64,000 nucleotides of DNA, taken from NCBI GenBank assembly GCA_963745025.1, contig CAVUWD010000020.1, forward strand, positions 96,001 to 160,000, written 5' to 3'. The notes below the pieces were generated by a model that made no database searches, was not told where the DNA came from, and saw only the letters and a program-made list of their open reading frames with translations. The translations under genes were made by a program, and so were the position numbers. Each line of letters begins with the position of its first letter. Position 1 is the stretch's first letter. This DNA comes from an uncultured delta proteobacterium (lineage in GTDB: Bacteria; Desulfobacterota; Binatia; JACPRU01). This document shows positions 1-64,000 of this stretch, piece after piece.

Positions 1-1210
1 TGTCGTTCTGGGCCCTGATCTGGGTGAGATCGCTGGTCGTTGGGGGAACCAGTCGCTGCCAGTGCTCACCGTCCGTCGTGCGCAGCACCAAGCCGCTTCG
101 ACCGGCGAGCCAGCAAATCTCGGCGGAGGGCGCCGAACCAGCCAGCAAGCCGGTTGCGTCACCGGTCGGCTGGGCTCGCCAGGTCTTGCCGGCGTCGTCG
201 GATCGCTCGATCGTGGCCTCGCTCAACCGCCAAGCGACGTCGTCACTGGTACGCGCGATGATGACGACGCCGCGGTCCGTCGTCGGCTTCATCGCCTTTG
301 CGGCGACGCCGACGTTTGCCTCGCCCGCCGGCGCCGGTGCCGCTTGATCGGCGCGAAAGGCCTCGAGCGTGCGCTCGTCTTTGGCTGCCTGCTTCGTTTC
401 GGAAGGTTCGTTCGCGCCCTCTCGAGGACCCATCGCGAGGGGCGAAGCGGGCTCGAGGCTCGGTGCGCCGGGTGATTGCTGTACGGTTACGGTGGGTGCC
501 CGCGCGAGCATGTCCGTTTCCTCACGCGGCATCGATTCGGCCAGCGCGGATCGGGATTCGGCAGCCGGCATCTTGTCCAGCATCGGCGGAGCGGCGGGAC
601 TCGCAGCGGTCGTCAGGGCGGGCGCCGCTTGCGGTGCCTCTAGCCCCTCCTTGATTCGTGTGTCCGTGTCGCGGCTCGCTGCGAGCGGCACGACGTTCTC
701 CGGCGCTCGGGCGCGCAATTCGGATTCGCGCGATTTTCGCGAGGCCTCTCCGATGAGCGGGGCGAATCGGTAGGTCACGCCGATCGCCAGCACGGCGCTC
801 GCAGCCAAGGCAACCGGGCCGACCCATGTCCAAAGCGTCCGCCGCCTCGGCGTGAACGGCGTCGCTCCGACGGCTGGTTGCGATGGCGGCGTGACCTTGT
901 CGGGCTCGGGGGGTGGTTCGGCTTTCACGACCGCTGCGGGCGGAGCCGGTTCGACCGGCTTCGGCTGCGCCGCCTCGGGCGCGGGCGCGGGCTGCAAACG
1001 AAGCAGAGCCGCAATCTCGGCCTGGCAGCCGCTGCAGCTCGAGAGATGGATCTCGAGCTCTCGAGCCTCCGGCTCCGCCAGCTTGCCCTCGAAATAGGCG
1101 GATAGCAGGCCCGGATGCGGGCAGTCCTTCCGGGAAGGCCCCAAGTCCTCGCGCAGGAACGAGGCGAGGATGTGCTCGAAGCTCTTGTCGCTGTCGGCCG
1201 AGCTGCTCAA
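1..1210 (-). CDS. zf-HC2 anti-sigma factor with TM helix and C-terminal BNR/Asp-box (YCF48-like) domain; runs off window start
   Basis: Not in ORF track (no stop in window). Manual translation from TTG at 1210 (GGAGAG upstream): CPHPGLLSAYFEGKL..EIHLSSCSGC (HxxxCxxC), TM WTWVGPVALAASAVLAIGV, Pro/Ala linker, Asp-boxes RSDDAGKTW and RTTDGEHW; directly downstream of ECF sigma. Confidence 0.85.
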   Translation of the reverse strand, partial: MSSSADSDKSFEHILASFLREDLGPSRKDCPHPGLLSAYFEGKLAEPEARELEIHLSSCSGCQAEIAALLRLQPAPAPEAAQPKPVEPAPPAAVVKAEPPPEPDKVTPPSQPAVGATPFTPRRRTLWTWVGPVALAASAVLAIGVTYRFAPLIGEASRKSRESELRARAPENVVPLAASRDTDTRIKEGLEAPQAAPALTTAASPAAPPMLDKMPAAESRSALAESMPREETDMLARAPTVTVQQSPGAPSLEPASPLAMGPREGANEPSETKQAAKDERTLEAFRADQAAPAPAGEANVGVAAKAMKPTTDRGVVIIARTSDDVAWRLSEATIERSDDAGKTWRAQPTGDATGLLAGSAPSAEICWLAGRSGLVLRTTDGEHWQRLVPPTTSDLTQIRAQND

Positions 1211-1261
1211 ACAACTCTCCTGTCCATTTGGAACGCACGCATCATCGAAGCTTGCGCACCT

Positions 1262-2152
1262 TTAGCACGCCGGCGGTACGAGCTCCTTGCCGAGCTCGAA
1301 TGGCCAGCATTCCAGGGCTGTTTCGTAACACGCCCGGACGTCTTCCTCGTCGAGTCCGTGTTCGCTTCGCAGGCGACGTTTCACCTCCTTACGCAGTGAG
1401 TCCCGGGTGTGTTCCAGCTTGCGAGAGACCGTGGATTCGTGCTCGCCGAGGAGTCGTCCGACTTCGGCAAGCGTGAGTTGTTGAATGTAGTAGTAGGACA
1501 GTCGCAGCCGATCGCGCGCCTCGAGCTGAGACAACGCTTGCGAGAGCGACTGACGCAGACTCTCGAGGTAGCGTGCGCGGTCGGAGTCACTCGGTAGAGG
1601 CGCGACGGCGACCTCGTGGCCGATCGCTTCGTTCAGTCGGCCGCGCAGTGCCTGGCCGCGCTGTGCGGCGCGATAGCCGTCTACGAAAGTGCGCGCCACG
1701 ACCGAGCGCAGCCAGGTGCCGAGCGAGCTGCGGCCGTGAAAATACTGGAAGAGCGAGCGGCGTCGGCCATCTCGCTCTTCGAGGCCGTAGAGATCGGCGT
1801 AGAGGCTGTCGGTGATCTCCTGGGCTCGGGCTTCCTCACGCGCCAGCGAGAGTGCGGCGCCGAACAGAACGGGGCGGAATCGCCCCAGGAACTCGATCCA
1901 GGCCTGCTGGTTGCCGTGCTCGCAAGCCGCCGCCAGTGCGAGATCCTCGACGTGGAGCGAACCGAGATAGCGCTCGATCTCATCGACCTCGAACGGTGCC
2001 TCGGCGGCAAACCGTCCCGCCGCGCTGCGGTAGAGCGCGGTGGCAAATTCCGACGCGGATAGCTTCCAGCGCTCGGCACGCCCCTGGGCATAGAGACGGT
2101 CGATCACGCGGGCATGCCGGTTCTGAAACTCCTCGAGAGACCGGGCGCTCAT
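1262..2152 (-). CDS. ECF-type RNA polymerase sigma-70 factor with N-terminal extension
   Basis: DLALAAAC..G...AW region 1.2/2, GRSSLGTWLRSVV, region 4 LTLAEVGRLLGEHESTVSRKL. Confidence 0.85.
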   Translation of the reverse strand: MSARSLEEFQNRHARVIDRLYAQGRAERWKLSASEFATALYRSAAGRFAAEAPFEVDEIERYLGSLHVEDLALAAACEHGNQQAWIEFLGRFRPVLFGAALSLAREEARAQEITDSLYADLYGLEERDGRRRSLFQYFHGRSSLGTWLRSVVARTFVDGYRAAQRGQALRGRLNEAIGHEVAVAPLPSDSDRARYLESLRQSLSQALSQLEARDRLRLSYYYIQQLTLAEVGRLLGEHESTVSRKLEHTRDSLRKEVKRRLRSEHGLDEEDVRACYETALECWPFELGKELVPPAC

Positions 2153-2302
2153 CGACGATCATTCGCCCGCTGCAGGCGGTTGCTTGATGGCCTGCTCGCG
2201 GCGGGGTTGTCGCTGGAACACGTACACGTAGGGGACGTTTCGCATGCTTCCAACTTCTCGGCGCTCAGAGTACTCCCGAAGGCGGAGGAGTGCGAAACCT
2301 CC

Positions 2303-3373
2303 CTACGCCCCGCTGACATTCAGAAAATCGATCATCTGGCGCAGTCTTCCGAAGTTGATTCGATTGAAATGGAAAACCAATCTCGGCAGCTCGACTGTCT
2401 CGTCGCGCTCCTCCTCGGCGAGCGCGTGCGTCAGGTGGAACCGTCCGCTCACCACGAGATCGGCGAAGTCGGTGTGCAGGCGCTCGAGGAGGTCTTCTCG
2501 GAGCGGACGCGTCAATCGCATGACGAGCTTTTCACCGACGTACCGTGACGAATGATAGACGGTGTAGAAGCGGCAAATCTCGTCGACGGCGACGGCGACG
2601 TCGTCGGTGACTCGGACTAGCGACAGATCTTCTTCGGAGATCAGGCTCCGGCGGAGGAGGCGGTCGTTCACGTAGTCGCGCCACGCGTTCCAGTAGGTTC
2701 CTCCCGGCGCATCGACGAACACGATCGGCATCGGACCGGCTTTCCCGGTCTGCACCAGCGTGAGACACTCGTACGTCTCGTCGAGGGTGCCGAATCCCCC
2801 GGGGAAGAGAACCACCGCGTCGGCTTCTTTCACGAACAGCAGCTTGCGCGTGAAGAAGTACTTGAACGTCATCAGCTTGGGATCGTCGGCGATGACATCG
2901 TTGGGCCTTTGCTCGAACGGCAACCGGATGTTGACACCGAAGCTGCGCTCGCGTCCGGCCCCGGCCTGGCAGGCGCGCATGATTCCGCCGCCCGCGCCGG
3001 TGATCACCATATACCCCTCATCGGCGATCCGGCGCGCGAACTCTTCGGCTTGGCGATAGGTGGGATCGGTTTCCGCAATACGCGCGGAGCCGAAGGTGGT
3101 GACTTTACGGACCCCGCCGAAGCGGGCGAAGATGCGAAAGGCGTAACGCAGCTCCCGAACGGTGGCGTTCAGCAGACGGACGTCGGCGATCGACGTGCGA
3201 TCTTCGAGGAGTCGGATCGCCGTGACCACGAGCTCCTTGACGTACTGTGCCGCCGGCTCGGGGGCATCGGGGCGGATCTCGCGCAGAAAGGCTTCGACGC
3301 GCTCGAGCGTTGCCGACTGACGGGGTCGGCGCGGCGCACGCGGCCGCACGCCGGACGGTTGGCCGTCGCTCAC
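2303..3373 (-). CDS. LOG family (TIGR00730-like) nucleotide phosphoribohydrolase
   Basis: FGSAR, TGAGGGIM and PGGFGTLDE motifs; GTG start at 3373 after GGAG, abutting stop of upstream gene. Confidence 0.88.
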   Translation of the reverse strand: MSDGQPSGVRPRAPRRPRQSATLERVEAFLREIRPDAPEPAAQYVKELVVTAIRLLEDRTSIADVRLLNATVRELRYAFRIFARFGGVRKVTTFGSARIAETDPTYRQAEEFARRIADEGYMVITGAGGGIMRACQAGAGRERSFGVNIRLPFEQRPNDVIADDPKLMTFKYFFTRKLLFVKEADAVVLFPGGFGTLDETYECLTLVQTGKAGPMPIVFVDAPGGTYWNAWRDYVNDRLLRRSLISEEDLSLVRVTDDVAVAVDEICRFYTVYHSSRYVGEKLVMRLTRPLREDLLERLHTDFADLVVSGRFHLTHALAEEERDETVELPRLVFHFNRINFGRLRQMIDFLNVSGA

Positions 3374-3374
3374 C

Positions 3375-5432
<2,058 letters not shown>

Positions 5433-5547
5433 GCAGGCACTCTAACCCGGATCCTCCGCGAAGTCTGCTCTGCAAAGACTGGCGGACGATCGGAGCGCGG
5501 CCACCCAGAAAAAGACCTGACAGGAGCTTGTGGTTGGAAATGGAAGA

Positions 5548-7589
<2,042 letters not shown>

Positions 7590-7623
7590 GTTCCGCTCGA
7601 AGCCTCTATCCTGGAGGTCGAGG

Positions 7624-8868
7624 ATGAGACAAGCAGCCACTTCGCCGTCACGGCGATTCCGTCCCGACGGGGCCCGCCGGAGCTTCCCGGGCCTACGCGA
7701 CATCGTCTTTCTCAACGCCGCGAGCATGGGGATCGCGGCGTCACCCGCGCTCGAAGCGATCGGCCAGCAGCTGCGCTTGCTCGCGGCCGGGCCGCGGACG
7801 CTCGGCTGGACGCGGTTTGTGGAGCTCTTCGAACGCGGCGTTGCCGAGGCCCGCCGCGAGGCGACGCGCCTGCTCCGCGCCGAAGGCGACGAGGTCGGTT
7901 TGATCAGCGATACCACCGCCGGGCTGCACCACGCGATCGAGGCGATTCCCTTCGAGGCCGGCGATAACGTCGTGCTGTCCGACCTCGAATACCCGCAGGT
8001 GGCGTTGGCCGCGGCGAACGCTCGCCGCGAGAGGAGCGTCGAGCTGCGATTCGTCAAGCATCGCGCCGGGCGGATGTCGATCGACGACTTCCGCACGGCG
8101 ATCGACTCGCGCACCCGCGCCTTGCTCGTGAGCTCGGTCGGCTGGGTGACCGGCGAGCGGCTTGACCTCGCGGCCTTCTCCGATCTCGCGGAGAAGCGGG
8201 ATCTCTTTCTCGTGGTCGATGCCGTGCAGCAGCTCGGCGGGCTCTCCATCGACTGTTCGAAGCTACGAATCGATTTTCTGACGTCCGGTGGCTACAAATG
8301 GCTGAACGCCCCCTTCGGTTGCGGCGTGATGTACGTCCGTCGAGGGGTTCACGAACGCGGCGTGCGGGTCCGGCGGGTCGGCCTTCTCGGCCTCGAGGAG
8401 CCACGCTCGGGCTGGAGCTCGTTTTACTCATCGCCGGACATGAAGCCGCTGCCGGATCTCGAGCCGGCGCGAACGATCCGCCGCTTCGAAGCGCAGGGGA
8501 CCCCGAACCGCCTGGGAGCCGCAGGGCTCGCTGCGGCGCTTCGCCATCGCAATGGCCAGGACCGCCGAGGCGTCGATCGGCACATCCTCGACCTCGGCGC
8601 GGAGCTCATTGCGGAGCTCGCCGCTCGGAACGCGACGATCTGGACGCCGCACGAGGAGGCCAGCCGCGCCGGGATCGTCAGCTTCACGTTCGACGGGCGG
8701 CCGACCGCCGATGAGAGGCTCCGCGCCTTCCTCGAGCAGCGAAGGATCTTCACCAGCGCCCGTTACTGCTCGGGCGTAGGCGGCGTGCGAGTGGCGATGC
8801 ATCTCTTCAACGTTCGCGAAGACCTCCGCGCGCTCCTCGCGGCGATCGACGCGTTTCGGCGGCGCTGA
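7624..8868 (+). CDS. Aminotransferase class V PLP enzyme (C-S lyase / cysteine desulfurase-like fold)
   Basis: FLNAAS, DAVQ, SGGYKWL (PLP lysine), [15 protein letters not shown]; ATG 7624 chosen after GAGG. Confidence 0.85.
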
Positions 8869-8869
8869 T

Positions 8870-10153
8870 TTGAGTAGCGGGTCATCGCTGACCACTACCC
8901 TGATTTGCGCGCTCGACGCATTCATGCAATCCGGGACGACCGTGCCGAATGTTCCACTTCAGAGATTCCGCGTGGGGAGGCTGCGCGTGCTGTTCGAGCG
9001 CTCCCCGGGGCCGCTTACGGGCATCGTATTCGGCGCGCGCTCGGGATCACGATTCGACGGGGAACGGCCGGGGATTGCCCATCTCGCCGAGCACATGCTG
9101 TTCCAGGGAACGAAGACGCTCGATCACGCGGCGATCAACGAACGGGCGGCAGAGCTGGGTGGCGATCACGACGCCAGCACCAGCTACGAAGACCTGAACG
9201 TGACCTTCCAGGTGCTGAACGCGGACGCTGCGTCGGCAATCGCGTTGATCGCCGAACAGGTGCGGCGCTCGACCGTACCCGAGGATCGCCTGGAGAACGA
9301 GCGGCAGGTGGTAGCCCAGGAGATCCGTAGCCATCGCGAGGACGCCATCAGCTATCTTTCCGACGAGACCTGGGCGCGCTTCTATGGCGGCGGGCTGCGG
9401 CTGTCGCCGAGCGGTACGTTGGCGAGCGTGCGCTCGATTGAGGCGTTGGACATCCGCCGCTTCCTTCGCAAGCGCCTGGTCGGCGCGAACGTGGTGCTGT
9501 CGATCGTCGGCGATCCGCCGCTCCACGAGATCAAGCGGGCGCTGGCCGGGGAATTCGGCGGGCTCGCTCAGGGCGCCGCGTGTCAGGCAGACGGCGCGCG
9601 CGTGGTGCGTACGGGGGAAGTGCGCTTGCGCCGGTCGGGGCTCACGCAGCTCTATCTGACCATGCTCTTCTCGGTACCGCCGACGCGCCGCGCGCTGCTG
9701 GCGCTCGGCCTCGCCCTCGAGATCGTCGGAACCGACCCGGACGGACGTCTCTATCACGAGGTTCGCGAGAAGAGCGGACTTTCCTACGATCTCTGGGCGG
9801 ATCTTCCGGGGGGGGCCGGCTGGGCGGCGCTCGCCGTGGGCGCGGTCGCCGAGCGCCGCGCCGAATTGCGGCTGCGCCGCGCCATCGACCGCGTGTTCGA
9901 AACCGCCGCCACCGAGGGCTTCCGCGGTGAGGAGATCGCGCGCGCGCGGCGCAAGGTCCGCTATCGCTATGCTCGTCTTTCCGAAGCCAAGCTCGATCGT
10001 GCTGCCGCGCATGCAGCGTCGATTCTCTACGGGGCGCCGCGACTCGACGAGGCGGAATCGATCGTTCGTTCGCTTCGCCGCGAGGAGATCGAAGGAGCGT
10101 GGTGCCGCGCGCTTCGCGGTCCGCGCTTGACGGGCGTGCTCACCGGTAGCTGA
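8870..10153 (+). CDS. M16 family (pitrilysin-like) zinc peptidase
   Basis: GSRFD..PGIAHLAEHMLFQGT (HxxEH), RLYHEVREKSGLSY; true start may be 8924 or 8942. Confidence 0.87.
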   Translation: MSSGSSLTTTLICALDAFMQSGTTVPNVPLQRFRVGRLRVLFERSPGPLTGIVFGARSGSRFDGERPGIAHLAEHMLFQGTKTLDHAAINERAAELGGDHDASTSYEDLNVTFQVLNADAASAIALIAEQVRRSTVPEDRLENERQVVAQEIRSHREDAISYLSDETWARFYGGGLRLSPSGTLASVRSIEALDIRRFLRKRLVGANVVLSIVGDPPLHEIKRALAGEFGGLAQGAACQADGARVVRTGEVRLRRSGLTQLYLTMLFSVPPTRRALLALGLALEIVGTDPDGRLYHEVREKSGLSYDLWADLPGGAGWAALAVGAVAERRAELRLRRAIDRVFETAATEGFRGEEIARARRKVRYRYARLSEAKLDRAAAHAASILYGAPRLDEAESIVRSLRREEIEGAWCRALRGPRLTGVLTGS

Positions 10154-10158
10154 GGAAA

Positions 10159-10263
10159 CGTTTCACGCTTCGTTCGCGTGCGGGGTCGAATCACACGCTG
10201 CCGGTCTGCTCGTTCCGCAAGCGAAGGAACGTGAAACGCCCCTTAGCGCGGGCTGACGCCCGC
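10159..10263. repeat. Imperfect ~24-bp inverted repeat plus adjacent small GC hairpin
   Basis: cgtttcacgcttcgttcgcgtgcgg (10159-10183) pairs with ccgcaagcgaaggaacgtgaaacg (10215-10238); gcgggc-tgac-gcccgc at 10248-10263. Confidence 0.6.
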
Positions 10264-10387
10264 AACCCAAGTGCCGAATTTTGTCACTGCTTCTCCAAAT
10301 TCTTCGCGTGGCGCGACGATTCTCGGAACTAGTAGCTCAGCGGACTGGTTGCGCGCGCACCGGCGCGGGCGGTACAAGTTGCGCTTC

Positions 10388-11317
10388 ATGGCTCTGCGCA
10401 TCGTGCTCGTCGGTCAATCGGCGTTCGGAGAGAAGACCCTCGAACGACTGTCGCGAGATCACGAGATCGTCGCCGTCTACTGCCCCCCCGACGCGTCGGG
10501 CGACAAGATCGATCCGCTGAAGGCGAAGGCGCTCGCGCTTTCCCTCCCCGTGCATCAGCCGAGGTCGATGAAGGGCGACGACGTGCACCGCGAGTTCGCG
10601 ACGCACGAGGCGGATCTCGCCGTGCTCGCCTTCGTCACCGTGATCGTGCCCGAGCGCATCATCCGACTTCCGCGCCTCGGCACGATCTGCTTCCACCCGT
10701 CGCTGCTGCCGCGCTATCGCGGGGGCAGCGCGATCAACTGGCAAATCATCCGCGGTGAAACGCGTGGCGGCTTGACCGTCTTCTGGACGGACGCGGGCAT
10801 CGATACAGGCCCGATTCTGCTGCAGAAGGAGGTTGCGATCGGTCCCGACGACACGACGGGATCGCTCTACTACGAGAAGATCTTTCCGCTCGGGCTCGAT
10901 GCGATGGAGGAGGCGGTCGGGCGGATCGCCGAGGGTCGCGCGCCGCGCATTCCGCAGGACGAATCGCTTGCGAGCTACGACCCCCTCTGCCGGGACGAGC
11001 ACGTTGGCATCGATTGGTCCCGGCCCGCCCGCGAGATCTACGATCTCGTGCGAGGCGCGGATCCGCAGCCCGGCGGTTGGGGACTTCTTCGTGGCGAGAA
11101 GATTCGCTTCTATGATTGTCGACTCGTCGCCTCCGGCCGAGGTGAACCCGGCGAGGTGCTTGCAATCGGCGAGGAGCATGCGGAGATCGCGCTCGGCGGC
11201 GGCGCGCTGCGCGCTCGGCGATTGCGCGTCGGGGACTCGGCGAAAAAGTCTCCGCCCGCCGAGCTGGCGCGCGCGGGGCGCCTGCGGGTGGGCGATCGTC
11301 TCGAACGGGGGCGCTGA
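10388..11317 (+). CDS. Formyltransferase family protein (Fmt-like / 10-formyl-THF-dependent)
   Basis: HPSLLPRYRGGSAINW, DAGIDTGPIL, C-terminal IDWS..RGADPQPG. Confidence 0.85.
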   Translation: MALRIVLVGQSAFGEKTLERLSRDHEIVAVYCPPDASGDKIDPLKAKALALSLPVHQPRSMKGDDVHREFATHEADLAVLAFVTVIVPERIIRLPRLGTICFHPSLLPRYRGGSAINWQIIRGETRGGLTVFWTDAGIDTGPILLQKEVAIGPDDTTGSLYYEKIFPLGLDAMEEAVGRIAEGRAPRIPQDESLASYDPLCRDEHVGIDWSRPAREIYDLVRGADPQPGGWGLLRGEKIRFYDCRLVASGRGEPGEVLAIGEEHAEIALGGGALRARRLRVGDSAKKSPPAELARAGRLRVGDRLERGR

Positions 11318-11323
11318 GCTTCC

Positions 11324-11935
11324 ATGGCGGATGAGATGAGAAGCGCGATCGAGCGCGCGTTTCAGGAAAGTATCGATGCCAAGCAACAATTCCTGAAGCA
11401 GCACCTGCCGGCGCTCGAGAACGTGATCGAGGTGATCGCGGCGCGGATGCTCGCGGGGAACAAGGTGATGTTCTTCGGCAACGGTGGCAGCGCGGCGGAT
11501 GCGCAACACCTGGCGGCGGAGTTCGTGAATCGCTTTCTGCTCGAACGCCCGCCGCTGCCGGCGATCGCGCTCACCACCGACAGCTCGATTCTGACCAGCA
11601 TCGGCAACGATTACGGCTTCGTCGAGGTGTTCGCCAAGCAGGTGAAGGCGCTCGGCCGGGAGGGCGACGTGGCGGTGGGACTGTCGACCAGCGGCAATTC
11701 GCCCAACGTGGTGCGTGCCGTCGAAGTCTGCAAGAAGAAGGGCATCATCACGGTGGCGCTGACCGGTGGCGGAGGCGGAAAGCTCGCGGGAATCGTGGAC
11801 CATCATCTCTGCGTGGCCGCCACCAAGCTCACCGCGCGCATCCAAGAGACCCACATCCTGATCGGCCACGTGATCTGCGAGATGGTGGATGGCAAGCTCT
11901 TCGGGCACGACCCGGGAAAGCGCAGCCGGGGTTGA
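11324..11935 (+). CDS. gmhA: D-sedoheptulose 7-phosphate isomerase
   Basis: GNGGSAADAQH, NDYG, STSGNS, RIQETH motifs. Confidence 0.95.
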   Translation: MADEMRSAIERAFQESIDAKQQFLKQHLPALENVIEVIAARMLAGNKVMFFGNGGSAADAQHLAAEFVNRFLLERPPLPAIALTTDSSILTSIGNDYGFVEVFAKQVKALGREGDVAVGLSTSGNSPNVVRAVEVCKKKGIITVALTGGGGGKLAGIVDHHLCVAATKLTARIQETHILIGHVICEMVDGKLFGHDPGKRSRG

Positions 11936-12879
11936 AATTCCGCGAGATCGATCTGTCGCGCGTCCGCACTTATCCGCTCGGCTCGCGAACGAGCAAGGTG
12001 GACGCGCAGGCGCTCGGGCGGCCTGTGGGGAGCGGGGCGTCCGTTGCCGAGCTGCTGGCGAGCCTGCCCGATCTGCTCGCTGCGCGCGAGCTGCGTGAGG
12101 CGGCACGCGAGCTCGCCCGCCGGCGCCGCTCGGGGGGCTCGATTGTCCTCGGCATGGGAGCTCATCCGATCAAGGTCGGACTGTCGCCGCTGATCGTCGA
12201 TCTCCTCGAGCGCGGCGTATTCGCAGCCGTGGCAATGAACGGGGCCTGCATCGTTCATGACTTCGAGCTCGCACTCGCCGGCCGCACGTCGGAGGAAGTC
12301 GCCGAGCAGTTGGCCGACGGCAGCTTCGGCATGTCGGAGGAGACGGGCCGCTTCTTGAATGAAGCGGCCGGCGAAGGGGTGGCGGCGGGAATCGGGCTCG
12401 GCGACGCCGTCGGACGAAAGATTCTCGCCGCGGTTCTGCCCCACGCCTCGCTCAGCATTCTAGCGGCCGGCGCTCGGCTCGGTATCCCCATCACCGTGCA
12501 CGTGGCGCTCGGTACCGACATCATCCACATGCACCCCAGCGCCGACGGTGCGGCCATCGGCGAGACGAGCTTGCGCGACTTCCGCATCCTCGCCGAATGC
12601 GTTACCACGCTCGAGGGCGGGGCATTCGTGAACCTTGGCTCGGCCGTGATCCTTCCCGAAGTGTTTCTCAAGGCGCTCAGCTTGGCTCGCAACGTGGGCC
12701 GCACGGTCGCGGACGTCTTCACGCTCGACATGGACTTCAACCGCCAGTATCGCCCCCTCACCAACGTCGTCTCGCGCCCGACGCTGCAGGGTGGGCGAGG
12801 GATCCATCTCACTGGGCACCACGAGATCATGTTTCCGCTGCTGTGCGCGGCGCTGCGGGAAGAGATGGAGCGATCGTGA
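11932..12879 (+). CDS. Conserved protein with deoxyhypusine-synthase-like fold (GSU2086-like)
   Basis: GMGAHPIKVG, MNGA..HDFE, GTDIIHMHP, GSAVILPEVFLKA, GHHEIM; overlaps gmhA stop. Confidence 0.7.
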   Translation: MKFREIDLSRVRTYPLGSRTSKVDAQALGRPVGSGASVAELLASLPDLLAARELREAARELARRRRSGGSIVLGMGAHPIKVGLSPLIVDLLERGVFAAVAMNGACIVHDFELALAGRTSEEVAEQLADGSFGMSEETGRFLNEAAGEGVAAGIGLGDAVGRKILAAVLPHASLSILAAGARLGIPITVHVALGTDIIHMHPSADGAAIGETSLRDFRILAECVTTLEGGAFVNLGSAVILPEVFLKALSLARNVGRTVADVFTLDMDFNRQYRPLTNVVSRPTLQGGRGIHLTGHHEIMFPLLCAALREEMERS

Positions 12880-13721
12880 GCAAGGGCCGTAAGAACGAAG
12901 GAACTGCCCGGCCCGCGGGCCGGAGCGAGACCACGGGTGCGATCGTCACGCTCCTTTCCGACTTCGGCGAGCGCGACGGCTTCGTCGGGATCGTCAAAGG
13001 GGTCGTGCTCGGGATCTGTCCCACGGCGACGATCGTCGACCTGAGCCACGACGTCCCGCCGCAGGACGTCACCAGTGGCGCGCTGATTCTCGCCAGCGCC
13101 GTCGGATATTTCCCCGAGCGCACGATCCACTTGGCCGTCGTCGATCCCGGCGTCGGCACGACGCGCCGCCCGATCCTGATCGAGACCGACCGTTTCGTGT
13201 TGATCGGTCCCGACAACGGGCTGCTCAGCGTTGCAGCGAACGCCGCTCCCGTTCGGCGCGTCCTCCATCTCGATCGACCCGAGTATTTCTCGCCGTCGCC
13301 GAGCCATACGTTCCATGCACGCGACGTTTTCGCTCCGGTCGCCGGCCACTGCGCCCGCGGCGTCGAATGCGCCTCTCTCGGCTCGGCGCTGGATGGCTTC
13401 GCGCGCGCGTCAATTCCGGAAGTACGGCGGCTGGAGACCGCGCTCGAGGGCCAAGTCATCCACGTCGATCGCTTCGGCAACCTGATGTGCAACATCCGGC
13501 GCGAAGATCTCACCGGCTTCCGCGAGGCGGAGCTTTCGATTAGCATCGGTGGCGTGCAGATCGGGGAAATTTCCCCTCATTACTCCGCGGTCCGAGAAGG
13601 CAAGCCTGTCGCCCTGTGGAACAGTTGGGGGAGGCTCGAGATCGCGGTCCGCAACGGCTCTGCGTCGCGTCATTTGCGCGCCCGCAACGGAGATCGGATC
13701 CAGGTGAATTTCCGGCGATGA
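12876..13721 (+). CDS. SAM hydroxide adenosyltransferase / chlorinase family (DUF62)
   Basis: TLLSDFG, VVDPGVGT.RR, GPDNG, TFHARDVFAP, IHVDRFGN; GTG 12876 overlaps upstream stop. Confidence 0.92.
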   Translation: MSKGRKNEGTARPAGRSETTGAIVTLLSDFGERDGFVGIVKGVVLGICPTATIVDLSHDVPPQDVTSGALILASAVGYFPERTIHLAVVDPGVGTTRRPILIETDRFVLIGPDNGLLSVAANAAPVRRVLHLDRPEYFSPSPSHTFHARDVFAPVAGHCARGVECASLGSALDGFARASIPEVRRLETALEGQVIHVDRFGNLMCNIRREDLTGFREAELSISIGGVQIGEISPHYSAVREGKPVALWNSWGRLEIAVRNGSASRHLRARNGDRIQVNFRR

Positions 13722-14695
13722 GGCCCGTCGAGCTCTGGGCGCCTTCGCCCGACGAGACCGCCACGACGGGGGTTGCGGTCGCGGGGGCCGCTCGAGAGCA
13801 GCGGCGCCTGCCCGTCTTGAACCTCGTTCTGTTCGCGCTTACGCTCGCGACCACCACCATCGCCGGAGCGCTCAACGCCGAGGTTTCCCCGCCGGATCTC
13901 CGCGCAAACTGGACGAGCGGTCTTCCCTTCTCGCTCACGCTGATGGCGATCTTACTGGCCCACGAGATGGGCCACTATGTGCTTGCCCGGCTCCACGGGG
14001 TGCGGGTGACGTTGCCGTTTTTTCTCCCGGGCCCGCCTTTCTTGACCGGCACCTTCGGCGCGTTCATCCGCATGAAGTCGCTGCCGCAGAACCGCCGCAT
14101 TCTGTTCGACGTCGGTGCAGCCGGCCCCTGGGCGGGCGTTTGCGTGGCGATCCCTGCGGTGATCTGCGGCCTTCGTCTCTCAGAGATCCATCCGATCCCT
14201 CCCAGCTTTAGGGGATTCGAGTTCGGGGATTCGCTGCTCTTCAAGCTGCTCTCTCGCTGCGTCGTCGGTCCCGTGCCCTACGGCTTCGACATCATGCTCC
14301 ATCCGATCGCGCTCGCTGGCTGGTTCGGCTTGCTGGTGACGGTGCTCAATCTGCTGCCGGTCGGCCAACTGGATGGCGGACACGTGATCTATGCGTTGTT
14401 CGGTCGGCGCCATCGGTGGATCGCCCGCGGCTTTCTGGTCTTCACCGTCGGAGTTGGATTTCTCGGCTGGTACGGTTGGTTCCTCTGGGCGGTCTTGATG
14501 GTGTTGGTCGGTCTCGATCATCCGCCGACGCTCGACCACGAGACGCCGCTCGATCCGAAGCGCCGGCTCGCCGGCTGGCTCACTTTGGTGCTGTTCGTCG
14601 TTACGTTCATTCCCGTGCCGATCCGGATGCTCGAGGGTGGAAGCGGTCCGAGCCCGGACGAGCTGATCCCGGCGACGCTTTGGTTCGGAGGTTGA
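13718..14695 (+). CDS. Site-2 protease (M50 intramembrane metalloprotease)
   Basis: HEMGH, AAGP, NLLPVGQLDGGH motifs; several TM segments. Confidence 0.93.
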   Translation: MRPVELWAPSPDETATTGVAVAGAAREQRRLPVLNLVLFALTLATTTIAGALNAEVSPPDLRANWTSGLPFSLTLMAILLAHEMGHYVLARLHGVRVTLPFFLPGPPFLTGTFGAFIRMKSLPQNRRILFDVGAAGPWAGVCVAIPAVICGLRLSEIHPIPPSFRGFEFGDSLLFKLLSRCVVGPVPYGFDIMLHPIALAGWFGLLVTVLNLLPVGQLDGGHVIYALFGRRHRWIARGFLVFTVGVGFLGWYGWFLWAVLMVLVGLDHPPTLDHETPLDPKRRLAGWLTLVLFVVTFIPVPIRMLEGGSGPSPDELIPATLWFGG

Positions 14696-14720
14696 GTGTG
14701 GGGCGACGGGTGGAGGAGCC

Positions 14721-15173
14721 ATGAGCGAGCGACCTTCTTGGGACCAGTACTTCATGCTGATCACGCGGCAGGTCGCAGACCGTTCGACTTGCAACCGAGC
14801 GAAAGTCGGTGCGGTGATCGTGCGCGACAAGAACATTCTCGCCACTGGCTACAACGGATCGCCCGCCGGACTACCACACTGCACGGACGTGGGATGCCTG
14901 ATCTACGAGTCCCGGACGCCGAGCGGAGAGATCGAAGAGAACTGCTTTCGGACGATTCACGCCGAGATCAACGCGATCGCACAAGCGGCGAAGAACGGAT
15001 CATCGATTCTCGGCGCCGACATCTACATCACGCACACCCCCTGCATTCATTGCTTCAAAGTCCTCATCAATACCGGAATCAAGCGCGTCCTCTACGAGAA
15101 GCCGTACAAGATCGCGACCATCGACGAGCTGCGGCGGTATTGCGACGTAGGGCTGATTCAGGTTCCGATGTAA
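14721..15173 (+). CDS. dCMP deaminase family protein (ComEB-like)
   Basis: RPSWDQYF, RSTC, TGYNG, HAEINA, PCIHC. Confidence 0.93.
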   Translation: MSERPSWDQYFMLITRQVADRSTCNRAKVGAVIVRDKNILATGYNGSPAGLPHCTDVGCLIYESRTPSGEIEENCFRTIHAEINAIAQAAKNGSSILGADIYITHTPCIHCFKVLINTGIKRVLYEKPYKIATIDELRRYCDVGLIQVPM

Positions 15174-15176
15174 TCC

Positions 15177-15821
15177 ATGAGCTGGAGCGTTTCGCGCTGG
15201 CAGCGGGTCGGCGGCCTCGAGCAGCGCTTCGGTGATCGCATCGAGGCTCTGCCGCGGGCGGTGGCCACGCTGCGGCAGGTCCACGGACGCCGCATCCACC
15301 ATCTCGATGACGCTTCAGAGGGCAGCGAGGGAGATGGCCTAGTGACCGACCGCCCGGCAACGCTCGTCGGTGTCTGGACCGCGGATTGCGTGCCCGTCCA
15401 CCTAGTCGCGCCCGGAGCGCGGATCGCCGCCGCGCTTCACTGTGGCTGGCGCGGCAGCGCGGCTGGAATGATTCCAGCCGCCCTGGAGCTCTTGGAGCGA
15501 CGCTGGAACGTGAGGACAGGGGAGATCGACGCTGCGCTCGGGCCTGCAATCGACGGTTGCTGCTACGAGGTTGGCGACGAAGTTCGCAGCGCCTTCGTTG
15601 CCCGAGCCGGCCTGCGGCTCGGGAGCATCGGTTTCCAGGCCCGCGGGCACCACCTCTACTTGGGTCTCCGGTCCTTTCTCGCGGCGGAGCTCCAGGCCTT
15701 CGGGGTGGCGCACATCGAGCGACTCGGACCCTGTACCGGGTGTCGCACGGACCTGCTGTATTCCTATCGCAAGGAGGGGAAGACCGGCCGCCAGCTGAGC
15801 TGGATCGGCTGGCAGGCCTGA
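15177..15821 (+). CDS. pgeF: YfiH/PgeF family (purine nucleoside phosphorylase, laccase-domain) protein
   Basis: QVHG, TADCVPV, HCGWRG, GPAI..CCYEVG, SYRK..TGR. Confidence 0.88.
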   Translation: MSWSVSRWQRVGGLEQRFGDRIEALPRAVATLRQVHGRRIHHLDDASEGSEGDGLVTDRPATLVGVWTADCVPVHLVAPGARIAAALHCGWRGSAAGMIPAALELLERRWNVRTGEIDAALGPAIDGCCYEVGDEVRSAFVARAGLRLGSIGFQARGHHLYLGLRSFLAAELQAFGVAHIERLGPCTGCRTDLLYSYRKEGKTGRQLSWIGWQA

Positions 15822-16086
15822 AAACACTGGTAGTGGGCGATTTTTTTGACGATCGACGTCCCCTTCACCATCTGGTCAGAGCCCAAAAGACCCATTACCG
15901 AAATGCTCGCACCCTTGTCTCGTCAGCGGTTTTCCAGTGCTCGGTTGGGCTGTCATGAGGAGCGGCAAGACGACTGCCGGAGATCCCAGGGCGAAGACCG
16001 TGAGAATCGGTATCCGGGCCGACCAAAGTCGAGTCTAGCGGCGGCGGTATCGGCGAACGTGGGAGCGCCCGCGACCCTTGAAATCG

Positions 16087-16115
16087 TTGCCGAAGGGGCG
16101 GGAGGCTGCTAGGGT
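16087..16115 (+). promoter_or_regulatory. Putative sigma70 promoter for downstream secreted protein
   Basis: TTGCCG-17 nt-TAGGGT, 40 nt before ATG with GAGGAGG RBS. Confidence 0.35.
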
Positions 16116-16155
16116 GCGGGCTTAGGAGCTGGGCCGTTTGAAGAGGAGGATCCGC

Positions 16156-16560
16156 ATGAAACGATCGATTGCTTGTCTGAGCCTCGTGGCCGTCCTCGTG
16201 ATGTACGGCTCTGCGCTCGCGATTCCGCAAGACGAGTACGACGATTCTCAATCGTACCCGCTACGGGTCGCTGCGTACTTGCTGAATCCCGTCGGTGTCG
16301 GTCTCGAGTATGTGATCTTCCGGCCCTTTCACTGGCTGGTATCGTATAACGATACGACCGAGCTGATCTTCGGTCACGGACCGCACGGCGCCGAAGAGAT
16401 GAAGGCGCTTCTCGCGTGTGACGAAACTCACGCGACGGGGTGCTATTATCCGCCGCAACCTTCGTCGGGATATTCGTCGCCACCTTCGACGCAATATTCG
16501 ACGCAAGCCGAGGTTGCGCCGATCGAGCCGCCGAGCAGCGGCAAGTCTTGGATGAAGTAG
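16156..16560 (+). CDS. Hypothetical exported protein
   Basis: Strong GAGGAGG RBS, signal peptide MKRSIACLSLVAVLVMYGSALA, core YDDSQSYPLRVAAYLLNPVG..LEYVIFRPFH, Pro/Ser-rich tail. Confidence 0.75.
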   Translation: MKRSIACLSLVAVLVMYGSALAIPQDEYDDSQSYPLRVAAYLLNPVGVGLEYVIFRPFHWLVSYNDTTELIFGHGPHGAEEMKALLACDETHATGCYYPPQPSSGYSSPPSTQYSTQAEVAPIEPPSSGKSWMK

Positions 16561-16667
16561 GCGCGCCGCGCACTCGCCGAAGGGCGTAGTGGGCTGAAAG
16601 AGGGCCGTCTCGTCTGTCTTGGGCGGCGCAGGCCATTCGCTATGCCGCGGCGCGCATCGGCGCCCGG

Positions 16668-18860
16668 TCAGAGAGCTTCCAGTCTCGCGACTGCTACCGC
16701 GAGCTTGCGGATTCCAAAACCGCCGAACATGACGGTAACCTTCTCGCGCTCGCCGTTGCCTTCGGTGGCGCGTACGATCCCTTCGCCGAGCGTCGGGTGA
16801 CGCACACGCGTGCCGACCGGGAACGACGGCCGTGCCAGCGCTGCGAGCTTGATCGGTCGGGAACCCACGGCGACTTGCGATTCGCTGTAGTCGATCACTC
16901 GCTCGCGCGGCTCATGCGCGGCGTCGTCCTCGGTGCGATCGGTGAGCCGCTCCGCAAAACCCGGCCCGCGAAGCTCGAGAAGCTCGGCCGGGATTTCGCG
17001 TAGGAAGCGTGACGGAGGATTCTCGGTCTCCGCGCCGAAGAGATGCCGCCGGCGTGCCCGCGACAGGTAGAGCTGCTCACGGGCACGGGTCATGCCGACG
17101 TAGCAGAGGCGGCGCTCCTCCTCGACGGCATCCCTCTCCATCAGCGAGCGGCGATGTGGAAAAATTCCTTCTTCCATGCCGACGAGGAATACGACGGGAA
17201 ACTCAAGCCCCTTGGAGGTGTGCAGGGTCATGAGCGTGATGCGATCGTGATCGTCGCTCAACGCATCGGCATCCGCCACCAGTGCGGCTTGTTCGAGAAA
17301 CTCGACGAGTCCCTGGCCTTCCCGATCGGCTTCTTGAGCGACCGTCACGAACTCCCGCAGATCCTCGAGCCGCGATTCCGAGTCGCCGTTCGCCCGCGCG
17401 CGCAGCGTCTCCAGGTAGCGGGTGAGACGGAAGATCTCCTCGACGAGGGCGCCGATCGGGTCTGCCGCTCGCGCGCGAAGCTCCGCAAGCATCTTCGCGA
17501 AGCCAAGAATCTTCCCGCGCACCGCCGTCGGTAGCGCTTCCGGGGGCTCGGCGAGCGTCTCGTCGAGCGAGACATCGCGAGCGCGTGCGGCGGCGACGAG
17601 CTTTTCGAGCGTCGAGGCGCCGATCCCCCGGGCCGGGACGTTGAGAATGCGCTGTAAGCTCCACTCGTCGTCGCGATTGGCGACGACGCGCAAGTACGCG
17701 AGGATATCCTTGATCTCCTTGCGCTCGTAGAACTTGACACCGCCGACCAACGAATACGCGATGCCGGCACGCAAGCATTCCTCCTCGAAGACCCGCGATT
17801 GCGCGTTGGTGCGGTAGAAGACCACGAAGTCGCCGAGCGGTCGCTGGCGCGAGCCCCGAGCGATCTCCTGCACGACGAAGCGCGCTTCGGCCCGCTCATC
17901 GGCTGCGTGATGGAGGATCGCGCGAGAACCGCGCGGGTTCTCGGTCCAGAGCGTCTTTCCCCTCCGGCTCCGATTGTTGCGGATGACCGCGCCCGCCGCG
18001 GCGAGGATGCTTTGGGTGGAGCGGTAGTTCTGTTCGAGTCGGATCACCGTGGCTTCGGGATAATCCTTCTCGAACTCGAGGATGTTGCGGATGTCGGCGC
18101 CCCGCCACCCGTAGATCGATTGATCCTCGTCGCCGACCGCGCTCAAGTTGCGGTGCGCGCCGGCGAGTGCGTGAAGCCACTGGTACTGGGCACGGTTCGT
18201 GTCCTGATACTCGTCGACGAGCAGGTAGCGAAACCCCTGCTGGTAGCGGCGAGCGACGTCCGGGACGCGCTCGAAGAGCGTGAGCGCGAGCAGCAGAAGA
18301 TCGCCGAAATCGACCGCGTTGTTGCGGACGAGCGCCGCCTGATAGAGCGCATAGGCCTCGGCGGCCGCTGCGTCCGTGGACGTCGCGGCGGCGGCGAGCA
18401 GTCGGTCCGGAGTGAGCGCCTCGTTCTTCGCCTGATCGATGCGGGCGAGCAGCGCTTGCGGCGTGACGGGGAAGGATCGGCCTTCGATCGCGGCGGTCAG
18501 CACGCCGAGTTGATCGTGGTCGTCGTAAACGACGAAGGAGGGCTGATAGCCGAGGCCGAGCGTCTCGATGTGTCGCCGCAGCAGGCGAGACGAGATCGAA
18601 TGAAACGTGCCGATCCAGAGCTCTGCGGCGCCCGTTCCGATCAACCGTTCGATGCGCTCGCGCACCTCGCGCGCCGCTTTGTTGGTGAACGTGACGGCGA
18701 GCAGCTCGTTGGGTCGAGCGCGGCCCGCACGAAGAAGGTGGGCGATACGGTGCGTGAGAACGCGCGTCTTGCCGCTTCCCGCGCCGGCGACCACCAGCAA
18801 CGGCCCTTCGCCGTGCTCCACGGCCTTCTGCTGCTCGGGGTTCAGCCCGCCATCCGCCAC
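16668..18860 (-). CDS. uvrD: ATP-dependent DNA helicase UvrD/PcrA
   Basis: LNPEQ, AGAGSGKT, TFTNKAA, DEYQDTN, GDEDQSIYGWRGA, HTSKGLEF, EERRLCYVGMTRA; GTG start at 18860. Confidence 0.95.
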   Translation of the reverse strand: MADGGLNPEQQKAVEHGEGPLLVVAGAGSGKTRVLTHRIAHLLRAGRARPNELLAVTFTNKAAREVRERIERLIGTGAAELWIGTFHSISSRLLRRHIETLGLGYQPSFVVYDDHDQLGVLTAAIEGRSFPVTPQALLARIDQAKNEALTPDRLLAAAATSTDAAAAEAYALYQAALVRNNAVDFGDLLLLALTLFERVPDVARRYQQGFRYLLVDEYQDTNRAQYQWLHALAGAHRNLSAVGDEDQSIYGWRGADIRNILEFEKDYPEATVIRLEQNYRSTQSILAAAGAVIRNNRSRRGKTLWTENPRGSRAILHHAADERAEARFVVQEIARGSRQRPLGDFVVFYRTNAQSRVFEEECLRAGIAYSLVGGVKFYERKEIKDILAYLRVVANRDDEWSLQRILNVPARGIGASTLEKLVAAARARDVSLDETLAEPPEALPTAVRGKILGFAKMLAELRARAADPIGALVEEIFRLTRYLETLRARANGDSESRLEDLREFVTVAQEADREGQGLVEFLEQAALVADADALSDDHDRITLMTLHTSKGLEFPVVFLVGMEEGIFPHRRSLMERDAVEEERRLCYVGMTRAREQLYLSRARRRHLFGAETENPPSRFLREIPAELLELRGPGFAERLTDRTEDDAAHEPRERVIDYSESQVAVGSRPIKLAALARPSFPVGTRVRHPTLGEGIVRATEGNGEREKVTVMFGGFGIRKLAVAVARLEAL

Positions 18861-18923
18861 ACGCTTCCTCGATCCGCCCGAGCCTTCTCTTTGATGCAAT
18901 TCAAAGCGACAGGCAATACGGTC

Positions 18924-18964
18924 AAAAAAAGAGGGCTGCGAGACGGAATGACCTCGCAGCCCTC
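18924..18964 (-). terminator. Intrinsic terminator after 18991-19377 gene
   Basis: 12-bp perfect stem gagggctgcgag/ctcgcagccctc followed on minus strand by T7. Confidence 0.85.
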
Positions 18965-18990
18965 GTACAGTCGGAGAGGTGACGATCGCT

Positions 18991-19377
18991 TCAGACGGCG
19001 ATGCGGTTGTCCTCCTCGGCGTTTGCCGTCTGCGTGGATACGCGGCCACCGGCCAGGCGGGCACGCTGACGCCATTCCTGAAGCCCGCGCCGCAGATAGT
19101 CTGCGTTCAGCTCGAGCGTGTGGCAGATGTTCTCGTACGCAAAGACCCAGGAATTATCCGACGAGAAGAGCCATTCCTCCGCTTCGGAGAAGAGCTCGCG
19201 ACCGCGCGATTCGCGCGAGAACGCAAACTTCTGATAGCAATCGACCGCGTCCTCGAGCACCGCCAGCATCAACCGCTTCTCGCCACGAGTTGCCGAGCCG
19301 CGACCACGAAAATGTGCGAAGAATTGTGACGGCAGCAGCGTATCCGGCTCGAAAAGACTGACCACAGACTGACGCAT
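18991..19377 (-). CDS. Small helical hypothetical protein (paralog A)
   Basis: GAGGAGG RBS, own terminator; aligns end to end with 19839-20201 product. Confidence 0.85.
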   Translation of the reverse strand: MRQSVVSLFEPDTLLPSQFFAHFRGRGSATRGEKRLMLAVLEDAVDCYQKFAFSRESRGRELFSEAEEWLFSSDNSWVFAYENICHTLELNADYLRRGLQEWRQRARLAGGRVSTQTANAEEDNRIAV

Positions 19378-19838
19378 TTACGCTCCTCCTCAGTTACAGC
19401 TACCCGCACCCTGCCCCTGGATTCGGCTGCGAGTTCAGGGCTTAGAACCAGTGGCGCACAATATGCCGGGCGCGCGTCAGAAAGCTAATGAAAAACTCTT
19501 TTTTGTATTATTAGCTTCTCTTATCGCGGCGCGTCAAAAATGGTGCGAGTCGAGAACGCGACGGAGCTCGCCGAAGCCGATTCTCGGGTATCGACGTAGG
19601 ATATTCCGATTCGCTAAGACTTCCGAAGAGTTATTCCACGGTCACACCGCCGGGCACGCCCGCGGCGCCGGCCCCGGGACGCGCTCTGGCGCGCCAATTC
19701 GTTTGGCGTCCAGGGGCCTCGCGGCTCCGATGAATCCCTCCGTCGACGTATCCGAAGCGCAACTGCGAGGCGGTTCACGCTCCGGCGAAACGAGTTCCAC
19801 CGCAAAGGCCGCACGCGGTGGCAGGAAGAGGCGGACAG

Positions 19839-20201
19839 CTACGCGGCACGCGAGGTAGTCGCCAAGCTTCGCTGCCGATCCCGCCAAGCGAATAGCGAGC
19901 GCCTCACCTTTGTCGGATTCAGCTGGAAGAGCTCGCAGAGCCGATCGAAGGAGAATATGGATTCTTGACCCGTAATCTCGATCCACTCCATAGTCTCGAC
20001 GTACGCCTCGCTCCGCTCACGACCCAGCATCACTTCCTTGCGAAAGGTCTCGATACCGTCGCTGAACACGGTCCACAAAAGTGAGAGCTCGCCGGACCAG
20101 TTTGGCTGTTGCTCGGAGAAGAACTGCTCTGGGAGGATGAAGTCCGGTTCCAGATTCGCGAAAGCTGTCGGATCCATGGGTTCAGGTAAGCGTTGTGCCA
20201 T
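19839..20201 (-). CDS. Small helical hypothetical protein (paralog B)
   Basis: ATG 20201 with GGAGGG RBS; shares EPD..LP.QFF, GE..L..V..D, EW, F....C....LN...RR.L..WR.R with paralog A. Confidence 0.82.
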   Translation of the reverse strand: MAQRLPEPMDPTAFANLEPDFILPEQFFSEQQPNWSGELSLLWTVFSDGIETFRKEVMLGRERSEAYVETMEWIEITGQESIFSFDRLCELFQLNPTKVRRSLFAWRDRQRSLATTSRAA

Positions 20202-20239
20202 TTTTTCATTCCCTCCAGAATGACGATGGCACGTCTTAA

Positions 20240-20256
20240 AGCAATTACTTTGCCAA
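20240..20256 (-). promoter_or_regulatory. sigma54 (RpoN) -24/-12 promoter for paralog B
   Basis: Minus strand TTGGCAAAGTAATTGCT: GG-N10-GC with TGGCA and TTGCT, just upstream of RBS, preceded by an AT-rich tract. Confidence 0.7.
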
Positions 20257-20925
20257 CTTTCGTGCAAGTCAAAATTTGGCTATTCTCTGATATGGATCTA
20301 TGGCTTAGCCAAATATTGATACTACGATTTATGAATCCATTAAGATACGATGATACAAGACTTTAACATTAGTGGCCAATAATTGTCAGTTCAAGGCGGC
20401 CACTTTAGTTCACTCCCGGAAAATATGCGGATGAAACCCGTATAGCCAGGTTCGTTTTCGGTCACTGATAGCAAGCCGTTCTTCGATGCGTCGATCGATA
20501 TGGTCTCGACGTATCCACCATCAGAAACGCTTCATCAGGCTCTTCGAAATCGTCGATCAGGATGCGAAGCTCCAGAACCATCAGGTCATCGGCGCGGGAC
20601 AAGAACGGCACATGCTCCCGAACAGTGACCAGAACCGACGGTAGCTCGCCACGCGTTTGCCCCCGAAGGACGGCTCGATCCAGCGGCCGAGGCCGTACCC
20701 GAGCACGCCGAAGGCGGTGCGGCCAACGTTTGATCCGGCGGCGAGAAGAATTGCCGAGCGCGTGCGAAGTGCCTCGGTTGCGCCCGGGGTCTGCGTTGAT
20801 CGAAAACGTGTCGTTCGGCCCCGCTCGAAGGCTAGGGCGTCGACGCTCATACGAGAGAGGACTGTTGCGAGTCGTGACGACGATGTCTAGTGTTAGCATT
20901 GCCGTTGCCGTCCGCCGCAAGTCCC

Positions 20926-22524
20926 ATGCTCTACGAAGACCGCGTCGCCCAGTTTCGCTGGCAGATTCCCGAGGACTTCAATTTCGCGTGGGATGTCATC
21001 GACGCCTACGCGCAGGATCGTAGCCGGTTGGCGCTCGTCTGGGAAAACGAGGCCGGCGACGAGGCGCGGTACACGTTCTGGGATTTCTCCGAGCGGAGCC
21101 GCCGATTCGCCAACGTGCTTCTCGGTCTCGGCGTCTGCCGCGGCGATCCGGTGATGATCATGCTGCCGCGCATTCCCGAGTGGCAGACGGTGTTCCTCGG
21201 CGTGCTCCGCATCGGCGCCCTGGCGATTCCCTGCACCTCCCAGCTTCGCGCCAAAGACATCGTCTACAGGGCAAACCACAGCGAGGCAAAGGCGATCGTA
21301 ACGACCGCGGAGAACTGCGAGCTCGTTGAGAGCGCGCTCGCCGAGTGTCCCTCCCTCGACGCGAGGATTGCGGCGGGCGGACCGCGGCCGGGCTGGACGA
21401 ACTTTCAAGAGGCGATGCGGGACGCCCCGCGCTCGCTCGAGCGCGTGCGCACACGCTCGAGTGAGCCGGCGATCTGCTTTTACACATCGGGCACGACGAA
21501 GGAGCCGAAGGCCGTCCTGCACGCTCATTCATACACGCTTGCCCACCGCGTGACCGGCGAGGCGTGGCTCGACCTCCGCCGCACCGACCTGCACTGGACG
21601 ACGTCCGACACCGGCTGGGCGAAGGCGGCTTGGGGTGTGCTCTTCGGTCCGTGGAACCTCGGCGTGCCGGTCCTCATGTACAACGGCCGGTTCGAGCCCA
21701 AGAAGGAGCTCCAGCTTCTGGAAAAGCATCAGGTGACCACGTTCTGCGCCCCGCCCACAGAATATCGAATGCTCGTCAAGGAGGATCTCGCGCGGTTCGA
21801 TCTCCCGAAGCTGAGACACTGTACGGGGGCCGGGGAGCCGCTCAATCCCGAAGTCATCGATCAATGGAAGAAGGCTTACGGCTTGACCATACACGACGGC
21901 TACGGGCAGAGCGAAACCGTGCTCCTGGTCGGTAACCTCGCCGGCTTGCCGGTTCGGCCAGGCTCGATGGGCAAGCCCGCACCCGGCCACGATGTCCGCG
22001 TCATCGACGAAGCTGGCAGAGAAGCGCCGGTCGGTGAGGTCGGCGAAGTGGCATTGCGGGGACGAACGCCGTCTCTTTTTCTGGAATACTGGAAAAATCC
22101 TGGCGAGAGCGAGGCGTGCTGGCGGGGGGATTTTTATCTGACCGGAGATCGCGCGTACCGCGACGAGCAGGGATACTTCTGGTTCGTCGGTCGCGGCGAC
22201 GACGTGATCATTTCCGCTGGCTATCGCATCGGCCCGTTCGAGGTCGAGAGCGCGCTTCTCACCCATCCTGCCGTTCTAGAGTCCGCGGTCGTGGCGAGCC
22301 CGGACCCCGTTCGCGGCAGCATCGTCAAGGCGTTCATCAAGCTGAGACCGCAGCACGTCGGCTCCGAAGACCTGCAGAAACAAATTCAAGACCACGTGAA
22401 GCGCATCACGGCGCCCTACAAGTATCCACGAGAGATCGAGTTCGTCGACGATCTGCCGAAGACGGTGAGTGGGAAGATCCGCCGTGTCGAACTGCGTAAA
22501 CGCGAGGAAGACCGCAAACGTTGA
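20926..22524 (+). CDS. Acyl-CoA synthetase (medium-chain/acetyl-CoA synthetase-like, AMP-binding)
   Basis: YTSGTTKEPK, DTGWAK, GYGQSET, TGDR, GYRIGPFEVES, PKTVSGKI. Confidence 0.93.
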   Translation: MLYEDRVAQFRWQIPEDFNFAWDVIDAYAQDRSRLALVWENEAGDEARYTFWDFSERSRRFANVLLGLGVCRGDPVMIMLPRIPEWQTVFLGVLRIGALAIPCTSQLRAKDIVYRANHSEAKAIVTTAENCELVESALAECPSLDARIAAGGPRPGWTNFQEAMRDAPRSLERVRTRSSEPAICFYTSGTTKEPKAVLHAHSYTLAHRVTGEAWLDLRRTDLHWTTSDTGWAKAAWGVLFGPWNLGVPVLMYNGRFEPKKELQLLEKHQVTTFCAPPTEYRMLVKEDLARFDLPKLRHCTGAGEPLNPEVIDQWKKAYGLTIHDGYGQSETVLLVGNLAGLPVRPGSMGKPAPGHDVRVIDEAGREAPVGEVGEVALRGRTPSLFLEYWKNPGESEACWRGDFYLTGDRAYRDEQGYFWFVGRGDDVIISAGYRIGPFEVESALLTHPAVLESAVVASPDPVRGSIVKAFIKLRPQHVGSEDLQKQIQDHVKRITAPYKYPREIEFVDDLPKTVSGKIRRVELRKREEDRKR

Positions 22525-22541
22525 TTCGGTGGTGGGCTTCC

Positions 22542-22570
22542 TTGACACGTCCCGGAGTTGGACGTAAATT
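22542..22570 (+). promoter_or_regulatory. sigma70 promoter upstream of rpoD
   Basis: TTGACA-17 nt-TAAATT. Confidence 0.65.
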
Positions 22571-22688
22571 GGCTTTTCAAGCGACGTCCGATTCTTCCGC
22601 CGAGGGATCCACTCTCTGACGCTTCACCGTTCATCGCGGCTGCAACTCGCGCGAAGCGCTTCGTGTCCCCGTCCTTAAAGTAGGATTC

Positions 22689-24536
22689 ATGGCGAAACAG
22701 GCTCCCTCCCGCGGCGTCACGGCTTCGCCTCCAGCGAAGGGACAACCGCAGACGAAGGCTCACCCGTCTGCCGCCGGCACCGACCGCAAGCAGGATCCGA
22801 AGAAGATCCGTAAGCTCATCGATCTCGGCAAAGAACGCGGTTATCTGACCTATACGGAAGTGAACGAGGCGGTTCCGCGCGAAGGCTCAACGCCCGAAGA
22901 GCTCGACAGCGTGATGTCGATGCTCGGTGACATGGACATCGAAGTCGTCGAATCGATGGACGAGGAGGGATTCGCGCCGGAGGCCGAGGCCGAAGCGGAA
23001 CCGGCCGAGCCCGAAGTCGAAACCCCGGAGCCCGAGGAGCGCTCGTTCGGCGACACCTCCGATCCGGTGCGCATGTACCTCCAGGAGATGGGAGGCGTGC
23101 CACTGCTTTCCCGCGAGGAAGAGGTGGCGATCGCTAAGACGATCGAGGCGGGCAAGATGCAGGTGGCCGACGAGGTCTTCTCGGTGCCGCTCGCGCTGCA
23201 TTACGTGATGACGATGGCCGAGAAGCTGAAGAGCGGCGAGGTGGAGGCGCGACAGGTCTTGTTCGAAGAAGACGATGAGGTCGATTCGCCGGAGAAAGAG
23301 GAGCGTCGCGTGCAGGCATTCCTCAAGGCCGTCGGGCCGCTCAAGCGCTACGCGGCGGAGCGCGCGAAAGTCTCGGGCGGAACGAAGAAGGCCAGCACGA
23401 AGGACGTCGTCAAGCGAGAGAGGAAGCTCCACGGGCTCCAGGAAAGGATCAAATCCGGTCTCGTGGCCCTCGATCTCGGCGAACGGCACATTTCGGCCAT
23501 CGTCGACAAGCTTAAGGAAGCGACGGACCTGATCCGCAACCACGAACAGACCGTCCGCGGGCTCGAGGCGCGCTCCGGCAAGCCCGTCGCGGAGCTACTC
23601 CGCGCCAGCGCACGACTGCGAAACGGAGCCAAGAAGTCGAGTCGGTCTGTAGCGAGCGCCTTCAAGATGCCCGCCGAGGAGATCCAACGTGTCGCCGATG
23701 TGGTGCGCAAGGGAAAGAAGCGGGTGGGAGAGGTCGAGACCGAGATCGGTATGTCGCGCGATGCGATGTTCCGGTCGCTGCGCCGTATTCTCGAGGGCGA
23801 ATACAACGCTCAGGAGGGCAAGCGCCGGCTCATCGAGGCGAACCTCCGTCTGGTGGTGTCGATCGCCAAGCGCTACACGAACCGGGGTCTTGGGTTCCTA
23901 GATCTGATCCAGGAAGGCAACATCGGCTTGATGCGCGCGGTCGATAAGTTCGAGTATCAGCGGGGCTACAAGTTCTCCACGTATGCCACGTGGTGGATCC
24001 GCCAGTCGGTCTCGCGGGCGATTGCCGACCAAGCGCGTACGATCCGTATCCCCGTTCACATGATCGAGACGATCAACAAAGTGCTGCGCACTTCGCGCTA
24101 TCTCGTCCAGCAGCTCGGGCGCGAACCCACCCCCGACGAGATCGCCAAGCAGATGGAGATGCCGGCCGACAAGATCCGCAAGGTCTTGAAGATCGTCAAA
24201 GAGCCCGTTTCGCTGGAGACGCCGATCGGCGACGACGAAGAGTCGAGCCTCGGCGATTTCGTGGAAGACCGTCAGAGCCTCTCTCCCGCCGATGCCGCCA
24301 TGTATTTGAACCTCGAAGAGCAGACTCGCAAGGTGCTCGCGACATTGACCCCACGCGAGGAGCAGATTCTGCGCATGAGGTTCGGCATCGGCGAGAAGAC
24401 CGACTACACGCTCGAAGAAGTAGGGCAACGATTCGCCGTCACCCGCGAGCGCATCCGACAAATCGAGGCGAAGGCATTGCGGAAGCTCCGCAACCCCTCG
24501 CGTGTGAAGTCTCTCGAGGCGTTCGTCCAGAACTGA
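22689..24536 (+). CDS. rpoD: RNA polymerase primary sigma factor RpoD
   Basis: Region 1.1 [54 protein letters not shown]. Confidence 0.97.
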
Positions 24537-24609
24537 CTCGCCGATTCGAGCGCGACTTACGGTCGCGCGGCAGAAGCCGACTCAAGCCTGCAAAGGAGGT
24601 CCGATTAGG

Positions 24610-24780
24610 ATGCTCAAAGATCTCGAAAAGGAGCTGAAGCGCTGGCGTGAGAAACGGGCGCAAAAGCCGGTGGCGAGATCGCGGGAAACCGCGCTACCAT
24701 CCGCTGCCGACCGCCGTACCGTCCGCGTCAACGGCCAGGAAGTCGTGGTCGTCAAGCGGGGTCGTAAAGCTCTCGCCTAA
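24610..24780 (+). CDS. Small basic hypothetical protein (56 aa)
   Basis: Below ORF-track cutoff; AAGGAGGT RBS; MLKDLEKELKRWREKRAQKPVARSRETALPSAADRRTVRVNGQEVVVVKRGRKALA. Confidence 0.6.
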   Translation: MLKDLEKELKRWREKRAQKPVARSRETALPSAADRRTVRVNGQEVVVVKRGRKALA

Positions 24781-24797
24781 GTCACCTCTCTCCGCAC

Positions 24798-25940
24798 TCA
24801 AAGACTGAGCTGCTGAGCAACCGCTTCGCGATGAAGCGGTGCGGAACCGAACGTCACCTCGTTCGCGAGAGCGCGACGATAGTAGAGATGGATGTCGTGC
24901 TCCCAGGTGAAGCCGATGCCCCCGTGGACCTGAATGGCATCACCGGTGACGTTCTTGCCCATGTCGCTCGTGTACGCCTTGGCCATCGCCACGGCCTTCG
25001 CGCATTCGCGGTTGCGCGCGTCCACCGCCCATGTCGCGTAATAGCTGAGCGATCGGGCGTTCTCGATGGCGACCATCATGTCGACGCACTTGTGTTTGAC
25101 GGCCTGAAAGCTACCGATCGGCTTTCCGAACTGCATTCGCTCGCGCGCATATTGGAGCGACAGCTCCAGCGCGCGCTGCGCCGCCCCGACGGTCTCGACG
25201 CAAAGCGCCGCGGTGCCGATTTGAAGAGCGCGCAAGAGAATTGGCCAACCCTGGTCTACCCGCCCGAGCACCCGCTCGGCCGGTACGCGGACACGATCGA
25301 AGGTGAGATTCGCCTGCCTGCGTGTCTTGTCGACCGTTGCCAGCGGGGTAATGGAAAGTCCGGGAGCGCCGCGCTCGACGAGAAACAGCGTGATGCCGTG
25401 TCGCGGGCGTTTCTTCGCCGAGGCCGTCCGCGCGGCCACGACAATCCAGTCGGCGACCGCTGCATCGAAGACGAAGAGCTTCTCGCCGCGCAGCACATAG
25501 TCGCTTCCCTTGCGTTTGGCCTCGAACTCGATCTCCGCCGCGTCGTGCGAGACCGGGTCCTCGACAAAGGCGAGCGTCAGCACAGCGGAGCCTTCGGCGA
25601 TTCGCGGCAGTACTTCCTTCTTCTGCGCGGCGGATCCGCCAGCGCCGACGGCGACACCGCCCAGCAGCACCGTTGCGAGGAACGGACCGGGAAGGAGCGC
25701 CTTGCCCATCTCCTCGACGATCACGCTCGCGTCGAGAAGACTTCCGCCCATACCGCCGAGGCTTTGAGGGATTAGCAGACCGAGCCAGCCGAGATCTGCG
25801 AGCTTCTTCCAGAGCTCGGCCGAGTGAGCGGTCTCGTGATCCATCATCTTGCGAACGAACGCGGTTGGGCACTCGGCCTCGAGGAATTTGCGAGCGCTCT
25901 CGCGCGACATTTCCTGTTCCTCGGTGAATCCGAAGTTCAT
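24798..25940 (-). CDS. Acyl-CoA dehydrogenase family protein
   Basis: MNFGFTEEQ start with GAGG RBS, GEKLFV, RMQFGKPIGSFQAVKH, QVHGGIGFTWE. Confidence 0.93.
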   Translation of the reverse strand: MNFGFTEEQEMSRESARKFLEAECPTAFVRKMMDHETAHSAELWKKLADLGWLGLLIPQSLGGMGGSLLDASVIVEEMGKALLPGPFLATVLLGGVAVGAGGSAAQKKEVLPRIAEGSAVLTLAFVEDPVSHDAAEIEFEAKRKGSDYVLRGEKLFVFDAAVADWIVVAARTASAKKRPRHGITLFLVERGAPGLSITPLATVDKTRRQANLTFDRVRVPAERVLGRVDQGWPILLRALQIGTAALCVETVGAAQRALELSLQYARERMQFGKPIGSFQAVKHKCVDMMVAIENARSLSYYATWAVDARNRECAKAVAMAKAYTSDMGKNVTGDAIQVHGGIGFTWEHDIHLYYRRALANEVTFGSAPLHREAVAQQLSL

Positions 25941-26066
25941 GGCGTCCTCGCATATGACCGTCGACCCCGCAGGGTCAAGGTTGCCCGAGGGAGCGGGAAT
26001 GCTTACCCGGCGACGACTTCTAGGGTATAGAACCGCCGCGCAGCGGTTTTCGTCCCGTCTCCGACG

Positions 26067-27782
26067 ATGAAGCTCAGCCAACTACTCGCACCGACCCTGA
26101 AGGAAGACCCCGCCGACGCCGAGGTGGTGAGTCACAAGCTTCTCGTGCGCGCGGGGATGATTCGTCAGGTTGCGCGCGGAATCTATGATTTTCTTCCGCT
26201 TGGTCTGCGCGCTGTCCGCCGTGTCGAGACGATTGTTCGCGAGGAGATGAACCGCGCCGGCGCGCAGGAAATCCTCATGCCGGTGGTGTGCCCGGCCGAG
26301 CTCTGGCAGGAGAGCGGGCGCTGGCAGAAATATGGCCCCGAGCTCCTGCGGCTCAAGGACCGCCACGATCGCGAGTTCTGCTTCGGACCGACGCACGAGG
26401 AGCTGGTCACCGACATCGTCCGCCGCGAGGTGCGCTCCTACCGCCAGCTGCCGCTCAACCTCTATCAAATCCAAGTCAAGTTTCGCGACGAGGTCCGCCC
26501 GCGCTTCGGCTTGATGCGCGGCCGCGAGTTCCTCATGAAAGATGGGTACTCGTTTCACGCCTCGGCGGAGGATTGCCGGCGCGAGTACGAGAACATGTTC
26601 CAGACCTACTCGCGCATCTTCGAGCGTTGCGGGCTCCGGTTTCGCCCGGTAGAGGCAGACACGGGGGCGATCGGGGGTTCGCAATCGCACGAGTTTCAGG
26701 TGCTCGCCGATTCGGGCGAGGATGCGATCGCGAGCTGTAACCAATGCGGCTACGCGGCGAACGTGGAAAAAGCCGAAGGCCGTCTCGAGCCGACGCCGCA
26801 AGAGCCGGGTGGGTCCCTCGAAGCCGTGGCGACGCCGAACCAGCGAACGGTTGAGGAGGTGAGCGCGTTTCTTGGCCTGTCGCCGAGCCGGTTCGTGAAG
26901 ACGCTCGTCTATGTGACCGACGCAGGCGAGCCGATCGTCGCGCTCGTGCGCGGCGACCGCGCGCTCTCGGAAGCGAAGCTTAAGAATGCGGTCGGGGCCG
27001 CCGCCGTTCTATTGGCCGACGAGGGGATAGTCGAGCGCGTGACCGGAGCCCCTGTCGGGTTTGCCGGCCCCGTCGGCCTGCCTGCTCGCATCATCGCCGA
27101 CCCCCTGCTGCGGGGCATCCGCGGCGCCGTCACCGGGGCCAACGAGGCCGACCGGCACTTCGTCGGCTTCGATCTCGAGCGCGACGCTCCGCCGGTCGAG
27201 TTCGTCGATCTCGTCGTGGTCGGGGCGGGCGACCGCTGCGGGCGCTGTCCGGACGGTCGGTTTGAGATCCATCGGGGAATCGAGGTCGGGCAAATCTTCT
27301 ACCTCGGCCGCAAGTACAGTGAGCCGCTGCGTGCTGTGTTTCTCGACCCGGCCGGAGCGGAGCAGACGATCGAGATGGGGACCTACGGAATCGGCATTAC
27401 CCGCACGGTGGCGGCGGCGATCGAGCAGAACCACGATGCTCACGGGATCGTATGGCCAGTTCCGCTCGCGCCGTTTCCCGCGATCGTCGTGCCGGTGAAC
27501 CGCGCCGACGAAGCGGTCTGGGTGGCGGCGGAGCGCGTCTACCGGGAGCTCCGCGGCCGCGGCGTCGAGACCCTGCTCGACGACCGTGACGAGCGTCCCG
27601 GTGTCAAGTTCAAGGATGCGGATCTGATCGGGATCCCGTTGCGGGTGACCGTCGGGCCCAAGGCGTTGGCGCGTGGTAACGTGGAGCTGAAGATGCGTCG
27701 CGCCGAAACGGCGGAAGAGGTGCCCCTGGGAGAGGTTAGCGCGCGAGTCGCCGAGCAGGTGACCAAGGCGACCGCGCCGTGA
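26067..27782 (+). CDS. proS: Proline--tRNA ligase
   Basis: PTLKEDP, GPTHEE, FRDEVRPRFGLMRGREF, INS editing domain, GIEVGQIF, DADLIGIP. Confidence 0.97.
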   Translation: MKLSQLLAPTLKEDPADAEVVSHKLLVRAGMIRQVARGIYDFLPLGLRAVRRVETIVREEMNRAGAQEILMPVVCPAELWQESGRWQKYGPELLRLKDRHDREFCFGPTHEELVTDIVRREVRSYRQLPLNLYQIQVKFRDEVRPRFGLMRGREFLMKDGYSFHASAEDCRREYENMFQTYSRIFERCGLRFRPVEADTGAIGGSQSHEFQVLADSGEDAIASCNQCGYAANVEKAEGRLEPTPQEPGGSLEAVATPNQRTVEEVSAFLGLSPSRFVKTLVYVTDAGEPIVALVRGDRALSEAKLKNAVGAAAVLLADEGIVERVTGAPVGFAGPVGLPARIIADPLLRGIRGAVTGANEADRHFVGFDLERDAPPVEFVDLVVVGAGDRCGRCPDGRFEIHRGIEVGQIFYLGRKYSEPLRAVFLDPAGAEQTIEMGTYGIGITRTVAAAIEQNHDAHGIVWPVPLAPFPAIVVPVNRADEAVWVAAERVYRELRGRGVETLLDDRDERPGVKFKDADLIGIPLRVTVGPKALARGNVELKMRRAETAEEVPLGEVSARVAEQVTKATAP

Positions 27783-28567
27783 CGCTCCGCTGGCCGCTCA
27801 GTGGAATCCGACAGGGTGGCGCGCGAAGTCGGCTGATCTTCGCGCTCGACGTCGCCCAGCTCCGCGAGGCGGAGCAACTGGTGCGCGCGCTGGTGCGCGA
27901 GGTCGGCCTCTTCAAGATCGGCAAACAGCTCTTCCTGCATGCCGGGCCGGCGGTCGTCCGTATGGTGCAGGAGAAGGGCGGCGAGGTATTCCTCGACCTC
28001 AAGTTTCACGACATCCCCCGCACCGTTGCGAAAGCGGCCGCCGAAGCGACGCGCATGCGGGTCCGGATGTTCGACCTCCATGCCTCGGGGAGCCTGGCGA
28101 TGATGCAGCAAAGCGTCACCGAGGTGAACCGCGTCTGCCGCAACGAGCAGCTCCGTCGCCCGAAGATTCTCGCGGTCACCGTGCTGACGAGCCTCACTCG
28201 GGACGACCTGCGCCGTGTCGGCGTTCAAGCGGGGGTCGAGAGCCAAGTCGTTCGTCTCGCGCGGCTTGCACGCGAGGCGTCGATGGACGGTGTGGTCGCC
28301 TCGCCGCTCGAGATCGCCCGCATTCGCAAGGAATGCGGGCGCGGCTTTCTCATCGTCACCCCCGGAGTGCGCATGGCGCGATCGAGTTGGGACGACCAGA
28401 AGCGCGTGCTCACCCCGGAGCACGCGATCCAGGCCGGTGCGGACTACATCGTCGTCGGCAAGCCGATTCGCGACGCCAGGGACCCGCAAGCCGCGGCGCG
28501 CGAAATCGTCATGGAGATGGAGCGTGGGAGCGCCGGTCTGCGCGGGAGGGGTCGCGGAGATGCGTGA
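27779..28567 (+). CDS. pyrF: Orotidine-5'-phosphate decarboxylase
   Basis: IFALD, FLDLKFHDIP, VTVLTS, VTPGVR, DDQKR. Confidence 0.96.
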   Translation: MTLRWPLSGIRQGGARSRLIFALDVAQLREAEQLVRALVREVGLFKIGKQLFLHAGPAVVRMVQEKGGEVFLDLKFHDIPRTVAKAAAEATRMRVRMFDLHASGSLAMMQQSVTEVNRVCRNEQLRRPKILAVTVLTSLTRDDLRRVGVQAGVESQVVRLARLAREASMDGVVASPLEIARIRKECGRGFLIVTPGVRMARSSWDDQKRVLTPEHAIQAGADYIVVGKPIRDARDPQAAAREIVMEMERGSAGLRGRGRGDA

Positions 28568-28570
28568 CGC

Positions 28571-30484
28571 TCAGATGCGCTTGACGGCGCCACTGCGCGA
28601 CGTGTCGTAGCCTGCGAGCGTGGCGACGGCGCGGGCAAAATCGGCCGAGCCGATCACCTCGAGCAGGCGCGCACCGAGACCGCTCGCCGCGAACTCCTCG
28701 AGAAGCACGAGGTCGTAGTCCTCGACGTCGACCGGAACGAAATCGAGGTCGAGAGCGACGGCGGCTTGCTGAATGCCGAGGCCCACGTCGGCGATACCGC
28801 TCTTCACCGCAACGGCGACGCCCATGTGCGTGAACTCTTCACGTTCATACCCGCGGATCTCCGCGGCGCGCAACCCGAGCTCGGCGAGGCGAGAATCCAA
28901 GAGCACTCGCGTTCCCGCGCCCGGTTGGCGATTGACGAATCGCACGTCCGGCCGAACCAGGTCCTCGAGCCGTTCGATCCGTTTGGGATTCCCGCCGGCG
29001 ACGATCAGGCCTTGCCTTCGCCGCACGAGATTCACGACGCGCACGGCGCGGCCTGGAAGAAGGCGGCGAACGTCGGCGAGATTGTATTCTCCGCTCAGCG
29101 GGTCGAGGAGGTGGCAGCCCGCAACGTGAGCCTCGCCGCGCCCGAGCGCTACGAGGCCCGCGATCGAGCCGACGTTGGTCGCCGAGATGCGCGTTCCCGG
29201 CTCGCGTTGCTTCAGACAGTCCTCGAGAATCGACAGCGACAAGTCGTGGCTGCCGCTCGCGAGGATCGTCTGCTCGATCTCCTCGCGGCGTCGCAGAAGC
29301 TCGATCTCGACCGCCTCCCCCGCGTTCAGTCCTTCGACGTTGGCCGGGATGCGCAGAATGCCGTCGGCCTTGACCATCGTGGTGATCAAGCCGGCGCCGC
29401 GGCCGAGGGGATTGGCGACGAGCCGCCCGCCGACGCGCCCGAGCGTCACCCGCACGATCTCTTCGAGTCCGAGGCGTGAGGGGATCTTCTTCGGCACGAC
29501 GGCGGAGGCCCGATCCGGCTCGGCGGGCGCGATGCCGAGCGTCCGGGCCAGCAGGCGCCTCACGAACTCCTGGGCGATGACCACCGCCGACACCGGGTAT
29601 CCCGGGATGCCGATGACCGGCTTCGTCGCGGCGATGGCCAAGATCGCCGGTTTCCCCGGCATGACGTCGATGCCGTGGGCGATGATCTCGCCGAGCGCGC
29701 CAACGGCCTCGGCGGTGAAGTCGTGCTCGCCCGCGGATGAACCGGCGATGACCAGGACCACGTCGTGCTCGGCGATGGCGCGCTCGATCGCGGAGCGCAT
29801 GCGCTCGAGGTCGTCCGGCACGGGCGGCAGGCGGCGCGGATCGCCGCCCCACTCGAGAACGTACGCGGCGAGCATGCGCGAGTTGAACTCGATCACGCGG
29901 CCGGGCTCGGCGCCCGCACCAGGCTCGATCAGCTCCGACCCGGTCGGCAGGATCGCCACGCGCGGGCGCACCGCGACCGTGACCCGCTCGACTCCCGCCG
30001 CGAGCAGCGCGCCGAGGTCTGCCGGACGAATGCGATGGCCGCGCGGCAGCACGGGCTCGGTGGCGACGAAGTCTTCGCCGACCAGGCGGACGTGTTGCCA
30101 CGGGACGGCTGCCTGGCGGACCTCGACGTGCGAATCGTCGAGCCGGAAGACACGCTCGATCATCACGACCGCGTTCGCCCAGGAGGGGAGGATGGATCCG
30201 GTATCGACGTACGTGAAGCGACCCTCGCCCGTGCCGAGCTCGAGCGTGCGCGGCACGAATTCCGTGGCACCGAACGTATCCTCGGCCCGGACGGCGATCC
30301 CATCCATTGCCGCACCGTGATAGTGGGGCGCGGACAGAGACGCGATGACGGGCTGCGCGGTGATCCGCCCGAGTGATTGTTCGGTCGCGACGTCTTCGGC
30401 GCGGAGCGGACCGAGCGGTAGCGCGTCGATGAAGATGCTTCGCGCCTCTTCGAGGCTCCGGCGCTTCAGGTAACGCCTTCGCAT
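28571..30484 (-). CDS. moeA: Molybdopterin biosynthesis protein MoeA fused to periplasmic-binding-type (PBP) domain
   Basis: AMDGIAV, TGSEL, PGKP, PGYPVSA; C-terminal GSHD, AGCHL, NRQPGAGTR. Confidence 0.92.
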   Translation of the reverse strand: MRRRYLKRRSLEEARSIFIDALPLGPLRAEDVATEQSLGRITAQPVIASLSAPHYHGAAMDGIAVRAEDTFGATEFVPRTLELGTGEGRFTYVDTGSILPSWANAVVMIERVFRLDDSHVEVRQAAVPWQHVRLVGEDFVATEPVLPRGHRIRPADLGALLAAGVERVTVAVRPRVAILPTGSELIEPGAGAEPGRVIEFNSRMLAAYVLEWGGDPRRLPPVPDDLERMRSAIERAIAEHDVVLVIAGSSAGEHDFTAEAVGALGEIIAHGIDVMPGKPAILAIAATKPVIGIPGYPVSAVVIAQEFVRRLLARTLGIAPAEPDRASAVVPKKIPSRLGLEEIVRVTLGRVGGRLVANPLGRGAGLITTMVKADGILRIPANVEGLNAGEAVEIELLRRREEIEQTILASGSHDLSLSILEDCLKQREPGTRISATNVGSIAGLVALGRGEAHVAGCHLLDPLSGEYNLADVRRLLPGRAVRVVNLVRRRQGLIVAGGNPKRIERLEDLVRPDVRFVNRQPGAGTRVLLDSRLAELGLRAAEIRGYEREEFTHMGVAVAVKSGIADVGLGIQQAAVALDLDFVPVDVEDYDLVLLEEFAASGLGARLLEVIGSADFARAVATLAGYDTSRSGAVKRI

Positions 30485-30551
30485 CGCGCCCTACTTAGCA
30501 GTGCTGCCGAGAAACTCCATGGGCGCCCGAGCTTGATCCGGCGCGCCATTT

Positions 30552-30580
30552 ATGAAATTGAAAATCATTTTCAATTTCAT
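30552..30580. promoter_or_regulatory. Fur-box-like palindromic operator
   Basis: ATGAAATTGAAAAT-C-ATTTTCAATTTCAT: perfect 14-1-14 palindrome, AT-rich, immediately before RBS (GGAGAGGGG) of porin-like gene. Confidence 0.85.
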
Positions 30581-30592
30581 TTGGAGAGGGGA

Positions 30593-31960
30593 ATGAAAAT
30601 GGCGGTCTATTGCAAGGTCGGAGCGGTGCTGGCGCTTGCGCTGCTGCTGTCGGTTTCCGCGAATGCGGCGGAAAGCGATACGCAAAAGATCGAGCGGCTC
30701 GAGCGAGCGGTGGACGAGCTCAAGCAGCAGATCGAGGAGCTGAAGAGGGAGCTGGTGAAGCCCGAGCCGGCGGCCCGCAGGCCGCCGCGGCACCGACGCC
30801 GGCGCCCGCTGCGCTCGCGGAGGGCCAAGGTGTCGTGTCGCAGGTACTCGAGCGCGTGCAGATCGGCGGTACGGCTCGACGCGCTTCGAAGCGAGCTCCG
30901 CCAGCAGGCCAGAATCGACCTTCACGCTCGACGCCTCGTCGTGACGGCCGACGGCGAGCGCCGCGACGGACGATCGACTTCGAGCTCGAGTTCGAGCGCT
31001 TCCGCCGAGCTCGAGCCCGAGCGCATCGTCGAGGCCGAGGAGGGCGGGCTCAAGGTCGAGCAGGAGGTCGAGGGCACGAACGAGTCGAGATCGCCGCTCG
31101 AGCAGGCTGGTCGAACGAGCTGTCGAGCGCTCGAAGGCGATCGGAGCGTGCTCGTGCAGCTCGGCGGCTCAACCTCAATCACGACGACAACCGCTGGGAT
31201 CTGCCGCGACGCTCGCTCGTGGATCGCGGCGTGCCCGTGCTGCCGTCCACGTCGGCCTGGGACGAGGTCGGCGCCGGATTCACCGGAGATCTCGAGGTCG
31301 GCGAGCTGGGAGCGCTCGGATATCACCTGTACGTGGTCAACGGTACGACCCTGCAACCGGAGACCGAGGAGATCGTGCAGACCCGCAGCGAGAGCCGCGA
31401 CAAGCTCAGCTCGAGGCGAAGTTCACGCCCAGACCGGCACGTTCGGCAACGACGTGAAGGACGCGAAGGCGGTGACGGGGCGGCTCGCGTGGAGCCCCGC
31501 GCTCGGTCACGAGCTCGCCGGCTCGTTCTACACCGCTCGCTACACGCCGGACTCCTGCCGAGCGAGACCATCAACGCCTTCGGCGCGACGGGCTGACGAT
31601 CTGGGGGCCCTTCGAGCTCGAGGGCGAGTACGTCTACACCGACTTCGGCGACATCGACGAACTCGCGACCGCCTTTGCCAAGACCGTGGGCGACAAGTCG
31701 GCCGCGAATCCCGCGGAGACCAGTCCCGACTTCGAGGCCGAGATCGAGTTCGAGCTGTCGAGCCTCGCCGAGACGAAGCAAGGCTACTGGATCGAGCCGC
31801 GCTGGCGCTTTCGCCCGGCGTGGCTGAAGGAATCGATCTTCGGGCGATATTTCGAGGACCCGGTGCTGACGGCGCTGGTGCGCTGGGAACAGGTCTGGCT
31901 CGGCGGATTGCTCCAAGAGCTCGATTTCGCCGGCGGCCAAGTGACCGCGCTCGAAAGGTG
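30593..31960 (+). pseudogene. Outer-membrane porin-like protein, multiply frameshifted/deleted
   Basis: Signal peptide, coiled coil (IERLERAVDELKQQIEELKREL), then beta-barrel-like pieces in three frames (IDFELEFERF, RLNLNHDDNRWDLPRR, DAKAVTGRLAWSP, GYWIEPRWRF). Confidence 0.65.
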
Positions 31961-32230
31961 GCGCCTCCGGTTCAGGAGGTTTTGCGGGAGGCCTGTTACG
32001 ACTGCCATTCAAATCAGACGCGATGGCCTTGGTATAGCGCGCTCGCGCCGATGTCCTGGCTCATCCAGCACGACGTGATGGCAGGGCGGCGGCGACTGAA
32101 CTTCTCGGACTGGACGGACTACGCCTCGGATCCAGAGACCGCCGCTGAGAAGCTTCGCAAGGTCGCGAAGGCCGTTACCGACGGGAATATGGCGCCTCGA
32201 TACTACCAGATGCTGCGTCCCCGGGCGCGA
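31960..32230 (+). pseudogene. Haem-binding (Haem_bd, cytochrome c-type) domain fragment lacking its own N-terminus
   Basis: VQEVLREACYDCHSNQTRWPWYSALAPMSWLIQHDV..GRRRLNFSDW...MAP..Y. Confidence 0.8.
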
Positions 32231-32400
32231 GTCGACGAGCGGGGAGGGGTGCTCTATCACACGCGCTACGGCGGAGAGTCCGCGCCGACGCTTTCTCGAT
32301 CAGATCGCGGCAAGGCTGAGCGAGATCGGCTGCTGCCGTCGCAGGACATCCGCAACATCGCGGGCGCGACCCTATCGGCGCGCGCGGTCGGACGGAGGAA
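32230..32400 (+). pseudogene. FMN-binding (flavinylation target) protein fragment
   Basis: ..YGGE.. and DIRNIAGATLSARAV, matching the FMN_bind GAT motif context. Confidence 0.55.
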
Positions 32401-32559
32401 GCAGGCGATCTCGTTCACACGAGATCGGCAACGTTCATCCACCTCATTTTCTGCGCGCGGAACGCGCCTTCGCCGCTCCGGAGCTCGCTCAGGTAGATTC
32501 GTCCCTAGGGGGAATGTCGAGCGTCTTACCCAGCCCGCAGGGCGAGTCGGGAAGGGGAG

Positions 32560-33420
32560 GCGCCGAATGGCTCTCAACAGCGTCGTCGGCAACGGACGGG
32601 CACGATCTCGAGTCACGGCGATGCTCCGGAACATCGAGCCGGCGAAGCTGGTCCCTTTGCCGTCGCCGAAGCCCAATCGATGGACGCGCGAGCCGCGTTC
32701 GAGCTCGCATATGGCCTCACCGATGCACCTCGGGCGGGCTCGTGTTTCAACGTGCGCCGCCCGAGTGGCGAGGGATTTCAGTCTGCGGGTTCGCAGTATC
32801 GACCGAGGGCGCCTTCGACGTCAAGGGTCGCCGCCGGTCACCTGGGCTGGTCGCGGAGATCGCTGCCGTAGTGGAATGCGAGTCGCGCGCCGCGGGTTCG
32901 ACGTTGTTGGGAAGGCGAGCTCTTGTCTCCCGACGTCGCGCTCAAGCCCATCATCGGAAAGGGTATGCGGCCGACTCGAGATCGGATCTCCTGCGGCGCG
33001 AAGGTCGCCAAGGCGCGCTCGTCAATTTCGGCGAGTCGAGCATCGTGCGTCGGCCCCGACAAGAACAAGCGGCTTGCGAATTTGGATACGCCGCGGAGGG
33101 TCTCTACGGCCCGCTGTTTCTGCGTGATATGGCGCTCTCGACCTCCGAGAGCTTCGGCGAGAGCGGACGGGTGAAGGGCACGCGCGTCGGTCACATCATC
33201 GATCCGAGAACGGGCGAGCCGCTCGAGCGAAGCGCGCAAGCACGTACTGGCGCCGAACGTCGCCGAGGTCGAGTTCTGGAGCAAGGCTCGGCTCATCGAG
33301 CCGGCGGGCGCGTTTCGCGCACTCGGTCGGCGGCCGTCCGTCACCGGCCTTCTGCTCGACGCGCGCGGAGAGCGCGTGGACGAACGCTTCGTCGCGCTGA
33401 GTGGCTGGCGCACGACCCGA
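32560..33420 (+). pseudogene. apbE: FAD:protein FMN transferase ApbE, fragmented
   Basis: STEGAFDV, ALVNFGESSI, ALSTS..GHIIDPRTGEP, FWSKA pieces interrupted by frameshifts and deletions; 5' boundary approximate. Confidence 0.7.
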
Positions 33421-33809
33421 TGAAGATCTTCGCCACACGCGAATACCGGCTCTCCCAATTGCCGTTCGGGGCGAGGCTCTTCTACTCGCTGTTCCTCGGC
33501 ATGGTCTTTCTCGGCCTCCTCACCTGCCTCGGCTTCGCCTTCGGCAAGTCGGGAATTTCGAGCGACGCGCTCGCCGAATACTATCGACCCGACGGCGGAG
33601 GCTACGGAGGCAAGTCGTTTCTCGAGCTGCTCGAGACCGCGCATTTCCACCTCTTCAGCATGCCGATCTTCTTCCTCGTGATCGACGACATCTGTTCCCA
33701 GCTCTCTCGGAGCGCAGCACTCGCGTATCTTTCCAGTTCTTCGCGGCGCTGGCGGCGGAGTACAGTGTCGTCCTGGCTTCGGTCTACCTCGGGCTCGGCG
33801 GTGTCGTGA
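33420..33809 (+). CDS. Membrane protein (probably 3'-truncated) of the ApbE cluster
   Basis: MKIFATREYRL..LFYSLFLGMVFLGLLTCLGF..EYY..LLETAHFHLFSMPIFFLVI; protein-like character lost after ~33690. Confidence 0.55.
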   Translation: MKIFATREYRLSQLPFGARLFYSLFLGMVFLGLLTCLGFAFGKSGISSDALAEYYRPDGGGYGGKSFLELLETAHFHLFSMPIFFLVIDDICSQLSRSAALAYLSSSSRRWRRSTVSSWLRSTSGSAVS

Positions 33810-33818
33810 AATTCAACC

Positions 33819-34739
33819 TCACGCTCGAGCGTTTTCGGTTCTGTCGGCCCCTGCGTCTGAGCGGGCTAGCCCCCATCGACATTCCCGTGATGCCCCGTGC
33901 GAATTTCGGATGAGGTCAGGCGGCGGCGTCTCGGTCGGCGCGGGCGTTTCCGTAGTTTCGGGCGTGGGGGTGTTCTCGGCCAAGCAGTCGTCGCTGTGAC
34001 CGGCGCTGAGAATCCTCACGGTGTCGGCGTCGAGCGCAGACGACGTTCCGAGGCCCTCCCGCTCTCCGTCCGCTGCGATCAGCTGCCCCTTCTCGAGGTT
34101 GTTGAAGCTCGTCGGCGTTCCGTTCGCGTCCTGGATCGCGGTGTCGTTGAGCTTGACGATGCGCGTGAGCTCGTTTCCGCCCGAAGCGACGCACACGTTG
34201 AGATTGCCGTTCGGTGAAGCGGGGACGTTGCGGATCACGCCCTGAAACGTCTCCGAGACCTTCGCGGGACGGGCGCCCGTGCAGTCGAAGTCGACGTCCT
34301 CCAGCGTGACGACCGCATCGTTCGTCATGTCGGGAAGGATCATCTCACCCTGGCAACGGCCGCGGCTGAAGACCACCGTCACGTTGCCGGTCGGCGAGCC
34401 GGGAAGAGCGAAGTTGCCTTGATCGTCGCTCGTGTCGGTCACTCCCGAGCCGCTGACGCCGGAGGCGCGCACTTGGACTCCGCCGAGATCGCTGCTCGAC
34501 TGCGCGAACGCCCGCCGGGCCAAGCCGAGGATCTCCTCGCTCGCCCAAGCGAGCCAGCGCCGAAGCTCGGGTTGGATCGACGCCGAAGGCGCGCTCGACA
34601 TGTTCCCTTGGATCGTGCTCGACCGCCCTCCTCCGTCGCCGCCACCGCCGCCGCCACCACCGCCACATCCGACCGCCAGCGCGACCGTGAGTGCAGTCCA
34701 CCTGCAGAGAGCCGCCGACCCCCGACCGTGATCGTTCAT
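33819..34739 (-). CDS. Lipoprotein with Gly linker, beta-sandwich domain and DUF5666-like domain
   Basis: AGGAGG RBS, lipobox LAVGC, poly-Gly, DTSDDQGNFAL, DTAIQD..SFNNLEKGQLI..G..LDADTVRI, Thr/Pro tail. Confidence 0.7.
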   Translation of the reverse strand: MNDHGRGSAALCRWTALTVALAVGCGGGGGGGGGDGGGRSSTIQGNMSSAPSASIQPELRRWLAWASEEILGLARRAFAQSSSDLGGVQVRASGVSGSGVTDTSDDQGNFALPGSPTGNVTVVFSRGRCQGEMILPDMTNDAVVTLEDVDFDCTGARPAKVSETFQGVIRNVPASPNGNLNVCVASGGNELTRIVKLNDTAIQDANGTPTSFNNLEKGQLIAADGEREGLGTSSALDADTVRILSAGHSDDCLAENTPTPETTETPAPTETPPPDLIRNSHGASRECRWGLARSDAGADRTENARA

Positions 34740-34773
34740 TCGCTACCTCCTTCTGGGAGATTTCCCCACCCGG

Positions 34774-36039
34774 CTAGAACAACAGAACCTCGACTTCGTC
34801 TCCCTCTTCCAGACCCTCCGCCTCGAGTGGGATGCGGACCATGCCGTCGGCATGGACCAAAGAAAAGACCGCTCCCGACTTGCCAGGAACGGGGCGGGCG
34901 AGTCGCCGCCCATCGGCCGAACGCTCGAGCGTGACGCGGACGTAGTCTTCCCGCCCGGGCTCGGATGGGACGTTGCGGACGAGCGTGGCACGGGCGGTAC
35001 GTTCGTGGGCAAAGGCGGACTCAGGCTTCTCGCCGGCGAGCAGCTTGACGAGCGGAGCTCCGAACAGGCGGAACGTCACCAGGGCCGAGACGGGATGGCC
35101 GGGCAGGCCGAGGATCGGCCGACCCATCGCGCGGGCGAGAATCGTCGGCTTTCCCGGAGCGTACCGGATGCCATGGAACAGCACCTCGGAGTCGGGGAAC
35201 GAGGCGATCACCTCGAGCGCCATGTCCTTGGTGCCGACGGAGCTGCCCCCGGAGAGGAACGTCACGTCTGCTTCGCCGAGAGCGCGCGACAGCGCTGTCT
35301 TCAATTGTTCGGCGGTGTCACCGACCAGGCCGAGATCGAGCACCACGCCGCCCGCCTCGCGGATCATCGCCGCGAGCGAATATTGATTGATGTTGCGGAT
35401 CTGTCCGGGGCGCGGCTGGACGTCGGGTGGCACGATCTCGTCTCCGGTGGAAAGTAGCGCCGCCCGTGGCCGGCGGACGACCGCTACCTCGGTGATGCCG
35501 GCGCCGGTCAGTGCCCCGAGGTCCTGGGCTCGCAACTTCCGTCCGGCAGGAAACACCGGATCGCCGCGGCGGATGTCCTCGCCGATCCGAAGTACGCTCT
35601 CCCACGGCGAGACGCCCCGCTGGATCTCGACCGTGCCGTCGACGAGCTCGTCGCAGTACTCGATCATGACGACGGCGTTGGCGCCGGGCGGAATCATGCC
35701 GCCGGTCGAGATGCGCATGGTCTCGCGGGGCTCGAGCGCGCGCGTCGCCTCGTCGCCCATTTCGATCGATCCGACCAGGCGAAGATAGTTGGGCTGGCTC
35801 GCGGAGGCGCCGAACGTGTCCTCGGCCCGTACGGCATAGCCGTCCATGTTCGAGCGGTGAAAATGCGGCATGTCGTCCGCGGCGACGATCGACTCCGCGA
35901 GGATCCGCCCCGCGGCATCGGCCACGGCCATGCGCTCCGTGCCGAGCGGCCCGAAGCGCTCGAGAGCGCCCCGCGCCTCGGCGGGCGAAAGCACCCGAAA
36001 GAACGGCTTCACGACCCGAGGCGCACGTGCGTCAGACAT
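34774..36039 (-). CDS. moeA: Molybdopterin molybdotransferase MoeA (gephyrin-like)
   Basis: RSNMDGYAV, ISTGG, STGDEI, SGGSSVG, PGKPT, LPGHPVSA; ATG 36039 after AAGGAG. Confidence 0.93.
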   Translation of the reverse strand: MSDARAPRVVKPFFRVLSPAEARGALERFGPLGTERMAVADAAGRILAESIVAADDMPHFHRSNMDGYAVRAEDTFGASASQPNYLRLVGSIEMGDEATRALEPRETMRISTGGMIPPGANAVVMIEYCDELVDGTVEIQRGVSPWESVLRIGEDIRRGDPVFPAGRKLRAQDLGALTGAGITEVAVVRRPRAALLSTGDEIVPPDVQPRPGQIRNINQYSLAAMIREAGGVVLDLGLVGDTAEQLKTALSRALGEADVTFLSGGSSVGTKDMALEVIASFPDSEVLFHGIRYAPGKPTILARAMGRPILGLPGHPVSALVTFRLFGAPLVKLLAGEKPESAFAHERTARATLVRNVPSEPGREDYVRVTLERSADGRRLARPVPGKSGAVFSLVHADGMVRIPLEAEGLEEGDEVEVLLF

Positions 36040-36851
36040 GGGAGCTCCTTTCGCACCTTGCGCAGATAGTCGAGGCGAATCTCCGCCAGGATGATCGCCT
36101 CCCCCTCGCTGGCGCGGGCGACGACCGCACCCCAGGGATCGACGATCATCGAGCCGCCGTAGTCGCGATGGCCGTTCGGGCTCGTGCCGCACTGGTCCGG
36201 GGCGATCACGTAGCATTGATTCTCGATCGCCCGCGCGCGCACCAGCGTCTCCCAATGCGCGGCGCCCGTCGGGAACGTGAACGCGGAGGGAATGCAGAGA
36301 ATCTCCGCTCCCGCGCGGACCAGCCTCCGGTAGAGCTCGGGGAAGCGGAGGTCGTAGCAGACCGACAGGCCGATTGCGCCGATCGCGGTCGGAACGACGA
36401 CGGTCTCCTGCCCCGGCTTACGCGCCTCGGATTCCTTCGCCGTGACCTGCCCGGGGATCTCGACGTCGAAGAGATGAATCTTCCGATAGAGGCCGGCGAT
36501 CTCGCCGCTCGGCGTGAACAGCAGCGCCGTGTTGTAGCAGCGGCGCTCTCCCGCGACCGCTTCGGTGATCGATCCGGGCTGGAGATGAATACCGAGCTCG
36601 CGGGCGATCGCGCCGAGCCGCTCGCTCGTCGGCCCCGGGATCGACTCGGCGGACTCGGCTTCGGTTCCGCGAGGGCCGCGCCAGCTGAAGACCTCGGGTA
36701 GGACGACGAGCCTCGCCCCCTGCTTCACGGCGGTGCGAATCAGCTCTTCGGCCCGGTCGAGGTTCGCCCGTTTGTCCGAGCCCGAAGACATCTGGATGGC
36801 GGCGGCGTAGAGCACGGCCTCAATAACAGCCGATCTCTCGCGGTGCGGCAA
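36009..36851 (-). CDS. Carbon-nitrogen hydrolase (Nit1-like, deaminated glutathione amidase family)
   Basis: LPE, YRKIHLFD, VCYDLRFPE triad, TGAAHW, RARAIENQCY; start may be GTG 36815. Confidence 0.92.
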   Translation of the reverse strand: MPHRERSAVIEAVLYAAAIQMSSGSDKRANLDRAEELIRTAVKQGARLVVLPEVFSWRGPRGTEAESAESIPGPTSERLGAIARELGIHLQPGSITEAVAGERRCYNTALLFTPSGEIAGLYRKIHLFDVEIPGQVTAKESEARKPGQETVVVPTAIGAIGLSVCYDLRFPELYRRLVRAGAEILCIPSAFTFPTGAAHWETLVRARAIENQCYVIAPDQCGTSPNGHRDYGGSMIVDPWGAVVARASEGEAIILAEIRLDYLRKVRKELPCLTHVRLGS

Positions 36852-36863
36852 GCCGCCCCGACC

Positions 36864-37640
36864 TCAATTCGCGAGCGCCTGCAGAACCTGCTCGTGGAGC
36901 GTGCCATTGCTGGCGACGAGCCCACGAAGCGCCGGACTCGGTTGATTGTAGCGTAGGGCCTCCCCGGCGACGTCTGTGACCCGCCCGCCGGCGCATTCGA
37001 TGATGCAGGCCGAGGAACACACGTCCCATTCGCTCTTCGGCGACAGCGTGAAGGTGGCGTCGGCTCGGCCCGCCGCGACGAGCGCGAGCTTGTAGGCGAC
37101 CGAGCCGGTGAGCTCGATCACGAAGCGGCCGCGGAAACGATCCCATTCGCCGCGCTCGTTCTCCGACCGACTGGCGAGCAGCACGGCACGCTCGAGCGCA
37201 GTCGTCGAGGTCACGCGGATGGGTCGGTCGTTGAGCGTCGCTCCGGCCGTGCGCTCCGCGGCGAAGAGCTCGTCGGTGATCGGATTGTAGGTGACTCCGA
37301 CGACGGGTACGCCGTCTTCGACGAGCGCGACGCAGACCGCAAGCTCTGGAATCTGCCGCACGAATTCCTTGGTGCCGTCGAGCGGGTCGACGATCCACAC
37401 CCGCCGCTTGCCGAGGCGCTCCGCCGTATCGCGCGACTCTTCGGAGAGCCAGCCGTCGTGCGGAAAGGCGGCGGTGATCCGCGCCTCGAGCGCCTGGTTC
37501 GCGCGGGTGTCGGCTTCGGTGAGCGGGCTGTCGCCGCGATCGCCCTTCTCGACGACCGAGAGCGGGGTCCCGTAGAGCGAGCGGATGATCGCGCCCGCCT
37601 CGCGCGCCGCCTCGATTGCGACTCCGAGCTCTCGCTTCAC
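36864..37640 (-). CDS. cysQ: 3'(2'),5'-bisphosphate nucleotidase CysQ / inositol monophosphatase family
   Basis: [29 protein letters not shown]. Confidence 0.85.
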
Positions 37641-38740
37641 GACGACGAGGCGAGAACCTTGCGGTATTCGACGGCGAGCGACTCGACCATCTCCTCACGC
37701 CGGTCGTAGAGCCGCTTCGGCTTCCGTGGCGCGTGGGTGGAAAGCGCATAGGCCGTTAGGATCGGCAGCGCGATCGTCGTGTCGGCGTAGCAGACCACCG
37801 AGTCGGGCAGCTTCTCGGGGTCGACCTTGCCCCACGAGACCGCCTCACCAGGCGTGGCCCCGGAAAGGCCGCCGGTGTCGGGCCGCGCGTCGGTGACCTG
37901 CAGGAAGTAATCGTGCCCTTTCTCGGCGATGCCGAGCACCTCCTGGATCTGTGGTTCGGTCTGCAGCACGAAGTTCTTCGGCGAGCCGCCGCCGAGCAAG
38001 ACGACACCGCTCTTGCCGCTGCGGCGCTTGGTGTCGAAGACGATGGCCGCGGTCTCGTTGACGTCGACGTTCGGATCGAGCACGAGCTTGTTGCCGTTCA
38101 GGGCCATGGCGGCGACGTTCATGCCGATCGAGCTGTCGCCCGGCGAGGACGTGTAGATCGGCACGCCGTTCTCGTACGCCGCGGACACGAGTGACTTGCG
38201 GCCCTGCTGGAGCACGCGTTCACGCTCGTTCACGTAGCGACCGATCCGGTAATGGAACTCGGCCGTGCCCATCGGCCGCTGGAACTCGGCTGCGGCGATG
38301 ATTTCGCGGAAGAAGGCGTCGGTCTCGAGAAGCACCGTGTAGTCGAAGAAGATGTCATAGATCCGCACGACACCTTCCTCGCGAAGCTGGACGTCGTCGA
38401 CCTGCCAGGTGCCCCGGTGAAGCTCGAGCCCGATGCCGAAATGGGTGTCGTGGTAGACGTTCGCGCCGGTCGACACGATCCAGTCGACGAAACCGGCCTC
38501 GATGAGCGGGATCAACGCCGACATGCCGAGGCCGGCGGGCGTCAGCGCGCCGGTCAGGCTCATCCCGATCGTGACGTCCTCCTCGAGCATCTTACGGCTG
38601 TAGAGCTGACAGGCCTCGCGAAGCCGGGCTCCGTTGTAGGCGAGAAACGTGCTGTCGACGAGCTCGACGACGGGGATTCCCGCCCGGATCGGCTTGGGAT
38701 CGATTCGCGGTCGGTTGAGATGACGACTCTTCCCCTTCAT
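37637..38740 (-). CDS. Deoxyhypusine synthase-like protein (bacterial homospermidine biosynthesis, SpeY-like)
   Basis: [53 protein letters not shown]; ATG 38740 after GGAGGGG. Confidence 0.9.
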
Positions 38741-38771
38741 CGCCTGCCCCTCCGCTGGCGGCGCCGAAGCT

Positions 38772-38825
38772 AACAAAACGAAACGAAACAAGACAGAGAG
38801 AAGGGAGGGACGTCTCTCTGTCTTG
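38772..38825 (-). terminator. Intrinsic terminator/attenuator hairpin in 5' leader of DHS-like gene
   Basis: 12-bp perfect stem caagacagagag (38789-38800) / ctctctgtcttg (38814-38825), followed on minus strand by TTTCGTTTCGTTTTGTT, ~30 nt before ATG. Confidence 0.75.
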
Positions 38826-38826
38826 G

Positions 38827-39003
38827 TCACGGGGAGCCGCCGGAAAAGAGCGCGGAACGCATGCCGCGCTTCGCGTGGCGGCGTGCGTTTGCGGTCGGCC
38901 GGGTACGGGCGGACGACCAACGCACGCGCCATCCTGTTGGCGCCGTGCCCGTCGAGACCCGCACGCGTGTCGATGGCCGGTGTGGCAAAGACCGAGGCGT
39001 CAC
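38827..39003 (-). other. Putative leader peptide ORF (58 aa, ends ..LFSGGSP-stop)
   Basis: GTG 39003 with GGAG 11 nt upstream; TGA ends one base before terminator stem. Confidence 0.35.
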
Positions 39004-39070
39004 GGACGTCGCGTCTCCACCGAGTCCGATCAGTACACAACATGCCCTCGTTGCGTTATACGCGCGGAGC

Positions 39071-39544
39071 GTGAGACGGCATGCGGTGATCTTCCTCGCC
39101 TCTGGGGCGTACCTCGGATACGCACCGATCGCGTCGGGAACCTTCGGCACGCTCGCAGGGGTGGCGCTCTATCCGGTCTTCGAGGCGCTCCGCGGGCTCT
39201 CGCTGCCGCTCTACGTCGTGACGTTTCTCGCTCTGGTGGCCGCGGCGATTGGCATCGCCGGCGAAGCGGAGCAAATCTTCGGCGAGAAAGACAGCGGGAA
39301 GATCACCATCGACGAGGTCACCGGCTACATCGCGGCGACGCTCTTCGTGCGGCCGTCGCTCGCCGTGGTGGCGACGAGCTTCGTGCTCTTTCGGCTGTTC
39401 GACGTGGTGAAGATCTGGCCGGCGAGCTACTTCGACCGCGAGGTGCATGGCGGGCCCGGAGTGGTGATCGACGACGTGATCTCCGGTCTCTACGCGAACC
39501 TCGCGCTGCGCGCGCTCGTCTGGTTGGGCGGCTTCACGGTATGA
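39071..39544 (+). CDS. pgpA: Phosphatidylglycerophosphatase A
   Basis: GYAPIASGTFGT, KDSGKITIDEVTG, LFRLFDVVK.WP, GVVIDDVISG. Confidence 0.93.
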   Translation: MRRHAVIFLASGAYLGYAPIASGTFGTLAGVALYPVFEALRGLSLPLYVVTFLALVAAAIGIAGEAEQIFGEKDSGKITIDEVTGYIAATLFVRPSLAVVATSFVLFRLFDVVKIWPASYFDREVHGGPGVVIDDVISGLYANLALRALVWLGGFTV

Positions 39545-40259
39545 AGATCGGCCCGCGCTGGCGCAGATAGCGCGCGACGGGCTCCGGCAACCATTCCGCG
39601 GCGGGCTCACCACGTGCCAGGCGCTCGCGGACCGCAGTCGCGGAGAGCGCGCGCCAGCGTGGGTCGAGCTCCAGCCAGTCCACCCGATCGGCGTAACGCC
39701 GTGCCGGCTCGTCGGCGAGCAGGCTCTCGAATGCCGCATGGTCGAGCTCGCCACGCGGCGCGACCAGGAGCCGCGCCCGATCGAAGAGCGCGGCAAGCGA
39801 GCTCTCGAAGTCTCGGTAATAGCGGGCATCGAAGATCTGGCCGACCTTGTCCATGCCGACGACGAAGGTGAAGAGCTCCACGCCGGGACATGCGCGGCGA
39901 AGCGCTTCGGCCTGCTCGGCATAGAGCCCGCGATTGTGCAGCACGACGCCGAGGCCTTCTTGGCCGGAGGCGATTTCCGCCAGCAGATGAAGCCGCTCGT
40001 CGAGCGCGAGACCGGATTCGCGCTTGTCGAGCGTGATCGTGCCCAACGAAAACAGCACGCAGTCGAAGCCGCGCACCCGCGCCGCGTCGGCGAGCGCCAG
40101 GTGTGCCCGAGTCGGGGGGTTGTAAGCGCCGGGGAGCACGGCGAACGAGCCCGCCGCGATCGCCGGTGTCAGGAGGCGGGCGGTTGGCTCGGAGCACGCG
40201 GCAACGTCCTCGACGGTGCGTCGGCAGACGGCGACACTTGCCACGGGTCGAGCGGACAC
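39534..40259 (-). CDS. NadD-like nucleotidyltransferase (cytidylyltransferase superfamily)
   Basis: PGAYNPPTRAH (HxGH-like), VGMDK...IFD.RYY, LSATAVR..L......LPEPVARY. Confidence 0.75.
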   Translation of the reverse strand: MSARPVASVAVCRRTVEDVAACSEPTARLLTPAIAAGSFAVLPGAYNPPTRAHLALADAARVRGFDCVLFSLGTITLDKRESGLALDERLHLLAEIASGQEGLGVVLHNRGLYAEQAEALRRACPGVELFTFVVGMDKVGQIFDARYYRDFESSLAALFDRARLLVAPRGELDHAAFESLLADEPARRYADRVDWLELDPRWRALSATAVRERLARGEPAAEWLPEPVARYLRQRGPIFIP

Positions 40260-40263
40260 CGCT

Positions 40264-40648
40264 TCAGACCTCGGCGTCGACGAGCACGTTCCGCAGCGGC
40301 TCGCCGGCCGGGTCACGGCGCGGATCATCGGTGAACAGAGCCAGCACGTCCTCCACGTAGCGATCGAGCAACCGGTGCAAGGTGGCGGCGAACTCGCCGA
40401 GGTCGACGGGCAGATCGAACGCCAGGAAGACCTCGATCCTTTCGAAAGCGAGACGGGCCTCTTCGGCGAGCTTCGGCGTATTGGCGCGCAGCTCCTCGAT
40501 CGGTGTGAGACGGCGCGTCCGCCGTCTCCGCTCGCGCTCGACGTAAGCAGCGGTGATGACTTCGAGGACGCGGATCGAACGCCCGGATGCGGTCGATCTC
40601 GCCGCGGCCCGCGGCCAAAGGGAACGAGAGGCAGACGACGCAGCCCAC
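40264..40648 (-). pseudogene. Internally deleted D-2-hydroxyacid dehydrogenase remnant
   Basis: Manual translation: IDRIRAFDP / (shift ~40570) VLEVITAAYVE..AFERIEVFLAFDLP..A..L joined directly to a C-terminal DRYVEDVLALFTDD.RR..AGEPLRNVLVD; NAD-binding core absent. Confidence 0.55.
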
Positions 40649-40710
40649 AGGTGTTGGAATGTTCCGCTGCGGCCGATCTGTCAATCTGAAGAGCGGCTGG
40701 GAGTCTGTAC

Positions 40711-40767
40711 CACAGATCGCTCCCGTTGGTCGCGACTTGCTCCGGCCGAGCATCCTACCGAGCCAGC
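40711..40767 (+). repeat. Dispersed intergenic repeat, copy 1
   Basis: cacagatcgctcccgttggtcgcga...gctccggccgagcatcctaccgagccagc; 25-mer identical to copy at 56367. Confidence 0.85.
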
Positions 40768-40849
40768 CGCGGTCGGTGGCGCCACCGGTGTGGATAGACG
40801 GAGCTTGCCTGGCGGGGTTCCGAACCCTAAGATCTCTCTCGGAGGAGAC

Positions 40850-42133
40850 GTGATCGAGAAGGCGGTCATTCTATCAACCGGCGACGAGCTCACCTCCGGC
40901 CTCACCGTCGACACCAACTCCAACTTCCTGGCGGACAAGCTTTTCGAGAGCGGCGTCGACCTCGTGGCGGTCCTCGTCGTCGGCGACGATGCAGAGCGCA
41001 TCCGCTGGGCATTCGCGAGCGGCCTCGATCGGGCTGACCTGGTGATCGCTACCGGCGGTCTCGGCCCCACCGCGGACGATCTGACGACGGAGACCCTGGC
41101 CGCCACCCTCGGCCGCAAGCTCTACTTCGACGAGGAGTCTGCCGAACACATCCGTGCGCTCTTCCGCTCGATCGGTCGCACGATGCCGGAGAACAATCTC
41201 CGCCAGGCGGCGTTCCCCGAAGGGGCGGCGATCCTCGCCAACCCTCTCGGTACGGCACCGGGCTATCGCGTCGAGGTCGAGTGGAAGGGTCGAACCCGAT
41301 TCGTCGTCGTCATGCCCGGCGTGCCCCGCGAGATGAAGCCGATGATGGAGACGACGGTCCTGCCGTGGATCCGCAGCCTCGACGAGACGGGTCTCGTCTA
41401 CCGGAGCCGAAGCTTCCAGACCTTCGGTGCGAGCGAATCCGCGCTGGACGAGATGATGAAGGGCGCGGTCTCGCCGGAAGAGGGACGGCTGTCGTTCCGC
41501 GCCGCCTTCCCGCAGATCAGCGTACGCGTGACGGCTCACGGCTTGCCGGGCGAAGTCGACGAGAGGCTCGCGCATCTCGGCGAGCGCGTGCGAGCGCGGA
41601 TCGGCGATTACGTCTTCGGCGAGGGCAGCGCGACCATGGAAGGGGTGGTCGAGGATCTGCTTCGCGCGCGCGGCTGGAAGCTCGCCACGGCCGAATCGGT
41701 GACGGGCGGTCTGGTCTCTCAACGACTGACCAACGTGCCCGGAAGCTCTCAAGTCTTCGCGGGCGGGCTCGTCGCGTACACGCTCGAGACGAAGCAGGCG
41801 GTGCTCGGGGTCCCTCGCGAGACGCTCGAACGTCATGGGGCGGTGAGCGACGAGACCGCCAAGCAGATGGCCGCCGGAGCGCGGCGGGCTTGTGGCGCCG
41901 ACCTCGCAGTTTCGGTCACCGGTGTGGCCGGTCCCGACGGCGGGACGCCGCAGACCCCGGTCGGCACCGTTTACATAGGCTTCGCCGCGGACGGGATCCT
42001 AGTCTCTCGCCGCTACCAGCTCTGGGGCACGCGCGACTGGATTCGGCTGCTCGCCTCGCAGATCGCCCTCGACTGGGTTCGCCGGCATGCGCTCGGGCGC
42101 CGCCCCGAGGAATCGCTGCTGATCCGCAAGTAG
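40850..42133 (+). CDS. cinA: Competence/damage-inducible protein CinA (MoCF-like + PncC NMN deamidase)
   Basis: GDEL..G.TVDTNS, GGLGPTADD.T, PGVPREM, AESVTGG, TGVAGPDGGT; GTG after GGAGGAG. Confidence 0.95.
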   Translation: MIEKAVILSTGDELTSGLTVDTNSNFLADKLFESGVDLVAVLVVGDDAERIRWAFASGLDRADLVIATGGLGPTADDLTTETLAATLGRKLYFDEESAEHIRALFRSIGRTMPENNLRQAAFPEGAAILANPLGTAPGYRVEVEWKGRTRFVVVMPGVPREMKPMMETTVLPWIRSLDETGLVYRSRSFQTFGASESALDEMMKGAVSPEEGRLSFRAAFPQISVRVTAHGLPGEVDERLAHLGERVRARIGDYVFGEGSATMEGVVEDLLRARGWKLATAESVTGGLVSQRLTNVPGSSQVFAGGLVAYTLETKQAVLGVPRETLERHGAVSDETAKQMAAGARRACGADLAVSVTGVAGPDGGTPQTPVGTVYIGFAADGILVSRRYQLWGTRDWIRLLASQIALDWVRRHALGRRPEESLLIRK

Positions 42134-42160
42134 CCGAACCCTGGCCACCGACGAACGCTC

Positions 42161-42721
42161 ATGATTCGCGCCTTCCTCGCCATCCGCCCCACCGACGACG
42201 TGATCGGCCGTTTGATCGAGATCGAGTCCGAGTTTGCCGACGTCGGCGCCGACGTGCGTTGGGTCTCGGCGGAGACGATGCATCTGACGATCCAGTTCCT
42301 CGGCGAAGTTCGAGAATCCGAGATCCCGGAGATCGAGCGCGGGCTCCGGCAAGCTCTCGGCGCGCTTTCTCCGTTCGAGATCGAGTGCCGCGGCCTCGGT
42401 GTCTTCCCCAACCAGAAGCGCCCTCGGGTGGTGTGGGTGGGGCTTCACGGCGCCGGTATCGCCACGCTCGCGGAAAGTGCGGAGATCGTGCTTTCGCCGC
42501 TGGGATTTCCCCCGGAGGAGCGTGAGCTCACGCCGCACATCACGATTGGCCGGGTGCGCTCGGCGCGGGGATGGGAGGGTCTCGCGCGGCTTCTCAAGGC
42601 GAACGCTGACCGGAGCTTCGGCGTGAGCCTCATCGATCGCATCACGCTCTACCGGAGCCAGCTGCGTCCGGATGGCGCGGTCCACACGCCCCTCGTGAAA
42701 TTTCCTCTCGCAGGTGGTTGA
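42161..42721 (+). CDS. thpR: RNA 2',3'-cyclic phosphodiesterase
   Basis: R.FLAI, two 2H motifs HLT and HIT, PRVVWVG; cinA-thpR-recA context. Confidence 0.93.
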   Translation: MIRAFLAIRPTDDVIGRLIEIESEFADVGADVRWVSAETMHLTIQFLGEVRESEIPEIERGLRQALGALSPFEIECRGLGVFPNQKRPRVVWVGLHGAGIATLAESAEIVLSPLGFPPEERELTPHITIGRVRSARGWEGLARLLKANADRSFGVSLIDRITLYRSQLRPDGAVHTPLVKFPLAGG

Positions 42722-42838
42722 AACGTGCCGTTTCGCGGCGTTGCGATCGCCCACGCGAGCCTTTCGGCGGCACCGTCTTGCCCTTATAATCACCACCAAC
42801 ACGATCCCTGTCGGGAGCGGATTGGAATGGAGCGGAAC

Positions 42839-43912
<1,074 letters not shown>

Positions 43913-43939
43913 CGAGCGCCCTAGAGACGGAGGAGCAAC

Positions 43940-45100
43940 GTGGATCTAAACGGTATCCTGCACCAAGCCATCGAACGCGGAGCATCCGACGTGCATCTGA
44001 AGATCGGCATGCCGCCGACGATTCGCATCCACGGTATCCTCTACCCCCTCGAGGAATCCTCGCCACTCACGCGCGAGGACATGGCGGCGATTCTCGACAT
44101 GCTTCTTGACGAGCACCACCGCGAGCGCTTCCGAAGCCGCATGCAGGTCGACCTCGCCTACCAAACGACGGAGGCGACGCGTTTCCGCGTGAACGTCTTC
44201 CTGCAGCGGGGGGAACCGTCGGTCGCGATGCGGGCGATCCCCGCGCGCATCCGTACGGTCGAGGAGCTGCGCCTGCCGGCGATCGTCAACAAGCTCGCGC
44301 TGGAGAATCGCGGCTTGATCTTGGTGACGGGAACCACCGGAAGCGGCAAGTCGACGACCCTCGCCGCCATGGTCGGCCACATCAACGAGAACTGCTCGAA
44401 CCACATCATCACGATCGAGGACCCGATCGAGTACACGCACGAAGACATCCGCTCGATCGTCTCGCAACGGGAGCTCGGCTACGACGTCACGACCTTCGCC
44501 GACGGCCTGAAGGCCGCGCTCCGGCAGGACCCGGACGTGATCCTGGTCGGCGAGATGCGTGACCTCGAGACGATCGAGACCGCGATCCTCGCTGCCGAGA
44601 CCGGACACCTGGTGCTGTCGACGCTGCACACGCTGGACGCGACGGAAACGATCACGCGAATCGTCTCCAACTTCCCCGAGCACCAGCGCGAGCAGATCCG
44701 GCTCATTCTCGCGAATATCATCCGCGGCATCCTCAGCCAGCGGCTGATGCCGCGTGCCGACGGCCAGGGCATGGTGCCGGCGTGCGAAGTGATGGTGTCG
44801 ACGGCCCGGATCCGCGAATGCATCGCCTCGAAGGAGAAGACGCCCGAGATTCGCGATGCGATCGCGGTCGGGCATTCGAGCTACGGGATGCAGACTTTCG
44901 ATCAGTCGCTGATGGCGCTCTACCGGCGCGGCCTGATCACCTACGAGGAAGCGCTCGCCCAGTCTTCCAACCCCGACGACTTCGCGCTGAAGGTTCGCGG
45001 CGTCGCCTCGACGAGCGACCGACGCTGGGAGGACTTCGAGCGTGCCCCGCAGGACGAAGAGGCCGAGGGGCCGGAGCGGCTGAAGATCGACCGTTTCTAG
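43940..45100 (+). CDS. pilT: Type IV pilus retraction ATPase, PilT/PilU family
   Basis: ASDVHL, RFRVN, GTTGSGKSTT, TIEDPIE, LRQDPDVI.VGEMRD, ETGHLV.STLH, GMQTFDQ. Confidence 0.93.
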   Translation: MDLNGILHQAIERGASDVHLKIGMPPTIRIHGILYPLEESSPLTREDMAAILDMLLDEHHRERFRSRMQVDLAYQTTEATRFRVNVFLQRGEPSVAMRAIPARIRTVEELRLPAIVNKLALENRGLILVTGTTGSGKSTTLAAMVGHINENCSNHIITIEDPIEYTHEDIRSIVSQRELGYDVTTFADGLKAALRQDPDVILVGEMRDLETIETAILAAETGHLVLSTLHTLDATETITRIVSNFPEHQREQIRLILANIIRGILSQRLMPRADGQGMVPACEVMVSTARIRECIASKEKTPEIRDAIAVGHSSYGMQTFDQSLMALYRRGLITYEEALAQSSNPDDFALKVRGVASTSDRRWEDFERAPQDEEAEGPERLKIDRF

Positions 45101-45117
45101 GGAACGTTTCGCAGCTT

Positions 45118-45636
45118 GTGCCAGTTTTCTCTCCGCCCGCCGCGACTGCACGGTTTCGGCGGCCGAAAACCGCACAAACTTCGAAACGTCCCCGACTGAG
45201 TCGCGAGGAGGCCATGGATCTGGCCTTCCGCATGTTGGCGCGCCGGGGCCGGAGCGAGGCCGAAATCGCCGGCGCTCTGAAGCTCCGCGGCGCGTCGGCA
45301 TCGCTCGTACGCGGAGTGCTGGGGAGGCTTCGCACGCTTGGCTATGTCGACGACCACAAATTCGCCGCCGAATGTGCCGAACGATGGAAGCAACGCGGCT
45401 TTGGCTCTCTCCGCATTCAGGATCAGCTCCGCAAGCTCGAGGTCGAGGAAGGAATCGCCGAGAGCGTGAGCCCGGACGCTCGCGAGGAGCGAGAGCTGGC
45501 GCGCGGAATTCTCGCCCGACACTTCGACCCGGCGGATCTCGCCGAGCGGCGCGGGCAGGCGCGTGCCGCGCGCTTTCTCGCGGGGCGGGGCTTTGCGGCA
45601 GAGGTCATCGACAGCCTCTTCGATGTATGGGAATAA
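45118..45636 (+). CDS. recX: Regulatory protein RecX
   Basis: [31 protein letters not shown]; start may be ATG 45214. Confidence 0.9.
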
Positions 45637-45646
45637 GGAAGGCTTG

Positions 45647-48308
<2,662 letters not shown>

Positions 48309-48312
<4 letters not shown>

Positions 48313-49379
48313 GCGACGACGGATCGACCGAGCTCACATTCGACGATCAACGGCTGATCCATCAGGTCGCCGGCCAGCAAGACGAGCACCTGCGCGCTCT
48401 CGAGCGCCTGCTCGGCGTGCGCATCGCCTCCTCGGCGGGGATGATCCAGATCCAGGGCGACGCCGTGCAGCGCGAGCTCACCAGCCGCGTGGTAAAGCAG
48501 CTCTACGGTCTTCTCGAGAAGGGCTATCCGGTCTATCCGAGCGACGTCGAGTACGCGGTGCGCATCCTCTCGAGCGATCGCGGCGCGAACCTGCGCGACA
48601 TCTTTCTCGACACCATCTACATCTCCGCGCACAAGCGGGTGATCACGCCGAAGAGCCTCAACCAGAAGGTCTACATCGACGCGATCCGCGGCCACGACAT
48701 CGTGTTCGGGATCGGGCCGGCGGGAACGGGCAAGACGTTCCTGGCCATGGCGATGGCCGTCGCTGAGCTCACCAAGAACAACTACGCGCGGATCATCCTC
48801 GCACGTCCCGCCGTGGAAGCGGGGGAGAAGCTCGGCTTCCTCCCCGGCGATCTCGCGGAGAAAGTGAACCCCTATCTGCGCCCGCTCTACGACGCGCTCC
48901 ACGACATGGTCGACTTCGACCGCGCGCGCAAGATGATCGAGCGCGGCACGATCGAGGTCGCACCGCTGGCGTTCATGCGCGGGAGAACGCTGAACGATTC
49001 GTTCGTCATCCTCGACGAGGCGCAGAACACCACGAACGAGCAGATGAAGATGTTCCTCACGCGGCTCGGCTACGGTTCGAAGGCGGTGGTGACCGGCGAC
49101 GTCACGCAAATCGACCTGCCGGCCGGCAAGTCGTCGGGGCTGAAGCACGCGGTGTCGATCCTCGCCGACATCCGCGGCATCCGCTTCATCTACTTCAACG
49201 AGAAGGACGTGGTGCGCCACCGTCTCGTGCAGGACATCATCTCGGCCTACGAGCGCGCGGGCGCTGCCGAAGCGGAAAACCGTGGGGAGGGCGCGAATGG
49301 CGGTCCTCGTGTCGGGAACCATCTCCGCGAAGGGGATCGACCGTCGAGTCCTCGGCCGGAAGGCGAACGTCGTTCTTGA
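48309..49379 (+). CDS. phoH: PhoH family ATPase
   Basis: GPAGTGKT, RPAVEAGEKLGFLPG, FMRGRTL, DEAQN, GDVTQIDL. Confidence 0.95.
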
Positions 49380-49815
49380 GGCGCTCGATCTCGGCGCGTC
49401 CGAGCTGAGCCTCTCGCTCGTCGACGATGCCGAGATCCGCCGGCTCAACCGCGACTATCGCGGCAAGGACCGACCGACGGACGTGCTGTCGTTTTCGCTC
49501 CGCGAAGGCGAGTTCGGGCACGTCTCGAGCGCACTCGGCGATGTCGTCATTTCGCTCGAGACGGCGAAACGCCAAGGGCGTGAGCACGGCTCGACGCTCG
49601 GCGAAGAAGTGAACCGGCTCCTCGTCCACGGCATCCTCCATCTGGCTGGATACGACCACGAGATCTCCTTCCGCGAGGAGCGGCGAATGAAGCGCAAGGA
49701 ACGGGAGATGCTGCGGCGGATCGCAGAATGGTGTATGCGAGAGAAGATGGCTTCGAAGCGGTGCTCGACGCGCCCGAAGCGGCGAAGAAAGGATCTGCAT
49801 GTTCTCGGTAGGTGA
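49297..49815 (+). CDS. ybeY: rRNA maturation endoribonuclease YbeY
   Basis: LNRDYRGKDRPTDVLSF, LGDVVIS, HGILHLAGYDH. Confidence 0.95.
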   Translation: MAVLVSGTISAKGIDRRVLGRKANVVLEALDLGASELSLSLVDDAEIRRLNRDYRGKDRPTDVLSFSLREGEFGHVSSALGDVVISLETAKRQGREHGSTLGEEVNRLLVHGILHLAGYDHEISFREERRMKRKEREMLRRIAEWCMREKMASKRCSTRPKRRRKDLHVLGR

Positions 49816-50903
49816 GATTCGCGACAAGCTCCTCGAGCTCGAGAAGCGTATCCACACGCTCGGGAGGCATCTTTGACGTCACGAGCCTGGAACGTCGGGC
49901 GGCGGAGCTCGCCGAGAAGAGCGCCGCGCCGGATTTCTGGCAAAGCCCGGACAACGCACAGAAGCTCCTGAAGGAGCGCTCGGTACTGCAGTCCACGCTC
50001 GATGCGTGGAAGCGTCTCAGCGGTGGTCTCGGCGACGGCAAGGTCTTTCTCGAGATGGCCGCCGAGGGGGACGAGGAAGGACGAACCGAGGCCGAGTCCA
50101 AAGCGCTCGAGATCGAACAGTTCCTCGGCGAGATGGAGCTCCGCCAGATGCTCGGCGGCGAGCACGATGCCGGCAACGCGATCGTCACGGTGCATCCCGG
50201 TGCGGGCGGCACGGAAGCGCAGGACTGGGCGGAGATGCTGCTCCGCATGTACCTTCGTTGGGCGGAGCGGCGCGGATTCAAGGCCGAGCTCGTCGACGTG
50301 CAGCCCGGGGAGGGCGGCGGGATCAAGAACGCGACCTTCACCGTGGAGGGGCTGTACGCGTACGGTTACCTGCAGGCCGAAGGGGGCATCCACCGCCTGG
50401 TGCGCATCTCGCCGTTCGACGCCAACGCGCGCCGGCATACTTCGTTTGCCTCGGTGTTCGTCTATCCGGAGATCGAGGACGAGATCGAAGTCGACATTCG
50501 CGACGAGGATCTGCGGGTCGACACCTACCGCTCGAGCGGTGCGGGGGGGCAGCACGTCAACAAGACCGACTCGGCCGTGCGCCTCACCCACCTCCCGACC
50601 GGCATCGTCGTCGCCTGCCAGAACGAGCGATCGCAACACAAGAATCGCGCGATGGCGATGAAGATCCTGCGGGCGAGGCTCTACGAGCTCGAGATGGAGA
50701 AGCAGCGGGAGAAGATGACGGAGCTCACCAAGGACAAGAAGGACATCAGCTTCGGCAGCCAGATCCGCTCGTACGTGCTGCACCCCTACCGGCTGGTGAA
50801 GGATCTCCGCACGGGTGTCGAGGTCGGTAACACGGACGCCGTGCTCGACGGCGACATCGATCGGTTCATTCAGGCGTATCTTCTGAAGAAGATCGCGGCG
50901 TAG
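49799..50903 (+). CDS. prfB: Peptide chain release factor 2, programmed +1 frameshift at 49871-49877
   Basis: [25 protein letters not shown] then GGGAGG-CAT-CTT-TGA-C slippery site; SPF and GGQ motifs in +1 frame. Confidence 0.97.
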
Positions 50904-50915
50904 AGAGGCATCCCG

Positions 50916-50941
50916 CTCATGCTGAGCCCGTCGAAGCATGG
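50916..50941. repeat. Single REP-like palindromic element
   Basis: tcatgctgagcccgtcgaagcatg between convergent genes; resembles the widespread CTGAGCTTGTCGAAG-type intergenic repeats. Confidence 0.4.
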
Positions 50942-51059
50942 GCACGCCGCGAGCCGCACGACGCGCCGAGGTTCCGCTCATCGCGCTTCGTGCACCCGAC
51001 ACGCGGCGACCGTCGCGCCGCATTCGCGTCTTTCCAAGCGGTTGCAGCCGGGTCCGGGC

Positions 51060-51815
51060 TCACGCCTCGACTTTGGGTGCGTCTTTGGCCGTGCGCGGTG
51101 CGAGGTCCGAGGCGGGGACGCAGAGGATGCGCTGGCAGCTCGGGCAGAAGACGATGTCCGAATTGCGGTGGATCTGCGTGATGAGCTGGGGCGCAACACG
51201 CATTCGGCAGCCGCCGCAGTCGCCTTCCTTCCGCACCTCGACGACCGCCAGCCCGCCTTTGCGCTCGAAGATCAGCTCGTACCGTCTTCGCAGGCTCTCC
51301 TCGAGCTCCTCGGCGATCCGGGTGCGCTCGGCGGTGAGCCGCTCGAGATCGGCGGCCAATGCAATGCTCCGCTCGGCGTGCTCGTGCTCGCGCTCGGCGA
51401 GCTTCTGCTCAGCAGCGGTGAGCTCCTCCTCGAGCCTCTTCAGCTCTGCCACCTTCGAATCGCCGCCATCGAGAAGGCGGAGCAAGCTCTCCTCGAGCTG
51501 CGTGGAAAGCTCCTTGCTCACCTCGACCTCGCGCCGCAGCGCCGCGAGCTCCTTCTCGTTGCGGATTCGCTGCATCCGCATGCGCCGGTCCTTGGTCTTC
51601 TCTTCCTCGTCGCTGATCCTCGCTTCGATGTCGCGGCTCTGACGCTCGAGCTCCGCCATCTCCTGGCGCTTGGCTTGCGTGACCGATCGTTTGGTGCCGA
51701 CCTCGGTCTTCAGCTCCGAAGCCGCCCCTTCGAGGGCTGAGAGCTCGAGCCGCAGAGCGCGAAGCTCGGTGTCGACGTGTTGGAGTGCGTAGAGCCGTTC
51801 GATGGGGCTAGCCAA
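51060..51815 (-). CDS. Coiled-coil protein with C4-type zinc ribbon (DUF164-like)
   Basis: LYALQ.VD, long coiled coil, CGGCRM and FCPSCQRIL; usual position after the tRNA. Confidence 0.9.
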   Translation of the reverse strand: MASPIERLYALQHVDTELRALRLELSALEGAASELKTEVGTKRSVTQAKRQEMAELERQSRDIEARISDEEEKTKDRRMRMQRIRNEKELAALRREVEVSKELSTQLEESLLRLLDGGDSKVAELKRLEEELTAAEQKLAEREHEHAERSIALAADLERLTAERTRIAEELEESLRRRYELIFERKGGLAVVEVRKEGDCGGCRMRVAPQLITQIHRNSDIVFCPSCQRILCVPASDLAPRTAKDAPKVEA

Positions 51816-51837
51816 TCCTCGTCCTCGACACACGGAA

Positions 51838-51911
51838 TGGGCCCACCAGGATTCGAACCTGGGACCAACCGGTTATGAGCCGGTCGCTCTGACCAGCTGA
51901 GCTATGGGCCC
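51838..51911 (-). tRNA. tRNA with CAT anticodon, most likely tRNA-Ile2 (lysidine)
   Basis: GGGCCCA acceptor stem, ACCGG-CTCATAA-CCGGT anticodon arm, GGTTCGAATCC T-arm; CCA not encoded. Confidence 0.9.
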
Positions 51912-52192
51912 GAGTGAGCCCTGGGGCTATTTGCGGCGGGTTCGGCGTAACGGGTTTTCTTAGCACGGCGATTCGAGAACTCCTAGAGGACCCCCTCATT
52001 CGCTCGCGCCGGGAACGACCTCCGGCGGATTCCAGGACTCCCTCCCACGCTCGTGCGGCTCCACGCGAAATCCGCGACGGAGGGATCCACAGCGGTGCGC
52101 GAAGTCGAAGCCCAGCGGACGCGGGAACGCGAGCGACTGGGGGACGAGCTCGGCGAAGACCTGCTTTCCACGCAGCGGCTCGGCATCGCCGC

Positions 52193-52654
52193 TCAAAGCT
52201 CCCGGCTCATGCGCCGGTGCGGGATTCCCGCCTCGACGTAGGGATCGCCCTCGACGCGAAAGCCGGCGTGCTCGTAAAAGCCGACCACGTATTCCTGCGC
52301 GGAGAGCTCGGCTCGGCGGGGCCCACTCTGGCGGGCGAGCTCGAGCGCGGCCTCGAGAAGCCGTCTGCCGACGCCGAGGCGACGCTTCGGCGCGAGCACT
52401 GCCATACGCCCGATCTTCACGGCCGTTGCCCTGGCGAGTGATACCGGCCGATGCTCGGCGTCGAAACCGACGATGCGCACCGTACCGACGGCCGTCCCGC
52501 CGTCCCACGCGAGCAAGTGCCAGGCGATGTCGTCGAGGCCATCCCGCTCGATTGCGTCGGCGATCCCTTGTTCGCCGACGAAGACTCGTTCGCGGATCCG
52601 CCACGCGGCGAGACGCTCTTCGGGAGATTCGGCCTTGCGGACGACGATGCTCAC
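52193..52654 (-). CDS. GNAT family N-acetyltransferase (ElaA/YjcF-like)
   Basis: IRERVFVGEQ, KIGRMAV...RR.GVG, LSAQ, FYEHAGF, EAGIPH..M. Confidence 0.92.
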   Translation of the reverse strand: MSIVVRKAESPEERLAAWRIRERVFVGEQGIADAIERDGLDDIAWHLLAWDGGTAVGTVRIVGFDAEHRPVSLARATAVKIGRMAVLAPKRRLGVGRRLLEAALELARQSGPRRAELSAQEYVVGFYEHAGFRVEGDPYVEAGIPHRRMSREL

Positions 52655-54399
52655 GTCGCCGGCTCCGTTCGCGGCTTGGCGGCGGAGAGCTTCAGCTTCT
52701 CGGCGAGGAGCGCCCGCAGTGCTGCCGCGTCTCCGCGGCTCTCCGCCTCGCGGATCTCCTGCGTGAGCGCGCGCAGGCGAGCTTCTCGAGACCGCTCCAC
52801 GAGTCGCGCCACGCAGTCTTCGAGCATCTGCTCGGGCGCTGCGTAGACCTCTTGCTCTCCGAGCCAGGCGCGCGCGACGCGGTCGGCCGCCTCGCGCGGC
52901 AGCTCGCGAACGAGCTCCGTCGGCTCGCCGTCGCAGATGCGGGCGAACAACGCGCGCGCCTCTGCGCTTGCGAAAAGGTCTTCGGCGGACGGCGGTAGTC
53001 GGCGCCGCAGCTCGCGGTCGATCAAGAGGAGCTCGAGGATCCTGAGCTCTTGGGTCGAGAGCGAGACCAGCGGCGCCGACGACGGGGCGGCTCGCGCGGG
53101 GAGGGGGTCCGGCACGAGCCGCACCGCGCTTCGCCGCTGCAGCTGCTCTTCCGGCAGACCCAGGTACTCCGCGGCGCGCCGACGCAAGAGCCCCGTGAAG
53201 ATCGGATTCTCAAACCTCTCGCAGAGCGCGGCGACCTCCTGTGCCGCGCGCGCCCGAGCAGCGAGCGATGCGTCGGGCGCCGCGAGCGAATGCAGGTAAT
53301 GATCGATGAGCGGCGAGGAGCGCGCCAGGATCACTTCCATCGCGGGAGCACCCTCCTGGCTCACGAACGTGTCGGGGTCGTGTCCCTCGGGGAGAAACGC
53401 CGCTTCGGCGAAGATGCCGACCTCGGCGAACACCGTGAAGGCACGCGCCGCCGCGGCAACTCCGGCTCGGTCGCCGTCGAAGAGCACGAGGAACTCGTCG
53501 GTGAAGCGCTTCAGCAGCCGGATCTGATCGCTCGTCAGCGACGTGCCGAGCGGCGCGACGACGTTGCGAATCTCCGCCTGCGCGAGGGCGATCACGTCGA
53601 CGTACCCTTCGACGAGCACGACGCGCCGCTTTTCGTTGATCGCATCCCGAGCCGCCGCCAGGCCGAACACCGAGCGCCGCTTCTGGAAGAGCGAGGACTC
53701 GGGGGAATTGAGATATTTCGGCTGTCCCTCGACCGACGCGAGCAGCCGACCGCCGAACGCGATCGTCTTGCCGGAGAGGTCGGTGATCGGGAACATGAGC
53801 CGGCTGCGGAAGCGATCGAACCAGCCGCCGCCGCGCGTCGACTTGCCGATCAGTCCGAGGGACTCTGCGTCCTCGAGCGGCGCCTTGACGTTCTCGAGCG
53901 CGCGCGCGAGGCCGTCCGGTGGTGCGTAGCCGAGACCGAACGCTCGAGACGTGTCCTCGCGGATCTTCCGCCGCGCGAGATAGTCGCGCGCCGGCGCGCC
54001 CGCAGGACTCTCCCAGAGCGCGCGCTGGAAGAATTTCATCGCAAACGCGTTGACCCGCAGCAACCGCTCGCGCCCTTGCTCGCGACGCTCCTCGGCCGGC
54101 CGCTTCGGCAGCTCGACCCCGGCCTCGCGTGCCAGGCGCTCGAGCGCCTCCGGGAAAGTCAGGCTGTCCTTGAGCATGAGAAACTTGAAGACGTCGCCGC
54201 TCGCCTGGCAGCCGAAGCAGTAGAACAGCCCGCGCTCCTCGCTCACGCTGAAGGACGGCGTCTTCTCCGAGTGGAAGGGGCAGAGCCCCTGGTGATTGCG
54301 CCCCGTGCGCTTGAGCGCGGTATAGCGCGAGACGAGCTCGACGATGCTCGTCCGCTCGCGGACCTCGGCGATCTTGTCCTCGCCGACCCGTCCGCTCAT
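52651..54399 (-). CDS. dnaG: DNA primase
   Basis: CPFHSEKTPSF, CFGC zinc finger, FGGR, PKYLNSPE, VEGYVDV, DGD.AG, HDPD; ATG 54399. Confidence 0.96.
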   Translation of the reverse strand: MSGRVGEDKIAEVRERTSIVELVSRYTALKRTGRNHQGLCPFHSEKTPSFSVSEERGLFYCFGCQASGDVFKFLMLKDSLTFPEALERLAREAGVELPKRPAEERREQGRERLLRVNAFAMKFFQRALWESPAGAPARDYLARRKIREDTSRAFGLGYAPPDGLARALENVKAPLEDAESLGLIGKSTRGGGWFDRFRSRLMFPITDLSGKTIAFGGRLLASVEGQPKYLNSPESSLFQKRRSVFGLAAARDAINEKRRVVLVEGYVDVIALAQAEIRNVVAPLGTSLTSDQIRLLKRFTDEFLVLFDGDRAGVAAAARAFTVFAEVGIFAEAAFLPEGHDPDTFVSQEGAPAMEVILARSSPLIDHYLHSLAAPDASLAARARAAQEVAALCERFENPIFTGLLRRRAAEYLGLPEEQLQRRSAVRLVPDPLPARAAPSSAPLVSLSTQELRILELLLIDRELRRRLPPSAEDLFASAEARALFARICDGEPTELVRELPREAADRVARAWLGEQEVYAAPEQMLEDCVARLVERSREARLRALTQEIREAESRGDAAALRALLAEKLKLSAAKPRTEPAT

Positions 54400-55019
54400 C
54401 CGGGGTTTGCTCCCGCCGACTTGCCGCGCGGGGGGGGCGGTGTCGGAGTGCCGGACGGTTTCGGAGTGATGAAGCGGTTCAGCGCCTCGCGCGCCTCGAG
54501 CTCCATCTTCGAGTAGGGACGCTGCCAGCTCCCCTTGACGCCAGCGGAGACCCGCGCGATCGCGAATACGTTCCATCCCTCCTCGACCATTGCCGAGAGC
54601 ATCGGCGAGTCCCGCACGCGTTCGGCGAGATCGGGGAGGCCACGGCGCGACGTCACCAGCATGCAGAACAGTGCGCTCATCGCGATTGCCTTCACGCCGC
54701 CGAACACCAGCCCGCCGGCCCGGTCGACCGGCCCGAGGAACATCGCGCGCGCGAGTCGGTAGAGGATCCAGCCGAGGAGCTGGCATCCGAGATAGAGCGC
54801 GGCGAAGATTCCGAGAGCCGCCAGCGTCTGGCCGATCGCCAGCGGCAACATGTACCGGGCGCTGACGACTGGACCGTAGATCGGCCCGAAGAGGTAGGCC
54901 GCGACGCCGGCGCCGAGCCAGGCGGCGAGACCGAAGAGCTCGCGAAAGAGGCCTCGGAAGTAGCCGCGGATGCCGAGGAGGAGAACGAGGGCCAGAACGG
55001 CGAAGTCGAGCAGGTTCAC
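54396..55019 (-). CDS. cvpA: CvpA family membrane protein
   Basis: MNLLD....G..RG..RE, DRAGGLVFG..K; four TM segments. Confidence 0.88.
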   Translation of the reverse strand: MNLLDFAVLALVLLLGIRGYFRGLFRELFGLAAWLGAGVAAYLFGPIYGPVVSARYMLPLAIGQTLAALGIFAALYLGCQLLGWILYRLARAMFLGPVDRAGGLVFGGVKAIAMSALFCMLVTSRRGLPDLAERVRDSPMLSAMVEEGWNVFAIARVSAGVKGSWQRPYSKMELEAREALNRFITPKPSGTPTPPPPRGKSAGANPG

Positions 55020-55043
55020 CGCTCTGGGCCCATTCGCGTAAGG

Positions 55044-55241
55044 TCAGTGAAAGCTACGGCTCGCTCGCCGGAGCGCGCGCTTCTTGGCAGCGAGCGCCTT
55101 CTTCTTCTTGCGCACGCTTGGCTTCTCATAATGCTCCCGCTTGCGCAGCTCGGCGAGGATACCCGCCTTTTCACACTGCTTCTTGAATCTACGAATCGCG
55201 CTTTCGATCGGTTCGTTTTCTTTGACCCGAACACCGGGCAT
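55044..55241 (-). CDS. rpsU: 30S ribosomal protein S21
   Basis: [42 protein letters not shown]; GGAGG RBS. Confidence 0.97.
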
Positions 55242-55515
55242 CGACGACTTCACCTCCCTCCCGCATTCCCATGGTCCGATCTTTCGGACCCTTGAGAGGA
55301 ATTTCGTAGTGTCAGAGAAATTCCACCCGGAGTCAAGAATGAAACGGGACTCCCGTGCACGGCTCCTGAAAAACGGCGACCGGTCGCGCGAACCCCTTGA
55401 ACTCGGCGGCTTCGAGACGCTGCCGCTGCGAACGAGCAACTGTGTTCGGGCTTCGCTCGTCGAGATTCGGCTCTCGGCAAAGACCTTCCTCGAGCCGAAA
55501 CGCCGAGAGCGGGAC

Positions 55516-56268
55516 TCACGCGGAGGACGGACGGATCGCGCTCAGGCGGAGCAGGCGCTCGGGGAAGTCGGTGAAGATGCCGTCGACACCGAGAACGGCG
55601 AGCGCTTCGATCTCGCTCGGGCGGTTGACGGACCAGACGCGTACCTCGAGGCCGCGGCGGTGCGCTTCGCTGACTGCCGTCGCCGAGACGAGCGAGCGCT
55701 CGGCGTGGACCGCCTCGGCGCCGAGCTCGGCGGCGAGCGCGAATGCCGCGGTCCACGACTCGCGCGCGTCCGCCAAGACCCCGATCCGCGCGTCGTCGGC
55801 GAGGTCGCGCACCAGGCGCATGCGCGGCGGCGAGAACGACGAGAACACCGTTTCCCGCGAGACGCGCAGGCTGCGTACGATGCCGACGCACTGGATCTCC
55901 AGCCGACCGGGCGCGTCGTGCCCTTTGATCTCGAGATTGATCCCGACGCGGCCGTGCAGGATCTCGACCGCTTCTTCCAGGGTCAGCACCTCTTCTCCGG
56001 CGAACTCGCGCCCGAACCAGAAGCCGGCATCGAGCGCCTTGATTTCCTTCAACGTATGATCCCGCACCCGACCTCTGCCGTTGGTCGTGCGCTCGAGCGT
56101 CTCGTCGTGGATCACGACCACGGCGCCGTCGAGGGTGTTCTGGCAATCGAGCTCGACCATGTCGGCGCCGAGCTCGATCGCCCGCAGAAACGCCGCGCGG
56201 GTGTTCTCCGGGCAGTGTCCCGAGGCGCCGCGGTGAGCGATGCGCAGCAGTCGGGGTCGGTCGGGCAT
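55516..56268 (-). CDS. Glycerophosphodiester phosphodiesterase
   Basis: [37 protein letters not shown]. Confidence 0.93.
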
Positions 56269-56366
56269 CGGCGTACTCTACCGGAGAGCGAACATCTTTG
56301 TCAGTCGCTCCCGTTCGTCGCGACGTCGTCTCCCACCTGCTAGCCTACCGAGTTGGGAGCGCGTGT

Positions 56367-56425
56367 CACAGATCGCTCCCGTTGGTCGCGATCCCATCTC
56401 CGAGTATACGTCCTACCGAGTTAGC
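56367..56425 (+). repeat. Dispersed intergenic repeat, copy 2
   Basis: cacagatcgctcccgttggtcgcga...cctaccgagttagc; cctaccgagtt also occurs just upstream (~56344). Confidence 0.85.
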
Positions 56426-56461
56426 GTCGAATCCGATAGCCGTGTATGGCATTCTCGACGC

Positions 56462-57337
56462 ATGCGCCGCTGGCTCGAGCTCTCGACCGAGGTTCCGCCG
56501 GCAGCAGGCGACGCGCTCTCGGCGTGGCTCTTCGATCGCGGTGCGCCCGGGGTGATCGAGGAGTCAGCCGCGGATCATCTGCGCCTGCGCGCCCACTTCG
56601 AAGGCGCGGATCGCGAGCGCGAGCTCGTCGACGCTCTGCGTGGGTTCCTCCGCGAGATCGACGAGTTCTTCCCCGGTGCCGCCGCATCGCGAATCGCCGT
56701 CGCACGCGTCGACGAGGAGGACTGGGCCGAGGGATGGAAGCAGGGATTCCCTCCTCTCGAGGTGGGAGGGCGCTTGCGCGTCCGCACGCCCTGGAGTGCA
56801 CGCGACGATTCGGGACGACACGACGTCGAGATTCTGCCGGCGATGGCCTTCGGTACGGGCCACCACGCCTCGACCCTCGGTTGCCTGCTCGCGCTCGAGG
56901 ACCTCCTCGAATGCGAGGGAGCGCTCTCGCCCGTTCTCGACGTCGGCACGGGAAGCGGCATCCTGGCGATCGCCGCCGCGCGACTCGGCGTCCGAGCGGT
57001 CGCCGCGGTTGACGTCGATCCGGTGGCGGTCGAGGCGGCGGCGGAGAACGCGCGCCGAAACGGCGTCGAGAAGATCATCCGACTACGACGCGGCTCGCTC
57101 GAGGCCGTGATGGGGCACTATCGACTGATCCTCGCGAACCTCTACGCGGGCGCGCTTCGCGAGCTGTTCGCGAGATTCGCCGATCACGCCGAACCGCGTG
57201 GTTGGCTCATCGTCTCGGGGCTTCTCGAGGCCGACCGTGACGCCGTGCGGGAGGCGGCCGTCGCCGAGGACTGGGAACCGAAGAGCGAACGCTGCCTCGA
57301 GGGTTGGATCACGCTCACGTTGCGGCGGGCGTCCTGA
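56462..57337 (+). CDS. prmA: Ribosomal protein L11 methyltransferase
   Basis: EEDWAEGWK, AFGTGHHAST, LDVGTGSGILAI. Confidence 0.94.
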   Translation: MRRWLELSTEVPPAAGDALSAWLFDRGAPGVIEESAADHLRLRAHFEGADRERELVDALRGFLREIDEFFPGAAASRIAVARVDEEDWAEGWKQGFPPLEVGGRLRVRTPWSARDDSGRHDVEILPAMAFGTGHHASTLGCLLALEDLLECEGALSPVLDVGTGSGILAIAAARLGVRAVAAVDVDPVAVEAAAENARRNGVEKIIRLRRGSLEAVMGHYRLILANLYAGALRELFARFADHAEPRGWLIVSGLLEADRDAVREAAVAEDWEPKSERCLEGWITLTLRRAS

Positions 57338-57344
57338 GAGCGGC

Positions 57345-58089
57345 ATGCACCGCTTTCGAGCGCCAACCGAGGAGCTTCGCAGCGGACGCGTGCGGCTTCG
57401 CGGCGCCGAGGTTCGGCATCTACGCGACGTTCTCCGTCTTGGTCCGGGCACTCGCGTGGAGCTCTTCGACGGCGAGGGAGGGAGTTTTCTCGCCGAGCTG
57501 TCGTCGATCGGGTCCTCGGCGGCGGAGCTCAACGTGCTCGGTGCGATCGAGCGGCAAACCGAGTCCGCGTTGTCGCTGACGCTCGCCGTCGCCATCGCGA
57601 AGGGGTCGAAGCTCGACTGGGTCGTCGAGAAGGCCACCGAGCTTGGCGCCTCGCGGTTCCTTCCCTTCACCTCGGAGCGGACGGTTTCCGAGCGCCGCGA
57701 CTTCGCCGAGCGCGTCCGCCGCTGGCGGCGAATCGCCAGCGCGGCGGTGGCGCAGTGCGGTCGGAGCCGTCTGCCCGGAGGTGCGTGACGTCACGAGCTT
57801 CGCCGACGTACTCGCCGTCAGCGCCGAATGCGACCGCCGACTTCTCTTCTGGGAGGAAGGTGGTTCGCCGCTCGCTCGAGCCTCCGACCGAGGGGTGCGG
57901 AGCGTCTGCGTCGTGACCGGGCCGGAGGGTGGATTCGCACCCGAAGAAGCCGCGCGTGCCGAGGCCGCTGGCTTCACGCTGGCCGCGCTCGGACCGCGGA
58001 TCCTCCGCGCCGAGACGGCGGCCGTCGCGGCCGTCACGCTGGCGCAGTTTCTCTGGGGCGACCTGGACCGGTCTCCGGCCGGCGCGTAG
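57345..58089 (+). CDS. rsmE: 16S rRNA m3U1498 methyltransferase, frameshift near 57765
   Basis: HLRDVLRL, EKATELG, QCGR / GPEGGF, LGPRILRAETA in next frame. Confidence 0.92.
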
Positions 58090-58273
58090 CGTGGTGCGTC
58101 GTCAGTAACCCTGCTGACGCCACCGCGCGCAGCGCGGAGGCTCGATACCACGTAGCAGGCGATTGCCTCCGCGCCTTCGCTGGTCCAGGCAGCCGAACGT
58201 CGAGACGCGTTCGAGAGCGTGACTCGATCCCGCGGTAGTCGCGCCAACGATTCCCGCGTGTTAGTGTTTTTGC

Positions 58274-59239
58274 GTGAGCTCGCTCCGCGTCGGCTTCCTG
58301 ATCGATCCGATCGAAACCCTGATCGTCGGCCACGACACGACCCTGGCGTTCATGCTCGAGTGCCAGCGCCGCGGCCACGAGGTCCACTGCTTCGAGCAGA
58401 AGCATCTCGAGTACCGCGGCAGCGAGGTCTGGGCTACGACCAAGAAAGTCGAGCTCAAGCGCGCCAAGGGAGATCACTATCGAGTCCTCGCGGAAGGGCT
58501 CGCGCGACTCTCGGCGTTCGACGTCGTTTTCCTGCGCAAGGACCCCCCGGTCGACGTCGAGTACCTGCACGCCACGCAGCTTGTGGAGCTGGCGCGCGGC
58601 CCGCTGCTCGTCAACGACCCGGGCGGCTTGCGTGACGCCAACGAGAAGCTATTCGTGCTGCGTTTCCCGGAGCTGATTCCGCGCACGCTCGTGACCCGCA
58701 GCCTGATCGAGCTCCGCGCCTTTCTCCACGAGTTGGGCGGAGAGATGATCGTCAAGCCGATCGATGGCTTCGGCGGTCGGGGCATCTTCCACTTGCGGCA
58801 GAGCGATCGCAACGTCAACTCCCTCCTCGAGCTGGCGACTGCGGGTGGGCGGGCGGCGATCGTCGCCCAGGAGTACCTGCCGGCGAGCCGGGACGGCGAC
58901 AAGCGGATCATCCTCGTCGACGGCGAACCGCTCGGCGCGATGATGCGGGTTCCGCAGGCGAACGACGTGCGCGGCAACCTCGCGGCGGGCGGACGCTCGG
59001 AGCGGACCGAGCTCACCGATCGCGAGCGCGAAATCTGTCGGCGGCTGGCGCCGGATCTTCGGCTGCGCGGGCTCTACTTCGTCGGCATCGACGTGATCGG
59101 CGGGTATCTCACGGAGGTGAACGTCACCAGCCCGACCGGCATCGAAGAGATCAACGCGTTCGATGGTGTCGCGATCGAACGCGAGATGATGGACTTCGTC
59201 GAGCGCAAGCTCGGTCAGCGCCAAGCGAAGCGTGCTTGA
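58274..59239 (+). CDS. gshB: Glutathione synthetase
   Basis: DTT, LRKDPP, ANEK, KP.DG.GG.G, GDKRI, RGNLAAGG, EVNVTSPTG. Confidence 0.95.
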   Translation: MSSLRVGFLIDPIETLIVGHDTTLAFMLECQRRGHEVHCFEQKHLEYRGSEVWATTKKVELKRAKGDHYRVLAEGLARLSAFDVVFLRKDPPVDVEYLHATQLVELARGPLLVNDPGGLRDANEKLFVLRFPELIPRTLVTRSLIELRAFLHELGGEMIVKPIDGFGGRGIFHLRQSDRNVNSLLELATAGGRAAIVAQEYLPASRDGDKRIILVDGEPLGAMMRVPQANDVRGNLAAGGRSERTELTDREREICRRLAPDLRLRGLYFVGIDVIGGYLTEVNVTSPTGIEEINAFDGVAIEREMMDFVERKLGQRQAKRA

Positions 59240-59278
59240 CGCTCCGAAACGCCTTCGCTAGTAGAAGACGTTTTGCAT

Positions 59279-59351
59279 GGGCAGGTAGCTCAGTCGGTAG
59301 AGCAGGAGCCTGAAAAGCTCCGTGTCGGCGGTTCAATTCCGTCCCTGCCCA
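59279..59351 (+). tRNA. tRNA-Phe(GAA)
   Basis: GGGCAGG/CCTGCCC acceptor, GGAGC-CTGAAAA-GCTCC anticodon arm, GGTTCAATTCC T-arm. Confidence 0.95.
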
Positions 59352-59558
59352 CCTTTTACTTTCTAGCCCGGAGATGAGCGCCGAGTTCTCGAAGGGCTGG
59401 TGGCTCGTCGCGGCAGGGCACGCACCTCGTTCTGCGCGCGACGGCGCTCACGTCGCTCGGTGGCGTCATTCGGGATCCGCTGTCTCTCCTCCCCGTCACA
59501 CTCTCGCCGTCGCTCTCCTCCTCCGTCTGCTGCCCTGCAAGGCGCCGCGGGTGGTCGC

Positions 59559-59945
59559 GTGAGGCGCTCGCGGCGACTCGTCTGGCTGATCGCTGGCGTC
59601 GCCGTCGCGATGTCGAGCGCTTGCCTCGCGACGCGCCGCTACGGCCCGCCGGAGTGCCTGCCGGACCCCGAAGCGCATTGTCGGTCGGAGTGCGGTCGCC
59701 GCGACGCCGATTCGAACGATACCCGCGAAGGCAAGTGTGAAGTCATGCTGAGCGACCTCTGCGGCGCACACTGTCTCGAGGCATGCGGCGACCGCTCGTC
59801 GTCGCTGGCGAAGAAGATCGAGGGCTACGAATCGTCACTCGAGCACGATTGCGGTAGCGGGCGGCCCGTTGGCCCGGGCGAGATGCGATCGCTTCCGGTC
59901 TCGCCGACGCCTCATCCGCTCAATCGGTTTCTCCGTGACGTCTGA
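59559..59945 (+). CDS. Cysteine-rich putative lipoprotein
   Basis: Basic N-terminus + hydrophobic stretch + SSAC lipobox-like; eight further Cys, several in CxxxC spacing. Confidence 0.55.
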   Translation: MRRSRRLVWLIAGVAVAMSSACLATRRYGPPECLPDPEAHCRSECGRRDADSNDTREGKCEVMLSDLCGAHCLEACGDRSSSLAKKIEGYESSLEHDCGSGRPVGPGEMRSLPVSPTPHPLNRFLRDV

Positions 59946-59993
59946 ACCGCGCTCTGCCTCGACGAACGGAGACGGCTGAGCGACAATGATCGC

Positions 59994-60545
59994 GTGGAGA
60001 TCGCGATCGGCACGACCCGTCTCGCGCTCGTGCGCGCAGACATCACCGAGCAGGACGTCGAGGCGATCGTCAACGCCGCGAACTCGTCGCTCTGTGGCGG
60101 CGGCGGCGTCGACGGAGCGATCCACCGCGCCGGGGGACCCGCGATTCTCGAAGCGTGCAAGCAGATCGTCGCCGAGCGGGGCCGGTGCGCGACCGGCGAT
60201 GCGGTGATCACGACCGGCGGCACGCTGCGGGCGACGTTCGTAGTCCACACGGTCGGGCCGGTATGGAGTGGCGGCAAGAGAGGCGAAGCGGGTCTGCTCG
60301 CCTCTGCCTATCGGTCGAGCCTGCGAATCGCGGCCGAGCGCGGGATCTCGTCGATCGCGTTTCCGTCGATCTCGACCGGCGCGTATGGCTTTCCGATCGA
60401 GCACGCGGCCGACATCGCGCTCCGCACGGTGCGCGATTTCCTCGATCGCGAGAGCCACACGATCGCCGAAGTGCGCTTCGTGCTCTTCAGCGACTCCGAT
60501 CTCGGGTTCTACGAAGCGGCGCTCACCCGGCTGAAGTCTTCGTAG
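59994..60545 (+). CDS. Macro-domain O-acetyl-ADP-ribose deacetylase (YmdB-like)
   Basis: DIT, IVNAANSSLCGGGGVDGAIH, HTVGPVW, FPSISTGAYGFP. Confidence 0.93.
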   Translation: MEIAIGTTRLALVRADITEQDVEAIVNAANSSLCGGGGVDGAIHRAGGPAILEACKQIVAERGRCATGDAVITTGGTLRATFVVHTVGPVWSGGKRGEAGLLASAYRSSLRIAAERGISSIAFPSISTGAYGFPIEHAADIALRTVRDFLDRESHTIAEVRFVLFSDSDLGFYEAALTRLKSS

Positions 60546-60942
60546 CGGTCTCGGCGTTTTTCGCCGCGTCATCGAGCCGCCGGCGCGTTTGGTCGTCGAG
60601 GAGCCCATCGTCCCGGAGCCCGACGTGGCGCTGGAATGCTTCGATGGCATTGACCGTCACCATGTCGATCTTGCCGCTCGGCGGATCCTCCAAATACTCC
60701 TTCAGCATCTTCAGCTGCTCCTGGGCCTTCTTCACTACGGCCGGGTCGACCTTCTGGGCAAGCGCGATCTGCTGCGTCTTCGGCATCGACTCCTTCACGC
60801 GCGTTTCGATCTCGCGCATGCGCTCTTCCATCTTCTTGGAGGTCTTGCCGGACTCGTCACCGGACTCGCAGCCGACGATCGCGAGACCGAGTAGCGTCAC
60901 CGCGGCGAGGAAGATCGCCAGCGGATGGATTCCTCGATTCAG
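60523..60942 (-). CDS. Lipoprotein with peptidoglycan-binding domain
   Basis: Lipobox IVGC; VKKAQEQL...G.ID..T..AIEAFQ...GL..DG.LD..T...L; likely start CTG 60942 (GGAGGG RBS) or GTG 60900. Confidence 0.8.
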   Translation of the reverse strand: MNRGIHPLAIFLAAVTLLGLAIVGCESGDESGKTSKKMEERMREIETRVKESMPKTQQIALAQKVDPAVVKKAQEQLKMLKEYLEDPPSGKIDMVTVNAIEAFQRHVGLRDDGLLDDQTRRRLDDAAKNAETATKTSAG

Positions 60943-61174
60943 CGGCTCAACCCTCCGTGTCCCGGCCCTTGTTGCGGAAGACCCCGCTCCTCGTCGAGCG
61001 ACTCCGTGTTGCGAACGTCGGGCGGATTGGCCTCGATCCGGCGGCGGAGGCGCAGCCGGAACGCTTCTTCCGCTAGCAAAAACGACGGCTTCATCCGTAG
61101 TTGACCGGGTTCGGCGTGTCGACTATGCGTGCGAGAATCGAGTCAAGTTGGCGAGCCCTCGTCGAGAACCGGGC

Positions 61175-61309
61175 ATGTCCGCCCAACGCATCTTCCACAA
61201 CGTCCTCCACGCAGCCGATGCGCCGGCCGCGAAGCCGTGTGGCGAGTTCCTCGCCGAGCTCGACGCCTTCATCGAAGCGTACGACCCGTACCGGACCGCG
61301 AGCGCGTAG
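61175..61309 (+). CDS. Short hypothetical ORF (44 aa), possibly a gene remnant
   Basis: MSAQRIFHNVLHAADAPAAKPCGEFLAELDAFIEAYDPYRTASA; GC3-rich codons, weak RBS. Confidence 0.35.
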   Translation: MSAQRIFHNVLHAADAPAAKPCGEFLAELDAFIEAYDPYRTASA

Positions 61310-61377
61310 CAGATCGTAGGAAACGGCGCAGCGCGCGAGCGGGGTCCGCGACGCTTGCCGAAAGACGGAGGTTGACG

Positions 61378-61710
61378 ATGGGCACCCACTATCACGACAG
61401 CGACGATCTCAAGCTTCTCAGGGACATGAAGGAGCTGGCGCCGGCCGAATTCAAGGCGTGGGTCGATCTCGACCGCATCGTCGGCCGCGAGGACGGCAAG
61501 ATCCCGCGCAAGTATCGGGAGCTGATCGCTCTCGCGGTCGCGCACGTCACGCAGTGCGTCTATTGCATCGAGGCGCACGTGAAGGGGGCGAAGAAGTCGG
61601 GCGCGACGCGCGAAGAGATCGTCGAGACGAGCTTTCTCGCCGCGGCGCTCCGCGCCGGCGGCGCTGCGGCGCACGGCGCGCTGGCGCTGAAGCTCTACGA
61701 CAAGAGCTGA
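61378..61710 (+). CDS. Carboxymuconolactone decarboxylase / AhpD-like protein
   Basis: GGAGG RBS; KYRELIALAVAHVTQCVYCIEAH, GATREEI.E. Confidence 0.92.
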   Translation: MGTHYHDSDDLKLLRDMKELAPAEFKAWVDLDRIVGREDGKIPRKYRELIALAVAHVTQCVYCIEAHVKGAKKSGATREEIVETSFLAAALRAGGAAAHGALALKLYDKS

Positions 61711-61819
61711 AACGGCAGGCTTCAGGCTACGAGCGGCTATTCCGTGCGCCAATTGGATCCGAGCGCCAGGGGTGGAAAGCCGGGTAGGGCGCCCGCCGCG
61801 GTGCCTCAGAACTAGGCCG

Positions 61820-62629
61820 TCAGCGCGATTCGCCGGCGCGCTCGAACTGCCGCTTCACGAAGGAGAGCGTACCCCGCATGATCGCGCGCGGGAACAGCGC
61901 GCGCAGCTTCCAGATCAGCGTGTAGCGCTCGGGCGCGAAGAGCTCGAAGCGCTCCTTCTCGATCGCCTTGGCGATCGCCCGGGTCACGACCTCGGGCCCG
62001 AGCAGCTGCGGCTCGACGACGTGCCGCAAGTGCTCGAAGCCGGGCCTCTTGTCGAAGAGCTCGGTGCGGATTGCGCCCGGGTAGATCACCGCGACGTGGA
62101 CCCCCCGCGATTTGACCTCGTAGTAGAGCGCCTCGGCGAGTCCCGTCACGGCGAACTTGGAGGCCGAGTAGGCCGTATGGCGCCAGGTGGCGATGCGGCC
62201 GGCGAAGGAGGACACGAAGACCACGGTTCCCGTGCGCCGCTCGACCATCGAAAGCATCACCTCGCGAGTGAAGTAGAGCGCCGAGAAATAGTTGGAGCGC
62301 ATCAGCTCTTCGAACTGTTCCTCGGGAGCTTCGGTGAAGAGGTGGTAGGCGCCGATGCCCGCGTTGTTGATCAGGATGTCGATCGGTCCGAGATCGGCCC
62401 GCGCGCGGGCAATGGTCACGCGGATCTGCTCGCGATCGCGGACGTCGCAGGGATATGACCGGCTGGAGGGGGCGTGGTTCTGGCATTCGCGAAGCGTTTC
62501 CTCGAGCCGATCGGCGCGCCGCGCGCAGATCGCCACGGTGGCGCCGCGCCGTGCCAGGTCGATTGCCGTCGCCCGCCCGATTCCGCTCGAGGCCCCGGTC
62601 ACTAGCGCGACTCTTCCCCGGATCTCCAT
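61820..62629 (-). CDS. Short-chain dehydrogenase/reductase (SDR)
   Basis: TGASSGIG, NNAG, YSASK. Confidence 0.93.
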   Translation of the reverse strand: MEIRGRVALVTGASSGIGRATAIDLARRGATVAICARRADRLEETLRECQNHAPSSRSYPCDVRDREQIRVTIARARADLGPIDILINNAGIGAYHLFTEAPEEQFEELMRSNYFSALYFTREVMLSMVERRTGTVVFVSSFAGRIATWRHTAYSASKFAVTGLAEALYYEVKSRGVHVAVIYPGAIRTELFDKRPGFEHLRHVVEPQLLGPEVVTRAIAKAIEKERFELFAPERYTLIWKLRALFPRAIMRGTLSFVKRQFERAGESR

Positions 62630-62701
62630 CTATCCTTCTGTAGCTACGGGGTGGCTCGCGACGTTGTCAACATTCGTCCCTCGGCCCGAAGGACGCCGCT
62701 T

Positions 62702-62760
62702 CACAGATCGCTCCGGTCGGTCGCAATCCCGGCTCCGGCCGTGCAGCCTAGCAAGCCAGC
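62702..62760 (+). repeat. Dispersed intergenic repeat, copy 3 (diverged)
   Basis: cacagatcgctccggtcggtcgcaa..gctccggccgtgcagcctagcaagccagc aligns over full length with copy 1. Confidence 0.8.
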
Positions 62761-62972
62761 TCAGCCGCCGCGCGAGCCCCAACGATGCTCGCCGCGTCGG
62801 CGGTTTGCCATCGGTCCGGAACCTCGACTAGGCTTGCGTTGTTTAGAGCTCATCTGGAAGGGATCCGGGTGACATCGCTGGGATGTATCCGATGTGTGGT
62901 CTTGGGCATCCAAGGCCGTTGAACCGGCCCGCGGAGAAGCCGCGGACCAAAATTTCAATGAGGAGGATCGAG

Positions 62973-63233
62973 ATGAAGAGTCCGTTGAAGGGAGCGCTGA
63001 TCGCGGCGGCGGTTGCCGGCTTGTTCGTGGCAAATGCGGCGCGGGCGGCCGACGAGGGCAAGAGCGAGGCGAAAGAGGTGAAGTGCGCCGGTGTCAACGC
63101 CTGTAAGGGGCAAGGCGCGTGCGCAGGCGCGGGTCACGAGTGCGCCGGCAAGAACGGTTGCAAGGGCCAGGGCTGGTCGAAGGTGTCTTCGGCCAAGGAA
63201 TGTACGGACAAGGGTGGCACGGTCAAGGATTGA
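62973..63233 (+). CDS. Six-Cys periplasmic bufferin-type (BufA2-like) metallophore precursor
   Basis: GAGGAGG RBS, signal peptide, CAGVNACKGQGAC..CAGKNGCKGQGW..ECTDKGG; adjacent DUF692 gene. Confidence 0.88.
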   Translation: MKSPLKGALIAAAVAGLFVANAARAADEGKSEAKEVKCAGVNACKGQGACAGAGHECAGKNGCKGQGWSKVSSAKECTDKGGTVKD

Positions 63234-63312
63234 GAATACCCCGCAGGGCGCCGGGCACGACTCTCGCCCGGCGCCCTCCCCACCCCCGTTGGATGCTGGT
63301 GTCGTCGAGCGG

Positions 63313-64000
63313 ATGCCGGCGCCGGCGATCTCGGCCTTTCCTCGGCTCGGATGCGGGATCGGGCTCCGACGCGAGCACTACGGCTACGTTCTCGAGCACT
63401 GGCCGGCGCTCGATTGGTTCGAGATCATCTCCGAGAACTTCATGGTTCCGGGCGGGCGTCCGCTCTACGTGCTCGATCGCGTACGGGAGCGCTATCGGCT
63501 CGTCATGCATGGGGTGTCGCTGTCGATCGGGTCAACGGATCCGCTGAACGTCGACTACCTCGGCCGCCTGAAGAAGCTCGCCGAGCGGGTTCGGCCGGCA
63601 TGGGTTTCGGACCATCTCTGCTGGACCGGGGTCGGCGGCAAGAATGCGCACGATCTGCTGCCGCTTCCCTATACCGAGGAGACGATCGAGCACGTGGCCT
63701 CGCGGGTGCGGGCCGTGCAGGAATTTCTCGAGCGTCCGATCCTGCTCGAGAACGTCTCGAGCTATCTCACCTACCGGGAATCGGAGCTCACGGAGTGGGA
63801 CTGGCTGGCGGAAATCGCCCGCCGCGCCGGCTGCTTCATCTTGCTCGACGTCAACAATGTCTACGTGAGCGCCTTCAACCACGGCTTCGACGCGCTCGAC
63901 TACCTGCGAGGAGTTCCTATCGATCGGGTGGCGCAATTCCATCTCGCCGGGCATACCGACAACGGAACGCACCTGCTCGACACACACGACCACCCGATCA
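63313..64000 (+). CDS. DUF692 multinuclear non-heme iron oxidase (MNIO, BufB-like), runs off window end
   Basis: Not in ORF track. GIGLRREHY, WFEIISENF, HGVSLSIG, SDHLCW, HDLLPLP, LENVSSY, LLDVNNVYV, QFHLAGH, DTH. Confidence 0.93.
   Translation, partial: MPAPAISAFPRLGCGIGLRREHYGYVLEHWPALDWFEIISENFMVPGGRPLYVLDRVRERYRLVMHGVSLSIGSTDPLNVDYLGRLKKLAERVRPAWVSDHLCWTGVGGKNAHDLLPLPYTEETIEHVASRVRAVQEFLERPILLENVSSYLTYRESELTEWDWLAEIARRAGCFILLDVNNVYVSAFNHGFDALDYLRGVPIDRVAQFHLAGHTDNGTHLLDTHDHPI

Follow-up and report, generated by a model that had tools for sequence, protein, structure and literature searches.

Two neighbouring genes on the minus strand, here named A and B, from a 64,000-nucleotide stretch of DNA of an uncultured delta proteobacterium (the window, to which all positions refer) are true paralogs and belong to a multicopy protein family that is universal in the class Binatia and nearly confined to it. 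Judged from sequence and context, their products may best be regarded as small regulators without enzymatic activity whose target is nucleic acid and, most likely, DNA, a reading to which we assign a probability of roughly 0.4.

BLASTP comparison of A and B resulted in 32 identities over 107 positions (30%, E 5e-16) covering nearly the full length of both proteins, and the motifs quoted in the earlier note, where two small proteins had been described as aligning throughout, are paired in this alignment in the same way. Both genes are under purifying selection, with dN/dS values of 0.05–0.12 for A (versus six orthologs) and of 0.06–0.20 for B (five ortholog pairs, no dS being obtainable for a sixth pair), while the proteins are 75–92% (A, six genomes of the same GTDB family) and 57–87% (B) identical to their orthologs. 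Moreover, A and B are real, expressed genes, as metatranscriptome contigs from four RNA libraries match them with 0–4 differences each, covering A at 19058–19415 (three runs) and B at 19727–20078 (two runs); these are assembled contigs without transcript ends, and the uncovered promoters and spacer are uninformative. For B, the ATG was taken as start codon, since a TTG-extended start (to 20267) would overrun the gene's own promoter and the orthologs begin at ATG. The further signals expected from the first reading, i.e., a ribosome-binding site in front of each gene and a terminator belonging to A, were also found (Table 1), and the purine-rich block at the ribosome-binding site of A is kept in orthologs.

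Table 1. Positions of genes, expression signals and flanking context in the window.
Feature	Position	Strand	Description
Gene A	18991–19377	minus	P0001; 128 aa (stop included); A-lineage family member
Ribosome-binding site of A	19383–19391	minus	GAGGAGGAG, 5 nt before ATG
Conserved promoter-region block of A	19481–19540	minus	about 44 invariant columns in 7 genomes
TTGACG within the A promoter block	19537–19532	minus	
AT-rich A element	19515–19484	minus	GCTAATAATACAAAAAAGAGTTTTTCATTAGC, within the A promoter block
Intrinsic terminator of A	18964–18921	minus	3' of A; 14-bp stem (9 GC pairs), 6-nt loop, T7 run
Gene B	19839–20201	minus	P0002; 120 aa (stop included), from ATG; B-clade family member
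Ribosome-binding site of B	20210–20216	minus	GGAGGGA, 9 nt before ATG; aligned in orthologs
Predicted sigma-54 type -24/-12 promoter of B	20255–20240	minus	TGGCAAAGTAATTGCT, 54 nt before ATG
Conserved block upstream of B	20372–20389	minus	CTGACAATTATTGGCCAC, imperfectly palindromic; distance to the -24 element downstream of it about 130 nt
AT-rich region upstream of B	20202–20460	strandless	36–47% GC
UvrD/PcrA-type helicase gene	16668–18890	minus	downstream of A; context, outside the pair
AMP-binding acyl-CoA synthetase gene	20890–22524	plus	divergent from B; context only

The spacer between A and B has a length of 461 nt here and of 121–796 nt across orthologous loci, an ORF conserved within it was not found among the loci compared, and Rfam did not give any match on 18800–20600. 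In all seven genomes belonging to this GTDB family, A is syntenic with the helicase gene, an arrangement shown by none of 22 loci from other families. The listed GTG start of this helicase at 19064, which overlaps A, is probably too far upstream. Mobile-element genes were not seen among the neighbours of A and B, and no partner gene conserved near the paralogs emerged from the 93 neighbouring ORFs of this genome. Most family genes are solitary, and the neighbours of family members are diverse. The GC3 values of the paralogs lie between 0.64 and 0.75, a difference from the genome not being demonstrable as the long-ORF proxy is not clean.

At 50% identity (E ≤ 1e-3), the family amounts to 12,723 clusters, and 12 copies are encoded in the genome studied here (E ≤ 1e-5). 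Matches were obtained in 41 of 41 Binatia-class genomes (1–21 per genome) and, when another paralog was employed as query, in 81 of 81, whereas other classes of the phylum account for only 6 positive genomes out of 59, with one match each. The source names of the family-bearing organisms are Binatia, Binatota or "uncultured delta proteobacterium." Hence, the supposition of a lineage-expanded family occurring in multiple copies in Binatia proved correct. In the family tree, the deepest split separates A from B, and three orthogroups with distinct conserved wiring can be discerned, characterized by a sigma-54 promoter, an operator-like element and a linkage to ISC genes, respectively.

The family is also as uncharacterised as had been assumed, with A and B matching nothing above the curated cut-offs in Pfam and NCBIfam and nothing at all in PHROGs and PADLOC. 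Membership in an enzyme family was not found in the profile searches. Candidates that had to be dismissed are DUF6247 (E 0.07, 13.8 bits versus a cut-off of 26.9) and phrog_7215, which matched none of the family genes in this genome and 4 of 150 members with a best E-value of 7e-4. From the ESM Atlas only unnamed Binatota clusters were retrieved, with DUF6280 as the nearest named lead (score 0.87), but the latter matched no family gene in this genome either. Profile searches of PDB sequences yielded solely E-values of 0.4–1 (ketol-acid reductoisomerase, TubR, and PhoU). Family fusions appear to be rare, as just one longer form, a 366-aa protein without Pfam domains, was found in a search that excluded lengths of 224–302 aa. 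In the family protein P0254, the family domain is accompanied by an additional HTH_23 domain that is separate from it.

Distant relatives in phages, as mentioned at first reading, were indeed detected, namely, on 11 IMG/VR viral contigs found with a narrower alignment, while A alone as query retrieved none. Of seven contigs checked, five were confirmed to carry phage hallmark genes. The encoded relatives are 29–39% identical over about 90–127 residues in 7 of the 11 contigs, the other four representing shorter partial matches, and the phage members retain D12, L36, D43, W69, C85, and R96. A tblastn search of 50,697 GenBank phage records with A, B and two further paralogs did not give any match. 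Genes surrounding the phage copies include those for methyltransferase, replication, Holliday-junction-resolvase and packaging/terminase functions, and an anti-restriction gene is located near some of the copies. Furthermore, proteins of uncultured Caudovirales (BFVD A0A6J5S871, A0A6J5LQ74, and others) have the same size and predicted fold as the family (TM 0.50–0.68, probability 1.00, 17–26% identity). The Caudovirales and IMG/VR relatives are uncharacterised as well and occur without the sigma-54 promoter or the ISC context.

Two small adjacent genes in DNA with a GC content below the genome mean, with relatives in phages and with an anti-restriction gene close to some of these, are reminiscent of a toxin-antitoxin, defence or other mobile-element module in which A and B would act on each other. 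Such a function is very improbable, however, given that A and B are paralogs 461 nt apart with separate promoters, that the variable spacer is devoid of a conserved ORF, that the search in PADLOC was empty and family genes are mostly solitary, and that different genera preserve the same synteny with housekeeping genes, mobile-element genes not being seen nearby. A type II toxin-antitoxin pair in particular, i.e., two unrelated and tightly linked genes, was rejected on the basis of paralogy, separate promoters and the spacer of 121–796 nt.

The family proteins of about 120 aa are composed of an N-terminal peptide, a four-helix core and a variable, often arginine-rich tail. The peptide is conserved (P-D-x-[LI]-L-P-x-Q-[FY]) and predicted with low confidence, while the core model reaches pLDDT values above 90 for residues 31–108, the predicted core helices of A spanning residues 31–50, 57–70, 81–87, and 92–108. 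According to this model, the fold is a four-helix bundle without a significant match among solved structures. Foldseek against the PDB resulted in nothing at E ≤ 1e-3, with C.BclI and a homeodomain appearing only at E-values of 4.6–4.8, and VIA-align against the PDB in helical bundles of a generic kind, topped by the McpS sensor domain at a Z of 6.5 and not including any HTH protein. A homodimer prediction for A (two copies plus the family alignment) scored 0.00, which speaks neither for nor against dimerisation.

In the classical HTH pattern of 20 residues, positions 4, 8, 10, and 15 are hydrophobic, position 5 is small and position 9 is glycine. In the 150 family sequences analyzed, this pattern is seen in the hairpin of the last two helices (F-S-F-x-N-[IV]-C-x-x-L-G-[LI]-[DN]-P-x-Y-[LVI]-R-R-G-L-x-x-W-[KR]), with I/V84 at position 4, C85 at position 5 (149/150), L88 at position 8 (139/150), L/I90 at position 10 and L/V/I95 at position 15, whereas position 9 is occupied by G89 in 80 sequences (D in 31, E in 17). 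Arg96 is present in all 150 sequences. The second helix of the hairpin is basic, with a net charge of +2 or more for residues 92–108 in 78% of the 150 sequences, and the tails show a net charge of +3 or more in 61%. In contrast, the core is acidic at a median net charge of -2 (A -3, B -7), and the pI values of the whole proteins are 5.7 for A and 4.7 for B. Searching the Pfam HTH families with A and B did not reveal any HTH match, while 2 of 138 relatives gave sub-threshold matches on the hairpin segment at E-values of about 0.009, one to HTH_29 (E 0.0089, 16.5 bits versus a cut-off of 28.1) and one to HTH_23 (E 0.0091, 16.2 bits versus a cut-off of 24.6). The weak match to TubR (E about 1) falls on the same segment. 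The C-terminal HTH postulated in the earlier note thus agrees with sequence pattern and charge, but is supported neither by an above-threshold profile match nor by a fold match.

The same proteins can also be viewed as small acidic helical adaptors or modulators binding one conserved protein partner and not nucleic acid, for example, RNA polymerase or a sigma factor, an enhancer-binding protein or an Rrf2-type regulator. Docking would then proceed via the invariant surface and the N-terminal peptide, and the paralogs would mainly differ in the timing of expression, resembling phage and lineage-specific factors that bind RNA polymerase or sigma. This possibility, which we consider doubtful on balance, is favoured by the acidic core, the generic four-helix-bundle fold, the conserved linear motif with its low-confidence prediction, and the polar and aromatic residues Q18, E33, D43, W69, R96, and W102 being conserved in all paralogs and phage copies. 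Also the phage homologs in early or DNA-metabolism regions, the Rrf2 regulator immediately preceding the members of one orthogroup at 13 of 30 loci and the single fusion to a separate HTH domain point in this direction. However, a partner gene is not conserved beside A or B, a structural role in helix caps, core packing or a salt bridge is conceivable for many of the conserved residues, and this reading would account neither for the basic character of the last helix and of the tails nor for the HTH sequence pattern. Among the residues of the last helix, Y94, R96, G98, and W102, which are maybe exposed, are conserved across the paralogs, and a common target or a structural role fits this conservation better than diverse DNA specificities.

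For B, the predicted promoter TGGCAAAGTAATTGCT scores 10/12 against the consensus TGGCACG-N4-TTGCW, with GG at -24, GC at -12 and exact spacing. In all seven orthologous B loci, TGGC..A....TTGCT is invariant within poorly conserved surrounding DNA, and the clean sigma-54 promoter previously ascribed to B is retained as a predicted promoter with an invariant TGGCA-N6-TTGCT. In the genome of 5.65 Mb, only eight TGGCA-N6-TTGCW sites exist on both strands, the B promoter being one of them. The genome background of the element amounts to 0.013 per 400 nt. A scan covering 55 unique family genes plus the 12 of this genome located the element 45–70 nt before 12 of 14 B-clade genes from four GTDB families, compared to 3 of 53 other family genes and to 2 of 55 genes in an antisense-strand control. 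Hence, an enrichment of -24/-12 motifs upstream of family members, suggested as a check in the earlier note, was observed within the B clade but not elsewhere in the family, and the proposed wiring into a sigma-54 cascade holds for the B clade, yet neither for A nor for the rest of the family. The genome carries one rpoN and about 23 enhancer-binding proteins (22 full and one split Sigma54_activat genes), besides weaker matches. Within the conserved block CTGACAATTATTGGCCAC, GACAA.T.T...C is invariant in seven of seven loci, and its position makes this block a candidate activator-binding site. The long AT-rich upstream tracts mentioned at first reading were recovered for both genes, at 36–47% GC within 20200–20500 before B and as a 30%-GC tract before A, versus 66% GC for the genome. 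Downstream of B, the terminator scan did not indicate any terminator, and a hairpin found there was not called one because it folds no better than shuffled sequence.

The conserved block upstream of A includes, in addition to TTGACG, the -10-like box AATAAT/TAATAA, and a sigma-70-like promoter is proposed on these grounds. The AT-rich element inside the block represents an inverted repeat, GCTAAT-N20-ATTAGC, in this GTDB family, is palindromic only there and occurs just once in the whole genome. Its core, nTAAT-N14-TTTTTCAy, recurs upstream of A-lineage genes in eight GTDB families, and the shorter [AT]TTTCA[TC] precedes 20 of 55 family genes in sense orientation versus 2 of 55 in antisense, the genes having it being almost all of the A-lineage. 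We regard the element as a likely dedicated, possibly autoregulatory operator.

A third orthogroup, unforeseen in the first reading, is linked to the ISC cluster of iron-sulfur genes, where it is positioned at the 3' end. With paralog G000:C13:397397-397831 (X in the following), 23 of the 30 best-hit loci show this location, in the arrangements IscS-IscA-X (8), HscA-IscX-Rrf2-X (13), and HscA-IscX-X (2). In total, an ISC gene is the nearest neighbour of 14 of 42 family genes, and A-lineage genes of other GTDB families adjoin a gene of the glutamate-cysteine-ligase family. For this branch, at least, the ISC location points to a role other than in transcription. Applied to the whole family, these neighbourhoods together with the nearly invariant Cys85 and the acidic core would be indicative of an iron-sulfur or thiol accessory, for example, a sulfur/iron relay or a modulator of assembly that acts together with IscS, IscA or IscX, and A and B would be condition-specific copies of it instead of transcription factors. 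We regard this as unlikely, however, since there is just one conserved cysteine and hence no cluster-binding motif, A and B are not near ISC genes, the phage copies reside among methyltransferase, replication and packaging genes, and up to 21 matches per genome would be unusual for an assembly factor. A relationship with IscX is not supported either, as hhalign of the 150-sequence family alignment versus IscX from a Binatia locus gave a probability of 0.2% (E 0.31).

If A and B indeed are regulators binding nucleic acid, the basic C-terminal hairpin and the tail would make the contact, while a partner common to all copies would be contacted via the conserved N-terminal motif and the acidic portion of the bundle. 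Transcription of B would strictly require a sigma-54 activator acting on the TGGCA-N6-TTGCT promoter, whereas A would be transcribed from its own sigma-70-like promoter with the conserved AT-rich element and end at its own terminator; a cascade leading from B to A is conceivable. Against binding of nucleic acid speak the missing HTH profile at threshold, the fold searches without an HTH protein and the acidic core. The separate HTH_23 of P0254, the palindromic character of the A element in only one GTDB family and the ISC-located orthogroup argue in the same direction.

The bacteria of the class Binatia, which are uncultured, abound in soil and sediment, and an unnamed family that is universal and multicopy in this class and shared with phages represents a sizeable annotation blind spot. 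A literature search did not yield any paper tying Binatia or Binatota to sigma-54 or to a protein family of this kind. Should A and B be regulators, the conserved promoter elements would give access to the regulation by sigma-54 and of iron-sulfur functions in a class that is uncultured; otherwise, the ISC link would lead to an undescribed accessory of iron-sulfur metabolism. What has been gained for the family are three wired orthogroups, a confident core model, concrete DNA fragments and candidate partners.

Among known systems, the situation of B is comparable to that in Cereibacter sphaeroides, where an Xre-family repressor is reported to be expressed from an RpoN3 promoter (PMC11999139). 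In both cases, the gene following a -24/-12 promoter is small, stand-alone and regulator-like, and B would add a second regulatory tier below the enhancer-binding protein. The hairpin of A and B fits the HTH pattern, yet membership in Xre or any other HTH family is indicated neither by sequence nor by fold, and the family differs from small HTH regulators in having four helices, an acidic core and an N-terminal peptide, its DNA binding being putative. With IscX/YfhJ (PF04384), the family shares a small, acidic and helical character and the location at the end of isc operons, where the ISC-linked orthogroup in some genomes directly follows iscX so that both genes co-occur in the same loci. Membership in this Fe-S_assembly family was nevertheless rejected (no Pfam match, hhalign negative), and unlike IscX the family is multicopy, with most copies, including A and B, lying elsewhere.

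WhiB-like (Wbl) proteins of Actinobacteria are lineage-restricted, universal and multicopy proteins of about 100 aa which are also present in phages of the group, often have basic tails and are individually regulated, and they hold a 4Fe-4S cluster through four cysteines. The Binatia family resembles them in being lineage-restricted, universal, multicopy and phage-borne, in its small protein size, its often basic tails and its individually regulated copies, and in having one branch tied to iron-sulfur biology, but deviates by its single conserved cysteine and its different predicted fold. Actual Wbl membership was discarded, as four conserved cysteines are absent from the 150 sequences. It is improbable that the family is the Binatia counterpart of the Wbl proteins, i.e., lineage-defining, phage-borne multicopy small factors acting on the transcription machinery or on DNA and coupling iron-sulfur/redox and sigma-54 signals to transcription in a major uncultured soil lineage. 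In this case, one conserved surface would be employed by three ancient branches, the first encoded in the ISC cluster beside Rrf2, the second controlled by sigma-54, and the third having its own deeply conserved operator.

The pairing of two paralogous small genes described in the earlier note is confirmed. BLASTP aligns 107 residues of the A and B products with 30% identity (E 5e-16) and recovers the same blocks that had been quoted before, and the terminator ascribed to A is indeed present and strong (see table), while no convincing terminator was found 3' of B. Upstream of B, the GC content is 36–47% versus 66% for the genome. Downstream of A, a UvrD/PcrA-type helicase is encoded on the same strand, and an AMP-binding acyl-CoA synthetase gene is divergent from B. 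In its longest reading (GTG at 19064; minus strand, 18858–19064), the helicase ORF runs over the 3' end of A and the terminator of A; the true start of the helicase is probably near 18890, as the UvrD-helicase domain begins 5 residues past the start used (18857).

Features of the A/B gene pair (window positions)
Feature	Position	Strand	Description
Gene A	18991–19377	minus	ORF, 128 aa
A ribosome-binding site		minus	GAGGAGGAG, 5 bases 5' of ATG
A intrinsic terminator	18964–18921	minus	strong, 3' of A
A upstream block	19540–19481	minus	TTGACGCGCCGCGATAAG-N5-CTAATAATAcAAAAAAGAGTTTTTCATTAGCTT, near-invariant in 7 genomes
Gene B	19839–20201	minus	ORF, 120 aa counted from ATG
B ribosome-binding site		minus	GGAGGGA, 9 bases 5' of ATG
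-24/-12 sigma-54 element of B	20255–20240	minus	TGGCAAAGTAATTGCT, upstream of B
Imperfect palindrome	20372–20389	minus	CTGACAATTATTGGCCAC, ~130 nt 5' of the -24 element; GACAA.T.T...C invariant in 7/7 orthologous loci

A and B are real genes. The order synthetase <- -> B -> A -> helicase is repeated in other members of this GTDB family, with A followed by the helicase in 7/7 loci and B preceding A in six of these, the seventh contig beginning too near for assessment. Values of dN/dS against orthologs amount to 0.05–0.12 for A and 0.06–0.20 for B (five computable pairs). Moreover, contigs assembled from four soil metatranscriptome libraries, indicative of presence only, without strand, ends or level and with DNA carry-over possible, cover A at 19058–19415 (three runs, 2–4 differences) and B plus 112 nt beyond its stop at 19727–20078 (two runs, 0–3 differences). 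Besides, many short pieces (~33–58 nt) of other metatranscriptome contigs match 19242–19282, encoding GEKRLMLAVLEDAV, with 88–95% likeness and are probably transcripts of family members from other organisms.

Neither protein matches Pfam or NCBIfam entries above the curated cut-off (sole Pfam line DUF6247, E 0.07). A word-based search returned 1,308 relatives, all labelled 'hypothetical' and bearing only Binatia or Binatota as organism names, and exhaustive comparison of a profile with 1.84 billion representatives gave 12,723 proteins with E<=1e-3, of which 6,540 reach E<=1e-10. The 150 proteins listed from this profile search are all 112–216 aa long; fused or long forms are rare, with one detected. 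In the source genome, 12 copies at E<=1e-5 are distributed among 10 contigs; some weaker copies have in-frame stops. Members are present in 41/41 class relatives from 14 GTDB families (1–21 matches each, median 8) and, with another paralog as query, in 81/81 class genomes, versus 6/59 sampled genomes from other classes of the phylum, with one match each. Hence, the paralog counts and taxonomic range proposed as a check in the earlier note bear out its view of a multicopy, lineage-expanded family. At the level of listings and abstracts, literature searches turned up no paper tying Binatia to sigma-54 or to such a family.

On the contig of the window (G000:C20, window at 96001–160000; G000, source genome), two further weak matches outside the window, at 246541–246864 and 255595–255744 (E 4.6e-10 and 5.8e-7), each with an in-frame TGA, are probably decayed copies. 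The near-duplicate paralogs at G000:C19:378518–379036 and G000:C16:128101–128502 have upstream DNA in common, including the apparent 3' end of a CDP-alcohol phosphatidyltransferase gene, which suggests an origin by segmental duplication; a third paralog is located near a gene of this phosphatidyltransferase type and an LPG-synthase-like gene. Neighbours of the other copies in the source genome are diverse, with no conserved partner gene among 93 ORFs, and PADLOC gave no match at all to A or B; a toxin-antitoxin or defence module is highly improbable.

The distant phage relatives also mentioned in the earlier note were found on 11 IMG/VR contigs by a narrower alignment, six at E<=1e-10, with 29–39% identity over ~90–127 residues in seven and shorter partial matches in the other four. 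The hallmark motifs are kept, D12, L36, D43, W69, C85 and R96 being invariant in an alignment of nine sequences. Scanning 76 ORFs on seven of these contigs revealed terminase, portal, head protease, replication initiators and RecT as well as Holliday-junction resolvase, DNA methyltransferases and anti-restriction genes; head-and-packaging or replication/recombination genes occur on 5/7 contigs, while on the other two the matches are confined to methyltransferase and anti-restriction genes. Phage homologs of the family lie amid DNA methyltransferase, replication-initiator, Holliday-junction-resolvase and terminase genes, and in two loci the family match is inside a longer ORF of 313–383 aa. In GenBank phage records, tblastn with family proteins found no match, A and B had no match at all in PHROGs, and the leads to a PHROG and to DUF6280 found no confirmation.

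An AlphaFold2 model built with the 150-sequence alignment (mean pLDDT 81.7; blocks covering residues 31–110 at 92–98) predicts helices at 16–21, 31–50, 57–70, 81–87 and 92–108, with low confidence for the N-terminal 30 and C-terminal 20 residues. Foldseek against the PDB gave nothing at E<=1e-3, and VIA-align reached Z values of at most 6.5 among 48,161 representative chains and 6.3 among the Foldseek top list, with the McpS sensor domain and further helical bundles of generic type; by the tool's own standard for helical proteins, such values are too low to be meaningful. In a viral library, the model has as its best structural neighbours four proteins of 104–122 aa, all uncharacterised, from uncultured Caudovirales phages (E 1.3e-3 to 5e-2, probability 1.00, TM 0.50–0.68, 17–26% identity). 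Across the 150 sequences, the last two helices conform to the classical pattern of a helix-turn-helix (I/V84, C85 in 149, L88 in 139, G89 in 80, L/I90, P92 in 109, L/V/I95, R96 in all 150). Helix 92–108 is basic (net charge +2 or more in 78%), as are the C-terminal tails (+3 or more in 61%), whereas segment 71–91 is acidic (-2 or less in 92%). All this fits non-enzymatic, regulator-like proteins in which the helix-turn-helix-like hairpin and tail might bind nucleic acid, a tentative reading to which we assign a probability of roughly 0.4; the conserved N-terminal peptide and acidic bundle would then touch a partner common to all copies. The core as a whole is acidic, the pI of protein A is 5.7 and that of B 4.7, and profile hits on the hairpin are weak and sub-threshold. 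A purely protein-binding adaptor or modulator is a somewhat less likely alternative. One relative bears a separate, additional HTH_23 domain.

The family has three ancient branches, which differ in wiring. In a maximum-likelihood tree of 67 family proteins (12 copies of the source genome plus 55 unique genes, a non-random sample since loci were picked for matching the profile or B best), the deepest split is well supported (100/99) and separates the B clade, 14 rows from four GTDB families, from the rest, including A. A sense-strand scan of the 300 nt preceding the genes for TGGCACG-N4-TTGCW (GG and GC fixed; threshold at least 10/12 positions) identified 12/14 B-clade genes, plus one at 9/12, versus 3/53 others; the antisense control gave 2/55 unique genes and the genome background is 371 sites in 11.29 Mb (both strands), corresponding to 0.013 per 400 nt. 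TGGC..A....TTGCT is invariant in 7 orthologous B loci with poorly conserved surrounding DNA. Together with the genomic data given below, this makes sigma-54 control of B well supported. It is a trait of the B clade, not family-wide, so the sigma-54 wiring and -24/-12 enrichment expected in the earlier note hold for B and its clade and fail for the remaining members; lineage expansion and phage relatives stand. The stricter TGGCA-N6-TTGCW occurs eight times in the genome, 7/8 lying 22–63 nt before a same-strand ORF, and one rpoN and ~23 enhancer-binding proteins are encoded. An enhancer-binding protein may bind the palindrome upstream of B, a candidate site; in the source genome, a further inverted repeat, ATTTGGCTA-N23-TAGCCAAAT, is situated between this palindrome and the promoter.

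The ~60 nt upstream of A, almost invariant in 7 genomes, hold a sigma-70-like TTGACG plus AATAAT/TAATAA box and an inverted repeat GCTAAT-N20-ATTAGC unique in the genome. A bipartite core nTAAT-N14-TTTTTCAy with fixed spacing precedes A-lineage genes in 8 GTDB families at a distance of 50–150 nt, and [AT]TTTCA[TC] precedes 20/55 unique family genes on the sense versus 2/55 on the antisense strand (background 0.065 per 280 nt). In the source genome, A alone has it, and TAAT-N15-17-TTTCAy occurs four times in total. Being non-coding, deeply conserved and tied to one gene lineage, the element would most simply be a dedicated operator or unusual promoter. As A and B are neighbours in this GTDB family, a putative cascade with sigma-54-induced B acting at the A operator is possible; in other families, however, the B clade sits elsewhere, upstream of ffh. 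In three such loci (L096–L098; G011:C2, G075:C15, G067:C23), B-clade genes with sigma-54 promoters directly precede ffh, which is followed by rpsP and trmD in two; further upstream is an aminotransferase class IV gene (two loci, one with a preceding chorismate-binding enzyme) or a GAF histidine kinase.

A third branch is linked to iron-sulfur assembly (ISC) genes. For the paralog G000:C13:397397–397831 (L015:6398–6832), 23/30 best-hit loci are at the 3' end of such genes, arranged as IscS-IscA-X (8; X, the family gene), HscA-IscX-Rrf2-X (13, often then pepA) or HscA-IscX-X (2); the other seven are A-lineage genes beside YkuD, GCS2-family ligase and S24-like peptidase. Independently, a scan with Pfam of the genes closest to family members placed an ISC gene beside 14/42 of these members. 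An iron-sulfur or thiol accessory role of the whole family is nevertheless improbable, with one conserved cysteine only and no similarity to IscX. This ISC-end orthogroup placement (L100–L129) is seen in most Binatia families, and the Rrf2 regulator after iscX instead of at the operon head is unusual in itself. At four loci from two GTDB families (G010:C2, G026:C32, G018:C249, G034:C52), divergent family genes flank GCS2 (glutamate-cysteine-ligase family), with an S24-like peptidase beside it in three and an enoyl-CoA hydratase in the fourth; an L,D-transpeptidase is nearby in 4/4 and a D,D-carboxypeptidase in three.

A and B represent a new, large protein family of a probably familiar kind, small regulators, whose wiring is unusually clear and testable. 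Membership fails for IscX. It also fails for the sigma-54-controlled small regulators, the nearest known arrangement in function, and for the WhiB-like proteins, which are lineage-restricted, multicopy and phage-borne and in these respects the nearest analogue in family biology.
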